Shown here one piece after another: positions 1-64,000 of a stretch of DNA of 64,000 bases. Below the pieces are notes generated by a model, which was given only the letters and a program-made list of their open reading frames with translations, ran no database searches and had not been told where the DNA came from. Both the position numbers and the translations under genes were made by a program. Numbering within the stretch: the stretch's first letter is position 1; every line of letters begins with the position of its first letter. The stretch covers positions 134,292,001-134,356,000 of the forward strand of contig OZ024745.1 of the NCBI GenBank assembly GCA_964016885.1, given 5' to 3'. The stretch is from Eledone cirrhosa (taxonomy: Eukaryota).

Positions 1-649
1 CAAATCTAAAATTGTTTTCAATAACGATTTCTAGTTTAGGCACAAGGCCAGCAATTTGGGAGAGGGGAAAGTCAATTAAATGGCTCCCAGTATTTTACTG
101 GTATTTTATTGACCACAGAGGGATGAAAGACAAAGTTGACCGTGGCAGAATTTGAACAGACAACACACAGAACCAAAACATGCTACAAATGATTTTGCCA
201 ATCCATCAATTTTTTTAATAATTGTTTCTGATTTAGATACATGGCAAACGATTTGGGGGAAGGGTAAATTTGATTAAATTGAGCCCAGTGCATTACTGGT
301 ACTTTATTTTATCGACCCTGTAAGGATAAAAGGCAAAACTAACCTCGGTGGGATTTAAACTCAGAACATAAATGCAGTAAAGCATGTTGCTCACTCTACC
401 AATACTGCCCATCTACCACCCTCCCACCATTTTAAACAATGGAAACACTCTTTTATGTTTAAAATTAATGAATTTATTATAATATATTACATTATATATA
501 CTTTCCAACTGATGTTCTGGACATACAAATATTGATTAAATAAAAAAAACAAACAAATGGAACGTCTTTAAAGATAAATAATTCATCAGACAAAAGTTTT
601 GTTTTTATATGACAGTTCCTGATCAACTCAAGAATGAGTTCAGTACCCC

Positions 650-780
650 TCATGTGGCATTGACATTTTGCTTGAAGTTTACAGAATATGAACCAGATTG
701 GGGATCCTTTTGCATTTGAAAATTTTCAGTTGAGAGGCCAAATGGTTTGAGAATCATGTTTCCAAGATCTTTAAGTTTAC
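650..780 (-). CDS. TTC1: TTC1 terminal coding exon
   Basis: Encodes (G)[42 protein letters not shown], matching the conserved TTC1 C-terminus [17 protein letters not shown]. Total CDS 915 nt. Confidence 0.93.
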
Positions 781-2311
781 CTTTAGAAGAATAGAATTTA
801 CAGAAAATAAGGGTCTTGTGTAACAACAATATTACCTCTTAATAACTCATGCAAATATCCTAATTTTCAAAATTATTCTGATTGAAAATAAAATACTCTT
901 TATCTGAAGTCTATTAAGATTATATTTCAGTGATTAACAAGTATTCATAAATATATAAGAAAGGAGTAATCAAGAAATATTATTTACTGCCAGTGGCAGA
1001 GCAGCATGAAGGCAAGCATGACGTTAGGATGGTGTTAAGTATCAGAAGAAAAGATATATAGAAGACGCAGAATTTAAGTCACTAATTAGAGTTTTCTTAG
1101 GGTAAAGACTCCCTTCGGTCACAAATGACCATGCAATTTGCACCTAGAAAATTCCCTTCCGAGGCACAAGTCTAGGCAAATTGGTTTGTGACCCCTCTCC
1201 ATGCCACCAATGTTGTCCAATACAACTTGGCACCAGTGACGTTGCAACCCACTTCTACAACTGGAGCAATGTGAAATAAAGTGTTTTGCTCAAGTGTTTT
1301 GGTTCAGGAATCGAACTCACAACCTCATGAGTGTAAGTTCGAAGTTCTAACCATTAATTTATGCACCTTCACTATAGTTTTCTTACAGGGAAATTTATTA
1401 TATCAAAAGGTGATTTCAAAGGATTCCAACTAAGAACAGACAGTGGCAACTAAATACTGCAAGGTATTTTACTCTAGTGTGCCACAATAGAATACACCTA
1501 GTACACTCTAAAATAACTGCTGTTAGAAATGGTATCCAGTTATAGAAAGCATACCAAAAACACAACATACAAACGAGATGAGGTTTTTTAACCCATCCAG
1601 TCACAAAATGTGACAACTCATTGAACCCATGCCAAAATAGAAAGTGGATGTATGAAGATGAGTTCCTTTTAAGACTATGGTAGCACCTTTTGGATGGAAC
1701 GTGGTTCAATGGTTGAGAAGTTTGCTTCACAATCATATCATAAATACCCAGGTTAGATCCTACTGAACAGTATCTTGAGCATATCTCATTTATCATAACT
1801 TTGGATTAACATAACCAAGCTTTGTGAGTGGAATTGAGTAGATGGAAATTGTTTGGAAGCCAGTCAGCTGGACTAGTCTTGTCACACATGCAATTTTCCT
1901 GAGAATTACATTAAAGATATAAATGTCCATGGAATGCTCAACTAAGTGTATGTTAATTTCATGAGCAGGCTATTGTCAAACAACTGGAAGACACAATGTC
2001 AAAACTGACAGAGAAACACTGCAGTTCCTTTCTGGACAATATATCCAACACAGTTCCTTTCTTGACAATATGTCCAGCACAGTTCCTTTCTTGGTGATGT
2101 GACATTCCTCATTCCTTCTTTTTATAGACTAATTTAAAATAGCTGCAGATTTGTTTCTAACAAAGACACACATGTAATGAGATACCAGATGTAACCAATT
2201 ACTACTGGTATTTAATCAACAATATAGTATTCAAACTTAGCACGAAACACTACTTGCATTTTGGGTTACAACCTTCAAATACAAAATAAATCAAGAAATA
2301 TCTTTACATAC

Positions 2312-2366
2312 CCATCATTTCTGCTTTTAACTTTTCATTTCGTTCCTCTATTTGTCCTGGAAGTCT
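2312..2366 (-). CDS. TTC1: TTC1 coding exon 4
   Basis: 55 nt encoding RLPGQIEERNEKLKAEMM-G; gtag acceptor, GTATGT donor; phase 1 matches the next exon. Confidence 0.92.
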
Positions 2367-2454
2367 CTACATTTAAAAAACATTAAAATTTAATAGCATT
2401 TTTATGCATGCACACACATGCATATTATAATTTATACTCATGGCAAATTCAACT

Positions 2455-2737
2455 CGACTATATGCCACTACTATATACCACTATACCACTACTATATGCC
2501 ACTACAGTATACCACTACTATATGCCACTACTATATACCACTACTATATGCCACTACTATATGCCACTACTATATACCACCACTATATGCCACCACTATA
2601 TGCCACTACCATATACCACTACTATATGCCACTACTATATAACACTACTATATGCCACCACTATATGCCACCACTATACCACTACTATATGCCACCACTA
2701 TATGCCACCACTATACCACCACTATATGCCACTACTA
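2455..2737. repeat. ~13-bp low-complexity tandem repeat
   Basis: (ccactactatatg)n variants. Confidence 0.92.
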
Positions 2738-3629
2738 TTTTACTCAATGTTAATAAGATGAAGCTGCAGAATTACATGGTCGTATTAGGCCAGCAAATTG
2801 TTGTTTACCTGAAAGACACTCCACAAACGACTGTCTTGGGGACAGAGTCCTCAAACACAGCAAGATGGTTGAGTAACATCCATGAGCTCTTCTAGACGGA
2901 CTCACTTGGGGATCCAGCTGGATTAGTTGGGAATGGTTGCTTCTAACAGGACTTGCTGGAAGGAGTGTTTGAGGACTCTGCCTCCACGACCCTCTCAGGA
3001 ATAAGTGGGTGAAGAACACTGATTTTGGTATAACGGAAAGGAGATAACTCGAAGAAACATAAGTAACATTTTCAGCTAAGTTTGCTGAAGCAACATAAAA
3101 TGGAGTGCCCTGCTCAAGGACATCACATGCAGCCTAGTTTTGAATTGAACCCATGACATTATAACAGTGAGACAAAACATCCTAATCACTCCACACTCAA
3201 AAATTGATTGCATACTCTTGGGTTTCGAATAATTGTCCCCTTTTAATAATTTTTCAGAATTTTTCGACCACCCCACCCCACCCCCATACACACTCTTCTA
3301 ATCTATCTCCAGTGAAATTTTAAGTGGTAGCATTCCTCTGACAATTTGCTTTATACATTAAGATACATTATTTATAACAAAAAAAGAACATTACAAGAAA
3401 TCCCATACCTTATAAAATACGATGGGTTGGAGTCTCAATATGTAAACTAAACAACTAATTCTGGTTTTTAAAAAGTCAAGGGAGACAACTTAGAAAAATT
3501 ATCGTTTTTCCAACCACCACCCCCCACCACCCCGGCCGGTCTGGTCTCAAAATGTGACAATCCATCTAATTCAAGCAAGCATGAAAAACAGACATTAAAA
3601 CAGTGATGATATTAACAGTAACCACTTAC

Positions 3630-3815
3630 TAAACATGCTGCACCAGCACTATGCTGAGATGGATCCATTTCAACAATCTTTTTGTAATCCTGAAGGGCAT
3701 CTTCAAGCTTGTCTTCTTTCTCGTATAATTCTGCACGTCGAAACAAAGCCTTTAAGTAACTGGGGTTCAATTCTAATGCTGAACAGGAATCTTCAATTGC
3801 TTTTTTATTTTTTTG
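3630..3815 (-). CDS. TTC1: TTC1 coding exon 3 (TPR2-3)
   Basis: cccag acceptor, GTAAGT donor; 186 nt encoding QKNKKAIEDSCSALELNPSYLKALFRRAELYEKEDKLEDALQDYKKIVEMDPSQHSAGAACL. Confidence 0.93.
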
Positions 3816-4004
3816 CTGGGAAATACAAAAATGAACTTGAGACAGAAATAGCTACAACAGCTCCTACAGCCGGGAAAGCTGGGAACATTTGTTTCCATAT
3901 TCACTATTTTTAATATGTTAATAGCAAATCTTATTCAAGACAACCAATATACTCTCTCCTTAAATCATTCTTGACAACCTAGATCCAGCTGCTACGAGTC
4001 CATC

Positions 4005-4346
4005 GTGATGGGACCCTTGCTATAACCTACTACCACTACACTATGATAGGGACTCTTAGTACACCTAACTACAACTATACTATGATAGGGACCCTTACTA
4101 TACCCTACTACCACTACACTATGATAGGAACCCTTGCTATACCCTACTACCACTACACTATGATAGGAACCCTTGCTATACCCAACTACCACTACACTAT
4201 GATAGGGACCCTTGCTATACCCTACTACCACTACACTATGATAGGGACTCTTGCTATACCCAACTACCACTACACTATGATAGGGACCCTTGCTATACCC
4301 TACTACCACTACACTATAATAGGAACCCTTGCTATACCCTACTACC
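4005..4346. repeat. 39-bp minisatellite, ~8.5 copies
   Basis: Unit atgatagggacccttgctataccctactaccactacact. Confidence 0.95.
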
Positions 4347-6222
4347 GTTAACCTACCCTTGGTAACTTAGATCTCTCTTCAACTTACATAGAAATAGTTT
4401 CTCTCAGCTGCCTCAAATTGCCTCTTTAATCTCTCTGCCTCATCTTACATGAAGGAAGGGATAACGTGTGCGTGTGCAAACTCGCTAAACTGTAATCCTC
4501 CACACACACACACACACACACATATCATGGAGACAACCTTTATGCCCTACCAATGTAAATCCTCTTGGTAGCAAAACCCTTTTCTCTTTACATTATAATG
4601 TAGTGAAGGTAACCCATCCCAGGGGGGGGGGGGGGTAGTAAAACAAACATGAAGCTTTTTATGGTCAATTTACTTTGGTAAAGCAGAAACTAACCTTGCA
4701 GACCCCATGACAGGCTTAATCTTACTCATCAAGAGGGCCGTTTCTGAGGCAATGTTTTATGATCAAATGCCCTTCTTGTAACATACCCTTTTAGTTTCCT
4801 GTCAGGTACTACCATATCTACAGAGATATGGTAGTACCTATTCTAACCCAGTTACACACAATAATGGGATGGCAGTAACTGAGAATGAATACAATGTAGA
4901 AGTAAATACTGGCAGTTGACCAACCTAGTGCCAGTGGCACAATACACTTAGTCTACGTTGTAGAATGGTTGGTGTTAGGAAGAACATTGAATTGTTTAAA
5001 ACAATAAAAAAAGACACAAAATTCACAAAATCAATGAAAACTGCATCAGCAGGACTATCACCATGTTAGTTGCACATGTGGTAGTGGTGTAACTAGGTAT
5101 GTGCACCCCCTTGTCAACACATGTAATAGTGGTGTAACTAGGTATGTGCACCCCCTTGTCAACACATGATTCCACCAATTCTCTTCCTTCAGGTAGATAT
5201 TATGTAGTATCTACACCAATACCAGAAGAAACTTTCCTCTTCCCTTCATGTGCAAAATATTTAGGCTGACACAACATCGTTATGGTGAAATGGGAGTCTG
5301 GAGACTTTAAAAATGTCAGAGCAAAGACTGGGGAGGTGCATGGCCTAGTGGTAAGGGTGGACTTACAATCATAATGTTGTGGGTTCGATTCCTAGGTTGT
5401 GTTGAGCAAAACATTTCATCCCACATTGCTCCAATATACTCAGTTGAAAATGAGTAACAGCAACAGCTGGGGGTTTAATTCTGCAATGAACTAGCGCCCA
5501 GGGTGGAGTTTTGTACTCTAGGTCACTTCATACCAATGAAACTGGAATAAGCACTGACCTCCAGGCTTGTAACAAACTTTAGAGCAGAGGCAGATGTGTA
5601 TAAGAGAGAAGATGAAGGAGGGTCTCAACCAAATTCATAATGGGCAAGAAACACTAGCACAAATTCTTCTGGGTGGGTAACAGCATAGAAGTGAAGTAAG
5701 GATATTGTTGAAAGAGAAAGAGATACAGTAACTGCTGGATAATTTCTATAAACTTCTAGAGTAGTTCAATAACAGAGTGACCTGATTATCACAACTGGTG
5801 ACTTTATGGACATACTTGGCAAAACCAAAGCAAATCTTTCTCATGTACATGGAGTCTATGACTATAATACAAGGAATGAAGAGAGATAAGTGCTCTCAGA
5901 GTTCTGTGATACAAATGATGCAATATAAAAATGGGATGGGATACAACATTCCTCAAAGTACACAATTACAAAGCTTTTATATTTTTAGGCTATAATACAA
6001 GAGAACTGATGACCTGATTCTCATAGATTCTGTAAAAGAGTTGCAGAAAAAATTTCAAAACAGAGAACACAAAAAATCCAGTGCTATTTGAGAAGTTGCC
6101 AGGAAAGGATAGGAACTCAATGGCAGGAGTTGCAACAGTAGAGAAAGAGGTGGAAAAGTCCAAGGAGCTTTTTCCTATGTTGACAACAAAAGACAAAAGA
6201 TTAATCTCTTAGTGGAAAAGGT

Positions 6223-6375
6223 AGACTGTATGAGACGTGTAAAAAATGGAAGACTGTATGAGACGTTTAAAAAATGGAAGACTGTATGAGACGTTTAAAA
6301 AATGGAAGATTGTATGAGACGTTTAAAAAATGGAAGACTGTATGAGACGTTTAAAAAATGGAAGACTGTATGAGA
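6223..6375. repeat. 28-bp tandem repeat, ~5 copies
   Basis: Unit gactgtatgagacgtttaaaaaatggaa. Confidence 0.9.
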
Positions 6376-6884
6376 AGACGAAGAGAAATAAAGCAAGCAT
6401 AATCTGTTGTAAAATTACATGAGATCACACAGCAACTGAGTGAAAAGTCAGGATGAAAGACATCAGATGATGTGTGCATGAGAGACAAGAACATTGCTAT
6501 CAACATATGAAGGAAATAGAAACCAAAGAAGAGAAATGAGGTCAAATTTGGGACTCAAATATGAAATGACAAAACACCAAAAGTATTAGTGATATACTGT
6601 ACAGCAGAATTATGCTAACTCATGTCAAATGTTAAACTATTCACAATAATGACTGTAGCGATTTGGAATCCACTTGTACTAAATTCCTGGCAAAAAGTAA
6701 CATCTGCTGATTTTCTTCAAAGCTTCTGCAAACAACATTCAGACTATATAAAGAAATTTTCTACCAAAATAAGATCCTACAAGTGAGAGATGTCAATTGT
6801 GTTGATAAATCATATATTTTTATGCAAGGTAAAAACTTTAATACCTAGTCAAAATTAAGACAAGAAAAATGTTCATTTTCTTAC

Positions 6885-7058
6885 CATTCTCATATATCCA
6901 GCTGCTCTATTGGAATACATAATAGCTCTATCTTTGGAAAATGCTAATGGACAAGTTTGAAGGGCTTTGGAGTAAAGTTTCACAGCTTCTTGAAAGTTGC
7001 TATCTTTGAATTCTTGATTACCTTTCTCTTTAAATTGTTGTGCACATTCCTGGCGTTC
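6885..7058 (-). CDS. TTC1: TTC1 coding exon 2 (TPR1-2)
   Basis: AG acceptor and GTAAG donor; 174 nt encoding ERQECAQQFKEKGNQEFKDSNFQEAVKLYSKALQTCPLAFSKDRAIMYSNRAAGYMRM, with TPR clamp motifs KEKGN and YSNRAA. Confidence 0.93.
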
Positions 7059-7299
7059 CTATCACAGAAAATCAATATCCAATTGATTAATAAAATAGCA
7101 ATAACCAATTCACAAGCATTAAAATATACTATATCATCATATTATTGTTCTTAGTAACTAAAAAGAACAGATATTAACTGAATACAAAATGTAGAGTCAA
7201 ATATTTCTCTACTTCCTTCCACATTCATCACCATCACTCTTCTCTCTTAGTCATCCTTCAACACATGACCGAACCATCTCATACCATTCCTTTTCACAA

Positions 7300-7930
7300 C
7301 ATTCAGCACTGGTTCTATTCACATCATCCTCTGATGAAGTGGTGTGCCCCCAGGGAACTCTCTTGGAGCCACTATTGTTTGTAATGGCTCTCTCAGACAT
7401 GCGCTATGCAGTTTGATACCGTAAAATTTCAAGCCCTCCGCTATCAACCCACAAACACATGGCCACTACAACAAAACTATGCTGGACCACGAGAAATCAA
7501 AATCAATACAAGACCAGGTATTAGCATGAGCAATGATGTATCCTTTCATGCACACATCAGTAATGTGCTGGCAACTGGCTGATTGGGTTCTGAGATCAAG
7601 AGATCAGGAAACCTTGTTGGTCACTGAAGGACATTTGTCCTCAGCTGACTGGACTTTTACCCCCAGCTGTTGTTGCCCCACGGTGTCAAACTAACCACAG
7701 AACTTGAAGCAATCCAACAAAGCTACACCAAGAAGATTGCCTCAATGAAGGAGATGAGCAACTAGGAGAGAGTGAAAGAACTAAAGCTCTACTCTCTGTA
7801 TTGAAGATGGGAGAGATATGCAGTAATGTACATATGAAAGATTTTGAAAGGACTACCACTAAACTTTGCATTGAGAGCTGGAGCAACCCTTGAACAGGAC
7901 ACCACTATGTGGTGCCAAAGGCCCCAAGCT
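7300..7930 (+). mobile_element. Degenerate CR1/Jockey-like RT fragment
   Basis: Frameshifted GVPQGTLLEPLLFVMALSDM and LEAIQQSYTKKI remnants. Confidence 0.6.
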
Positions 7931-8465
7931 CTTTATTAAGCTAACAAAAAGCCTGAGATCTGCTTGGTTAAAAACATAGTATACACACAGAATTGAATAT
8001 CCATTCTTCTTTTAAAATATTTCTATTTTTCAATTGTTATTTTCACTGTATGACAATCTGGGGTGTGGGTAGGGATGCAAGATAATTGTAGGTGTCTATT
8101 GAAAAATATATTTAAATAAGTGTTCTTTGGTTGTGAACCACTGGTATGACTACAATAGCTCAAAGGAATTTCAACGATCTACACCTGTAAAATATTTCTT
8201 ATTAAAGTAATAACAGTGTTTCCAACATACAAACATGTACAAACTTTGTGTATTGTACTGACTAGTAAATGGATTGAGATATTCATATCATTACCATCGT
8301 TTTTACGTCTGCTTTTCCACGCTAGCGTGGAAAAAAACAATGATGATGATATCATCATCATCATCGTTTAACGTCTATCTTTGATGCTAGCATGGGTTAG
8401 ACGGGAATTGTCCCATTTGAGGCAATATTGGTCGGGTGACCATGTCTCGCTTGTATACAGATATA

Positions 8466-8522
<57 letters not shown>

Positions 8523-8860
8523 CGGAGTCGGTAGACCCAGAAAATAATAAATTCCGACCTTGCACACTTGCACCTCTCTAAGACAATGTCACTGGATCAA
8601 GACCTTTGGCGCCCTGCAGTAATACAGAAGACCCGCCTTCCCTACGTGCAAAGTTAACCTACAGTCAGTAGGCCCCTCCAAACCAAATATACACCCCAAC
8701 CCACTACCCCTACTCCATCCTTCCACTCCTGCCAACACCACCCTTTCTCTATAAAGTTATGTTGGTACCACAACATCCAGTCCAAACTAATGAAGTTGTG
8801 TAGGTGTCACAACAAACAAAAACACACACTAACACATTATATACACACACACTAACACAT

Positions 8861-8896
<36 letters not shown>

Positions 8897-9048
8897 TATA
8901 TATATATATTACGCAAGTTTCCTATGTCCACCACAAATGATTTAGGGTTAGCACAAAAATAACATATGGCAAAGTGTATAAAACTAAAAAGGTAACATGC
9001 ATACACTTACTCATCTTCTCACATATAATAAATAACATTACACTTTAC

Positions 9049-9417
9049 CTTCTTTTCTTCCTCTGATAATGTTTCCTCCATTTGCTTTAATAGTTCCTCA
9101 TCAACCTCACCTTCATCAGCAGAATGATATTCATCATCTGTACTTGGTGCAGTTGCACCCTCTGTCGCCTTGTGAATCTGTTCATCAGTGTCCTCAAAGT
9201 TTGCGCCACTGTCATCTTCACTATCTGAGTAGCATGTCTCCTTTACAGGATCCGACTTCTCTTCTTTTTTGCCCTCTAACACACAGCTGCAGTGTTGGTG
9301 GGCAGAACTGTGCTCATCACTGTTGTTGCAATGATGGCAGCTTACTGCATCTTGGTCAACTTCCAGAGACAAAGAAGAAAGTTTGCTTTCTTCGTTTGTT
9401 AAACAATCATCTGCCAT
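9049..9417 (-). CDS. TTC1: TTC1 coding exon 1 (acidic N-terminus, MADDCL...EETLSEEEKK)
   Basis: ATG at 9417, 369 nt, GT donor at 9048 (phase 0). Acidic N-terminus ending EEEKK as in the TTC1 family; joins in frame to the TPR exons. Confidence 0.88.
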
Positions 9418-9692
9418 TATTGAACTCCAAGACACAGACCTTACCCCGATTATTTAGATATGTTTATGTATATGTACATAGACATATATATATGGAAATA
9501 TCTTTTACAATATTCTAAATTGTAAGTCCAAAATCATTCTGGAAAAAAGTGCAGAAAATAAAATACATAATAGTGAGAAGGCTTTGAATTGAGAGGATGT
9601 GTGAAAGCTGGAAAGAAATGAAGCAGCAAGCTCTAATGCAGGACTCCCTAACCTGTCTAGGGCCGCTCTCAGAACAACATAAGAATTATGCA

Positions 9693-10130
9693 GCAGATTG
9701 CATGTAGCCAGCAACTGCATGACAGATTGCATGTAGCAAGGAACTGCATGACAGATTGCATGGAGCCAGCAACTGCATGACAGATTGCATGGAGCAAGGA
9801 ACTGCATGACAGATTGCATGGAGCAAGGAACTGCATGACAGATTGCATGTAGCCAGGAACTGCATGACAGATTGCATGGAGCCAGCAACTGCATGACAGA
9901 TTGCATGTAGCCAGCAACTGCATGACAGATTGCATGGAGCCAGCAACTGCATGACAGATTGCATGGAGCCAGCAACTGCATGACAGATTGCATGTAGCCA
10001 GCAACTGCATGACAGATTGCATGTAGCCAGCAACTGCATGACAGATTGCATGTAGCCAGCAACTGCATGACAGATTGCATGTAGCCAGCAACTGCATGAC
10101 AGATTGCATGTAGCCAGCAACTGCATGACA
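9693..10130. repeat. 29-bp minisatellite, ~15 copies
   Basis: Unit cagattgcatgtagccagcaactgcatga. Confidence 0.95.
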
Positions 10131-11429
10131 ACATTTTTTGCTATGTTTCAAATATTTGCACCAATTTTATAAAAATTCAAACTACTTTGCAAAGTAGTAG
10201 GAGTAGTAATAATCTATATTATAAAAGGAAACCTGTCTCTCTGTCCATCACATTTCATATGTATATATATGTGTGGTATTCTGTATGTATGTATGTATGG
10301 AAAAAAATTCAATATATAGGCAACGCCAACTTCAAAAAAAGACAAAAAAACGTGTGTGAGTGCCTTTCTCTATGTCCTTCAACATATAGATAACATGACA
10401 GACTTCAAAAGACTTTCTCGGGGTAAAAACGTGTGTCTAACGAGTTTTGATTGAAAACTCAGCAATTTTAAGTGCAAGTCTTCAATAGTATGGATAATTC
10501 TAGTAAGTGGCCCTCATCTAAATTTCATGCAAAAAGGTTGGGGACCTCTGCTCTAATGGATATGTAAGTGTGCATGAATGACAAGGCACAGATGAGTTAA
10601 GACAAAAACTAGTTATAAGAAGAATCAAAGATAGTGTATAAGAGAGAAAGCTGAGCATGTAATGTTGATAATTGATTAAAGATGTGTCAGGAGAGTCAAA
10701 TAAAAGGAAGCTGTGGATGAGGAAGACCAAGAAAGATGTAGGTAGAGGTGGTGATAACTGATCACAGAATATTGAACCTCACAAAGGAGTGTGACAAGTG
10801 GTGAGATGCAGTGGCAGAGAGAACCCAACCAACCCATGCAAACATGGAAAAGTGATTGCAAAAGTGATGATGAGTTATTTCCTAGACTGATGTAACTTAC
10901 TGATTAGACTAAATGTGAAGTCATAGACTTAGATATTTTTTTTAAATACGGTATACTGATGAGCTGAATTTTGTCATTCCTACATTAAGGTAAACTCATA
11001 AATATTATAAAGAAAATACATGGGAGTGAAAGAATTTACAGCAATCCTTAAAAAATACTGGTTATTATTTAACCTTAGGTCAGTGCTGGCTCGACAAATC
11101 TCTGATGAAAGGTGTTAAAGTAGTGACCATCTAATAGTTTAGGTGTTGTGTATATCAAAAGAGATGATGCAATGAAACCATCTTTTAAGATAATAGGATG
11201 ATTTGAGAGAGATTGAGATGCTAGAAAATCAGGCAACCACATAGATGCTCCATTGTAAGCTCAATAAATATTGAAAAGCAGAGTTCATTTTTAAGCACTG
11301 GGTTGTTCAACATTACTGCAAACATGATCTTTATGGAGTACTTTTAGATCAAGTTAATGTGTGGGTGTCTGTGTGTGTGCATGAGCATGTATACATTACT
11401 GAAAATGTTAAAATGCAACTGATTAAGGA

Positions 11430-12545
11430 CAGAGCTTAACTAGATGAGAGACAGTTCAGCTTTATGCCAAGTAGGGGTATTGCTGGTACCTTCTTCCTTG
11501 CGAGACAACTGCAAGTACTTAGTTAAGAGTAAACCTTCGTACATAGCATTTATTAATCTGGAGAAGGCCTCTGCTAGGGTTCCCTTCCCGGTAGGATGGT
11601 AGGTGTTGACAAATGGCTTGTGGGGACTATACAAGTCATATACAGAGGAGTAACTAGCAAGATGAAAGTTGGCTATGAGTACAATGATAAATTTGGAGTA
11701 TAAGGGAAGTCCACCAGGGTTCAGTCCTCAGTCCATTTTTGTTTATCATTGTCCTTCAGGCCATAACTGAGGAGCTTAAGATTGACTGACTATGGGAACT
11801 CCTCTATGTTGATGGCAAAGTCCTTATATTTGAATTTATAGAAATGTTAGAGATGAAATTAAGGTCATGGAAACAAAACTTAAAATCAAAAAGGCTAACT
11901 TAAATAAAATCTTAATAAGTAGGAAAGAAGACAAGATTCTGGTACCATCAAAGCTTTGTTTGATATGCCAAAAAGGGCTAGGCAGAAAAGGATACAAATA
12001 ATAGGGGGAGTTGGAAAATTGTTAATTTTTCTAAGTTGTTTCTCATTTTTTTTAAAAACCAGAATTAGTCATTTAGTTTACATATTGAAACCCCAACCCA
12101 TCTTATTTATTTTATAATATATGATTTCTTGTAATGTACTTTTTTTATCATATATAATGTTTTTGAATGTCTAAAGAAAATTAATTTTCGCACGAATGCT
12201 AGCACTTAAAATAAAATTTTGCCGGAGATAGATTAGCAAAACTTAATAAGCGAGGGGGGCGATTATTGGGGACCTGAAAATACTCAGTATAAACTATGAA
12301 TGCACAAGAAATATAGTGGGGTTTAGACTGTGTGTGTAGCAGATGTACAGAAGAAATAAGGTGGAAGAGCAGACATGAGATTCCATTAATTGCCCAAATG
12401 GCTCCCTAGAAGTTGTTGACAGTTTTTCCTACCTATCTAGAGAGGGGAAGAATGTCCCCAACATGTATTAATGGGCTTGAAGAAATTTAGGGAGCTAGTA
12501 CCTCTGTTGATAAAAAGCTTCTCTCCGAAATTGAAGGATAGATCT
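11430..12545 (+). mobile_element. Degenerate RTE fragments interrupted by a MITE
   Basis: Remnants of RQLQ.KYL, LEKA, VHQGSVLSP and KKFRELVPLL; MITE-like insert at about 12000-12290. Confidence 0.7.
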
Positions 12546-15500
12546 CATCATCTCCATCATCATCATCATTTCATTTTACGTCCGATTTTCCCTGCTTGCA
12601 AGGGTGGGACGGGAACTGATTCTGGCATGATTTCTACAGCTGGATGCCCTTCCTAACACCAACCTCATTTACAGTGAGTGCTGGGTGCTTTTTTTCTGTG
12701 GCGCCTACACGTCCACTTTACAGTGGATTGATAGGGACCCCAGTCCCTATCATCTCATTTCTACAGCTGAGTAAACTGGAGCAATGTGAAATAAAGTGTC
12801 TTGCTCAAGGAAACAACACATCACCCGGTCCGAGAATTGAACTCACAACCTTTCGATTGCAAGGCCAATGCTCTAACCACTAAGCCATGTGTCTCCATCT
12901 GTGAATGTTAAAAAATGAAATGAGTATGCCCCATGATCATCGTTTGACGTCTATCATCCACGCTAGCATGGGTTAGACGGATGTGCATGAAGTGGTAAGA
13001 AACTCTCAGGAGAGCTGGACAGCAGAAGGTCTTCAGAGACAAAACCCTGCTCAAGAAAGTGTTTCAGCCCTTAACTTCTAATGAAGTTAACAATGTAGAA
13101 CAGGCTGAGAGAAATACTTGGTATAGAAGAATTAGATGTAGTATACAATAGAAAAGAGAAGTCTGTGCTGGCATGAACATGTAATGCACACGTACAATGA
13201 CAGTATAAGTGTGGAAAAAAACCTTTCGTTCTGCCAAGAACACAATCTCTTTAGTGCTTGTACAATAAATTCACCTAATATACACTGTAAAGTAGGTAGC
13301 TGGTGTTAAAAAGGGCAGCCAGTCATAAAAACCATCCCCAAAATAGAATGTATGAGTATGTTGTGGTCCTCCAACTCATTTAGGAGAGTATTAACACTGA
13401 ATAAGAACTGACCATTCTCCTCCTTCTCAGTATGTATCCCTACTAAATCATAAGAGGTGACTAAAAGATTTGGCACCAGGAAGGGCATCCAGTCATAAAA
13501 CATTACTTCAAAAATCAGGTATGGAGTCTGTAACATTTCAAATGCTGGTTGTCTCCTCCTCCAAATTCCCATCCGCGTTTTTTTTTGTTTTTTTTTCCTT
13601 AAACCACTTCTTTTCTATTCTTCTGATGGTGGGATATATGTCTACTCATATTTGAAACCACTATTTTCTAATGTCCTATTATAATAAGGTGCTAAAATAA
13701 CTTGCTAAAATAATTAAACCATAAATTCTATTCTTTACCATACAAATAATTGTTTCTACTTTTGGCACAAGACCAGCAATTTCCCAGTGTATTACTGGTA
13801 CTTTATTTTATCGACGACGTAAGGATGAAAGGCAAAGTTAACCTCGGCGGGATTTGAACTCAGAATGGCAAGGGCCGTAACTCTATGCGTCAAAGCATGG
13901 CGTCCGACCCTCTACCGATACTGCCAAATAATGATCTATGCTATTTAAATCAGATTTACGAAAATTTTACGATATTCTTTCTTAATTTGGTGCTTTTTTC
14001 TTATTTAGTAATTTCCTTTCCCTACTTCCATTATTTTGTCTTAAAAACTCCCATTAAATACTGACCTAGTCTATGACAACCCGTCCAGCCCATGCAAGCA
14101 TGGAAAAACGGATGTTAAATGATGATGATGACAAATTGAAAGTATTATATTTAAAATTCCGTCGGGATTAGCTATGCGTTTCATCCTTACGGAGTCAATA
14201 AAATAAAGTACCAGTAACTTACTGAGATCGATTTAATCGACTTTCCCCTTCTCCAAATTGTTAGCCTAAATTAGAAAGAATTATATTTATTGTTTTTATT
14301 TTAAAAAGTACTATTATTATCAAATGGATTGCAACACAACTGGTCCCATAGATTGAGATTGTCTATCAGAGTTTTAATCGAGATTCTAAAGTTTCAATAG
14401 ATATTTTCCTTATCCAATATACATGATGAATATCTTTAAAGTATTAACGCACCTGCAGCTTAACAATAATGTTTCGCTGTTAAAGTGAAAATGATAAATA
14501 CCAGCTTTTTGGTTGTAAATCTTCACATCTTGAAAAATTTTTTTATCAATAAACAAAGATTTGTAAAAAAAAATGATTTATTTATGAATTTTTCAAAACT
14601 GACCTGTTTGATCCTCACAACAGACTGCAATCAATTACCACCCACTAATAGATTATCTCAACAAGGTAAAGCAGTTGGAAGAGTCCTAGAATAAAAAGTA
14701 TTTTCAAGCCTAAGATCTTGATAAGACTTGCAGGTTTCAATCAATTCCACCCAATTATCGGTTATTTTATGTTCCTAAAGCGAAACATCCCCTGAAATTA
14801 TTTACAATTTCGATATCCTTCTATACTTGAACTATGAGACCAGTGTTCGCTACTTGAGCATGGATAGCAGCTCAAATGGTTAGAAGTTTCCAGAAACTCC
14901 GACACCGGGCTTAATCGAAAGAACTATATACAGCAGATGCTCAAATGTCTGAACAAATATATGACATTGCGTACATTAACCCCTAACTTATAAATATTTA
15001 TGGGGGATTCTGGAAGGTGAAGTGCAGAAACCGGTGTACTTTCGACTGAAAAACAAACCATGTTTGTGTGTGTGAGTCCGAAAGGAGTACTCAATACCGA
15101 GGTAGAGTTTTAATATTCATTTATATTAAAGCTAAAGAATAACAAGACTCTATTTAGCCAAAATATAACTGAATATATAATATATAGAGAGAGATTTCTT
15201 GGAATAACTTTCTCATTCAATATTTCCTTGTTTGCAACAGGACTAAAACATTCATTATAATAGAACATCATAAATGCGTTCTTTTTATATTATATATATA
15301 TATATATATTTATTGAATGAGAAAGTTAGAAAGTTATTCCAAGAAATCGTTTGATGATGAACGTAGATGGTTTGTTGAGTTCATGCTTTTGTGTAATGTT
15401 GGGCAATGTTCAATGTTATGTCAATAAATCATATTTTTATTTTAAACCTTTGTAGGTGTGTATCAAACACTGACTGTCCTAACTTATTAAAACCATTTTT

Positions 15501-15779
15501 CTGATCCCTATTTCACACGTCACTCCCAATTAAAAAAAGAATCCCCACCTCTCTTTATGTGTGTGTTTATATATATATTATCACCCTTATATTACACTCT
15601 ATTACTACGCCACTACTTTCTCAAACTTCTCGATTATAAATATTATAAATTTTATATAAATATACAATTATATATATATATATACATACTTACACATATT
15701 TATTTATGTCTATATAAATATATAGGCACTACCATGCTACATATTGTGTATATGTACATATATATATCTACAAATTCAT

Positions 15780-15805
15780 AAATGAATATATATATATATA
15801 TACAT

Positions 15806-15843
<38 letters not shown>

Positions 15844-16014
15844 ACACATATATATATATATACATACACACACATATATATATATATATACACACAACAC
15901 AATATTTAAAGTGAAAATGATAATAGTAAAAGCTGACATGAAACGAAAGAGAGGTGAACATTAGGACAGTAAGAATTCTATATTAACATTGTTTACAACA
16001 GCAATAAAGATAGG

Positions 16015-16055
<41 letters not shown>
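15780..16055. repeat. (TA)n/(CA)n microsatellite cluster upstream of CHM
   Basis: Long TA and CA runs. Confidence 0.9.
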
Positions 16056-16056
<1 letters not shown>

Positions 16057-16401
16057 TCTATCATTATATATACATATATATAATGAAATAGGAATAACAC
16101 ATGACTCACGTAATCTCAAAGTTTGTAATAAAGCTGTTTCCTCAATCACGACAGAAGCTAAGCTGCTGACATCTAGTAGCAGAATATAGTAACACTCAAG
16201 GGGAATAACTGTTACACCATTTAACAAGAGCTCAGTTAAGAAAAGATAACTCTCGAAAACAACAATCTTCGTTGATTTACTAACAACTGTTGGAGAAAGA
16301 GTTCTGTTAATATAATTCTTTGCGAGTGTAAGTAATCGGATGTTTTTCAATTAGAAACTGTCTTTCTTGTTATTATTTTTTAGATTTTCCGCAGTCGGAG
16401 G

Positions 16402-18474
16402 ATGGACTACGTTCTTCCTTCAAGTTTTGATGCTATAGTTATTGGAACTGGTCTTTCAGAAAGTATCATTGCTTCTTCTTTGGCACGAATTGGCAAAACT
16501 GTTTTACACATAGATAGGAACGCCTATTACGGTAGCCGATGGGCATCGTTCAGCTTGCGTAACCTCCAAACCTGGGCGTCAACATTGAAAGAAAAGGAAC
16601 AGTTAAAATCACAAAATGCATCTTGTGACGCACCTGATTCTTCCGTTGACATCAACCCTCATCTTAAAGAAGGAGAATCGTTCGTGCTCGTCTCACCTTC
16701 TGATGAAGGCTTTTCTGATATCCAAATGTCCTACCATCACATCTCTACAAACACCATTGACGAATGTGATGAACCAAATGATACTACAGCTACTGTAATC
16801 AAAGCTGAAGAACTGCCGACAGAGCAGAGCCAGCCATCCTGCGACAGTCACGAAAAGCAATCAGGTGAGAAGGATGCGAAGAATATGGAGAATGAAGACA
16901 CCAGAGTAGTAGAAGAAACTGAAGACAAAGAAGAAACTGAGCAAATTAATTCTAATTCCGCTACGGAAGTCACTGCAGACAGTACAGAAGAACTTAAGGA
17001 AGTTGAAGTCTATATCACATCAGAAACGTTAGAAAACGAAGCCAGTAACAAAAATGCTATTGAAAAATGGACTATTAAAAGGTTGGAGGATCAATGGAGA
17101 CGTTTCAATTTTGATATAGCTCCCAAAGTATTATACAGTAATGGTGACATGGTAAATCTCTTGATCCAGTCTGATATTTCCCGCTATTGTGAATTTAAGC
17201 TTGTGTCGCGTATTTTAACTATTTTTCAGAATGAACTAAAAGCAGTTCCTTGTTCTCGAGCCCATGTTTTCAATTCCAAGGAAGTATCAATGCTAGAGAA
17301 AAGAATAATGATGAAGTTTATAAAGGCCTGCTCTGAAAATAGTCCTGATGAAACAATGAAAGAGTTTTATGATCGCCCTTTTTCTGAATATTTAGAAGAA
17401 AAGTTTCCTCCAATTGTAAAGCATTATATTTACCATGGAATTACAATGGCACAAAAATCAACCACAACTAAAGAAGGAATTTCTTTAGCTCAGAAATTTT
17501 TTTCATCAGTTGGACGGTATGGCGACATTCCTTTTATAACCCCTGTTTATGGTGTTGGAGAACTCCCACAGGCCTTTAGCCGTACGTGTGCTGTATGGGG
17601 TGGAATCTATTGTTTAAATTTATCAGCTAAAGCTATAATTATTTGTGAGGGGAAAGCAAAAGCTATTATCACAACTGATGCGAAACGAATTGAATTTGAA
17701 TGGCTTATACTAGAACCTAGCTACATTCCAAATGATATTATCGAGTCCATGGACAACCAAACAATCAACAGAGCTATACTGGTTACTGACCAAACTTTAC
17801 TGCAATCACCTAAAGAAGAACTATCACTTCTAAATATTTACCCAGCAGAGGACAGTTCAAGGCCCATAATCATGCACGAATACCCACCATCTTCTATGGT
17901 TTGCCCTGCTGGTTTATCTCTTGTCCACTTTACTAGGCAAGGCGAAGCTGACCCAAAAACTGAACTTGATTATGCTTGTAAATATTTATTCAATTTTGAA
18001 CCTATTGATGAAGATGAGAAAAATACAGATAGTGTTCCAGATGATTCCCAACAGAGCACTGACATACGACCGAATGTCTTATGGTCACTTTTATTCCAGG
18101 TAAAAAGCAAACGTAATGTGAAACTCCAGCAATCCCTACCCAATAATATTTTAGTGACCTCACAACCAGGATCTGAACTGGATTTGGATTTCTATCCAGG
18201 AGAAGCTAAGCGGATATTTGAGGCAATGTATCCTGAAGAAGAATTTCATCCAAAATGTCCCCATCCAGAAGATATTATTTATTGTGGTTCTGAAGAAGAC
18301 AAAGGCCCTGCTAGTGATAATGATGCTAGTAAAACTGAAAGTGATAGTAATATAACAGAGGAGACCACAGATTCTACCTGCCCCGATACAACAAGCAGTC
18401 CTACATTGCCTACTGAGAATTCAGATATCATTTACACAACTGAAAGTTTAACTAACATGAAATTGGAAAATTAA
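16402..18474 (+). CDS. CHM: Rab escort protein (Rab geranylgeranyltransferase component A, CHM/REP); single coding exon
   Basis: 690-aa ORF with GDI/REP motifs FDAIVIGTGLSESIIA, LHIDRNAYYGSRWASF, RRFNFDIAPK, SRYCEFK, VPCSRAHVF and YGVGELPQAFSRTCAVWGG; the long acidic insert after the N-terminal motif is REP-like rather than GDI-like. Confidence 0.93.
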   Translation: MDYVLPSSFDAIVIGTGLSESIIASSLARIGKTVLHIDRNAYYGSRWASFSLRNLQTWASTLKEKEQLKSQNASCDAPDSSVDINPHLKEGESFVLVSPSDEGFSDIQMSYHHISTNTIDECDEPNDTTATVIKAEELPTEQSQPSCDSHEKQSGEKDAKNMENEDTRVVEETEDKEETEQINSNSATEVTADSTEELKEVEVYITSETLENEASNKNAIEKWTIKRLEDQWRRFNFDIAPKVLYSNGDMVNLLIQSDISRYCEFKLVSRILTIFQNELKAVPCSRAHVFNSKEVSMLEKRIMMKFIKACSENSPDETMKEFYDRPFSEYLEEKFPPIVKHYIYHGITMAQKSTTTKEGISLAQKFFSSVGRYGDIPFITPVYGVGELPQAFSRTCAVWGGIYCLNLSAKAIIICEGKAKAIITTDAKRIEFEWLILEPSYIPNDIIESMDNQTINRAILVTDQTLLQSPKEELSLLNIYPAEDSSRPIIMHEYPPSSMVCPAGLSLVHFTRQGEADPKTELDYACKYLFNFEPIDEDEKNTDSVPDDSQQSTDIRPNVLWSLLFQVKSKRNVKLQQSLPNNILVTSQPGSELDLDFYPGEAKRIFEAMYPEEEFHPKCPHPEDIIYCGSEEDKGPASDNDASKTESDSNITEETTDSTCPDTTSSPTLPTENSDIIYTTESLTNMKLEN

Positions 18475-19629
18475 ACTGGTTTTTTTTTATGTTGTCTTTG
18501 AAATTGAGATCCATTTAACTACTTTATGCCTTCAACCTAAATTACATTTTATTGTCAGTCAAATTATTTTGTTGTTTTTTTTCTTTCTTTTTTGAAGAAA
18601 ATATTCTCTGAAATAATGATCTCAGCTTTCATATTTCAATTTTCTACTCTAAAATTTAACAATGATATTCTTTGTTGTAAGTGTAAAAATTGGACACCAT
18701 AAGATGAGCAGAGAATTTTACTTGAAGACAGAATAGAAACATGAAAGAATATGTGGAAGACTTGAAATGCTTTACAATAACCATAATTGCGTGATACACT
18801 TAATCTGTTCACAGCAATACCTGGGGCCCACTCTATCAAGTGAAGTTTCCTGAAGATACCTTCCTCCCTGACCTCAAAAGTATGACTACATAACTAAAAC
18901 TTTTATGTGATAGTATTTTACTTCCTCCAGCTTAAACCAATCAACCAACAACTTTGTTGATAAAAAACCATATATACTGCTGTGTCTTCTGATATAATCT
19001 TTATAACTATGATTATTATAATAAAGTTTAGGAATCAACATAGTACTATTACTTTGATACACTACTTGTTCATTTGGTGAAAACATTAATTCTTTTCTTC
19101 CAATTTTGTTTTCACTATTCTAATATAAATGCTATTTTCTAGTAATGTAATTGAACAATGATTTCTAATTTAAGCACAAAGCCGGCATTTGGGGGGCAAG
19201 GGAAAAAGTCGATTATGTCGACCCCAATATTTAACTGGTACTTTGTTTTATCGACACTGGAAGGATGAAAGACAAAGTTAACTCCAGCAGGATTTGAACT
19301 CAGAACATAAAGAGCCTTTGTTTGACACTCTAACAACTCTGCAAATCCACCAACGCTTATCAAAACATTCCTAAATCTATTAATAAAATGATATTATAAT
19401 TGTTCTGCCTGTTTTTATTTATAAAATTGTATGAAACACCATTCAGCAAACAGTCAACGCCAATAAATTGAATCTACAGTAGACTTTATGTCTGAGAAGA
19501 GTTCTTTTTTTATAAGATAATTTTTCAGATTATTAGCCTCATTTTTAAAAATGAGCAAATTGTTTTACAATATTTATATATGCAATATTTTACAATATAT
19601 ATATATATATACACTAATGATAGTAAAGA

Positions 19630-21347
19630 AGAACAGATAGAGACATTCAATGTAGAACACTGGGAGTTCCTAAAAAAATAACCTACTAAAGGCGACAGAC
19701 AAGATCTGTGGTTGGAGACCACAGGGAGGAGAGTGACTTGGTGGTGGAACAATAAGGTAGATGAGGCAATTAAGGCCAAAAGACAGGCATGGAAACAATG
19801 GAGAACGGGGGAATCAGGGTACACTACATAGAGCGGAGCTAGACAATAAGTATACTTAGCTAGAAGGGAAACGGAGGATAAAAAATTCAGCATATTTTGC
19901 AGCGTGTGTCCGGAATGATAAAGGTGAACTTGCCTTCACAGGTGCTGAGAAGAAAGATGCGTGAAAGATTACTGAATGAGGAGAATGCATGGGAGAGACC
20001 GGACCCCATAGAGGGCCCAGCAGTGTAGTTAGTAAAGCAATTAAGGATATGAAAGCTGGGAAGGCAACCGGTCCATCAGGAATAGTTGCTGAGCTGCTGA
20101 AAGTATCTGGGTTGGTAGGACACACTATAACCACACATATTGTTAACCAGGTAATACCAAAAGATTGGCGCAGCAGCATCATTGTTAATTGCTACAAGGA
20201 AAAAGGGGATGCACTTGAAAGAGGTAACTACAGAGGTATAAAGCTGATGGACCGGGTCATGAAAGTATAGTCATAGCACAGTTGATTAGGGACCGGATAA
20301 ATCTGGATGAGATGCAGTTTGGATTTGTGCCAGGCAAAAGCACAACTGATGCCCTCTTTCTTGTGAGACAGTTACAGGAAAAGTACCTAGATAAAAGTAA
20401 GCCTCTCTACCTGGCATTTGTGGATCTGGAGAAAGTTTTCGACAGAGTGCCTCATGACATAATTTGGTGGGCTTTTAGAAAATTAGGAGTAAAGTAGTTT
20501 GTGAAGACTACAAGCCATGTATAGAGGAGCAGTCAGGATTAACAATGACTATTACACTGATAGCTGATTCTATGGTGGAACTAGAGAAGAAATTCCAAAC
20601 ATGGAAGCAGGGCCTAGAAAGAAGGGGTCTTGAAGTCAACCTGACAAAGACTAAGGTCCTAGTAAGTAGAAGAGAAAACAACCTAGATCCCCCCAGGGAA
20701 ATGGCCTTGTTTAGTATATAGGAAAGGTGTATGTAGAAATTCCATTCTCTGCCCCATGTGCAAACTATGGATACACAAGAGATGTAGTGGGATCTCAGGA
20801 AGTTTAGCTAAGAATGTCCAACTTTACATGTAGCAGTTGCACTGAAACAGTAAACAGGAAACAAGCACTACCAAATTCTTGGAGGGCTCTGTAGAAACAG
20901 TAGACAGCTTCTGCTACTTAGGTGATCTAATTAGTAGTGGTGGTGGGTGTTCTGAAAATACAGTAGCCAGAGGAAGTTCAGGGAGTTACTATCACTGCTA
21001 GCTGCAAAAGGCTTTTCCCTCCTATACACCCCCATGAGGGCAGACCAAAGTAAATGCATCCAGTGAAGCCCCCAGCCCACACTGTAAAGTGGTCGTGAAG
21101 GTTTTCACAACAAAAAATACCCAGTCCCAGTCCACACTGTAAAGTGGTCATGTAGGTCTCACAACAAAAAGCACCCAGTATTGTAAATGAGGTTGGCATT
21201 AGGTAGGGCATGCAGCTGTAGATAACTAGCCAGAAACAGTCCTATATGAGTGAGACACGGTCACCCGACCCGTCTTGCCTCTAAATGGGACAAACCCATC
21301 TAATCCATGCTAGCATGGAAGATGGATGTTAATTAATGAAGATGACT
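19630..21347 (+). mobile_element. Truncated degenerate RTE LINE (same family) with 3' UTR
   Basis: ORFs 19989..20270 and 20282..20497 (GKATGPSGIVAE, NYRGIKL, QFGFVPGKSTTDA) match the 42.5-46 kb element, followed by its 3' UTR and tail. Confidence 0.88.
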
Positions 21348-21716
21348 ACATTTTACAATATATATACACAACATTTTACAATATATATACACTATGTTCC
21401 AATCAGTTTGATCTCCAATTATCATCAGCTGTTTCCTTCCACTTACAAAGTTAACAAACACCCTTAGGAAAATTATGAATTTCTATATTAACATGAGGAT
21501 CTGTAGGATTAGCTTTTCTCATGGAAAGAAACTAAACCCAGCATTACAAGCCAAATGGTTATATAACTATATCATTGCTGATTTTGTTGTTATAGTTGCT
21601 CTTGTTAAGCCTGCCTTTTCAACTCTGTAAACAGTAACATACATAATTATGCATACGTTGCATATCTGTTTAACCATGTATTTTTGCTTTGATTTTATTT
21701 TTTTTTATTTTTTAAG

Positions 21717-22286
21717 TATATCTTTTGTTGTTTCTGTACTCTTGGGTCACAAATAATCGCCCCCCTCCCCAGCTTATTATCCCCCTCTCGCTCTTATTCC
21801 CATCCCACCATTTATTACATTTTGTTAATCTATCTCTGGAGAAATTTTATTTTAAGTGGCAGCATTCTTGTGACAATTTTCTTTAGACATTAACCCTTTA
21901 GTATTTAAACAGGCCATATCCATCTAGAATTTTCTCACCTCTTTCTGTTCAAACTGGCCATAATCGGCTGCTCATACTTAGGGTATTGTTCTCAAAATAA
22001 ATAATATCAAAATCTTGTAGATTCGATATTTTGTGAGATAATTATGAGAGGTAAAGTGTTTACCGTGAAAATACAATAATAAATATAGAGTAATGTAAAT
22101 GTTAAAAAAGTACATTACTAGAAATCCTATACGTTATAAAATAAATAAGATGGGTTGAGGGGTCTCAATATGTAAACTAAACGACTAATTCTGGTTTTTG
22201 TTTTAATCGATGGAGACAACCTAGAAAATTACCAATTTTCCAACACCCCCTTAATTCCATCCTCTATTAATTGGGACCCAAGAGTA
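21717..22286 (+). mobile_element. TA-flanked Tc1/pogo-type MITE with a nested partial piggyBac MITE
   Basis: TA|CTCTTGGGTC...GACCCAAGAG|TA termini; related copies at about 3213-3520, 12000-12290, 23730-23970 and 63740-64000. Confidence 0.7.
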
Positions 22287-22430
22287 CCAAGAATTACATT
22301 ATTGTCACTCTAAGTAGTGACAATACTGCATTCTTTTCGCTTGTAATGCTGGATACTTTCTCCTTGAACAAGAAAAGCTGTGAGAATACAGGATTATATC
22401 TAGAGGGATATCTCTCCTATTTTTAGGACT

Positions 22431-22659
22431 TTAACCCTTTAGCATTTAGACCGGCCATATCCAGCCACAATTCTCTCGCCTCTTTCTGTTAAAACTGGCT
22501 GTACCTGGCCGCTCATACTGATGTTAAGGTATTGTACTCAAAATAAATAACATCAAAATCTCATAGATTCGATATTATGAGAGATAAGTATGTAAGGTAA
22601 AGCTTTTACCGTGAAAATATAATAGTAAATATAGAGTAATGTAAATGTTAAAGGGTTAA
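22431..22659 (+). mobile_element. piggyBac-type MITE (~225 bp)
   Basis: TTAA|CCCTTTAGCATTT ... AAATGTTAAAGGG|TTAA; further copies at about 21890, 23230, 40516, 53555-53782, 61200-61414 and 62376-62590. Confidence 0.8.
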
Positions 22660-23389
22660 TAATTGGAGTTGAACACTAATCCTATGGATCCTCATGCTAT
22701 CAAAAACCTTAGTCATACTAACAAACTTTTTACTCACCAGTTTACAATACTCTTTCATATACTTTTTCCTGCCTCTTCTACGATTATATTGATAAGACAG
22801 TCAATTGTTAGAGAATCAGATAGAATTTCTTGTGCATGGCTTAGTGGTTAGAGCGTTGGGCTTGCAATCGAAAGGTTGTGAGTTCAATTCTCGGACCGGG
22901 TGATGTGTTATTTCCTTGAGCAAGACACTTTATTTCACGTTGCTCCAGTTTACCCAGCTGTAGAAATGAGATGATAGGACTGGGGTCCCTATCATTAAAT
23001 TACCCAAGACACCTCCAATGAGATATACCTTGGAGGAGGCCAGCTAAACCTGCATAGGTGTGAGCTGTCACACACACACAATTCCTTGTGATATTCATTC
23101 CAGTTCCCTGTGATCTGTGTTCAAATCTTGCCAAGGTCATATTTAGCTTTCAAACATCAAATTAAGTGGAATTAAGGGGGTGTTGGAAAATTGGTAATTT
23201 TATAGGTTGTCTCCGTTGATTAAAAAAAAAATCTCACATAATATTGAATCTGAGATTTTGATATTATTTATTTTGAGAACAATACCTTAACATAAGTATG
23301 AGCAGCTGGTTAATGCCAGTTTGACCAGAAAGAGGGGAGAGAATTCTGGCTGGATATGGCCAGTTTAAATGCTAATGGGTTAAAGGTCA

Positions 23390-23728
23390 GTAGGCATCTC
23401 TAACAAAATACACCCCCACCCCATCCACACCGCCCCTTTCAATGTAAAGTTATGTTGGTGCCACAACATCCAGGCCGAAACAAATGAGATCATGTAGGTG
23501 TCACGACAAAAAAACACACAGTCCACGCTGTAATGTGGCTGTGTAGGCAACATGGTAAAAACCTCCCAGTCCCACACTGTAAATGTGGTTGGTGTTAGGA
23601 AGGGCATCCAGCTGTAGAAAACCCGCCAGACAGCCCTATGCGAGCAAGACAACCACTCTTGCCTCAAGTGGGAAAACTCCCGTCCAAAGCCGTGGAACAT
23701 GGACGTTAAACGATGATGATGATGATGA
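23390..23728 (+). mobile_element. Solo 3' UTR of the RTE LINE (5'-truncated copy)
   Basis: Near-identical to the reverse complement of 42495-42855; ends ggacgttaaacgatgatgatgat; other copies at about 8360, 8520, 12560, 28900, 50200, 50340 and 60770. Confidence 0.85.
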
Positions 23729-24206
23729 AGCAGGGTGGAGAATCAGTAATTTTTCTAGGTTGTCTCCATTGAGAATTCTAGTAATATACTTTATAATGTA
23801 TGAGAATTCTAGTAATATACTTTTTTTGTCATGTATAATGTTTTTTAATCTCTAGAGAAAATTAATTGTTGCAGGAATAAAATTTCGCTGGACATAAATT
23901 AACAAAATTTAAGAAGCAAGGGAGATCTGAAAAGTTAATAAGGGAGGTGGTTATTCAAGATCCAAGGTACTTACTATGAGTTTGTCAATCAAGGGAGTTG
24001 CTTTACTTGCTAGAAATAGTTAGCCAAATCTTATTTAAATCATAAAGGAAGGACATATTAGACAATGTAGTTTTAGATATATAAAACTACAAAATTGTCA
24101 CAATTTAAAGCTGACCTCAACAGGATTTGAACTCAGAGCATAAAACGTCATAACGCCATGCCACAAAGCATATCGTCCAATGCCAATCCACTGCCCTAAT
24201 ACAATA

Positions 24207-24620
24207 ATAATTGTTTCTACTTTAGGTACAAGGCCAGCAATTACCCAGTGCATTACTGGTACTTTATTTTATCGACCCCCGTAAGGATGAAAGGCAAAGT
24301 CAACCTCGGCGGGATTTGAACTCAGATCGTAAAGGGATGTAACTATGCTGGAAAGCATGGCGTCCGACGCTCTACCGATACTGCCAATCCACCGCCTAAT
24401 ACAATAATAATGGTTTCTGATATAGGCACAAGGCCAACAATTTTGGGGGAGGGGAAAGTCGATTAAATCGACCCCAGTGTTACTGGTACTTTATTGTATC
24501 GACCTTGTAAGGATGAAAGGCAAAACTAACCTTGGCGGGATTTGAACTCAGAATGTAAAGGGCCATAACTCTATGCCACAAAGCATAATGCCCGATGCTC
24601 TACCGATTACTGCCAATTCA
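24207..24620 (-). mobile_element. Tandem SINE family A copies
   Basis: Two adjacent near-complete copies separated by taatacaataataat. Confidence 0.82.
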
Positions 24621-24839
24621 CGTACCAGAATAATAATAAAACAAAGTTAATGCGACAATGTTCAGCAAGAGTCTCTATAGAATCAATGCTTCAGTTTCTT
24701 CAGTGTTAAATCTCCTTCAATAGGATGTCTTCCTGTCACTTAGTTTTGATAGTTTAGTAAATTGTTGCAAACAGAATTAAGTATCTTGTCTAGAGTGAGC
24801 AATTGGTGGTAATGGTTTTAAATTCTAATATTTAATATC

Positions 24840-25262
24840 AACCTTCTTCTTCTTCACCCACTTATTCCTGAGAAGGTCGTGGGGGCAGAGTCCTCAAACA
24901 CTCCTTCCAGCAGGTCCTGTCAGAAGCATCCGTCTCCAACTAATCCGGCTGGATCCCCAAGCGAGACCAGCCAAGCTCATCGATTTTATCCAACCATCTT
25001 GCTCTGGGTCTCCAGCCAGTTGATTTTGCACATAAAATCTGCCCAGCAATTCTTTCCTGAGACATTCTAACCACATGCCCATAGTATCGGAGCTGTGATT
25101 TCTCAATTCTCTGATCTCTGTGGTACGCACTCTATTGAGTAATATTACTCCAAAGACCCTGCTTATATTCGTGATTGTATTCTTTCGGTCATAATCCAAG
25201 ATTCATGACCATAGGTAAGGGTTGGCACGAAAACTGAAATGAAGATAGCAAGTTTGGCTTTT
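24840..25262 (-). mobile_element. 3' fragment of a second RTE-type LINE family with (GAA)n tail
   Basis: FISVFVPTLTYGHESWI remnant and GAA tail; related copies at about 2870-3015, 33090-33390 and 51930-52200. Confidence 0.7.
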
Positions 25263-25499
25263 ATGCCTATCAACCTGCTAACTGATATTATCAGTCTAGA
25301 TTTTACAATAATTATAGATTTTAAACAGATATTTTCTTACTATTTCATCATTTGATCTTAATCAAGATAACTAAATTTTACTTTTTGTCACTTTTTAATG
25401 TGAAAATATATTTTGAAATCTGTTCATACATTTGAAATAGATAAAATAATTTCTGTTGTAACAATGAAATTCAATGCAGATTCAAGTAAATTTGTAGAT

Positions 25500-25600
25500 T
25501 TAAGAAGGGTTATAACATGGTTTTGAATATTGTCCTGGACGATTCCAGTAGTCCACTGCTCTAACACGATAATATCCTTTCACCAAGTCAGAGGTATTCC
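25500..25600 (-). CDS. IDUA: IDUA terminal exon 15
   Basis: NTSDLVKGYYRVRAVDYWNRPGQYSKPCYNPS*; YRVRA.DYW.RPG motif. Total CDS 1935 nt (644 aa). Confidence 0.94.
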
Positions 25601-26409
25601 CTGAAAAAACATGAAATATTATTAAAATTCAATGAATACTAAAAACAGTGACATTTAGAAAATGTGATTTCTTACATAGGAAAAGAGTGTCATATATGAA
25701 GGAGAGATGGGAAGAGTGTATTGCAACTACAAATGTGTAGGGAGAAAGGATATATTGAACTGGTGCCAGTGCAGCATGTGTTAAATGTGGGATGGGCAGT
25801 TATTACAGAACCTATAATCAGAACATGTATCTAATGTCAAGGTTGAGACAATTAGTAGGTACTGGTTTAAACAGTACAAGATGATTTGGTACTCGTTCTC
25901 AACAGCTAGGTGAAGTAAAGTAATACAGATTAAAGAGATCTGATCCAAACACACATTGAAATACTAGAAGGTCATTTGAATTCTCCACCATGAATAAGTA
26001 GTTCAATACCCCCTCCCCCTCACTTAGCCATCTTAGCGCTACTGTGGACTATAATGTGCATTTAGCAAAGGCATATTAATTCATGAAATAAAACAATAGT
26101 ACAGAAAATATTCTAAGTACACACACAACATTATTTCCTGAATCACTTACACACTGCACCTTGCTATACATATTTAAAATACCATTCTACTTTACACCAA
26201 AGACCGTGTGATAGAGTATGCAAGAAAATCTCAAACCAGACTAAATCATAATGTATTAGATAACCTATGAATCAACCCAAAAATGTCCATCATTAGCTAC
26301 CATGGCAAAAATGTAAGCAGAGCTGAATTAGATGTTCAGCTAATAAAAACAATATTCTCCACCATTTTCTCTCATTGTTATGAAAAGTCTGTCTGAAGCC
26401 AGGCTGGTG

Positions 26410-26652
26410 CTTATTGTGGTTTTGTGGCGTGAAGTGACTGAGAGTACAAGACTCCCACTTAGACAGGACAACAGTTCATTGCAGGGTTAAACCCCCAGCT
26501 ATTGCTGGTACTCATTTTCAGCTGAGTATACTGGAGCAACATGAAATGAAGTGTTTTGTTCAAGAACACAACACACAACCCAGCCCAGGAATTGAACCCA
26601 CAACATTATGATCATAAGTCCAACACCCTAACCACTGGGCCACGTGCCTCCA
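26410..26652 (-). mobile_element. tRNA-derived SINE family B
   Basis: Head with A-box-like tggcccagtgg and B-box-like ggttcaattcc; copies at about 1100-1370, 5333-5570, 12730-12895, 22830-22995 and 27310-27570. Confidence 0.8.
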
Positions 26653-28284
26653 CTATACTCGTTATAAGTAATTTCTTAATTCATTAAGCTTTTAATGGTT
26701 ATTACTTATGATTTTATTTGCATATGCTGATTCAAAATAGAAGATAGAGTGGAGAGGCTTCCTGTTTCAGATGCAACAAAATCCCAGTCCAGCACTGCAA
26801 GCTAAAACCTATACATTAATGATGCCCTTATTAGCTCTTTCAATAATTATTTATTTAGTGTAAATAGAAATAGTTACTATTGAACACTATAGTTTATTAA
26901 TATACCTTGGTATAAAATACATTGCAATGCTTTTAGTGACTAAGATAATTACTATTCAAATGTTGAGAATTGTACTTAGTTTTGTATAGGATACAACTGT
27001 TGGAGAGATTCATGAAAATATGACATATTAGACATATAGTGGTGACTCAAGTTATGAAAATGATAGAAAGTTAATACAACTAATTAGGGAAAGAGTCAGG
27101 TGAGATTCAGTTGGGATTTGTGTCAAGACAACTACAAGAGAAGTTCCTAGTCAAGTGTAAGCTGCTATATCTAGCTTTCATTGACCTGGAGAAGGCTTTT
27201 GACAATGTACCATGATGTGTAATCTGATCTTTAAAGAAACTTGGTGTGGATGAGTGGGTTGTATGAATCATGAACAGAAGAACTGTCAGTAAAGTGAGAG
27301 TAGGTACTTTGAAGGCACATAGCCCAGTGGTAAGGGTGTTGGACTTATAATGATAATGTCATGAGTTCAATTCCTGGGCTGAGTTGCATGTTGTGTTCTT
27401 GAGCAAAACACTTCATTTCATATGTTCCACAATATACTCAGCTGAAAATGAGTACCAGCAATAGCTGGGGGTTTAACCCGGTGATGGACTGATGTCCTGT
27501 CCAGGGGGATGTCTTGTACTCTGGGATAAGTACTGGCCTGACAAGCCTCCTGGCTTGAGAGAGACTTTAGACTTAGTTAGAGGTAATGAGTACAATGTGA
27601 AGGTAAGTGGTCATCAGAAAGAGAGCTGCAACAGAGGAAGACCAAAGAAAGACATGGGCAGAAGTGGTGAGAGCAGCTCTCAAAATGCTGTCCCTCACAG
27701 AAGAGATGACAAAGGAATGCAACAAGTGGAGAGGGGTTGTGGTGGAAGAGACTTGTCCAACTTATGCAAGCATGGAAATGCAAATGTAAATATGATGATG
27801 ATGATGTGATGTATGCTTGTATGAATCAGTAAGAAAACAAACTCTAAAGAGTTTCTGGCTTTAAGGGTTTCGCGAAATGGTAGAGCTGTTACTTTTACAG
27901 GGGAGGCAGGACTGCTGCAATAAGTGCCATAAAAGGGTAGAGGTGTTACCTTTACAGGGGAGGTAGGACTGCTGCAATAAGTGTCATGAAAGGGTAGAGG
28001 TGTTACCTTTACAAGGGAGGTAGGACTGCTGCAATAAATGTGTGAATCTGAGAGAGGAATATGTTGAATAAAATCATAATTAACTGATCCTCCTGTATTT
28101 TCTTTCACCCAAAGCCAGGAACTTTTCAGCACCCCCTTGTATAGAGTGCCTTTACAATTATTCTACTTCAATATCTACATAAAGATTGATATATAAAAAT
28201 ATATCACAGCTAGCTGCAAATTCTCCATCTCACTCTGACTCATTACAAAAATACTTTTATACATACTGAAACATTTTCACTTAC

Positions 28285-28394
28285 CCGAAGGCACAAACAT
28301 GAAAGAATTCACCACAGAATCCTGTTCATTGATCCGTTTGTACTGGCTTTCAGTGTCTGATTTTGATAACTCTACTTCATATCGTAAGATACAT
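28285..28394 (-). CDS. IDUA: IDUA exon 14
   Basis: CILRYEVELSKSDTESQYKRINEQDSVVNSFMFVPS; canonical splice sites. Confidence 0.9.
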
Positions 28395-29453
28395 CTGAAA
28401 TATATTATATATTCTTTTAAATACTCTGGAAACTTCTACCAGAGAAACTTCAAAGTTACTGTTGTCCTTTTCCTTGTAAAAATAAATTTTACACTCTACT
28501 TAACTCTTTAGTTACCAACCCTACCAAAACCGGCTCTGGTTCTATGAAATAAAACCACCCATTTTAAAGGGTTTCCAATTTAAATTAAAATCTTCCAACA
28601 TAATCTTATATAAGAACCTTACATTAAGTTACTATCTTAGTAATGAAATAATTAATAATTTTAGAAAATCCCTCAAAATTCGTCATTAACTTTGAATAAC
28701 AACCTTGGTTTCCTTTTGAATTGATTTAATATATATATTAGAAACAGTTGGGGCCCGATGGCTAAGCTCAGCTATTGGACCCAACTCTTTCTAATATAGT
28801 CACTCTCTACCATCCCATGTAACAAGTACTCTGTTGAGTAATGGTCAGTTTAAAACTGGTTCTATCCTGGTATATATATACACACACCTCATACACCCCT
28901 ACACCTCATACCCCCTACACCTCCCCCCACTTCTGCCCACACCACCCTTTCTCTGTAAAGTTATGTTCGTACCACAAAACACCCAGCCCACACTATAAAG
29001 TGGTCATGTAAGAGACATGGTAAAAAGCACCAGCATACACTGTAAATTTGTTTGGTATTAGGAAGGGCATCCAGCTGTAGAAACCATATCAGTTCTCTGT
29101 GAGCAAAACACGGTCCCCCAACCTGGTTGTTTCACAAGAGGACAGCTCGTCTAACCCATGCTAGCGTGGAAAGTAAACATTAAACGATGATGATGATGAT
29201 ACATATAGACACACCTATATATATATAGACACACCTATATATACATACACACATGCACTTACATATGTATGACTTGACATTACATAGTCCCAGAAGTACC
29301 CTAATTAATCAGATCAAAGGTGTTCCAGCCATGGCTATCCATTAATCAGATCAAAGCTGTTCCAGCCATGGCCATCCCAACGGTGATAAACAATAAACAG
29401 GAATATTCTAGATTACAGAATATTAAATCATTTTATAACCTTTTTATACTTAC

Positions 29454-29530
29454 TTTGTTCCAACAAATTTGTCAGACCATACCACTAACACCTCGTTAGA
29501 AATTACTTCATACACATGAACTAACGACAC
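29454..29530 (-). CDS. IDUA: IDUA exon 13
   Basis: VSLVHVYEVISNEVLVVWSDKFVGT-K, resembling LVLVWSDEHVGSK. Confidence 0.92.
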
Positions 29531-29835
29531 CTGTAAAGATAAAGAAAATACTTCTTTTTTGTTTTGTTTTTTTTTTGTTGTTGTTTTGTTTGGGGGGGGG
29601 GGGGGGGGGGGGGGGTATGGTAGTGAGACTTGGGCAGTAAATTGCAGAGAATATCTGATGGCTGAAAAAGAATGAATTGAGCATGCTCCATTGGATGTGT
29701 AATGTTAGTATACATGAATTATGAAGCACAGATGAGCTGAGTGAACAATATAAATAGGCAAGAGAAAAAGTTGCACTGATGCAAACATGTACTGTACATG
29801 AATGATAGAGGGTGAATATGTGGCGGGAGTACCAA

Positions 29836-32238
29836 GAGGATGGAAGCCATGGAAGATGTTGGCTAAGGTGGTGGTAGGGAAGATGGCAGCCATGGAAGAT
29901 GTTGGCTAAGGTGGTGGTAGGGAGGATGGCAGCCATGGAAGATGTTGGCTAAGGTGGTGGTAGGGAGGATGGCAGCCATGGAAGATGTTGGCTAAGGTGG
30001 TGGTAGGGAGGATGGAAGCCATGGAAGATGTTGGCTAAGGTGGTGGTAGGGAAGATGGCAGCCATGGAAGATGTTGGCTAAGGTGGTGGTAGGGAGGATG
30101 GAAGCCATGGAAGATGTTGGCTAAGGTGGTGGTAGGGAAGATGGCAGCCATGGAAGATGTTGGCTAAGGTGGTGGTAGGGAGGATGGCAGCCATGGAAGA
30201 TGTTGGCTAAGGTGGTGGTAGGGAGGATGGCAGCCATGGAAGATGTTGGCTAAGGTGGTGGTAGGGAGGATGGAAGCCATGGAAGATGTTGGCTAAGGTG
30301 GTGGTAGGGAAGATGGCAGCCATGGAAGATGTTGGCTAAGGTGGTGGTAGGGAGGATGGAAGCCATGGAAGATGTTGGCTAAGGTGGTGGTAGGGAAGAT
30401 GGCAGCCATGGAAGATGTTGGCTAAGGTGGTGGTAGGGAAGATGGAAGCCATGGAAGATGTTGGCTAAGGTGGTGGTAGGGAAGATGGCAGCCATGGAAG
30501 ATGTTGGCTAAGGTGGTGGTAGGGAGGATGGAAGCCATGGAAGATGTTGGCTAAGGTGGTGGTAGGGAAGATGGCAGCCATGGAAGATGTTGGCTAAGGT
30601 GGTGGTAGGGAGGATGGAAGCCATGGAAGATGTTGGCTAAGGTGGTGGTAGGGAAGATGGCAGCCATGGAAGATGTTGGCTAAGGTGGTGGTAGGGAGGA
30701 TGGCAGCCATGGAAGATGTTGGCTAAGGTGGTGGTAGGGAGGATGGCAGCCATGGAAGATGTTGGCTAAGGTGGTGGTAGGGAGGATGGAAGCCATGGAA
30801 GATGTTGGCTAAGGTGGTGGTAGGGAAGATGGCAGCCATGGAAGATGTTGGCTAAGGTGGTGGTAGGGAGGATGGAAGCCATGGAAGATGTTGGCTAAGG
30901 TGGTGGTAGGGAAGATGGCAGCCATGGAAGATGTTGGCTAAGGTGGTGGTAGGGAAGATGGAAGCCATGGAAGATGTTGGCTAAGGTGGTGGTAGGGAAG
31001 ATGGCAGCCATGGAAGATGTTGGCTAAGGTGGTGGTAGGGAGGATGGCAGCCATGGAAGATGTTGGCTAAGGTGGTGGTAGGGAGGATGGAAGCCATGGA
31101 AGATGTTGGCTAAGGTGGTGGTAGGGAAGATGGCAGCCATGGAAGATGTTGGCTAAGGTGGTGGTAGGGAAGATGGAAGCCATGGAAGATGTTGGCTAAG
31201 GTGGTGGTAGGGAAGATGGAAGCCATGGAAGATGTTGGCTAAGGTGGTGGTAGGGAAGATGGCAGCCATGGAAGATGTTGGCTAAGGTGGTGGTAGGGAA
31301 GATGGCAGCCATGGAAGATGTTGGCTAAGGTGGTGGTAGGGAGGATGGAAGCCATGGAAGATGTTGGCTAAGGTGGTGGTAGGGAAGATGGCAGCCATGG
31401 AAGATGTTGGCTAAGGTGGTGGTAGGGAAGATGGAAGCCATGGAAGATGTTGGCTAAGGTGGTGGTAGGGAAGATGGCAGCCATGGAAGATGTTGGCTAA
31501 GGTGGTGGTAGGGAAGATGGCAGCCATGGAAGATGTTGGCTAAGGTGGTGGTAGGGAGGATGGAAGCCATGGAAGATGTTGGCTAAGGTGGTGGTAGGGA
31601 AGATGGCAGCCATGGAAGATGTTGGCTAAGGTGGTGGTAGGGAAGATGGCAGCCATGGAAGATGTTGGCTAAGGTGGTGGTAGGGAAGATGGAAGCCATG
31701 GAAGATGTTGGCTAAGGTGGTGGTAGGGAAGATGGAAGCCATGGAAGATGTTGGCTAAGGTGGTGGTAGGGAAGATGGCAGCCATGGAAGATGTTGGCTA
31801 AGGTGGTGGTAGGGAAGATGGCAGCCATGGAAGATGTTGGCTAAGGTGGTGGTAGGGAAGATGGCAGCCATGGAAGATGTTGGCTAAGGTGGTGGTAGGG
31901 AAGATGGCAGCCATGGAAGATGTTGGCTAAGGTGGTGGTAGGGAAGATGGAAGCCATGGAAGATGTTGGCTAAGGTGGTGGTAGGGAAGATGGAAGCCAT
32001 GGAAGATGTTGGCTAAGGTGGTGGTAGGGAAGATGGAAGCCATGGAAGATGTTGGCTAAGGTGGTGGTAGGGAGGATGGCAGCCATGGAAGATGTTGGCT
32101 AAGGTGGTGGTAGGGAAGATGGAAGCCATGGAAGATGTTGGCTAAGGTGGTGGTAGGGAAGATGGCAGCCATGGAAGATGTTGGCTAAGGTGGTGGTAGG
32201 GAAGATGGAAGCCATGGAAGATGTTGGCTAAGGTGGTG
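29836..32238. repeat. 43-bp minisatellite, ~56 copies
   Basis: Unit ggaagatgttggctaaggtggtggtaggga(a/g)gatgg(c/a)agccat. Confidence 0.97.
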
Positions 32239-32632
32239 AAATCTGAGCCCAAGAAATTGAACCAAATGAGATAACAAAGCATAGAAACATGTGGAGAGAT
32301 GTTCTACCAGAGAAATTCACATCTACCTCATATAGGCATGGGTAGGGGCCTAGTTGTGACGGGGGGGGGGGGGGGGTTATGATGGTGGGGGGTCTAGTTG
32401 TGATGGGGGGGGGGGGGGCTAGTTGTTATGGTGGGGGTGGAATGGCTGTTATGATGATCATGATAATAATGATAAAAACGTCACTTCCAATGAAGATGAA
32501 AATAGTCTTGACAATGGTGATGAAAACAATACTAAGGATGATGATGATGATGCCAACAGTGATAAAGATTACTAAGATGATTGTGAAGAGGAGAAGTTAC
32601 CAACATGTGCATAACGTCAGTGTAATAGTTAC

Positions 32633-32758
32633 CTGTCCTGGTGGATGTATTGCTTTGGAACATATATGAGCAAGTAGCAAAGCTGGAGCCATAAAGAATT
32701 GTAATTTCACAATGATAATGCCACGTTTTACAGCTCTCCGCTCCACCATGAGGGGCCC
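32633..32758 (-). CDS. IDUA: IDUA exon 12
   Basis: GPLMVERRAVKRGIIIVKLQFFMAPALLLAHICSKAIHPPGQ, resembling IDUA PSLLLVHVCA..KPPGQ. Confidence 0.9.
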
Positions 32759-34405
32759 CTGATAAAAGAAAAGACATCACATTTGAATAAAGAAAAATGT
32801 AATCACATACAAGATTAAAAGATGCTGAAAACAAATTAGAGCTACTGAGTTGGTGTCAGATAGTCCTAGTTAGTTATGCTGGATTCTTAATTGTTTCGAT
32901 ATTTTTGGCACAAGGCCAGCAATTATCCCAGTGCATTACTGGTACTTTATTTTACCGACCCAGTAAGGATGAAAGGCAAATTTAACTTTGGTGTGATTTG
33001 AACTCAGACCGTAAGGGGATGTACCTCTATGCTGCAAAGCATAGCGTACAACCCTCTACTGAAACTGCCAATCCACTGCTGAATTAATAATCTTCTTTTC
33101 CCACTTATTCCTGAGAGACTTATGTGGGCACTCAAACACTCCTTCCAGCAGTAACTGTCTCCAACTGATTCAGCTGGAGCCTCAAGCAAGGGGTCTAACC
33201 GTGGGTCTCCTGTCGGTGGATTTTGCCTATAAAATCTGTCCAGGGATTCTTTCCGGAGACATTCTAACCACATGGCTGTAATATCAAAGCTGTGATCTCT
33301 CAATTCGGAGAAGTAGTGGTTCTACCTGGAGTGACTCTCTGATCTCTGAGCTACACACTATATCGAGTAACATTACTCCAAAGACCCTTCAAGTATATAA
33401 AACACAAATATAAGCACACAGATCCAGTTTTTAAATGTCATGCTTGTAGTGGAATAGCCTAGTTCTTCTCACTTTATAAGTGCTTTAAATTATGAGCAAC
33501 TCTTTGCTATAATAAATAATAATACTGTAAAACTGACAAGGGTTCTGTTAGCTTATATTAGCTTATGATATGGAATTAACTCCTCCTGCAGCAGTTTCCA
33601 ATTGCCAATTCTACAAAGATTCAGTAAGATTAAGCTCAACATTTTCAGGTACGTTCCTCATTGTCATCATCATCATCATCATCATCACTGTTAAATGTCT
33701 ATTTCCCAAACTTGCATGGGTTAGACATATTTTCACATATTGCCGTGAGACTAACCTTTGCAGTCTGTACTGGGTGCATTTTATTATAACTCTTCATTAT
33801 CACCTTACAATGTGGGCTGGATACTTTCTTATAATGGCACCAGCACTGCCACCTAACAGAGTAGACTAGTTGGAACCAATACTACCACTTTACATAGTGG
33901 GCAGGAATCTTATTGTGGAACAAATACTGCCTCATTACATTTGGGTATTTTTCTCTAAATATAAATGTTTCAATAAAATATTCTCGCTATATAACAATGA
34001 GAGACTGATTGTAGTCTGTGGGAAAATTCATTTAAATGAAAGAGATTCTTAAAAGTGAAAAAGTTGGTAACCACTGTTGTGTAGCTTAGATTTAGGGTCC
34101 TCGAAGCTACATGCCACTACATGAAGACAGTCATTATAGGTGTTCTACAGAATTATGGGATTAACGAGTTTGATCCATTAAGTCCTTATAATATAAATAT
34201 CATTTCTTAATGTTACTTGAGCAGGCTGGCAACTTCTCCTTGGAACAATCTATCTCTCATCTGCTTCATGCCATGAAACTTGAGTCAAGCTTCATCTTTG
34301 AAAGGAATTTAGAGGGAGCAGTGGGGACAACTAAGAGGTTTTTTTTTTGTTTATGCAGAATTGGATGAAAAAGACTAAAAATGCAAGGATAATTTTTTAA
34401 AATAC

Positions 34406-34527
34406 CTCCTGTTTACGCAGAGCGTGAAATTGTTCCTTGGTTGGGTAAGAAGGTTTACCCATGTGTTTCCATAACATAAAGGGATTCCCATAGCTGTTGT
34501 TCATCTTGAATATTATCATGTAGAGAT
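34406..34527 (-). CDS. IDUA: IDUA exon 11
   Basis: LYMIIFKMNNSYGNPFMLWKHMGKPSYPTKEQFHALRKQE; GH39 W..MG.P.YPT..Q motif. Confidence 0.92.
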
Positions 34528-35200
34528 CTTTATTAAAGGAAAAAACAACAATACTGTTATAAATAAATTAAACAAATTATATTTCAAATGACCAACAATT
34601 GCTTTCTAAAACTTAAACTATATTCCTAAAGAGAATGACAATTTATAGAATCAGTCATTTGCAAACTTGTTCTCTTCTTAAACCCTGTCATGGCGGCATT
34701 TCTAATTAAATACATCATCATCATCGTTTTTACGTCTGCTTTTCCACGCGTAGGTTGGACGGGTTCTTCTCAGCACGTCATCTCTCCACACGTCGCCATC
34801 CTTTGTCATCTCTTCTGTGAATCTCAGTGACTTGAGGTCAGCTCTCACAAGCTCTGCCCAGGTCTTTCTTGGTCTACCTCTACCACGACTTCCTTCCACT
34901 AGCATTTCCTGGTACTTCTTTACCCAACGATCATTGTCCAAGCACATCACATATCCAAACCAATGCAGGCTTCTCTCTTGCACAATCTATTTCAATTAGT
35001 TAATGAAGAATTTTGATAGATTTACATGAATTATTAATTATTTCATTACTAAGAAAGTAAGTTAATTTGAGGTTCTTATATAAAATTATGTTGAAAGATT
35101 TTAATGTAAATTGGAAACCTTTAAAATGAGTGGTTTTATTTCATAGAATCAGTGCTAGGCTTGACCGGGCTCGTAACAAAAGGGTTAAATAATTTCTTAC

Positions 35201-35334
35201 CTCTGCTTTGAGAAACTGGAGGATCAACAAATATTTTAACTTCCACATTTTCTCCATCTTGTGTAATGTTTCTCCTCCCTGATGTTCCTGATCCCGGATC
35301 AGTAGAATTATACAACAATAAACAGACCTGGAAA
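35201..35334 (-). CDS. IDUA: IDUA exon 10
   Basis: FQVCLLLYNSTDPGSGTSGRRNITQDGENVEVKIFVDPPVSQSR; attag acceptor, GTAAGA donor. Confidence 0.8.
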
Positions 35335-35984
35335 CTAATAATAATTATTATTATTATATATATATTTTTCATATCATCATTGCCATCATTGTTTTTACAT
35401 CCGTTTTTTCATGCTTACATGGATTGGACATGTGTGTGTGTATATATACATATATATATGCTAAGTGTGTAGGAAAGGAGTAGGTAGAAATTCCATTCTA
35501 TGCCCTAAATACAAACTATGGGTACATAAAAGATGTAGTGGGATCACAGGCAAGGTATCTAAGAATGTAGATTTTATATGATTTTATATGTGGCTGATGC
35601 TCAGGTGCAGTAAGTAGCAAGTGCCCACTGGATACTAGCTCTTTCAACTGCCCAGAGGGTTCTATAGAAATAGTGGACACTTTCCGTTACCTTGGTGACA
35701 AAATCAGCAGTGAAAGTACCGTTCTAACTCTGGTTACTGATTCCTCGATGTCACGTGATTGATTCTTTTGAATTTGCCACCAACGCAGTAGGCAGTGATT
35801 TTTTCAATGGCTTGGAACTTAGTCCACGCTTTGCTTTTTTCCATCCACTGAATTATTTTTGTATAAGTTCCCTGTGTCCACGTATTGCCTGGAAACTTAG
35901 CTGAGAATAGACTTCCCTGATGACGAAAGGCTTCTCCGTACGTTTCTTCGGAAACTATGTTTAATTAATAAGTGGAGGGGAACG

Positions 35985-35987
35985 ATT

Positions 35988-36018
<31 letters not shown>

Positions 36019-36390
36019 AATTATTGTGTACAGTGCTCAGGTGCATGTATAATACATAGAATAATATACAAATGTCAGGGAAGTGAATAGTGTATGAGTC
36101 ATGATATACATGTGTGTATGTGTATGGAGGGGGAATATTAGGTGTAGTGTTGGCGAATCTCAGTAAGCATGGAGGTTTTAAAAGATGCAGTGTTTCGACA
36201 GCTAACAACTGATGCAGGGAGTTTGTTCCATGCTTCAGCAACTCTGAGCGTGAAAAAATGTCATGGGAGCTGTGCTGTTTTCTGACTTTGTAGGCATCCT
36301 CATGTGTGTTAGACACATGGAAATCAAAAAGGTACTCAGGGTTGTTGTTCGCAAGATGGTTATTTGAGACCCAAGAGTTTGTAGTCACTT
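35985..36390 (-). mobile_element. CR1/L2-like LINE 3' fragment with (ATT)n tail
   Basis: An alternate frame reads RVAEAWNKLPASVVSCRNTASFK, the typical CR1 ORF2 C-terminal R....WN.LP motif. Confidence 0.72.
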
Positions 36391-36934
36391 GATAGCTACC
36401 TAAAGTCCCTAAAAATTACAACTATTTTCCATTTACTGCTGGATGATGAAGTCTCAGCACTGGTCTACTTTCATGCTGGAGGTTGGATAAGGTGCACCTA
36501 GTTGGGTGATTACGCCTGGCAATTAGAACCTAGACAGAAATGAACTCACACTGGTTAATTGGAGTAGATACTACAAGGCATCTCATACAATGATTTGACA
36601 AGTTTGTCAAACCATTACCCTAGATTAGTACTTAATTTATTTACTCACTCTAAAAGAATTAAAGCAAAGTCATCCTTGGCAGAATTTTAACTCTGAGTAC
36701 AGAGAGCCAGAACAAATACTGCAGAAGATTCTATCCAAAACTCTAAAGCTCTGCCAATTCATATCCTAATTCAATATGACACATTGGATAATATAGTCAA
36801 GAAAAAATAACAGAATTGTAACAGCTGAAAAGCATTTGATCAAATATCTGTTTGTTGAGATATGACCTTGGGATAAATAACTATTTCTTATATATTACAT
36901 ATAAACCATAAACCATATACAAGTCCCTCCTTAC

Positions 36935-37004
36935 CTGTCAGACCTTGTAGATACTTCAGGATAATGAACTGAGCCAATTCCTCCAAAATCGTCAGTAATA
37001 TCAT
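36935..37004 (-). CDS. IDUA: IDUA exon 9
   Basis: DITDDFGGIGSVHYPEVSTRSD; polypyrimidine-ccag acceptor and GTAAG donor; phases 1/2 fit both neighbours. Confidence 0.82.
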
Positions 37005-37101
37005 CTGGAAAAAAACTTGTGTATATAATATATATATATAGATATATATGAGAGACGTAAAATAAGAAAATTATAAAAATTAACTTACTTACTAAAATTT
37101 C

Positions 37102-37184
37102 ACTCCAACTAATTAGTTTCTGAAAGGGAATAAACATAGTTTCCGAAGAAACGTACGGAGAAGCCTTTCGTCATCAGGGAAGTC
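37102..37184 (-). ncRNA. Putative type I hammerhead ribozyme, IDUA-sense copy
   Basis: Reverse complement of the 38041-38123 motif. Confidence 0.6.
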
Positions 37185-38040
37185 TATTCTCAGCTAAGTT
37201 TCCAGGCAATACGTGGACACAGGGAACTTATACAAAAATAATTCAGTGGATGGAAAAAAGCAAAGCGTGGACTAAGTTCCAAGCCATTGAAAAAATCACT
37301 GACTACTGCGTCGGTGGCAAATTCAAAAGAATCAATCACGTGACATCGAGGTCAATCAGTGAAGAGTGGTTTGTTAAGAAGATAGCAGCCGGACTGTTAC
37401 TATGAACTATAGTAGCAGTTTTGGCCAATTTTGGCTCAACAAAATAATTTGGAGATAATTATAAAGAATTAGTATATCTACTAACATATATATACAGATG
37501 CATACCTATGCCAGCAAATATGTAGGTTTTGTCTTAGTAACTTTTGTCTTAGAAACTATGTTTATTCCCTTTCAGAAACTAATTAGTTGGAGTGAAATTT
37601 TAGTAAGTAAGTTAATTTTTATAATTTTCTTATTTTACGTCTCTCATATTATTGTTCTGCATCCCCATGCATTGAACCACAAAGTTACTAAGACAAAACC
37701 TATATATTTGCTGGCATAGGTATGCATCTGTATATATATGTTAGTAGATATACTAATTCTTTATAATTATCTCCAAATTATTTTGTTGAGCCAAAATTGG
37801 CCAAAACTGCTACTATAGTTCATAGTAACAGTCCGGCTGCTATCTTCTTAACAAACCACTCTTCACTGATTGACCTCGATGTCACGTGATTGATTCTTTT
37901 GAATTTGCCACCAACGCAGTAGGCAGTGATTTTTTCAATGGCTTGGAACTTAGTCCACGCTTTGCTTTTTTCCATCCACTGAATTATTTTTGTATAAGTT
38001 CCCTGTGTCCACGTATTGCCTGGAAACTTAGCTGAGAATA

Positions 38041-38123
38041 GACTTCCCTGATGACGAAAGGCTTCTCCGTACGTTTCTTCGGAAACTATGTTTATTCCCT
38101 TTCAGAAACTAATTAGTTGGAGT
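38041..38123 (+). ncRNA. Putative type I hammerhead ribozyme
   Basis: gacuucc-CUGAUGA-cgaaagg...ccuuuca-GAAA-cuaauuag-UU-ggagu: catalytic boxes, stem II gaaagg/ccuuuc, palindromic stem III, GUU triplet, short stem I. Confidence 0.62.
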
Positions 38124-38577
38124 GAAATTTTAGTAAGTAAGTTAATTTTTATAATTTTCTTATTTTACGTCTCTCATATTATTGTTCTGCATCCCCATGC
38201 ATTGAACCACAAAGTTACTAAGACAAAACCTATATATTTGCTGGCATAGGTATGCATCTGTATATATATGTTAGTAGATATACTAATTCTTTATATAGAT
38301 ATATATATATATTTTTATTTATATATATATATATTAAAATAACAGATTCAAGTTTAAGCAAAGAATCGCTGCTTTCACCCTTAATGGGATCTTCTGAGTT
38401 TCAGAAGATCCCGTTAAGGGTGAAAGCAGCGATTCTTTGCTTAAACTTTAATCTGTTATTTTAATAAATATTTGCTCTAGGGTTCTTATACATTTGATAT
38501 ATATTTATCCTTATCGAACCCTCTTTGGATTTTAGTCTTCACATTTATCATTATTACTATATATATATATATATATA

Positions 38578-39410
38578 TTACCAAATACAAGTTCACATCA
38601 AATTTTGATTTACAAATATTTCATCATTAGGACTTTTCAAAATCAATCATTTTATGAACAATTACCTCAGCACGTTCATCTTTTCGAATGCACCAAAAAA
38701 TCACGGTGAATCTTTATTTACATATATATGAACATATATACTTTGATTAGAAGGCCTTTTTGTGAGTGTGTGCCCAGGAGTATGTAGTGTGGGAGTGACT
38801 GTGTACATGGGTGCACGCATCTTGGGAAAAAAAATCCTTTTTGGTATGTATAATGAATATGTTATATTGAGAAAAGTAGATTGCCTTTGGTTACTAGAAT
38901 GCTGGAGTGAAAGAATGTCATGCTATAGTACTCTTTGGTTACTAGAATGCTGGAGTGAAAGAATGCCATGCTATAGTACTCTTTGGTTACTAGAATGCTG
39001 GAGTGAAAGAATGTCATGCTATAGTACTCTTTGGTTACTAGAATGCTGGAGTGGAAGAATGTCATGCTATAGTACTCTTTGGTTACTAGAATGCTGGAGT
39101 GAAAGAATGTCATGCTATAGTACTCTTTGGTTACTAGAATGCTGGAGTGAAAGAATGCCATGCTATAGTACTCTTTGGTTACTAGAATGCTGGAGTGAAA
39201 GAATGTCATACTGTAGTACTCAACTATTATCACTTAATGCTGAATATTGGCATTTTGTAAAATGTAAACAAAGATTCACCGTGATTTTTTGGTGCATTCG
39301 AAAAGATGAACGTGCTGAGGTAATTGTTCATAAAATGATTGATTTTGATAAGTTCTAATGAGGATGAAATATTTGTAAATCAAAATTTGATGTGAACTTG
39401 TATTTAGTAA
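38578..39410. mobile_element. Foldback/MITE-like element: ~145-bp inverted repeats around a 48-bp minisatellite
   Basis: 38578-38722 is the near reverse complement of 39263-39410; TA-flanked; seven 48-bp units at 38885-39220. Confidence 0.72.
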
Positions 39411-40054
39411 TATATTCTAATGCGTAATTATTTTAACAAAATAGGAATTTGTATACAAGCTTTTTGGAAAAAACTTTTTTAAAGAAGTATGATACGTAGC
39501 CTTATGTACAGTTTATTATAATAAATTACCATATTTTGAGCTAATATAACTTCTCCACCTACTTCTTTCCAGTTTTTATATTTGAAAACCAAGTTCTTTA
39601 TATGTATATATATATTGCAGAAGATATGTTGCTTATAAGTAGTTGTTATGTCATAACTTCTTGAGGTCAAGCTGGTCCAAGCGATCCAAAAGGACTTCAT
39701 GTCAGTAGTTTATCCCTGGAAGGTGTTGGTAATTAGGAGTAACGGAGTAATCATTTATCAAATAAGAGTAGTTAAGACAGGATTAAATCACCATAATTGT
39801 TTATTGCATGATATATATTTCTGTTACATGATTATGCATGTGACTTTATCAGATGCTTATGCAATCATATGTGAAATTATGCAATCATTGGGATATGCTG
39901 CTGGCCATATACAACTATCCTGTAGTGATGGCAACAAGTATATGAATCTCTATATTAGGTTCTAGTAGTATATGTATCCACCATCTGATTGGTTGAAATA
40001 ATGCAATAAACAATATAGTGAAATAATCCAGTCTTAACTACTATTATTTGATAA

Positions 40055-40189
40055 TAGAGTTACGACCCTTACCATTCTGAGTTCAAATCCCGCCAAGGTT
40101 AACTTTGCCTTTCATCCTTACGGGGTCGATAAAATAAAGTACCAGTAATGTACTGGGTAATTGCTGGCCTTGTGCCAAAAGTAGAAACA
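40055..40189 (+). mobile_element. SINE family A (core tttcatccttacggggtcgataaaataaagtaccagt) with 12-bp TSD
   Basis: TSD attatttgataa at 40043-40054 and 40190-40201; B-box-like gagttcaaatccc; other copies at about 25, 222, 13748, 19160, 24207, 24408, 32890, 50955, 52740, 56600, 56745 and 57505. Confidence 0.85.
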
Positions 40190-40795
40190 ATTATTTGATA
40201 AATGAATACGCCATCACTTCTAATCATCAACTCTTACCTTGGACAAACTACTGACGTAAAGAAAAATCAACCAATCAGAAGGCGGATACAGCTATAACTG
40301 AGTCGAAGGACCTTTCATGCCAAGTTTGAACATGATTGGTTTACTGGTTTTTGAGTGCATTGGTAACAAACAAACCAACAAACAAGCAATTTTATATAAA
40401 TAGATTGGTCGTAAAGGATAATTGCTTTAAGTAGTGTTGGATAACTAAGAAATAATATGTTTTGTTTAAAAGCCAAAATAATGCCAGTAAATTACAAAAT
40501 TTTAATGATTTCACATTAACCCTTTAGCATTTAAAACGACCATATCCGGCCAGAATTCTCTCACCTTTTTCTGTTTAAACTGGCCATAACTGGCCACTCA
40601 TACTGATGTTAAGGTATTGTTTTCATAATAAATAATATCAAAATCTCATAGATTCGATATTATGTGAGATATTATGTAAGATAAAGTGTTTACCATGAAA
40701 ATACAATAGTATATATAGAGTCATTACTTGGTTTACGGAAAACAATCAGACAAATATGAAGCATTACAATTTAAATTAAAAACAAAAGAACATAC

Positions 40796-41048
40796 TAGAA
40801 ATAGGTTGTTTAGTAATATTGAGATTCAGTGTGATGTTGCCAAGATAAGCCAGCAGCACCATTGCAGAGTATACTGGTTTACGCACAAACTGCACATGAG
40901 GTGGTTTTGTGTTATTCATTTGGAATCTTGCAAACAGAGTACGCTGAGTAAACTGGTGTGGGAAGTAGCTTAAGAAAGCATTATCATTGCTCAATAAGGT
41001 GAAATTGATGGACTTCAGAAGCTTTGATTTTTGGTGAAGAGCAATTAC
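40796..41048 (-). CDS. IDUA: IDUA exon 8
   Basis: VIALHQ...[53 protein letters not shown]...; the GTATGT donor at 40795 gives phase 1 (3' boundary less certain). Confidence 0.88.
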
Positions 41049-41749
41049 CTGACAAAAGAACATAAACGCCATAAATATTCCACGTGAATAGATTAATTAA
41101 TACAACATGAATATTGCCAGACATTAGAATTAAACTAGTCTAGGAATTACATTGTTTCTATAGCATTAAACAAATTAGAGAAGCATTTAATATACATTTA
41201 TACATCTTAAACATGGGTGGAGGTGGTGAGAGCTGACCTCAGATCGCTGAAGCTCACGGAGAAGATGACGAAGGACCATGACAAATGGAGAGATGCTGTG
41301 CTGATTAGGACCCATCCCACCCTTGCAAGCAGGCAAAAACAGACGTAAGATGATGATGATGATGACATCTTTTGTTTTCTTTTTAGAATAACTGAATAAC
41401 TGGATTTATTTTGTAAAAGATAGAGAAAAAGAAAGCAGCATTGTAAAGGACTATAAATGAGAGAAAAAGGAGGGAAGAGCAAGGACTACTAGACAAAGGA
41501 AGTGGTGACAGTGACAGACTCTACACCTAGGTCAGAATGGTGTTTCAGCTGCAACCCGCGGACAAAATGGCAAAGACATTTCTACAGAAAATGGCCAGCA
41601 ACACACGCAGCAGCAGCCACCCCACCTAGTGTTGCTCCTTCTTTAGGTGGGCTGCTATCGATCAGCTTTTTAAAATCTGCTTTGCATACTGGCATAGGTT
41701 GGATCAATTGTCACTGTTATTATTCAGAGTTACTGGACAACCCCACATC

Positions 41750-42447
41750 CCCACATCCCCACACCACCACACTACCACACCACCACACCACCACACTACC
41801 ACACCACCACACCACCACACCATCCCACGACACCACCACACCACACCACCACACTACCACACCACCACACCACCTCACTACCACACCACCACACCACCCC
41901 ACCACCCCATCACACCACCTCATCACCACACCACCACACTACCACACCACCACACCACCACACCACACTACCACACCACACCACCACACTACCACACCAC
42001 CCCACGACACCACAACACCACCTCATCACCACACCACCACACCACCAAACTACCGCACTACCACACCACCACCACACCACACCACACCACCACACCACCA
42101 CCACACCACCACACCACACTACCACACCACCACACCGCCACACCACCACACCACCACACTACCACACCACCACACTACCACACCACCACACCATCCCACG
42201 ACACCACCACACCACACCACCACACCATCCCACGACACCACCACACCACCACACTACCCCACGACGCCACCACACTACCACACCACCACACCACCACACC
42301 ACTACACTACCACCACACCACTACACTACCACACCACCACAATACCACACCACCACACTACCACCCCACGACACTACCACCACACCACCACACTACCACA
42401 CCACCACACTACCACACCACCACACTACCACACGACCATACTACCAC
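41750..42447. repeat. CAC/ACCAC low-complexity tract next to the RTE 3' tail
   Basis: Degenerate (accac)n/(cac)n. Confidence 0.92.
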
Positions 42448-42489
42448 AATTGCTCTATATCTTGGAGACAGGATTCCCATCACCTTCCT

Positions 42490-45400
42490 CATGATCATCA
42501 TCATCATCGTGTAACATCCATCTTCCACGCCAGCATGGGTTTGGACGGGAATTTTCCCACTTGAGGCAAGATTTGTTGTCCTGCTCGTATAGGACTGTCT
42601 GGCGGGTTTTCTACGGCTGGATGCCCTTCCTAACACCAACCACGTTAACAGTGTGGACTGGGAGGTTTTTACCGTGTTACCTACACGGCCACATTACAGC
42701 GTGGACTGTGTGTTTTTTTGTCGTGACACCTACACGCCCTCATTTGTTTTGGACTGGATGTTGTGGTACCAACAAAACTTTACATTGGAAGGGGCGGTGT
42801 AGATGTGGTGGGGGTAGTGGGGCCGGGGTGTATTTTGTTAGAGGTGCCTACTGACTGTAGGTTTTGCTTTGTACTTAGGCAAGGCGGGTCTTCTGTATTA
42901 CTGTGTATCGCCAAAGATCTCGGTCCAGTGACATTGTCTTGGAGAGGTGTAAGTGTGTGAGGCCGGAATTTAGCAAGTCGTCCCAGGTTTTTCTGGGTCT
43001 GCCTACTCTGTGGCTACCGTCTATTTTTATTGCCCTGCACTTTTTTATACAGCTGTCGTCTTTCATGCGCATCACGTGACCGTACCAACGTAGTCTTCTC
43101 TCGAGTAAACAGCATCTGATCCCTCTTATTCCTAATTTCTCCCTTAGTTCGTTTATGCTTTGCCGTTCATGTATATTACTATTACACATCCAGCAGAGCA
43201 TGCAAGCTTCGTTCCTCTCCAGTCTGCGTATATCCTCTGCACACAATGCCCAGATCTCACTGCCATGCAACATTGCTGTTCGTATGCAGGCATCATACAA
43301 CCTGCCTTTCATTTTTAGTGAGAACCCTTTAGCGGCCAATAGTGGTATAAGCTCTCTGAATTTTTTCCATCCCGTTCTGACACTAGCTAGTGTACTTTCG
43401 GAGCACCCTCCACCACTGCTGATTTTGTCACCCAGGTAAAGGAAGGTGTCCACTATTTCTATAGAACCATCTGTGCAATGGAATGAGCTAGTATTCTGTG
43501 GGGACTTGCTGCTACTTATTGCACCAGAGCACCGGCCACATATAAAATCTATATTCTTAGTTAGCTTACCTGTGATCCCACTACATCTTTTATGCACCCA
43601 TACTTTGCATTTGGGACATAAAATGGAGTTTCTGCCTACTCCTTTCCTACACACTGAGCATGGCCATTTCCCAGATGGGGCTGGTGCCCTATTTTCCTTC
43701 CTACAAACTAGAACTTTAGCCTTCGACAGGTTAATTTTAAGGCCTTTTGATTCTAGGCCATGCTTCCATATTTGGAATTTCTTCTCTAGTTCGGCCATTG
43801 ATTCAGCTATGAGCGTTAGATCATCTGCGTATAGGAGTTCCCATGGGCAGCCGGTCTTGAACTCCTCTGTTATAACCTGAAGGGCAATAATAAATAGGAG
43901 GGGGCTAAGGACGGAGCCCTGATGAACACCAACCTTTACGCTAAACTCTTCACTATCTTCGTTGTTAATTCTAACCTTGCTGACTGTTTCTTTATACATG
44001 GCTTGTATAGCTCTCACAAGTCATTCATCAACACCTAGTTTTCTAAGAGCCCACCAGATAATGGAGCAGGGGACTCTGTCAAAGGCTTTCTTCAAGTCAA
44101 CAAAAGCTAAGTATAGGGGTTTACTTTTAGCTAGGTACTTCTCCTGTAGTTGTCATACAATGAAAAGAGCGTCTGTGGTACTTTTACCTGACCCAAACCC
44201 GAACTGCATTTCATCTAGATCAATTCACTCTCTGATTAGTTGCGCTATTACTTTTTCTGTGACCTTCATGACCTGGTCGATTAATTTAATGCCTCTATAG
44301 TTACCCCTATCTAGGGCATCTCCTTTACCCTTGTAGCAGTTAATGATGATGCTGCTACGCCAGTCCTTGGGAACGACCCCATTCTGTATGACTTGGTTTA
44401 CTATCCGGGTGACCATAGTGTGTCCCACCGTTCCAGATGCTTTCAGCATTTCAGCAACTATTTCCGAAGGCCCAGCCGCCTTACCCGTCTTCATATCTTT
44501 GATTGCCTTACTTATTATACTACCTTCAACTAGCACTGCTGGTCCCTCTATTGGATCGATGTGGAGGAGACTGTCTTTCTCCCAATTATTCTCCTCATTT
44601 AGTAGCCTTTCGTAGTGACACTTCCAAGCTACCTTCTTATCAGCGTCAGTGATGGCAAGTACACCATCATCATTAAGGACACACTTCTCCCCGACAATAT
44701 CACTGTTTTCCTTGACGCATTGCCTAGCAATCCTGAACACCTCACGTTTTTGGTCCTCGCATTGTAGAACATGCTTGAACTTTCTTTCCTCTGCTTCCCT
44801 TCTTGCGAAGTATACTTGTCTCCTAGCTTCCCTCCTGGCCACTTGATAGTATTCTCTACTTCCCCCATCCTTTCCAAGCCTGCTTTTTGGCCTTAATTGA
44901 CTCCTCCACCTTACTGTTCCACCACCACGTTACTCTCCTCCTGCCTATAGGCCTGCTCCAGCCACAGACATCATCTGCCGCCTTCAGCAGGTTAGCTTTC
45001 AGGAATTCCCACTGTTCCTCTATATTGTACGACTAATTGCTCTTCCTTACTGTCAAAAGCATCAAGTAATATGCTTTTAAATTTATTACTGGCTGTGGGG
45101 TCCTTTAGCTTCCATATTTTTCTCCTGAGGATAGTCTTCCTCTGTTGTCGAGTACGTGTTGTCCTGACTATGCGGTCGCTGACTATGAGTATGTTGGGAG
45201 GTGCATTCTTCGTGGGGGAGGGATTTAGTGTTTACAACAGACACTCTATCACGACTTCTGGTAAGGATATAATCTATCTGACTGGCGTGTTCCCCTGATC
45301 TATAGGTGATCAAGTGATTGTCTCGTTTTTTGAAGTTAGTGTTACAGACAGTTAGGTTATTTGCGTCACAGAATTCCAGGATTCTGGAGCCTTCCTCATT

Positions 45401-46090
45401 TCTAGTACCAAACCCATAGCCTCCATGAATTCCATCATAGCCATCACAATGTTGTCCAACGTGACCATTTAGGTCGCCAGCAATAATTATGTAGTCACTG
45501 TTGGTTATTTGGGAGGTCGTGAGCATCAATATCTCATAGAATCTATCTTTTATAACGCCAGGCAGTCCGGATTGGGGTGCGTACGCAGATATTACTGTCA
45601 CAGTAGTTCTATTTTGGACAAGTCTTATTTTAATTATTCTGTCGTTCACTCTATTTACATCTATTATCTTATCTACCCATTTTTCTGCTAACATGATTCC
45701 TATCCCACCCAGCCCATTGTCATTTCCCACCCAGAAAAGCTTATAGCATCGTTTTTTACCCACAATGAATCTAGCAGACCCACCCCTCCACCTGGTCTCT
45801 TGGATACAGCAAACATCAACCTCCTTGCGTTCAAGCATTTCTACAACCTCGTTAGAGCGACCTTTTAAGGTGCCTACATTCATGGTACCAACTCTGAAGT
45901 TTTGGATTGCGTTTGGTGGGTGAGAACGGTGGGGCACAGGGAGGGGGCCGGGGTTGGGGTTATGTTGGCCATCCGCGGCCGAAACAAAGAGGAGGAGTCC
46001 TTGCCTTTTCGTTCGTCATCTGCACTGTAATTCAGTTGCCTCTGGAACTGATCTTGAGTAATGACTGAAAGATCTTGGGTAAAGTGCAAA
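42490..46090 (-). mobile_element. Near full-length RTE-clade LINE (APE endonuclease, RT, PHD finger), inactivated
   Basis: APE (VCCIQETRW, GDLNGHVG, SQIDYIL) at 45086..45937; RT (NYRGIKL, QFGF, GVHQGSVLSP, YADD) at 42875..44842 with in-frame TGA stops and frameshifts; 3' UTR ending in a (GAT)n tail near 42490-42508. The 5' end is approximate. Confidence 0.92.
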
Positions 46091-46437
46091 AGATTTTATC
46101 TGTTGGATTATTTGTTACATAGAGTTGAGATTAAGTAAGAGATGGAGGACAAGAATGAATGTATGAAAAGGATTGAACTGGAGGGGAATATAGTAAGGGT
46201 ACCAGAGAAAGAGAGAGAAAAATGCTTATAATGATAATCTATTTTATTCGTTTAGACCTGATACACAATGTATATGTGTATAATGTATGCTATATCAAAT
46301 GTATGTAGGAAGTAATTAGCCTTAGTATAGGACCAGCAAATAAATAAGTTGCCTTGCTCAAGAGTATGATGTAATATTCATAACAAAATTTCAACCTTAA
46401 TGTGAATATATCTATAAATATCTAAAATGGAACTCAC

Positions 46438-46516
46438 CTTCACCACCAAAGATGCATATGTAACATCTGCTCGCCATGACCGAGGTTTGCTCCAACCAAC
46501 CAGAGGGTCACCCTCA
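46438..46516 (-). CDS. IDUA: IDUA exon 7 (nucleophile Glu of NDE)
   Basis: [26 protein letters not shown]; completes the NDE.DPLVGWS nucleophile motif. Confidence 0.95.
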
Positions 46517-46579
46517 CTGATAAACAAGAAAATAATATATATATAAATAAACAAGATGACTTCTTTGACATTTCAGCAC

Positions 46580-46731
46580 TACACAGAGAAATGGTAAGCA
46601 TCAGATACACAGAGAAATGGTAACTATCAGCTACAGAGAAATGATAAGCATCAGCTACAGAGAAATGGTAACTATCAGCTACAGAGAAATGGCAACTATC
46701 AGCTACAGAGAAATAGTAAGCATCAGCTACA
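46580..46731. repeat. 24-bp tandem repeat, ~6 copies
   Basis: Unit ctacagagaaatggtaactatcag. Confidence 0.88.
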
Positions 46732-46737
46732 TGCATC

Positions 46738-46974
46738 CTATTCTCCTGATTTGATTCCATATGACTTTCATGTTCCCAACATGAAAAACACTTGACTGCG
46801 AACCAGTATCGCAGTGATGATGATGTCATGTCTGCTGTTGATGACTTTTTTGACCAACAGGATGGAAAAAATGTGTGGACTGCAAAGGAGACGATGTTGA
46901 AAAATATACCTCATTTGGTGACATTCCATGAGAGTATCTTAGTCAGACTATGAACTTTTCAGTTGACCCTCGTA
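46738..46974 (+). mobile_element. mariner transposon 3' remnant
   Basis: YSPDL.P.DFH..PNMK and QYRSDDDVMSAVDDFFDQQD remnants; terminus ...gttgaccctcgTA. Confidence 0.7.
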
Positions 46975-47088
46975 TGAATAGGCAAATATATACATATTCA
47001 GAATTGTTCACCCACTCTCAGTAGTGGACAGCAGATAGGAAATATGGATGAAAAATGGTATTAAAAAAAAAACAACAGAATTACTCAC

Positions 47089-47189
47089 TCATTATAGAAA
47101 GGTGTTGATAGTAAAGATGGGTATTTGGTATAAATTTCTTTTGAAAGACGTTTTTCAAGTTCAAGAATATGGTTTGCCATTCCATCTCC
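47089..47189 (-). CDS. IDUA: IDUA exon 6
   Basis: GDGMANHILELEKRLSKEIYTKYPSLLSTPFYN-D; GTGAGT donor, phase 2. Confidence 0.88.
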
Positions 47190-48190
47190 CTTGGGTCAAA
47201 CATATATTAAAGAAGTAATTATTCTCATTGTAATTATACAAGCTGCAAGAATAAATAAATTAATTCATTAAATAAAAATGGCATAGACATACAATACAAC
47301 GAGAGGAAACATAATAGTACTAACATTGATTGCCAGATAAATTAACTATGGAGATATAAAAGATACAGAAGCGTAAACCAACCCAAACCAAACAGTGTGT
47401 GTGTTCTGTTATTATTTCTGGCAATATTATAACAATATGACCCTCCCCAAATATAACAATATTTGTTTCAACACACGATTTCATTTCAAAAACGTTGCAA
47501 AATAATATATATAATTATACATAAGTAAATTTGTCACCAATATACTTAACATCTCAATGAAATAAGATCACTAAAATAAATCTAATTGAAAGCAGCAAAT
47601 ACATATAGAAGATCTTATACAAAATCACTGAAGTCATCTAAAATAAGAAAACTTCCCAAGCATCTTTCTCTGGGGGTAGAGTCTTAGTTAAGCAAACCTA
47701 AAGCTAGAAGACTTCACCGAGTTCCTGTAGTTTCCAAGACCAGGAACAGTACTGACCATCCCAATAGATTGAGACAATCCATCCTGATGCTTGTGTTCCT
47801 ATCTTAGATCACCTTACTGAGACCTACCCCTCAGTGATTTTATATAAGATGCTCTATATATATCATAATCATAATTATTTTTACAGACAATCTTCCATGT
47901 TGGTATGAGCAGGGTGAGACTTTTGGAGAAGTATTCTACAGCTGAATGCCCTTCTCACCTTCAAATACCAAGAAATAAACCTATGCATGGGCTCCCTGTC
48001 TTTCTCTCTCTCTCTTTCTCTCTAAATTGGATGTTGTAACATAAATGTCCCTGCTCAGCAAGTCTAAATATGTTCACATATATCAAATTTACTAAGTTCT
48101 AATCTAAAGTGTTAGCAGAATAATCCATAAAGCAGCATAAAATATCAAGAGAAAGTTGGTTCCAGAAATATATAAGAAGCATTAAGTCAC

Positions 48191-48405
48191 CTTCAGATGC
48201 CAAGAAATAAAATCTATACGTGTATCCCTCATTCCAGTAAAAATGTTCACTCCATTAACCACATGATCTAAAAGAGCAATTGCATATTTCTTGTTTCCTC
48301 TATGGTGTTTTTTATAAAAACAACCATCACCAGGTCCACCAAATATCAACCTTTTGTCAGCAGCTTTCAGTCCTTCAGAAGAAGCATCATAATAATTGAG
48401 AAATC
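48191..48405 (-). CDS. IDUA: IDUA exon 5
   Basis: FLNYYDASSEGLKAADKRLIFGGPGD...VNGVNIFTGMRDTRIDFISWHLK; canonical splice sites. Confidence 0.94.
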
Positions 48406-48779
48406 CTGAAAGAGAAAATTGATATAAGTGAAATTTTCTTTTTCTTATTTGACTATATTAAAATTGGTGATTAGATCATCTAACTAACCCTTTCACGACT
48501 GCATTTTTAATGAAATACACTTTATTTTAATTAATTTTGAGGGATTTACTAAAATGATGATCATGGTGATTTCCTTTCAGCCCCAAATGTTTTTTAAGTG
48601 GTAACCTTTAGCTCCAATTTCATATCATTAAGCAGAAGAGAAATACATCTTTTGATAAACACCTATTTATTTGTGGTAGCATTCGAGCTTTGATATAACC
48701 TACTCCTAAGGCTAGATGAGCTAACACATAGAATGTAAGTGTACATTCCAAATATGCAATGAAAAGCAAAATGTTTGCT

Positions 48780-49804
48780 ATTGCTTTTGACTGCAGAGAA
48801 ATGAAGCTCTGATGCTCAAAAAAAGATGTCTGGAAATGTTACTTCAAGAGGTGATGTATGCAGAGAATGGAGGAGGAGAGACTAACTCCAATTTACCAAA
48901 AGGAAAGGCCAGCTATTGAAATTGACAGTTATAGAGTCAATGAAGCAATCAAAGAGATAAAAAATGGTAAAGCTGCAGAACCATCAGAGAAAGTTGCTGA
49001 GATGCTAAAAGCAGCGAGAGAAGTAGGAGTCAAAGTAGTAACCTGCATAGTCAATCAGGGAATACAGGACAGTCATGCCCAATGACTGGTGGAGCAGTAC
49101 AATAAAAAATTGCTACAAGGATAAAGGTGATACTCTAGAAATGAGCAACTACAGAAGAATAAAACTAATGGACCAAGTTATGAAAGTGATAGAGTTATAA
49201 TGCAACTAATTAGAGAAAGAGTCAAATTAGATAAGATGCAGTTTGGTTTCATGCCGGGGAAAAGTACTACAGATGCCATCTTTTTAGTGAGCCAACTACA
49301 AGAGAAGTTCTCAGCCAAAAATAAACCACTATATTTAGCTTTTCTTGATCTAGGCCTTTGACAGAGTACCTTGATATGGTGGACCTTAAGAAAATTAGGT
49401 ATAGAAGAATGGCTTATAAGAGCAATGCAAGCTATGTACAGAGGAGCTGTCAGTAAAGATTCAGGTAGGAGTTCATCAGGGTTCAGTTCTTAGCCCACTG
49501 CTGTTCATCATAGTTCTCAAGGTCATAATAGAGGAGTTTAACACTGGCTGTCCATGGGAACTTTTCTAAGCTGACCATCTGGTCCTTATAGGTAAATCCA
49601 TACAAGAACTAGAGAATAAATTGACTATAAAAACAGAATTTGGAATCAAAATGGCTTAGAATAAACTTAGCCAAAACTAATGTGTAATAAGTAGGAAAGA
49701 AAATAGGACATTGATTCCTTCAGGGAAGCAGCCCTGCTCAATATGTAGAAAAGGAGTAGGCATAAACTCTATATGATGTACACAATGTAAATCTTGGATA
49801 CACA
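48780..49804 (+). mobile_element. Degenerate RTE LINE RT fragment
   Basis: GKAAEPSEKVAEML, QFGF, GVHQGSVLSPLLF and GCPWEL remnants. Confidence 0.85.
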
Positions 49805-50602
49805 TGTTTGCCTTTATTGGTACTAGTGACCCTGACAAGAGACCAATTCCTTCCATTATTATTCTCACAATCTTCAGAACATACAAGTATCTCCACCTTG
49901 AGAAGGCAATGTACATAGAGTGTGATAGTTGCTGATTGGTATCTTGGTGTCAGTATCTGCTAGTCATAGCTGTTGTGCTTTGTATTAAGTGAACTCTCGG
50001 AGTTAAGTCTCACACAGTCGTGGGGGATCACAAGGCGAGCAAGAAGGGCGTCACCGATCAACAGAGAAGAGGAGTACAAGGAACAAATTTTGTAATTTAC
50101 CGTTAATAAAAGCTTTTATTAAAACCCTCTATTACGTGTCATACATAACATAGAGTAAAAGTTACTTGTTGTTGTTCTAAGTATAAAGAAATAGATACTT
50201 CATCATCATCATCACTATTTTACGTCCATTCTTCTACGCTAGCATGGGTTAAACAGGTTGTCCTGTTGTGAGCAATGCCAGGTCAGGTGACCATGTCTTG
50301 GCCATATGGAACTGATTTGGGCTCTATTTCTACGTGTAGGCACCACAGTAAAAAAGCACCCAATACCCACTGTAAATGAGGTTGGTGTTAGGAAGGGCAT
50401 CCAGCTGTAGAAATCAAGCCAAAATCAGTTCTGTATGAGCAAGACATGGTTACCTGACCGGACACTGCCCACAACAGGACAACCCGTTTAACCCATGCTA
50501 GCGTGGAAGAACGGACATAAAATGGTGATGATGATACGTTGGAAAAAGAAAAATGAACTTTCATGTTATTTAATGAGGATTAAATGTTTATGCTCCACCA
50601 AC

Positions 50603-50698
50603 CTTTTACTGTCATGTTCACAGCATCAAAATCATGACAGTCTGGTTCATTCCAAGTCTCAAAATTCCACTGTCTCACATATTCTATTCCATATTTCT
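50603..50698 (-). CDS. IDUA: IDUA exon 4 (acid/base NEP motif)
   Basis: [31 protein letters not shown]; clan GH-A WNEP acid/base glutamate. Confidence 0.95.
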
Positions 50699-50731
50699 CT
50701 AAAATAAAACCACAGAAAAATAGAAGCATTA

Positions 50732-50887
50732 TGAGATATGTAATAAGTTTCAGAAAGCCAGTGTCATAGAAATATATAAAGTGAGATATGTAATAATAAG
50801 TTTCAGAAAGCCAGTGTCATAGAAATATATAAAGTGAGATATGTAATAATAAGTTTCAGAAAGCCAGTGTCATAGAAATATATAAAG
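50732..50887. repeat. ~53-bp tandem triplication just upstream of the IDUA exon 4 acceptor
   Basis: tgagatatgtaataataagtttcagaaagccagtgtcatagaaatatataaag, three copies. Confidence 0.88.
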
Positions 50888-51090
50888 GATGACAAATAAA
50901 ACAAAAGTTTTTCTTACCCATTATATTTTAACATATTTCACTGGTATTTCTGTGAATTGGCAGTATCGGTAGAGGGTCGGACGCCATGCTTTGACGCATA
51001 GAGTTACGGCCCTTTGTGGTCTGAGTTCAAATCCCACCGAGGTTAACTTTTCCTTTCATCCTTACGGGGTCGATAAAATAAAGAACCAGT

Positions 51091-51305
51091 TAACATCATC
51101 ATCAGGTCGAGCTTGCTCGGCTTTCTACGACACATTTCCTCCATCCATCTCTGTCTCTCATAGCGTTTGCCAATTCTTCCGCAGTGCATCCAGTATCGTC
51201 CTCAAATTGCTTGACGTATGTCTTCTTGGTACGACCAGCGTTTCTTGCTCCATGAGATGGACTCCATAACAATACATCACCTGGTATTTCTTCCTTGCTG
51301 CACCA
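51091..51305 (-). mobile_element. RTE-like LINE 3' end inserted into a SINE
   Basis: GRTKKTYVKQFEDDTGCTAEELANAMRDRDGWRKCV plus (TGA)n tail; the SINE halves resume on both sides. Confidence 0.72.
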
Positions 51306-51523
51306 ACAGTAATACACTGGGATAATTGCTGGCCTTGTGCCAAAAGTAGAAACAATTATTACCCTCTTCTCAAATACAAAAACAAACAAAAAGAACAATG
51401 TGTTCTTCCCAAATTGATCCAAGAAAGAACAGATCCTTCATTTTATTTTGCATCTTTTTTGTTTTTGTATTTGAAAAGAGAGTAATGTCTTGTTTCTCTC
51501 TTGGTTCATTGATTGCTCCTTAT

Positions 51524-51846
51524 ACATACTACCATTAGGCAGCCTTTGAGAGAGATATATGCCAGCCTCGAATGCATACTACCATTAGGCAGCCTTTGAG
51601 AGAGATATATGCCAGCCTCCAATGCATACTAACATTAGGCAGCCTTTGAAAGAGATATATGCCAGCCTCCAATGCATACTAACATTAGGCAGCCTTTGAG
51701 AGAGATATATGCCAGCCTCCAATGCATACTACCATTAGGCAGCCTTGGAGAGAGATATATGCCAGCCTCCAATGCATACTAACATTAGGCAGCCTTTGAG
51801 AGAGGTATATGCCAGCCTCCAATGCATACTACCAATAGGCAGCCAT
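51524..51846. repeat. 50-bp minisatellite, ~6.5 copies
   Basis: Unit gcatactaccattaggcagcctttgagagagatatatgccagcctccaat. Confidence 0.92.
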
Positions 51847-52418
51847 TTAAGCATGCAGGCTTCATTTCTTTCCAATCTTCACAGGTCCTCTACACACAGT
51901 TCCCAGGTTTCACTTCCATGCAGTATTACTGTTCAAACACTTCAAACACTCCTTCCAGTGGGTCCTGTCAAAAGCAACTGTTTCCAACTGATCCAGCTGT
52001 ATCCCCAACCGAGACCAGCTGAACTCAGGCATGTTATCCAACCATCTTACTCAGGGTCTACCCTGAGTCTCCTGCCAGTTGATTTTGCCCATAAAATCTG
52101 TCCAATAATTCTTTCCTTGGACACTCTAACCACATAACCATAGTACCAAAACTGTGATCTCTCAATTTGGAAAAGTAATGGCTCTATCTCAAGTGACTCT
52201 CTGATCTATCGAGTAACTAACTTCTTGAATAATTGTCCTCTGTCATGTTACTAGTGAACTGAGACTAATGCTGCTTCAATTTCCAGCTGAAACTAATTCA
52301 CTTCATTTAAACAACCAATATCTTTACGTAAAGCTTGACTACTCCTGACCAGCAATTTCATCTCCTTTCTCAGTAAATGAGTTGGCTTAAATTAGTATAA
52401 AAATTAAATAATACTTAC

Positions 52419-52603
52419 CAATGTACCTTTTAGCTGTGGCTTTTACAAGATTTTTCCAGAGAAACACTTGAGTTTTATTTTCAAAATCAGTAAAAAACAT
52501 TGACAAACTACCCATTAGCTCAAACCCAGGTTTTAAGCCATTTTTATATAGCTTGTCTATGAGTTGATCAAGCCAGTGGAAATCATACCAAAATGGATAT
52601 TGT
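52419..52603 (-). CDS. IDUA: IDUA exon 3
   Basis: [61 protein letters not shown]; GH39 PGFELMG motif. Confidence 0.94.
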
Positions 52604-53195
52604 CTGAAAACAAAAAACATTTTTTTATTTATGAATACAAAATAATTAATGAAAAAGAAGATTTTCTAATAAATTTTGGCTTCGGTAAATATATATTGAT
52701 TCCCACTGAGGGGAAACCATTTTTTACATGAAAAAACGTTGGTGGATTGGCAGTATTGGTAGAATATCGGACAATATGCTTTGTGGCATAGAGTTATGAC
52801 CCTTTACATTCTGAGTTCAAATCCCATTGAGGTTACAGGATCAATAAAAGGAAATATCAGTAATGTATTGGGTCGACTTATTTGATTTTCCGCTCCCCTT
52901 CAAATTGCTGGCCTTGTGCCAAAAGTTTAAACAATTCTTTTACATAAAAAATGAAAATTATGAGGGGGGGGGGGTAGTAGTGGTAGCAGCAGCAGCCGTA
53001 GCAGTAGTAGTCGTAATAGTAGTCGTAGATTTGTCTGTTGCAAACATTTCGGTTCAGATATCCAATAATAACTTCCTACTTTCGACCCCACCATTCCCAG
53101 ATATCCTGAAAAGGACCATGGGTGGGTAACACCTTTCTTTCCCTTTAAAATATGATAACAAGTGTAAACCAATTAAAAAGACAATAAAAACTCAC

Positions 53196-53339
53196 GTTTT
53201 GACTTGTACAAGATCTAACAACCAGTGTATACGCACTTGTTGAATACCCATGAACGGTATCGCACCAATAAAGGCCAAATTCTGATCCATGTCAGGTCCA
53301 GTGTCATATTTATAAGCTTTTTCATGTGGTTTAGGGGGG
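53196..53339 (-). CDS. IDUA: IDUA exon 2
   Basis: PPKPHEKAYKYDTGPDMDQNLAFIGAIPFMGIQQVRIHWLLDLVQVK; AG and GTGAG sites; phase 2/2. Confidence 0.93.
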
Positions 53340-54293
53340 CTGTTAAATATAGCAAACATAATTTTCTTGAAATTAATAGGATCATCATCATCACAGTTTT
53401 ATGTCATGGAATTATTTTACAATTAAGACCTTTCATTACTATGGCTCTAATGAAAGACATTCTAGATGTTCTAGACCCTAACCCCACCAGTTGCAGAGTG
53501 CGCATCTACATGAGATATTTTTCTCCACAAAGTTTGAACACCAACAGCAGAGTTTAACCCTTTAGCATTTAAATTACTCTATATTTACTATTTTATTTTC
53601 ATGGTAAAACTCTGTTTCTCATAATTATCTCACATAATATTGAATCTACAAGATTTTGATATTATTCATTTTGAGAATAATACCTTAACATAAGTATGAG
53701 CAGCCGGTTGTGGCCACTTTTGAACAGAAGGAGGTGAGAGAATTCTGGCCAGATACGGCCGGTTTAAATGCTAAAGGGTTAAAGAGCAAAGATCAAGTCC
53801 AGTCCATAAGTTGACATTATCAAGCCATCATTTTGGCTGCCGGCCTCTGCTTCTCTTACCAGCCAACCTTCCTTCCAGGCATAACCTACTCATACCACGA
53901 GTTGATCTTTTTATATATGACTGTATAGCTTGAGTACTCTTAACTTGACAATTGATGTAATTGGTCTAAGTTTGGTAATGTTGAGCAGCTCACTGATACA
54001 GATACGGTCGCTGAGCCACGTGCCAGTCATAAGTCTCATGATGTGGTTCTGGAATGTAGAGAGCTTCTCGTCCAATTAACACAATCAAGACACTGTATTT
54101 TAATTAATTGATGAAGATTTCAGAGCGATTTAATAAAATTATTAATTATTTCACTATTAAGATAGTATTTGTAACAAATGGTTTTTATATAAAATTATGT
54201 TGATTTTAATTTAAATAGACGCTTTCAAATGGTTAGTTTTGTTTTATGGAACTAGAGGCAGTTTTGGATGAGCCGGTATAAAAAAGGTTAGAG

Positions 54294-54689
54294 CAGTCAT
54301 GGGTAAACTGCAGCCTGTTTGGCTTTCTGAATGACACGCCTAATTTCGAAATTGTCTTGAATTTTTTAGTAGTGCGGCCCACTTTATAATGAGCCACATC
54401 CTATGTGGCCCACCTTATAATGAGCCACATCCTATGTTGGCCCCTTATGATGAGCCACATCCTATGTTGGCCCCTTATGATGAGCCACATCCTATGTTGG
54501 CCCCTTATGATGAGCCACATCCTATGTGGCCCACCTTATAATGAACCACATCCTATGATGGCCCCGCCCCTTATGATGAGCCACATCCTATGTGGTCCAC
54601 CTTATAATGAGCCACATCCTATGTGGCCCACCTTATAATGAGCCACATCCTATGTGGCCCACTGCTTGTAAAAGGTTGCCTATGTCTGG
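54294..54689. mobile_element. hAT (Charlie-like) MITE containing a ~31-bp minisatellite
   Basis: Imperfect 16-bp TIRs cagtcatgggtaaact / aggttgcctatgtctg; degenerate 8-bp TSD ggttagag / gattaaag; internal tandem ccttataatgagccacatcctatgtggccca. Confidence 0.6.
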
Positions 54690-55129
54690 ATTAAAGCCTA
54701 CTAAATAAATTCTTCTCCCTTTTATTCAACCTTTGGGTAGTTTTCAAGATTCCTTCTTATATTCAAATAACAAAGCTTCAAGTAAACTATAATGACCGTC
54801 CTTCCATTTGATTAGGTATATTGTTTAGCCATATCAAATTAAGACTAGGAAGATTTGTGGTTCAATACAAATGTTTACCAGTCTTTCAGTTATTTTCTTT
54901 CGTCGCCGTCGTTAAAAACAGTCGTTACAAAGTAGTCTTCTGTGTTTAACATGCTAGAAACAGTAGCCGTAGCTCCCTCAATTACACCCTACTGTCTTTA
55001 AAAAATCGCAAGCCATATTTGATAATGCAGTCCTGGTTCCTCTGGAAAAAAGACGGTGTTGTCATGTCAGGAATGCGACCGTAGTAGGTTTGCTCGACAG
55101 GTGCCGCCTTAAATATAATCACCAACTCT

Positions 55130-55330
55130 GATCTGTCGGCCAGCTACATTTTTCAGCCTGTGACTTTCGAGACGTTTGGGGGAGTCGGGCCACTGACTGC
55201 GAGGTTCCTCTCTTCACTGGGGCTCGCTAATAGAGATAACTGGCGAATCTCGCGAGGGTGCTTGGCTGTTTCAGCGCATTACACGAGGCAACGCTGCCAG
55301 TGTGCTGGCTTGCCTCAAAAATCATTAAAG
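55130..55330 (+). mobile_element. CRE-like (RLE-type) non-LTR retrotransposon C-terminal remnant
   Basis: PVTFETFGGVGPLTARFL followed, after a frameshift, by TGESREGAWLFQRITRGNAASVLAC; ET.G..G and RGNA motifs. Confidence 0.62.
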
Positions 55331-55605
55331 AGGTTTCCCAGTACCCCTCGCTGCTGTCTTTTGCTCTGGTGTTGGCTCCGTTGTTCACCCCTTCCTTTAC
55401 ATTTTCTTTGATATTGTAACATTAAAAGAATATATCTTTCTGAAAGAATCACGAACAAATTATAATGTTGTCTTTGTAATGTTATTTATGTATATATTTA
55501 AAACATATTTGTTATGTTATTCTACTGTAAATTTATTTATATACTTTGTATGATAAATTTCATTTAATATTTTTAATCACTAACAACAAAACGATAAAAT
55601 CTTAC

Positions 55606-55727
55606 CAGAAACCTGTACTTTTCCAGAAATGTTTCAAAGGTCCAGTGGAGTTATGTGAATCAATTGTGACAAAGTGTGTCCCAAACACGTGTGGCCAGAC
55701 AAAACATAATATATAAAATATCCACAT
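55606..55727 (-). CDS. IDUA: IDUA exon 1 (signal peptide and FWKSTGFC)
   Basis: MWIFYILCFVWPHVFGTHFVTIDSHNSTGPLKHFWKSTGF-C; hydrophobic N-terminus; GTAAG donor; resembles IDUA FWRSTGFC. Confidence 0.9.
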
Positions 55728-58159
55728 TTCCGCTAGCTGAAAACACTCACAGCTGATTCAAGAAGGGGCCCTCTATGTGGCCGCTAGATCTGCTAGAGAT
55801 AGCAGATAAACCTCCCTCATTTAAATAATGAAACACATTGGATAAAGTAGACTTGAATACAAAAAAAAAGACAAGATGGTCAGGAATGGAATGTGTTCGA
55901 TAATATCAATCGATACAACTAAATCACAGTGTGATGTGAGGTTCCTAGCAATAATTAACTCTATTATGTGTTCATATTTTCATTTTGTAAGAATTATAAA
56001 AAATTTATAATGCTATTTATACAACTGTGAATAATAAATGATTTTCGAAGATTCTCTCTGCAGTTTTAACACAAGATCTTTCATCTGAACATTTCCCGAA
56101 ATGATAGGAAAACAACTTTCGGCGCCAAAATAATCTATTGAAAAGTTTTAACAGAGTTGTGAAGACTGCGTTAGATTAAAGGGAGGTAATTTTAGAATCA
56201 ACTCCCTTTAATTGAACGCGGGCAGGAGAAGCTGAGGCAATCGAACCCCATCAAGGTTTTTTTTCATACTCAGTAACGCTTCTAGATATAGATGACGTAC
56301 ACTTCGTTTCTTATGTAGCTTAACAGATGTTTAGCTATATACACATATCGGATAGCGTATTAGACTGGTACCTGAGCGGTGGGAGAGTGACCATCTGACT
56401 GATAAAATGACAAGTCACTCAATCATAATGGTGGCCTCCCCACAGCTCCGGCGCACAGAATGGAGAAAACGTTTCCTTCACAGGCGTGTGTGCTACCCAT
56501 TCCTTGTGTTGTTGTTTTTTTTCTTTTCTCTATCTTTTCCTCATTCTTTTTTTTTTGCTTTTCCTTTCTCTTTCCTTTATATTATATTTGTTTGTTCTTT
56601 CTGAGTTCAAATCCCGCCGAGGTTGACTTTGCCTTTCATCCTTACGGGGTCGATAAAATAAAGTACCAGTAATGCACTGGGTAATTGCTGGCCTTGTGCC
56701 TAAAGTAGAAACAATTATATTTGTTTGTTCTTTCGTTCTGTAAGCATTGTATTAGAGTCGAACACCATGCTTTGCCGCATAGAGTTACGTCCCTTTATGA
56801 TCTGAGTTCAATCCCGCCGAGGTTAACTTTGCCTTTCATCTTTACGGGGTCGATAAAATAAAGTACCAGTAATGCACTGGGTAATTGCTGACCTTGTGCC
56901 AAAAGTAGAGACAATTAGTATATTTCTTATACAACTGTGAATAAACTTTTTTTATATTCAAAATAAATGTTTATTCTCAATACACGTGTTTCACTCACAT
57001 AGTTGGCTTAAAAAACATTGATAATTATATAAATATGAAAATGAAAGATTAAAAGAAAATTAAGTAATGAGAAAAAGGGGGAAGGGGTAAAGAAGGACAG
57101 ATCTGGCTGTTTTAGAAAATAGAGGAAAGGACTATAAATGCCATAAATGAGAGGAAAAGGAGGGAAAGAGCAAGGACTCTGGGTGACAGAAGGGTGAGGG
57201 GAGAGGATGATGGGCAAGGGTCAAGGTGGAGTTTGGGCTGCAGACAAAGAGTTTTATTAAGGTTAAATAGTGAGTCTTGTTACTCTGCAATTTTACCTGT
57301 ATTTATAGATGAAAACAATGTGACTGCTACTTGTAACATAGCAATGTATGTATTATACTAAATTTATAAAACGGTAATCTTTCTAGAAAGAAATACAATT
57401 TTTCAAAAAGATGTGATAGAAGTAGAGCAGAAAAGATTCCCGCATAAACTTCTTGAAATCTACTTGGATTAGCCAGAAATCAATAGTTAAGAACTGGTAA
57501 AGTATTGATTTCTGATTGAGGTACAAGGCCAACAATTGTTGGGGAGGAAAAGCTGACTAAATCGATCTCAGTACATTACTAGTACTTTATTTTATTCACT
57601 CCATAAGGATAAAAGGCAAAACTAACCTCGGCAGGATGCGAATTCAGATCGTAAAGGGCCGTAACTCTATTCCATAAAGTATGTTGCCCAACGCTCCACC
57701 GAGTAAAATATTAAGGCTGAAACAGGGAAAAATAATCTTTATTATAATAAGAGCACTGTCTGTCTGTCTGTCCATCCATCACACTCATTTTATATAGAGA
57801 GGGGAGCACCAAGCAAGAGATGTGTACATAGATAAAGAGATAAAATGGAATGCCATGTTTTCAAGATAACAGAAAGAGGTAGATAGAGGGTTATGACGTC
57901 GCCCCCCATCTATATAGGGAGAGGGGCAGCACCAAGTGTAAGATGTATATATAAGAGAGAAAAGGAACGTTATTGTTTAGAGAGAGAGTATGAGAGAAAG
58001 ATGGAGAAGATGTCACCTTCATCTCATAATAACTAATAAATAAGAGTAACATTAGTTCTTAACAACTGATAGAAAAACAAAACTGGGTATCCAACGCTAT
58101 AATATATATTATCCAACAATATAATATATATAAGCAAATCTGCACATAAATATAAAGCA

Positions 58160-58850
58160 TGTTGGTCAACGGACTTCCTTTGCTCACATTCTCTAGCCAA
58201 GGCCTTACAACCTTCTCCAATACCTCCTTATAGTTAGCAGCATTGACCCTTACATCATAGGGAAAGGAATGAGGAGGCATTAGATCTCCCTTGTTGCTCA
58301 TGACACCCAGAACCAATACAGTTGCCAGAAACTTTGTGTGTGACCACTGGAACATTTTTAGGGTCTCTGCATAACCATCTGACTTTCCTTGATGGTCCCA
58401 ATCAAACACAGAGAAAAACAAGGCTCTTGATGTTTCAACTTCGACAACGGGCACTTTGCGTGGATCAGATAGTTGTCTTTTGTCTTTTCAGATATGAATT
58501 GGCCACTCCACATTGCATATGACTTGCGTCAAAGGTCTTCATGCACAATTCTTCCAATAGTGTGCCTTGAAACATTGAGCTCATTCACATTAGCGCTAAT
58601 TCACTTTCTGGATACTTATCGGTAATTTTCTAAATTTGGGTATTGTGATGGCTAGTTCCCAGAAAGTCAATTAGCAGGTGTTTTACATTTCACTACTGCT
58701 GGAGAATCCTCGTCAGTGGCTTCTGGCTTTATGTGAACTTTGACAACAAACAACTATGCAACTTTCAGGAAGCAAGCCATCTCTAAATCACTATGTACTT
58801 TCTTTAAGGCAATGATGTGTCTTTGCTGGGTTAGCATGATGTCTGTCATC
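58160..58850 (-). mobile_element. Tc1/mariner-superfamily transposase remnant
   Basis: TKFLATVLVLGVMSNKGDLMPPHSFPYDVRVNAANYKEVLEKVVRPWL, typical of the Tc1/maT catalytic region. Confidence 0.72.
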
Positions 58851-58868
58851 TTTTATTTGAAATAATTA

Positions 58869-60720
58869 CACTGGTCTACAGGGTTTTTGGTGTTTAGGAA
58901 ATATATATCATTCCTATACAAAATCGCAAAATCAGTCTCCTGATTCCAAATATAACCTTCTGTTTGACCTATCAGATCTAGTTTTTAAGATATTGAACAT
59001 CCCTATAGTCACTATGTATGTGTGTACGTCCAGTACGCAGTGTTCGTAACCTTATTCTAATTCTAAGTTTTTTCTTTTTCCATACTTTTTAGATGTTGTG
59101 GTGAACCAAGCAATAGAAAATGAGCAAGATGTCCTCTTCAAGAAAGTGTTGTGTTAATTCTCCAAATGTGTTTTGTTGTTTGTAGAGAATACACATTACC
59201 TGAAAATCGAAAAAATATCACTGATTTTGTTGAAAGAGCATATATGGCATATTTTGGGGTCAAGCTGGGAGACCAAGATAAATATTGGGAACCGCATAGT
59301 GTCTGCAAACAATGTACAGAACATTTGTGACAATGGTCAAAAGGGACAAGGAAAATTATGAGGTTTGCTATACCAATGGTATGGCGGGAGCCCTATAATC
59401 ACGTGGACGACTACTATTTTTGTAACCTAAATCTGAAGGGTATTAACTGGAAAAATCGACAAACGCTTGTCTATCCCAATCTTGCCTCTGCTATTAGACC
59501 GGTTCCACACAGTGAAGAGCTTCCTGTTCCCGTCTTCAATGTCTTGCCTCAGATAACTTTACCCTCTACCAAAGAAGATGACACTAGAGATCAAGACTTT
59601 TCAGTTGAGACTTTACCTCAGCTATTCTCCCAGGTAGAGCTGACTAATCTAGTTCGTGACTTGAACCTCCCAAAAAATTCTGCAGAACTGTTGGCTTCCC
59701 GACTGAAAGAAAAGAATCTTCTAGAGAATGGTGTCCATATAACCTTCTATCGGAGTCGGCATGAAGAGTTCCTTTCCTTATTCACAAAAGAGGATGAGCT
59801 GGTTTACTGCAGAGATGTCAGTGGGCTTCTTAATAAACTTCGCTTTGAGGAATACAAACTAGAGGAATGGCGTCTTTTCATAGACAGCTCTAAGCATAGT
59901 TTAAAATGAGTATTGTTGCACAACGGAATTGTGTATGGCTCTGATCCACTCGGTCACTCAACAACACTGAAGGAAAAATATGAAGAAATTAAGTTGGTTT
60001 TAGAGAAGATACTGTATCATGATCATAAATGGGTCATCTGTGTTGACTTAAAGATGGTGAATTTTCTCAGGGGACAGCAATCTGGTTATACCAAACACTC
60101 AGTATTGGGACAGTAGAGATCGAGTAAACCACTATGTTAAGAAAGACAGGCCGCCTCAAACAAATATGGCTCCATGTAGAGCTGCCAATATATTGGAAGA
60201 ACCTTTAGTTGAGCGAGATAAGATCATTTTCCTCATTTGCACATCAAACTCGGATTGATCAAGCAATTCGTCAAAGCTCTTGACAAAAATGGGGAGTGCT
60301 TCAAGTATATCTGCAGTGTATTTCCAGACTTGACAATTGAAAAACGATTCCATCAGGACATCAAGGAGATGGAAACTCGGTACCAAGGACATTGGGACGT
60401 TGTGATGATGGCAGACTATTGCTGGTGTTTAAAACAAGATACTCCTGTTGCATTCACAGTGAACAAAGAAGCATAAATTTATTGCTTGAATTCTCTTCCA
60501 AAAATCTTTGCCAATGTGCATTTTCAATTTTCAATTTTTATTTGTACTTTGTTTTGTTTTGTGTTACGCTCTCTTTATTGATTCATATTATATGCACCTT
60601 GTATGAATAAAATACTGACTCTATCCAGTCTAGACCTGATAGAGAAAAACTGAAGTTATTTTTGAATTTAGTAGGCAAAATCACTTGAGAATTATCGTTG
60701 AAATATTCCAGGTACCAGAC
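58869..60720 (+). mobile_element. Degenerate Chapaev3-like (CMC) DNA transposon
   Basis: Broken transposase: CCVNSPNVFC, LGDQDK, FAIPMVWREPYNHVDDYYFC, LFIDSSK, ICVDLKMV, HIKLGLIKQFVKAL, RFHQDIKEMETRYQG; begins TTA|CACTG. Family assignment from recalled motifs. Confidence 0.65.
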
Positions 60721-61119
60721 AAAAGAATTTCCTCAAAGAACTGAGCAACCCTATATGTATGTTATTGTCATCGTTTAACATCTATTTTCCCATGATTACA
60801 TGGGTTAGATGAGCTGTTTCAGTACTGAGGCCAGACTGGTTAAGTGACCATGTCTTGCTAATTTTTGGCTTGACATCTATGAATGGATACCTTTCCGAAC
60901 ACTAACGACTTAATTTCATTGACCACCTTATAGAGAGGACTGAGTGCTTTATATCATGGAACCAGCACTACCACTTTACAGAGTGGACTGGTGCATTTTG
61001 TTGTAGAACCAGCTCTACCGGCTTACAGTGTGGACTGTGTGCTTTTTTGTTGTTGTGCTAGCATGGTGACAACTTATGGAGTAGACCCTCACCCTTTTAA
61101 GCCCTTACACATACTAAAT

Positions 61120-61760
61120 ATAGCAAAATGTGATTAAAGTAGCTTATTTTTATTTTCCCTCTATCATTTTTCTGCAGTATCATTAAGTTTGGTAGAGCCT
61201 TACCCTTTAGCATTTACATTACTCTATATATACTATTGTATTTTCGTGGTAAAGGCTTTATCTCACATAATATTGAATTTATGACATTTCGATATCATTT
61301 ATGTTGTGAACAATACCTTAATATCAGTATGAGTGGCCAGTTACGACCAGTGTGAACAGAAAGAGGTGAGAGAATTCTGGCCGGATATGGCCGATTTAAA
61401 TTCTAAAGGGTTAATGTTTAAGGAAAAAACTGGTATAGTCTTAACATTGGGTGGGAAAAAGGCTGGGACATACATAATTATGTCTTTATTACAATAGTTC
61501 TAAAGCATTATTGTAATAGAGGGCTGCCTTGTTGAAGATTCTTTATTTGAAGTAAGGTTAGATATTTTTTCACTGATATCATTAATTGGTGCCTTACATT
61601 TTTTGGTGAGAGACAAGAGTTTTTGTTAATATATGCAAGTTTGTCATTTGGCTCATTGTATTGTTTGTATCGGTAGGTTTTTGTTATGGCTCACTCATGT
61701 ATAGCTTAGCCGACTTCCTTTGAGATTGTATCTCATGGGAAATTTCTTTAGTGTTTTAAT
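61120..61760 (-). mobile_element. Penelope-like element RT/linker remnant, split by a TTAA MITE
   Basis: Minus-strand remnants YKQYNEPNDKLAYINKNS, IFNKAALYYNNAL, F.PNVKT..FL and KIKISY resemble the PLE RT thumb/linker. Confidence 0.55.
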
Positions 61761-64000
61761 GATAGGGGACCCAATCAAATCATGTCACTATTTTTGTTGT
61801 GATAAGGGGTGAGAACTCAGAATCCACAGCGATGGAACAGATACTGCAAGGCAGCCCATCTGATGTTCTAATAGTCCCTCACTTTGGGCTGGAACTTTAT
61901 TGATTTGAAAGGATGAAAGGTGAAGTTGACTTTGGCAGGATTTAAATTCAGAGTACAGAGAGTCATCAAGGAAGTTTACAATAAGATTAGTGATGATGTT
62001 TATTTTATGGGATTATATTGACTAGGCTTAATATAATCAACTAAATTCCTTTAAAGTACTGCCCCAGCCCACTGATTTCTTGCTCGATGAGACTGGGGTC
62101 GTCTTAAGTCAGTAATCCCAGAGGCATCGTTGTGTGTAGAGCCGACCAGGTTCACCAGTGCTATCAATCCCATTGCATCCTCCAAGGTGAGCCTCTGGAG
62201 ATCTTCCTTGATGACATCCATCCAATGTTGCAGGGCCTTACTTAGACAACTAAATTAAAAACGAAAGAATTGTGTTTTTTTTCTGATTTCAACAAATTGT
62301 GGATGTGTTGCGGTACCAACATCACATATTAATTTGCCAACTTCTGTCAAAGTATGGAACTCATTAAAAATGCCTTAACCCTTTAGCATTTAAACCGGCT
62401 ATATCCAGCCAGAATTCTCTCATCTCTTTCTGCTCAAACTGCCTGAAAATGACAGTTCATACTGATGTTAAGGCATTGTTCTCAAAATAAATAACATCAA
62501 AATCTCATAGATTCGATATTATGGAAGATAAAGCCTTTAGCACAAAAATACAATAGTATATATAGAATAATGTAAATGCTAAAGGGTTAAATACTCATAT
62601 TTATGCTTCCTTTTATATGTACAAGTAATACAGAGAGTAAAATTTGTTGATCCATATAAATAGGTGTTTCCTAAGAATACTGTTGTTTTGCTTTTGTAGT
62701 TTGATTTCAATTGACATATTTGAAGATGATGTAACCAAAACACATACATTTGATTCTTTGGAAACATAGGAAATAAATTTTGAAAGAAAATATTCCCTAG
62801 TTTCTTCCTATTTATGATTATACATTTCATTCTCATCATAATTTTATTTGCTATCCAAAGATGAAGAGACATACCTATAACCTTTAGATATACTCATCAG
62901 GTGGGAAATTTTAGTCAGGTTATATATGATTAATATATTTTGGCAGGTAACGAATGGATCTTATGCCAGTTCCATTCAATGAGTGTTAGTTGTTTAACCA
63001 ATGTAATTACTTATACAATAGTATTATAGTGTAACTGATTGAATATTCCACAAATACCTTAATACCTGAGGATTATGTTAATACTTAACATAATCCTCAG
63101 GTAGAATCAGCATGACACGATAACTAGACTGGCATTTTGAATTACAATAACAATTCCTTTGATATGCTTCCATGGGATATCTCTACACAGTTGATTGATC
63201 TTTCAGAAACAGTAGCCAAATTTTGCCAAAATTGTAGCTTATCATCTTAGAAAAAGATATGAGATTAATGTGATCTTGGGTTCCTTGCATAAAATATACA
63301 GAATGGTCATAGCAGGAATACTATTAATCATAGGTTCACTTGATCAGGGTTGACTTGGAGACAGACAACAACAACAACATGATTTCATACACAAGGTTTA
63401 GGTTAACCCAAAATTATGTGAAAGACCTAAAGACCTTCCTATGGTGTCACTGTGGAACCAAGGAACACAAGAAGCTACTTAGGCTCTTATCACAAGTGAT
63501 AAAAACAATAACATGGATTTCTCTCAATTAGGCATGAGGCATTTTTGTAATAAAGTTAAAACATGGGACAAAATCGATAGAAAATAAAAAAAATGTTTAC
63601 AAAATTATAGAAATTTTCTTTTTTCTTTTACATTTATAAAAAATATAAAATAAATTTCAACATCAAATATCTTTTTTTTTTTGTCCAAACAATGGACTAT
63701 AAAAGGATACAAAAGTGTGTATTATGTAGTATTCACTTAATCTTGAGTCTCAAATAATGCCCCCCTCCCCCAGCCTACTAATTTTTCAGCCCTCCTCCCC
63801 ACTTATTAAATTTAACTAATCTATCTCCGGCAAAATTTTATTTTAAGTGGTAGCATTCCTGTGACAATTTTCTTTAGACATAAAAAAACCATTATACATG
63901 ACAAAAAAATGTATATTACTAGAAATTCCATATGTTATAAAATAAATAGGATGAGTTGGGGGTCTTAATATGTAAACTAAACGACTAAAATTACCAATTT

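Follow-up and report, generated by a model that had tools for sequence, protein, structure and literature searches.

The window, by which we mean the whole 64-kb stretch of DNA analysed here, contains two head-to-head arms of a 530-nt unit with a hammerhead ribozyme motif. This locus is likely a recent insertion of a multi-copy, non-coding unit that is a non-autonomous derivative of Penelope-like elements (PLEs), of the retrozyme type. We consider it highly probable that the element was mobilised by PLE machinery, with or without a hammerhead in use, while the fuller scheme, in which cleavage occurs and the templates are circular, would have about an even chance of being right. The original prediction of a young non-autonomous element with a Penelope-type, tandem-plus-inverted insertion was supported, and the two arms, the target-site duplication (TSD), the hammerhead motif and the family to which the unit belongs were observed here. 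The unit is 530 nt long and is numbered from 37552 (unit position 1). The following features were found at the locus.

37552..38295, plus strand: direct arm, 744 nt or 1.40 units (unit 1 to 530 and on to 214), from sequence comparison
37046..37544, minus strand: inverted arm, 499 nt (unit 130 to 530 and on to 98)
37527..37552, no strand: head-to-head junction with an 11-nt duplication (37527-37537 and 37542-37552), 1 nt in common with the direct arm
37035..37049, no strand: left copy of the TSD, its last 4 nt overlapping the inverted arm
38292..38306, no strand: right copy of the TSD, its first 4 nt overlapping the direct arm
35736..35963, plus strand: third, partial copy (unit 314 to 530 and on to 13), 1.1 kb upstream and beside a presumed RTE-type LINE fragment

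The direct arm bore out the claim of about 1.4 direct copies of the unit, and the two copies of its 214-nt repeated part were identical (530 + 214). The near-perfect inverted copy was likewise confirmed, with 3 mismatches over 499 sites relative to the direct arm, at unit positions 152, 362 and 372. Read in the ribozyme sense, the arms meet 5′ to 5′ and both 3′ ends point outwards into (TA)n, as had been claimed for the bounds of the repeat, at unit 98 in the inverted arm and unit 214 in the direct arm. The 11 nt repeated at the junction are inverted-arm sequence. The flanks have a 15-nt string in common, of which 4 nt overlap each arm, giving a TSD of 7-15 bp; because a single G anchors this match within the TA tract, the TSD is good but not decisive, that is, moderate evidence. 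The insertion signature of EN+ PLEs was found here: a partial tandem, an inverted 5′-truncated copy, a short TSD and an AT-rich target. A tail difference of 30-40 nt between the 3′ ends, which is described as optional, was not found, the ends lying 116 nt apart. The third copy was 100% identical to the direct arm over 221 nt, and its ribozyme is incomplete because the copy ends before the palindrome. The TSD, the junction duplication and the third copy were absent from the original prediction.

The same TA tract contains other repeats. A near-perfect hairpin with 71-nt arms (96%) lies at 38327-38558, its right arm continuing to about 38558, and may be a MITE or another head-to-head insertion of PLE type. 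Its right arm includes a string resembling a hammerhead, in which U4 is replaced by A and a 3-bp helix II has an extra U on each side, which the descriptor written for the motif of the 37552 unit did not accept. An element at 38573-39415 starts in (TA)n and has 154-nt inverted ends (95%) around a 48-nt minisatellite in 7 copies.

The hammerhead motif of the unit and the monomer that it would delimit are made up as follows.

38027..38137, plus strand: complete type I hammerhead motif, predicted cut 38118/38119
38048-38054, plus strand: core CUGAUGA, followed by an extra C at 38055
38056-38061 and 38098-38103, plus strand: helix II of 6 bp, opening with G10.1-C11.1, with an internal loop and a further hairpin inside it
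38068-38090, plus strand: inner UUCG hairpin within helix II
38104, plus strand: extra A, followed by GAAA at 38105-38108
38107-38118, plus strand: palindromic helix III, perfect over 12 nt, with a GUU (NUH) cut site at 38118/38119
extendable to 38027 and 38137, plus strand: helix I
37088..37198, minus strand: complete motif of the inverted arm, core beginning at 37177, predicted cut 37107/37106, ends mapped from the direct arm
37552..37607, plus strand: 3′ half of a hammerhead, with the palindrome, a predicted cut at 37588/37589 and the 3′ strand of helix I; no CUGAUGA core
37589..38118, plus strand: predicted 530-nt monomer between both cut sites, 35% GC, no recognised ORF

The direct arm thus has a single complete ribozyme and one half. 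As a motif the predicted hammerhead stood, since the CUGAUGA core, helix II, GAAA and the palindromic helix III were all found. Rfam gave no hammerhead match at the gathering score in the 64-kb window, and none of its 10 matches at E≤10 over 35500-38600 was a hammerhead. A motif descriptor, written post hoc after the motif had been seen, matched twice in the window, in both arms, with 0 matches in 2000 shuffles of the unit and 1 match in 30 shuffles of the window. In a descriptor scan the core at 38048 gave three registers. The best register had a constrained fold of −21.1 kcal/mol against a minimum free energy (MFE) of −25.0 kcal/mol, and the predicted active fold is not the most stable one. 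A register using the first GAAA, 38082-38085, gave −12.6 kcal/mol against −21.1 kcal/mol, and that GAAA is absent from a common subfamily; a register with a cut at 38080/38081 was rejected for want of a helix II. With these two registers rejected, a start of the array at a cut site falls too. That the array starts inside the ribozyme motif, as first proposed, was correct, the start being the tip of the inner helix-II hairpin. This point lies 36 nt upstream of the first predicted cut, so that we regard the start as a truncation and not as a cleavage end.

When compared with the minimal hammerheads of PLEs, the motif has CUGANGA plus one extra nucleotide (38048-38055), the G10.1-C11.1 pair and a palindromic helix III with an NUH site. 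GAAA does not directly follow helix II, A38104 intervening, and because of this one departure we did not class it as a consensus minimal hammerhead. The palindrome duplex was calculated at −13.0 kcal/mol. When the core of the direct arm was placed on the upstream half-site, with a helix III of 10 bp, the cost over the MFE was 5.1 kcal/mol; on its own site it was 11.2 kcal/mol. Minimal hammerheads have a helix I of 3-6 bp next to the core; here helix I could form 4 contiguous pairs, including one G-U, and an 11-pair extension, and its pairing probability was 0.00 in the modelled circle and 0.04 in a 211-nt context. Early folds of four short fragments without helix III gave z values from −0.95 to +0.91. 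The ribozyme is predicted to work as a dimer held together by the palindromic helix III, whereas in the circular monomer its active form would be folded away. A loose two-part pattern of the motif had 0 matches in viral contigs and 3 in metagenomes, which we attribute to chance because none of the 3 resembles the unit. The accessible part of PMC11300833 contains nothing on the C-A mismatch of helix II.

The unit showed no sign of coding. The longest stop-free stretch in its six frames was 93 aa, on the minus strand, with no match in Pfam, in the Atlas or among longer proteins, which are weak negatives. The RT and GIY-YIG ORF of an autonomous EN+ PLE was not found in the unit, and inside the 64-kb window the unit had no similarity to any autonomous PLE pLTR and no autonomous partner was found. 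A promoter scan of the unit was at chance level; its model is bacterial and does not apply to an octopod host. What we take to be CCAAT-box-like and E-box-like motifs lie at 37790-37890. In X1, one of the public sequencing runs, depth goes up roughly five-fold around 37856-37874, not far from the unit position at which the third copy starts. Donor-splice-like GTAAGT strings occur at 38138-38160, directly after helix I, and PLE repeats often have an intron near the ribozyme. The circular fold of the unit had a z of −3.2 against 40 shuffles, and the minus strand folded no worse than the plus strand (−116.0 against −113.2).

The unit or a part of it was present in 12 of the 16 public runs listed, from 8 studies, and 3 runs contained at least half of its words. 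No RNA run was listed among them, which carries no information on expression. Four of the 16 runs were compared, namely X1 and X14 (organism A), X4 (organism B) and X9 (organism F), with the small-share organisms C, D, E, G, H and I outside the comparison; X1 may be close to the source of the window and is then not independent for organism A. X1 had 3251 matching contigs, 794 of them at least 99% alike, 1087 at 95-99%, 981 at 90-95% and 389 lower, X4 had 65 contigs and X9 had 17. Among the raw reduced-representation reads of X14, 8242 of 12.5 million matched, 7450 of them partially. These counts suggest a copy number in the thousands, a rough figure that is subject to library bias and to an assumed genome size. 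The unit is therefore not unique to this locus but multi-copy in public runs of three labelled organisms. None of the outcomes that the original prediction had named as speaking against it, a unit found only here, an assembly artefact or a known DNA transposon with no hammerhead conservation, was obtained.

All 30 bins of the unit were covered in each of the four runs, and no piece among those listed spanned the entire unit. The link from unit 214 to unit 215 was found in organisms A (11 contigs), B (1 contig) and F (1 contig). Because all bins are covered and this link occurs in the three organisms, nowhere along the 530-nt ring does the sequence seem particular to this locus, and the unit appears to close on itself across the family. 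The head-to-tail unit that marks retrozymes was thus found to be common to a multi-copy family. Opposite-strand joints at other breakpoints, at least four among those listed (2 contigs and 6 reads, the reads being possible chimeras), suggest that inverted arms recur in the family. X14 read ends at 37905, 38114 and 38288 coincide with AATT, and for this reason they are probably library cut sites in DNA and not ribozyme cuts.

The listed loose ends of all four runs keep the core and then run into divergent helix-II sequences. One subfamily, judged by eye from loose ends, has another helix II and lacks the first GAAA, and its inner hairpin pairs with one U-A to A-U swap. The variant helix-II subfamily was represented by 15, 3 and 2 contigs in X1, X4 and X9 and by 800 X14 reads at 0.74 agreement. 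None of the 40 listed substitutions falls in 38048-38056 or 38100-38119, but the listing leaves out a further 155 variable sites, together with 10 indels and as many as 401 loose ends, so that constancy of the core is provisional. Among the listed changes, 38069 G>A and the loss of 38072 improve the inner hairpin; two others, 38086 C>A and 38090 G>A, would disrupt its pairing unless compensated, and 38099 C>A may belong to the variant helix II.

When polarised by a third copy, all three differences between the arms fall on the inverted arm (chance 1 in 27). The letter that makes up 98.5% of X1 depth at unit 362 is the one in the inverted arm, and the direct arm and the copy at 35736-35963 have the rare letter. 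The simplest reading is that two RNA molecules contributed to one insertion, and later mutation or editing is a possible alternative for these differences.

On this basis the following mechanism may be proposed. Cleavage by the hammerhead would turn tandem transcripts into monomers of 530 nt, which would become circles and be copied by a Penelope enzyme in trans. A GIY-YIG nuclease would cut both strands of the (TA)n tract 7-15 nt apart, and each free end would prime reverse transcription inside the RNA at a 4-nt TA match, which lies 177 nt downstream of the ribozyme site for one end and 61 nt for the other. One cDNA would run 1.4 units over two uncut sites and the other 499 nt on a second RNA molecule, and head-to-head joining of the two would leave a short duplication by slippage. 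As the 744-nt direct arm crosses two intact sites, its template would have been a circle or an uncut multimer. The two-strand cutting, extension and internal start seen with a purified PLE protein (PMC11167929) would account for two outward arms that end 61 nt and 177 nt beyond the cut site. In an extended form, which we think unlikely, the family would be an octopod-wide retrozyme family with abundant 530-nt circles and a new working variant of the hammerhead, whose long helix II is in two parts and closes over a C-A mismatch, and a dimeric enzyme would have copied two circles, one for 1.4 turns. The animal group is known for heavy editing. Given known editing preferences, A38104, which faces C in a helix and is followed by G, might be edited from A to I, a change that would mend the mismatch and activate the ribozyme, an idea to which we attach very little weight.

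The proposed cleavage and circles have to be weighed against a non-autonomous PLE derivative whose hammerhead is weak or unused and whose templates were uncut tandem transcripts from multimeric loci, with no circle involved. A multimer explains the uncut sites in both arms equally well. The extra A38104, the disfavoured active fold with helix I mostly unpaired in longer contexts and the one complete motif of the direct arm speak against cleavage, and two X1 contigs have 75-80 nt deleted across the core. Unprocessed RNA is used by the anole PLE (PMC11167929), 8 of 9 Xenopus dimers were without cleavage (10.64898/2026.07.22.740005) and PLE minimal hammerheads cleave poorly in vitro (PMC4209133). 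Yet the core and hairpin are kept across divergent subfamilies in three organisms, which argues for selection on RNA structure, and the 10-bp dimer helix III with a long helix I is better than most minimal motifs. We regard copying from uncut transcripts as a serious but somewhat doubtful possibility.

Most PLE insertions are truncated, and X1 depth is far lower at 37766-37855 than at 38090-38290, with the many loose ends beyond those listed; the arms could thus be 5′-truncated pLTR pieces of a long autonomous PLE, the tandem having arisen at this insertion. In that case the head-to-tail junction should be specific to the locus. The 214/215 link is, however, common to both arms and to organisms A, B and F, the contigs cover the entire unit, and the unit has no coding remnant, which makes truncated pLTRs very unlikely. 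Still less probable, and in our estimate scarcely credible, is a DNA-level repeat (MITE, fold-back or satellite) or an assembly artefact with a hammerhead-like string by chance. The other hairpin and terminal-inverted-repeat elements of the TA tract would suit such a repeat, as would the chance metagenome matches of the loose pattern. Against it, the arms end at different unit positions, a TSD flanks them, one of the three sites at which they differ carries a family allele, the family is present in the raw reads of X14, and the descriptor found nothing in the unit shuffles.

Other features of the window bear on the host and on its transposable elements. An intronless ORF at 16402-18474 encodes a 690-aa Rab escort protein (REP1/CHM-like), which is closest to proteins of Octopus sinensis (75%), O. 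bimaculoides (71%) and Argonauta (67%); for other molluscs the figure stays under 45%. These relatives agree with the cephalopod host that had been predicted and narrow it to an octopod distinct from these three. A broken LINE, presumably of RTE type, lies at 42875-46015 on the minus strand in three ORF pieces (endonuclease, RT and a PHD-like finger), and LINE fragments occur elsewhere too, including 35458-35712 beside the third unit copy. A broken ORF in three pieces at 59331-60476 on the plus strand had no Pfam match at a useful level and is presumably transposase-like. A 43-nt unit is repeated 56 times at 29839-32238 (97% matches), and the window has many further minisatellites of 24-57 nt.

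A PLE RT remnant had also been predicted, at the following position.

61120..61760, minus strand: frameshifted remnant resembling the thumb region of Hydra-clade PLEs, interrupted by a short repeat near 61202-61427

Its four short stretches, in three frames, follow the order of the Hydra-clade thumb region (PMC8557442 supplement), a likeness judged by eye with no statistic. Database support did not follow: there was no match in Pfam (3 frames, 4 pieces), none in the Atlas at ≥0.9 and none among longer proteins, and 3 other matches were spurious repeat proteins. The remnant has no sequence similarity to the unit that would link the two.

Among known systems the layout of the locus is closest to that of EN+ PLEs (PMC3846280, PMC8557442, PMC11167929), which likewise have a partial tandem and an inverted 5′-truncated copy, a short TSD and an AT-rich target. 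In Adineta, Pen2a has a pair of direct pLTRs plus an inverted one, with a 9-bp TSD and a 15-bp overlap at the inverted junction, and trans-mobilisation by pLTRs is described (PMC3846280). Octopus PLEs of the Hydra and Naiad clades target (TA)n (PMC8557442 supplement). A purified PLE protein, a predicted dimer, was found to cleave AT-rich DNA on both strands and to extend the two of them, with initiation internal to the RNA at a point downstream of the hammerhead (PMC11167929); the 3′ ends of the locus likewise lie downstream of it. In contrast to EN+ PLEs the unit is without an RT/GIY-YIG ORF, and its 3′ ends are 116 nt apart instead of the usual 30-40 nt tail. Each end of the locus matches the target over 4 nt, in contrast to the anole enzyme, which primes without target homology; in the anole system no reads began or ended at the cut, cleavage by the hammerhead needed protein, and the hammerhead was dispensable for insertion (PMC11167929).

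Animal PLE hammerheads are described with CUGANGAH, G10.1-C11.1, a palindromic helix III and an NUH site, and dimers via helix III were proposed (PMC4209133). The unit resembles them in CUGANGA plus one nucleotide, G10.1-C11.1 and U at position 17, and its palindromic helix III of 10 nt equals the Aedes rows in length. An extra A before GAAA occurs in 1 of about 56 rows of that paper, probably the Cotesia row by column count in the PDF. The helix II of the unit closes 36 nt (internal loop and hairpin) as against loops of 3-9 nt in those rows. Hydra-1_Obim, a PLE of Octopus bimaculoides, likewise has a hammerhead, a (TA)n target, a short palindromic helix III and U at the cut, but its listed hammerhead differs in sequence from that of the unit, and its helix II is short (PMC8557442 supplement). 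Two short motifs of the unit were not found in the accessible part of this supplement. The giant squid annotation has 235 Rfam hammerhead loci together with Penelope repeats (PMC6962438).

Non-LTR retrozymes are described as a source of circles in animals, namely coral, mussel and axolotl (PMC7229834), and are argued to be non-autonomous PLE derivatives of 51-972 bp (10.64898/2026.07.22.740005, 2026 preprint), a range that includes 530 nt; no mollusc was sampled in the accessible part of the preprint. They are likewise non-coding, low in GC and head-to-tail, with a type I hammerhead and PLEs in the same host group. The 530-nt unit is longer than the units of about 220-400 nt in coral, mussel and axolotl. 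Unlike retrozymes, the locus has a PLE-type inverted arm and a TSD and only 1.4 units, and circles here are predicted. Of nine Xenopus dimers, one was cleaved in vitro (10.64898/2026.07.22.740005). The retrozyme label first given to the unit holds for its short, low-GC, non-coding sequence and family-wide head-to-tail order. It does not extend to an 'active retrozyme' with two complete motifs (Li et al. 2026 preprint), because the direct arm has one complete ribozyme.

No description of this family was found in the searchable literature, and Repbase, Dfam and subscription papers, outside this scope, may carry it under a neutral name. The hosts described in the accessible parts of PMC7229834 and 10.64898/2026.07.22.740005 include no cephalopods. 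The element class and the insertion layout are already described, and retrozyme-like elements are newly extended to octopods, with a hammerhead form that Rfam missed. For this reason the gain is a good test case and not a new system. A young, small, multi-copy family with readable TSDs, variable 3′ ends and allele-marked arms makes it possible to test, by counting loci, whether Penelope-type elements copy circles or uncut multimers and how their inverted arms originate.

Follow-up and report, generated by a model that had tools for sequence, protein, structure and literature searches.

The closest described systems to the locus studied here are the non-LTR retrozymes of metazoans and the minimal hammerhead ribozymes in the pseudo-LTRs of Penelope-like elements (PLEs). 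Non-LTR retrozymes consist of AT-rich units without coding capacity, repeated in tandem and each bearing a type I hammerhead; they occur in thousands of copies, are flanked by target duplications longer than 4 bp, and are often intronic, as are about 44% of those in X. tropicalis (PMC7229834; bioRxiv 10.64898/2026.07.22.740005). The octopod family described here is alike in these respects, and its unit length of 530–571 nt lies above the range of 150–450 nt and inside the wider range of 51–972 nt given for such elements. It differs in that its loci mostly consist of one to three units, are inverted head to head, and belong to an octopod host, and in that its hammerhead has C·A at positions 10.1·11.1, a 36-nt loop 2, and a GUU triplet.

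The hammerheads of PLE pseudo-LTRs are likewise of type I, with a long helix II, a helix I of 4–6 bp, and a palindromic helix III, and they form opposite-strand pairs a few hundred bases apart, as at this locus; however, they have one unpaired base before a conserved G10.1-C11.1 pair (PMC4209133), whereas in the octopod hammerhead each side contributes one unpaired base, the two being most plausibly a C·A mismatch, and the helix III palindrome is 10 nt long. Neptune-type endonuclease-bearing PLEs and Poseidon of the anole (PMC8557442; PMC11167929) share with the octopod family the 5′ truncation, the inverted arm, the tail at one end, the (TA)n target, and two reverse transcriptase (RT) start sites downstream of the hammerhead, with both strands primed. 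In contrast to these elements, the octopod unit has no ORF and its tail is 116 nt rather than 30–40 nt; furthermore, its arms are strictly one per site (21/21), whereas the in vitro work on the anole element found the choice of start site to be no different between strands (PMC11167929).

We analysed a 64-kb stretch of the Eledone cirrhosa genome (hereafter, the window), in which an earlier note had pointed to a hammerhead-like motif. We give a probability of roughly 0.8 to the following reading: the motif belongs, as its hammerhead, to a retroelement of approximately 530 nt that is non-coding and present in high copy number, likely a non-LTR retrozyme mobilised by a Penelope-like element; a copy was recently inserted into intron 8 of IDUA, where the antisense arm of the insertion is predicted to keep the motif closed, and cleavage of the IDUA RNA by it is not likely.

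The motif in IDUA intron 8 and the insertion that carries it

Matches to PF01229 on the minus strand identified the host gene as IDUA, and 15 coding exons were mapped by tblastn with two homologues; one exon was 85% identical to Octopus sinensis IDUA, and the closest proteins were octopod. On this strand, coding exon 8 (40796..41051, 5′ edge approximate, from tblastn) and the 70-nt coding exon 9 (36935..37004, from tblastn and a contig match) bound intron 8 (40795–37005), and the acceptor AG of exon 9 is at 37006–37005. The type I hammerhead-like motif occupies 37102..37184 on the minus strand, sense to IDUA, and its predicted cut at 37107/37106 lies 102 nt upstream of the tblastn-mapped exon 9, so that the earlier placement on the pre-mRNA strand approximately 100 nt before this exon was right in both strand and distance.

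In hammerhead position numbering, as used throughout, helix I pairs its 5′ strand (37183–37178) with GGAGU at 37106–37102 and contains a bulged U. The CUGAUGA box (37177–37171) is followed by C 37170 and then by a 6-bp helix II, formed by GAAAGG (37169–37164) and CCUUUC (37127–37122) around a loop 2 of 36 nt. A 37121 and GAAA (37120–37117) lie 5′ of the palindromic helix III, and the GUU triplet, a weak one, ends at 37107. The CUGANGA and GAAA boxes, the A15.1-U16.1 pair, and an NUH triplet are all present in the letters. The earlier description of both catalytic boxes, a 6-bp stem II, a palindromic stem III, a GUU triplet, and type I topology thus corresponds exactly to the sequence, and what had been noted there as a C-A first pair of stem II is the 10.1·11.1 mismatch between C 37170 and A 37121.

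A descriptor search of the 64-kb window, one of the checks that had been proposed, recovered only the motif and its plus-strand twin, and an equally good match was found in 0 of 60 Markov-simulated windows of the same size. Because none of the simulated windows matched and helix II covaries among genomic copies (see below), the motif is not a chance occurrence, and we regard it as confirmed. The Rfam covariance models, also proposed as a check, gave no hammerhead match to the motif at either the gathering score or E ≤ 10; standard hammerhead models miss this C·A family. An Rfam match to PhotoRC-I was rejected, being merely a UUCG hairpin within loop 2 that other subfamilies do not have. The minimum free energy structure of the 101-nt local stretch differs from the hammerhead fold (z 0.34). 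An alternative fold through an inner GAAAC at 37143 was also rejected, since its downstream strand is unable to pair with helix I and it is not kept in other subfamilies.

Self-comparison placed the motif, together with two further copies, within a 1.25-kb inverted and tandem repeat insertion, which the earlier note had overlooked. A 499-nt minus-strand arm (37046..37544, unit positions 446–530 followed by 1–414), whose 3′ end is the first of two fixed termini and abuts (TA)n, lies head to head with 1.4 plus-strand copies of a 530-nt repeat, the two arms being joined at a short local duplication (37545..37551). The plus-strand arm, antisense to IDUA, begins with a 5′-truncated unit (37552..37765, positions 317–530) containing only the 3′ half of the hammerhead, and continues with a complete 530-nt unit (37766..38295), which ends at the second fixed terminus and precedes the sense arm when the locus is read in the direction of IDUA transcription. 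The second complete hammerhead (38041..38123, plus strand) is identical to the first, and its antisense pairs base for base with 37184–37102. The insertion is flanked by a 15-nt target-site duplication in (TA)n (37035..37049 and 38292..38306), the length of which is 7–15 nt because 4 nt on each side are common with the element ends. With 3 differences over 499 bases and two minority variants in common, the arms identify the insertion as a single recent event.

Further observations concern the surroundings. The GC content is 32–35% in 2-kb bins at 36–40 kb. A 228-nt fragment of the same family (35736..35963, plus strand, antisense to IDUA; unit positions 100–329, with half a hammerhead) lies in intron 9. 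A hairpin just 3′ of the first terminus (38180..38212, plus strand) is a candidate RT recognition site; it resembles one in an unrelated 459-nt tandem retrozyme, located in (TA)n at L152:6010-6919 and having U·U at 10.1·11.1 and a GUA triplet. The palindrome TCACGTGA, which we take to be E-box-like, occurs at 37883–37890 (plus strand) and at the same site in the inverted arm, is kept across subfamilies, and is also found in one PLE 3′ UTR; it is a possible internal promoter.

Conservation of the hammerhead and the C10.1·A11.1 mismatch

Covariation across genomic copies, a further check that had been suggested, was assessed in an alignment of the window copy and 84 of the 99 distinct complete copies, the other 15 having been dropped as near-duplicates or for indels or truncations. 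The second pair of helix II was paired in all 85 sequences in four types (AU 40, UA 26, CG 17, GC 2), and the fifth pair was GC in 43 and UA in 37. The helix II covariation score was 0.23, compared with 0.054 after shuffling, which ignores relatedness, and at most 0.075 in slid controls; two-sided changes were seen in 82 cells versus 34 in shuffled data, and helix II was 88% paired versus 25–55% in the slid controls. A FastTree phylogeny of the 85 arms, built from the sequence outside the ribozyme, without support values and with a few chimeric arms misplaced, contained two lineages, at least five separate two-sided changes in helix II, and one one-sided intermediate. Helix I was a perfect 5 or 6 bp in most subfamilies, with a compensated indel, and the subfamily of the window copy appeared as a bulged intermediate. 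Helix III was 99% paired but nearly invariant and hence uninformative for covariation, and loop 2 was variable, at 34–38 nt in most copies.

The catalytic core behaved differently from the rest of the unit. Outside the ribozyme, 113 of 339 columns differed among seven subfamilies (nine aberrant arms dropped), whereas none of the 21 core positions, six in the first box and 15 from A11.1 to U17, showed a subfamily-wide change; N7 was the only core position that varied by subfamily. When each half of the core was scored on copies picked by the other half, the CUGAUGA box was intact in 75 of 88 complete copies, and among 94 copies selected solely by the 5′ box, 81 had an intact 3′ core. The two-sided changes of helix II between subfamilies, in the presence of a fixed core, indicate that the hammerhead has been under selection in the element.

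Meanwhile, the columns of C 37170 and A 37121 formed a standard pair in none of the 85 sequences, and the G10.1-C11.1 pair of canonical and minimal PLE hammerheads was thus absent from the family, which we filed as a variant. Across the genome, only 66 copies had a base other than A at position 11.1, with C, G, and T all represented in a scattered manner, and one subfamily had A·A. Unrelated hammerhead families in the fetched flanking sequences had G-C, A-U, U·U, A·A, or C·A at 10.1·11.1, and within one of them G-C and U·U occurred in the same register. Because other families vary their bases in this register, C and A are better regarded as a 10.1·11.1 mismatch than as two inserted bases, a reading that this switching disfavours. 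A family-wide C·A mismatch replaces the usual G-C. The family offers a series, made by nature, in which helix II has changed by compensation while the C·A mismatch beside it stayed fixed.

Natural mismatches at the base of helix II are also known from U10.1·U11.1 variants (PMC3088659; HHR_Amex2, PMC7229834), U·U reportedly being the best-tolerated mismatch at this position (PMC3088659); the octopod family differs from these in having C·A, or A·A in one subfamily, with an almost invariant A. The axolotl variant HHR_Amex2 was 22% cleaved in 1 h as a monomer, and better cleaved as a dimer (PMC7229834), but only one of nine Xenopus retrozyme dimers was cleaved in vitro (bioRxiv 10.64898/2026.07.22.740005). 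The calculated folding penalty of the subfamily of the window copy was 3.9 kcal/mol, within a range of 2.0–4.3 kcal/mol and among the higher values of the common subfamilies. This penalty, the bulged helix I, the weak triplet, and the C·A mismatch, which disrupts the most strongly conserved pair of helix II, count against the preferred reading. Helix III had a predicted energy of 0.0 kcal/mol alone and −9 to −10.8 kcal/mol as a duplex; these modelled values fit a hammerhead acting as a dimer (cf. PMC6765202). We consider the motif likely to be self-cutting.

The tandem-unit family and its candidate mobilising element

Exact matching against the genome gave 9,711 occurrences of the 18-nt 3′ core and 7,596 of the 5′ box with its helix II arm, compared with 0 and 2 matches to the reversed patterns; 631 matches to a downstream pattern mostly marked a further subfamily. 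The copy number of the family is about 10^4. Among the first 59 loci, in genome order, of the 3′-core match list (58 after removal of one duplicate), arms on both strands were present in 36, of which 35 were head to head, and 51 of the 58 ended at one of two fixed termini beside (TA)n, located 60 and 176 nt downstream of the cut. In all 21 loci with both outer ends scored, counted by hand, each terminus was used by one arm, and most inverted loci of the other samples showed the same pattern, with three (L006, L019, and L029) ambiguous. Arms ran head to tail through up to about three units, with no ORF between them, and the 530-nt unit contained no long sense ORF and no tRNA. The marks of the family are therefore 5′ truncation, an inverted arm, a tail at one end only, and a (TA)n target. 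The restriction of each arm to one terminus provides a clean genomic rule for Penelope-type priming of both strands.

Most arms read through uncut sites, and 5′ ends at the cut site were found in two unselected loci (L012 and L100) and in L051, which had been picked for this feature. A search for such ends with a noisy pattern gave no pile-up, and genome-wide 12 ends were at the cut versus 5, 1, and 17 at control sites, without a clear accumulation at the cut, a comparison affected by unequal subfamily coverage and microhomology. Circular folds of the unit had z values of −1.5 to −6.1 relative to crude block shuffles. Minor alleles were shared at 72 of 16,552 sites within loci versus 364 of 654,852 between loci, and of 162 private variants covered by at least two units, 148 were confined to a single unit, 7 were present in every unit, and 7 in some of them. 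The sharing of alleles within loci fits a circular template but is suggestive only.

A search for GIY-YIG domains gave 10,596 candidates in the genome, and in the 90 loci examined, no DNA homology between the 530-nt unit and a PLE 3′ UTR was found. These 90 loci included elements encoding RT and GIY-YIG with a Cx4CxxC linker, which is tied to Neptune and to microsatellite targeting (PMC8557442), and such autonomous elements share the layout of the octopod unit, their 3′ UTR bearing a hammerhead and their copies having two termini in (TA)n. One Neptune-like family with long open ORFs (L151:3809-6622, minus strand; L152:1988-4519, plus strand; L160; and L162) had a 3′-UTR hammerhead with a U3-A8 core and (TA)n termini approximately 83 and 150 nt past the cut. 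A second PLE family (L154, L155, L158, L165, and others) had a U·U hammerhead, and in its inverted copy L165, each arm ended at a different terminus. At L028:1502-2570, a retrozyme arm and a 220-nt 3′ end from the U·U PLE family were fused with no (TA)n between them, both ends being first termini; a chimeric insertion and a later deletion explain this junction equally well. The unit copies in L138, L159, and L227 were rejected as partner-linked, as they look like separate insertions, and L061 was rejected as a joined element, as it holds two separate insertions. The flanks of L024–L170 and L203–L242 contained at least about a dozen unrelated type I hammerhead families, with loop 2 ranging from a few to about 80 nt; this genome seems to be very rich in hammerhead families.

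Under the mechanism that we favour, transcripts of tandem units would slowly cut themselves at GUU, probably after dimerising by way of the helix III palindrome, and release unit-length RNA, which may circularise. A Neptune-type RT/GIY-YIG protein would nick both strands of a (TA)n target, and reverse transcription would be primed twice, once for each of the fixed sites 60 and 176 nt downstream of the cut. Such double priming would leave head-to-head arms, so that a host transcript would always meet the antisense arm first and the sense hammerhead would be folded into long double-stranded RNA.

The hammerhead might instead be catalytically dead or negligibly active throughout the family, its structure being kept for protein binding or for dimerising the template in twin priming. 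The near invariance of A11.1, the failure of any subfamily to regain the standard pair, and the uncut sites traversed by most arms are in line with this, as is the finding that hammerhead mutants left the insertion of an anole PLE in vitro unimpaired (PMC11167929); however, conservation falls precisely on the catalytic positions, N7 alone being free, other families in the same genome switch at 10.1·11.1 among G-C, U·U, A·A, and C·A, and cleavage does occur in the axolotl U·U variant (PMC7229834), and we consider a dead hammerhead rather unlikely. It is improbable that the copies merely represent pLTRs, the 3′ ends left by truncation of an autonomous PLE family outside the examined loci, with no self-standing retrozyme: only 90 of the 10,596 GIY-YIG candidates were looked at, which leaves room for such a family, but within an arm up to about three units follow one another head to tail, ORF-free between, and no examined element locus runs on into an RT ORF of its own. 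A retrozyme moved by a Penelope-like element remains the preferred reading, and it supports the proposal in the earlier note that the motif is of the Penelope or retrozyme kind of type I hammerhead with a palindromic helix III.

Our literature search found no paper on octopod retrozymes, and it found no C·A variant, such mismatches possibly being shown in the figures or supplements of PMC4209133; the word "ribozyme" is absent from the main text of a 2026 repeat annotation of Octopus vulgaris (PMC13282606). The element is thus of a kind already known, while its host is new; what sets it apart is the fixed C·A mismatch, the length of loop 2, and the strictness of the terminus rule. A bolder and doubtful proposal, offered tentatively, is that octopods harbour a large, undescribed zoo of active hammerhead retrozymes, with a catalytic variant that would need A11.1 opposite C10.1 and a dimeric Penelope-type protein that would always prime one arm per fixed site; the antisense arm would act as a safety catch in most intronic copies, sparing thousands of them in genes and feeding A-to-I editing with long duplexes.

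The hammerhead in the IDUA transcript

In the IDUA direction, the antisense of the plus-strand arm is transcribed before the sense arm. In the predicted fold of 38330–36990, 497 bases of the sense arm were in one duplex (−945.7 kcal/mol), and all 83 bases of the motif paired with 38041–38123 with a probability of at least 0.997; forcing helix II to form cost 73.9 kcal/mol. This equilibrium folding ignores proteins and ADAR editing, either of which could open the duplex. Intron 8 contained no other sense-strand CUGANGA, and the motif is thus without a cis partner. The hammerhead is therefore predicted to be held shut by its antisense arm in the IDUA pre-mRNA, and, given this duplex and the lack of a second sense copy in the intron, cleavage of intron 8 is unlikely.

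The earlier note had suggested that an active motif would cut intron 8 and could affect the splicing of exon 9. Co-transcriptional cleavage that modulates exon 9 splicing would draw on an intact sense-strand core 102 nt upstream of this exon, and fast intronic ribozymes can lower splicing (PMC10919898), but the motif lies in a 497-bp duplex with an antisense arm made earlier, lacks a cis partner, and belongs to a recent insertion of a family of approximately 10^4 copies. Furthermore, at the mammalian rate of 3.5–4.1 kb/min, the polymerase would clear exon 9 in seconds, and slow intronic ribozymes had no effect on splicing (PMC10919898). A 2,436-nt contig of run X4 covered precisely 36935–37004 with no mismatches, at an offset fitting a spliced IDUA mRNA; this exon-9-only match fits normal splicing and is only consistent with exon 9 inclusion, the run type and sample genotype not being on record. 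We consider the suggested effect very improbable. The insertion could instead affect IDUA through its duplex of approximately 500 bp, whether by A-to-I editing, by retention in the nucleus, or because the branch region is crowded, which is compatible with the preferred explanation. Coleoids are known for heavy RNA editing, the duplex ends at 37046, only 40 nt from the acceptor AG at 37006–37005, and the element brings GTAAGT donors at 37092 and 37088; however, the element leaves the acceptor and the polypyrimidine tract in place, along with 40 nt of host sequence, and the X4 contig agrees with exon 9 inclusion. Such an effect is unlikely, although, if the insertion matters to IDUA at all, a duplex 40 nt from the acceptor is a likelier route than cleavage.

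The preferred reading of a retrozyme copy shut by its own antisense arm thus implies that the motif probably does not regulate IDUA; as a statement on this gene, one recent copy of about ten thousand matters little. The hammerheads of amniote C10orf118 and RECK and the CPEB3 ribozyme are similarly intronic and on the sense strand, but they are single-copy, old, and conserved, whereas the octopod copy is recent, is one of 10^4, and is paired by its own antisense; the single copy, age, and accessibility in the pre-mRNA of a host-domesticated intronic ribozyme are not found here. More generally, the antisense arm suggests a testable reason for the tolerance of intronic retrozymes.

Several features of the window were recorded alongside. 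An AG at 37185–37184 on the minus strand stands directly before helix I and, with the GTAAGT donors (37092–37083), could bound a cryptic exon of 91–95 nt; in Penelope of Drosophila virilis, an intron ends at helix I (PMC4209133). A 145-nt near-perfect palindrome (38327–38471) adjoins the insertion. Intron 7 of IDUA holds a fragmented LINE (42875–46015, minus strand) with an AP endonuclease, an RT, and a PHD finger, and a further repeat of very high copy number, judging from contig depth, lies in intron 9 (36020–36376). Outside these repeats, a 696-codon open frame (16384–18474, plus strand) with GDI and RAE1/2 domains is Rab escort protein-like and apparently intronless. Intron 12 contains 56 copies of a 43-nt unit (29839–32238), which are 97% matched.
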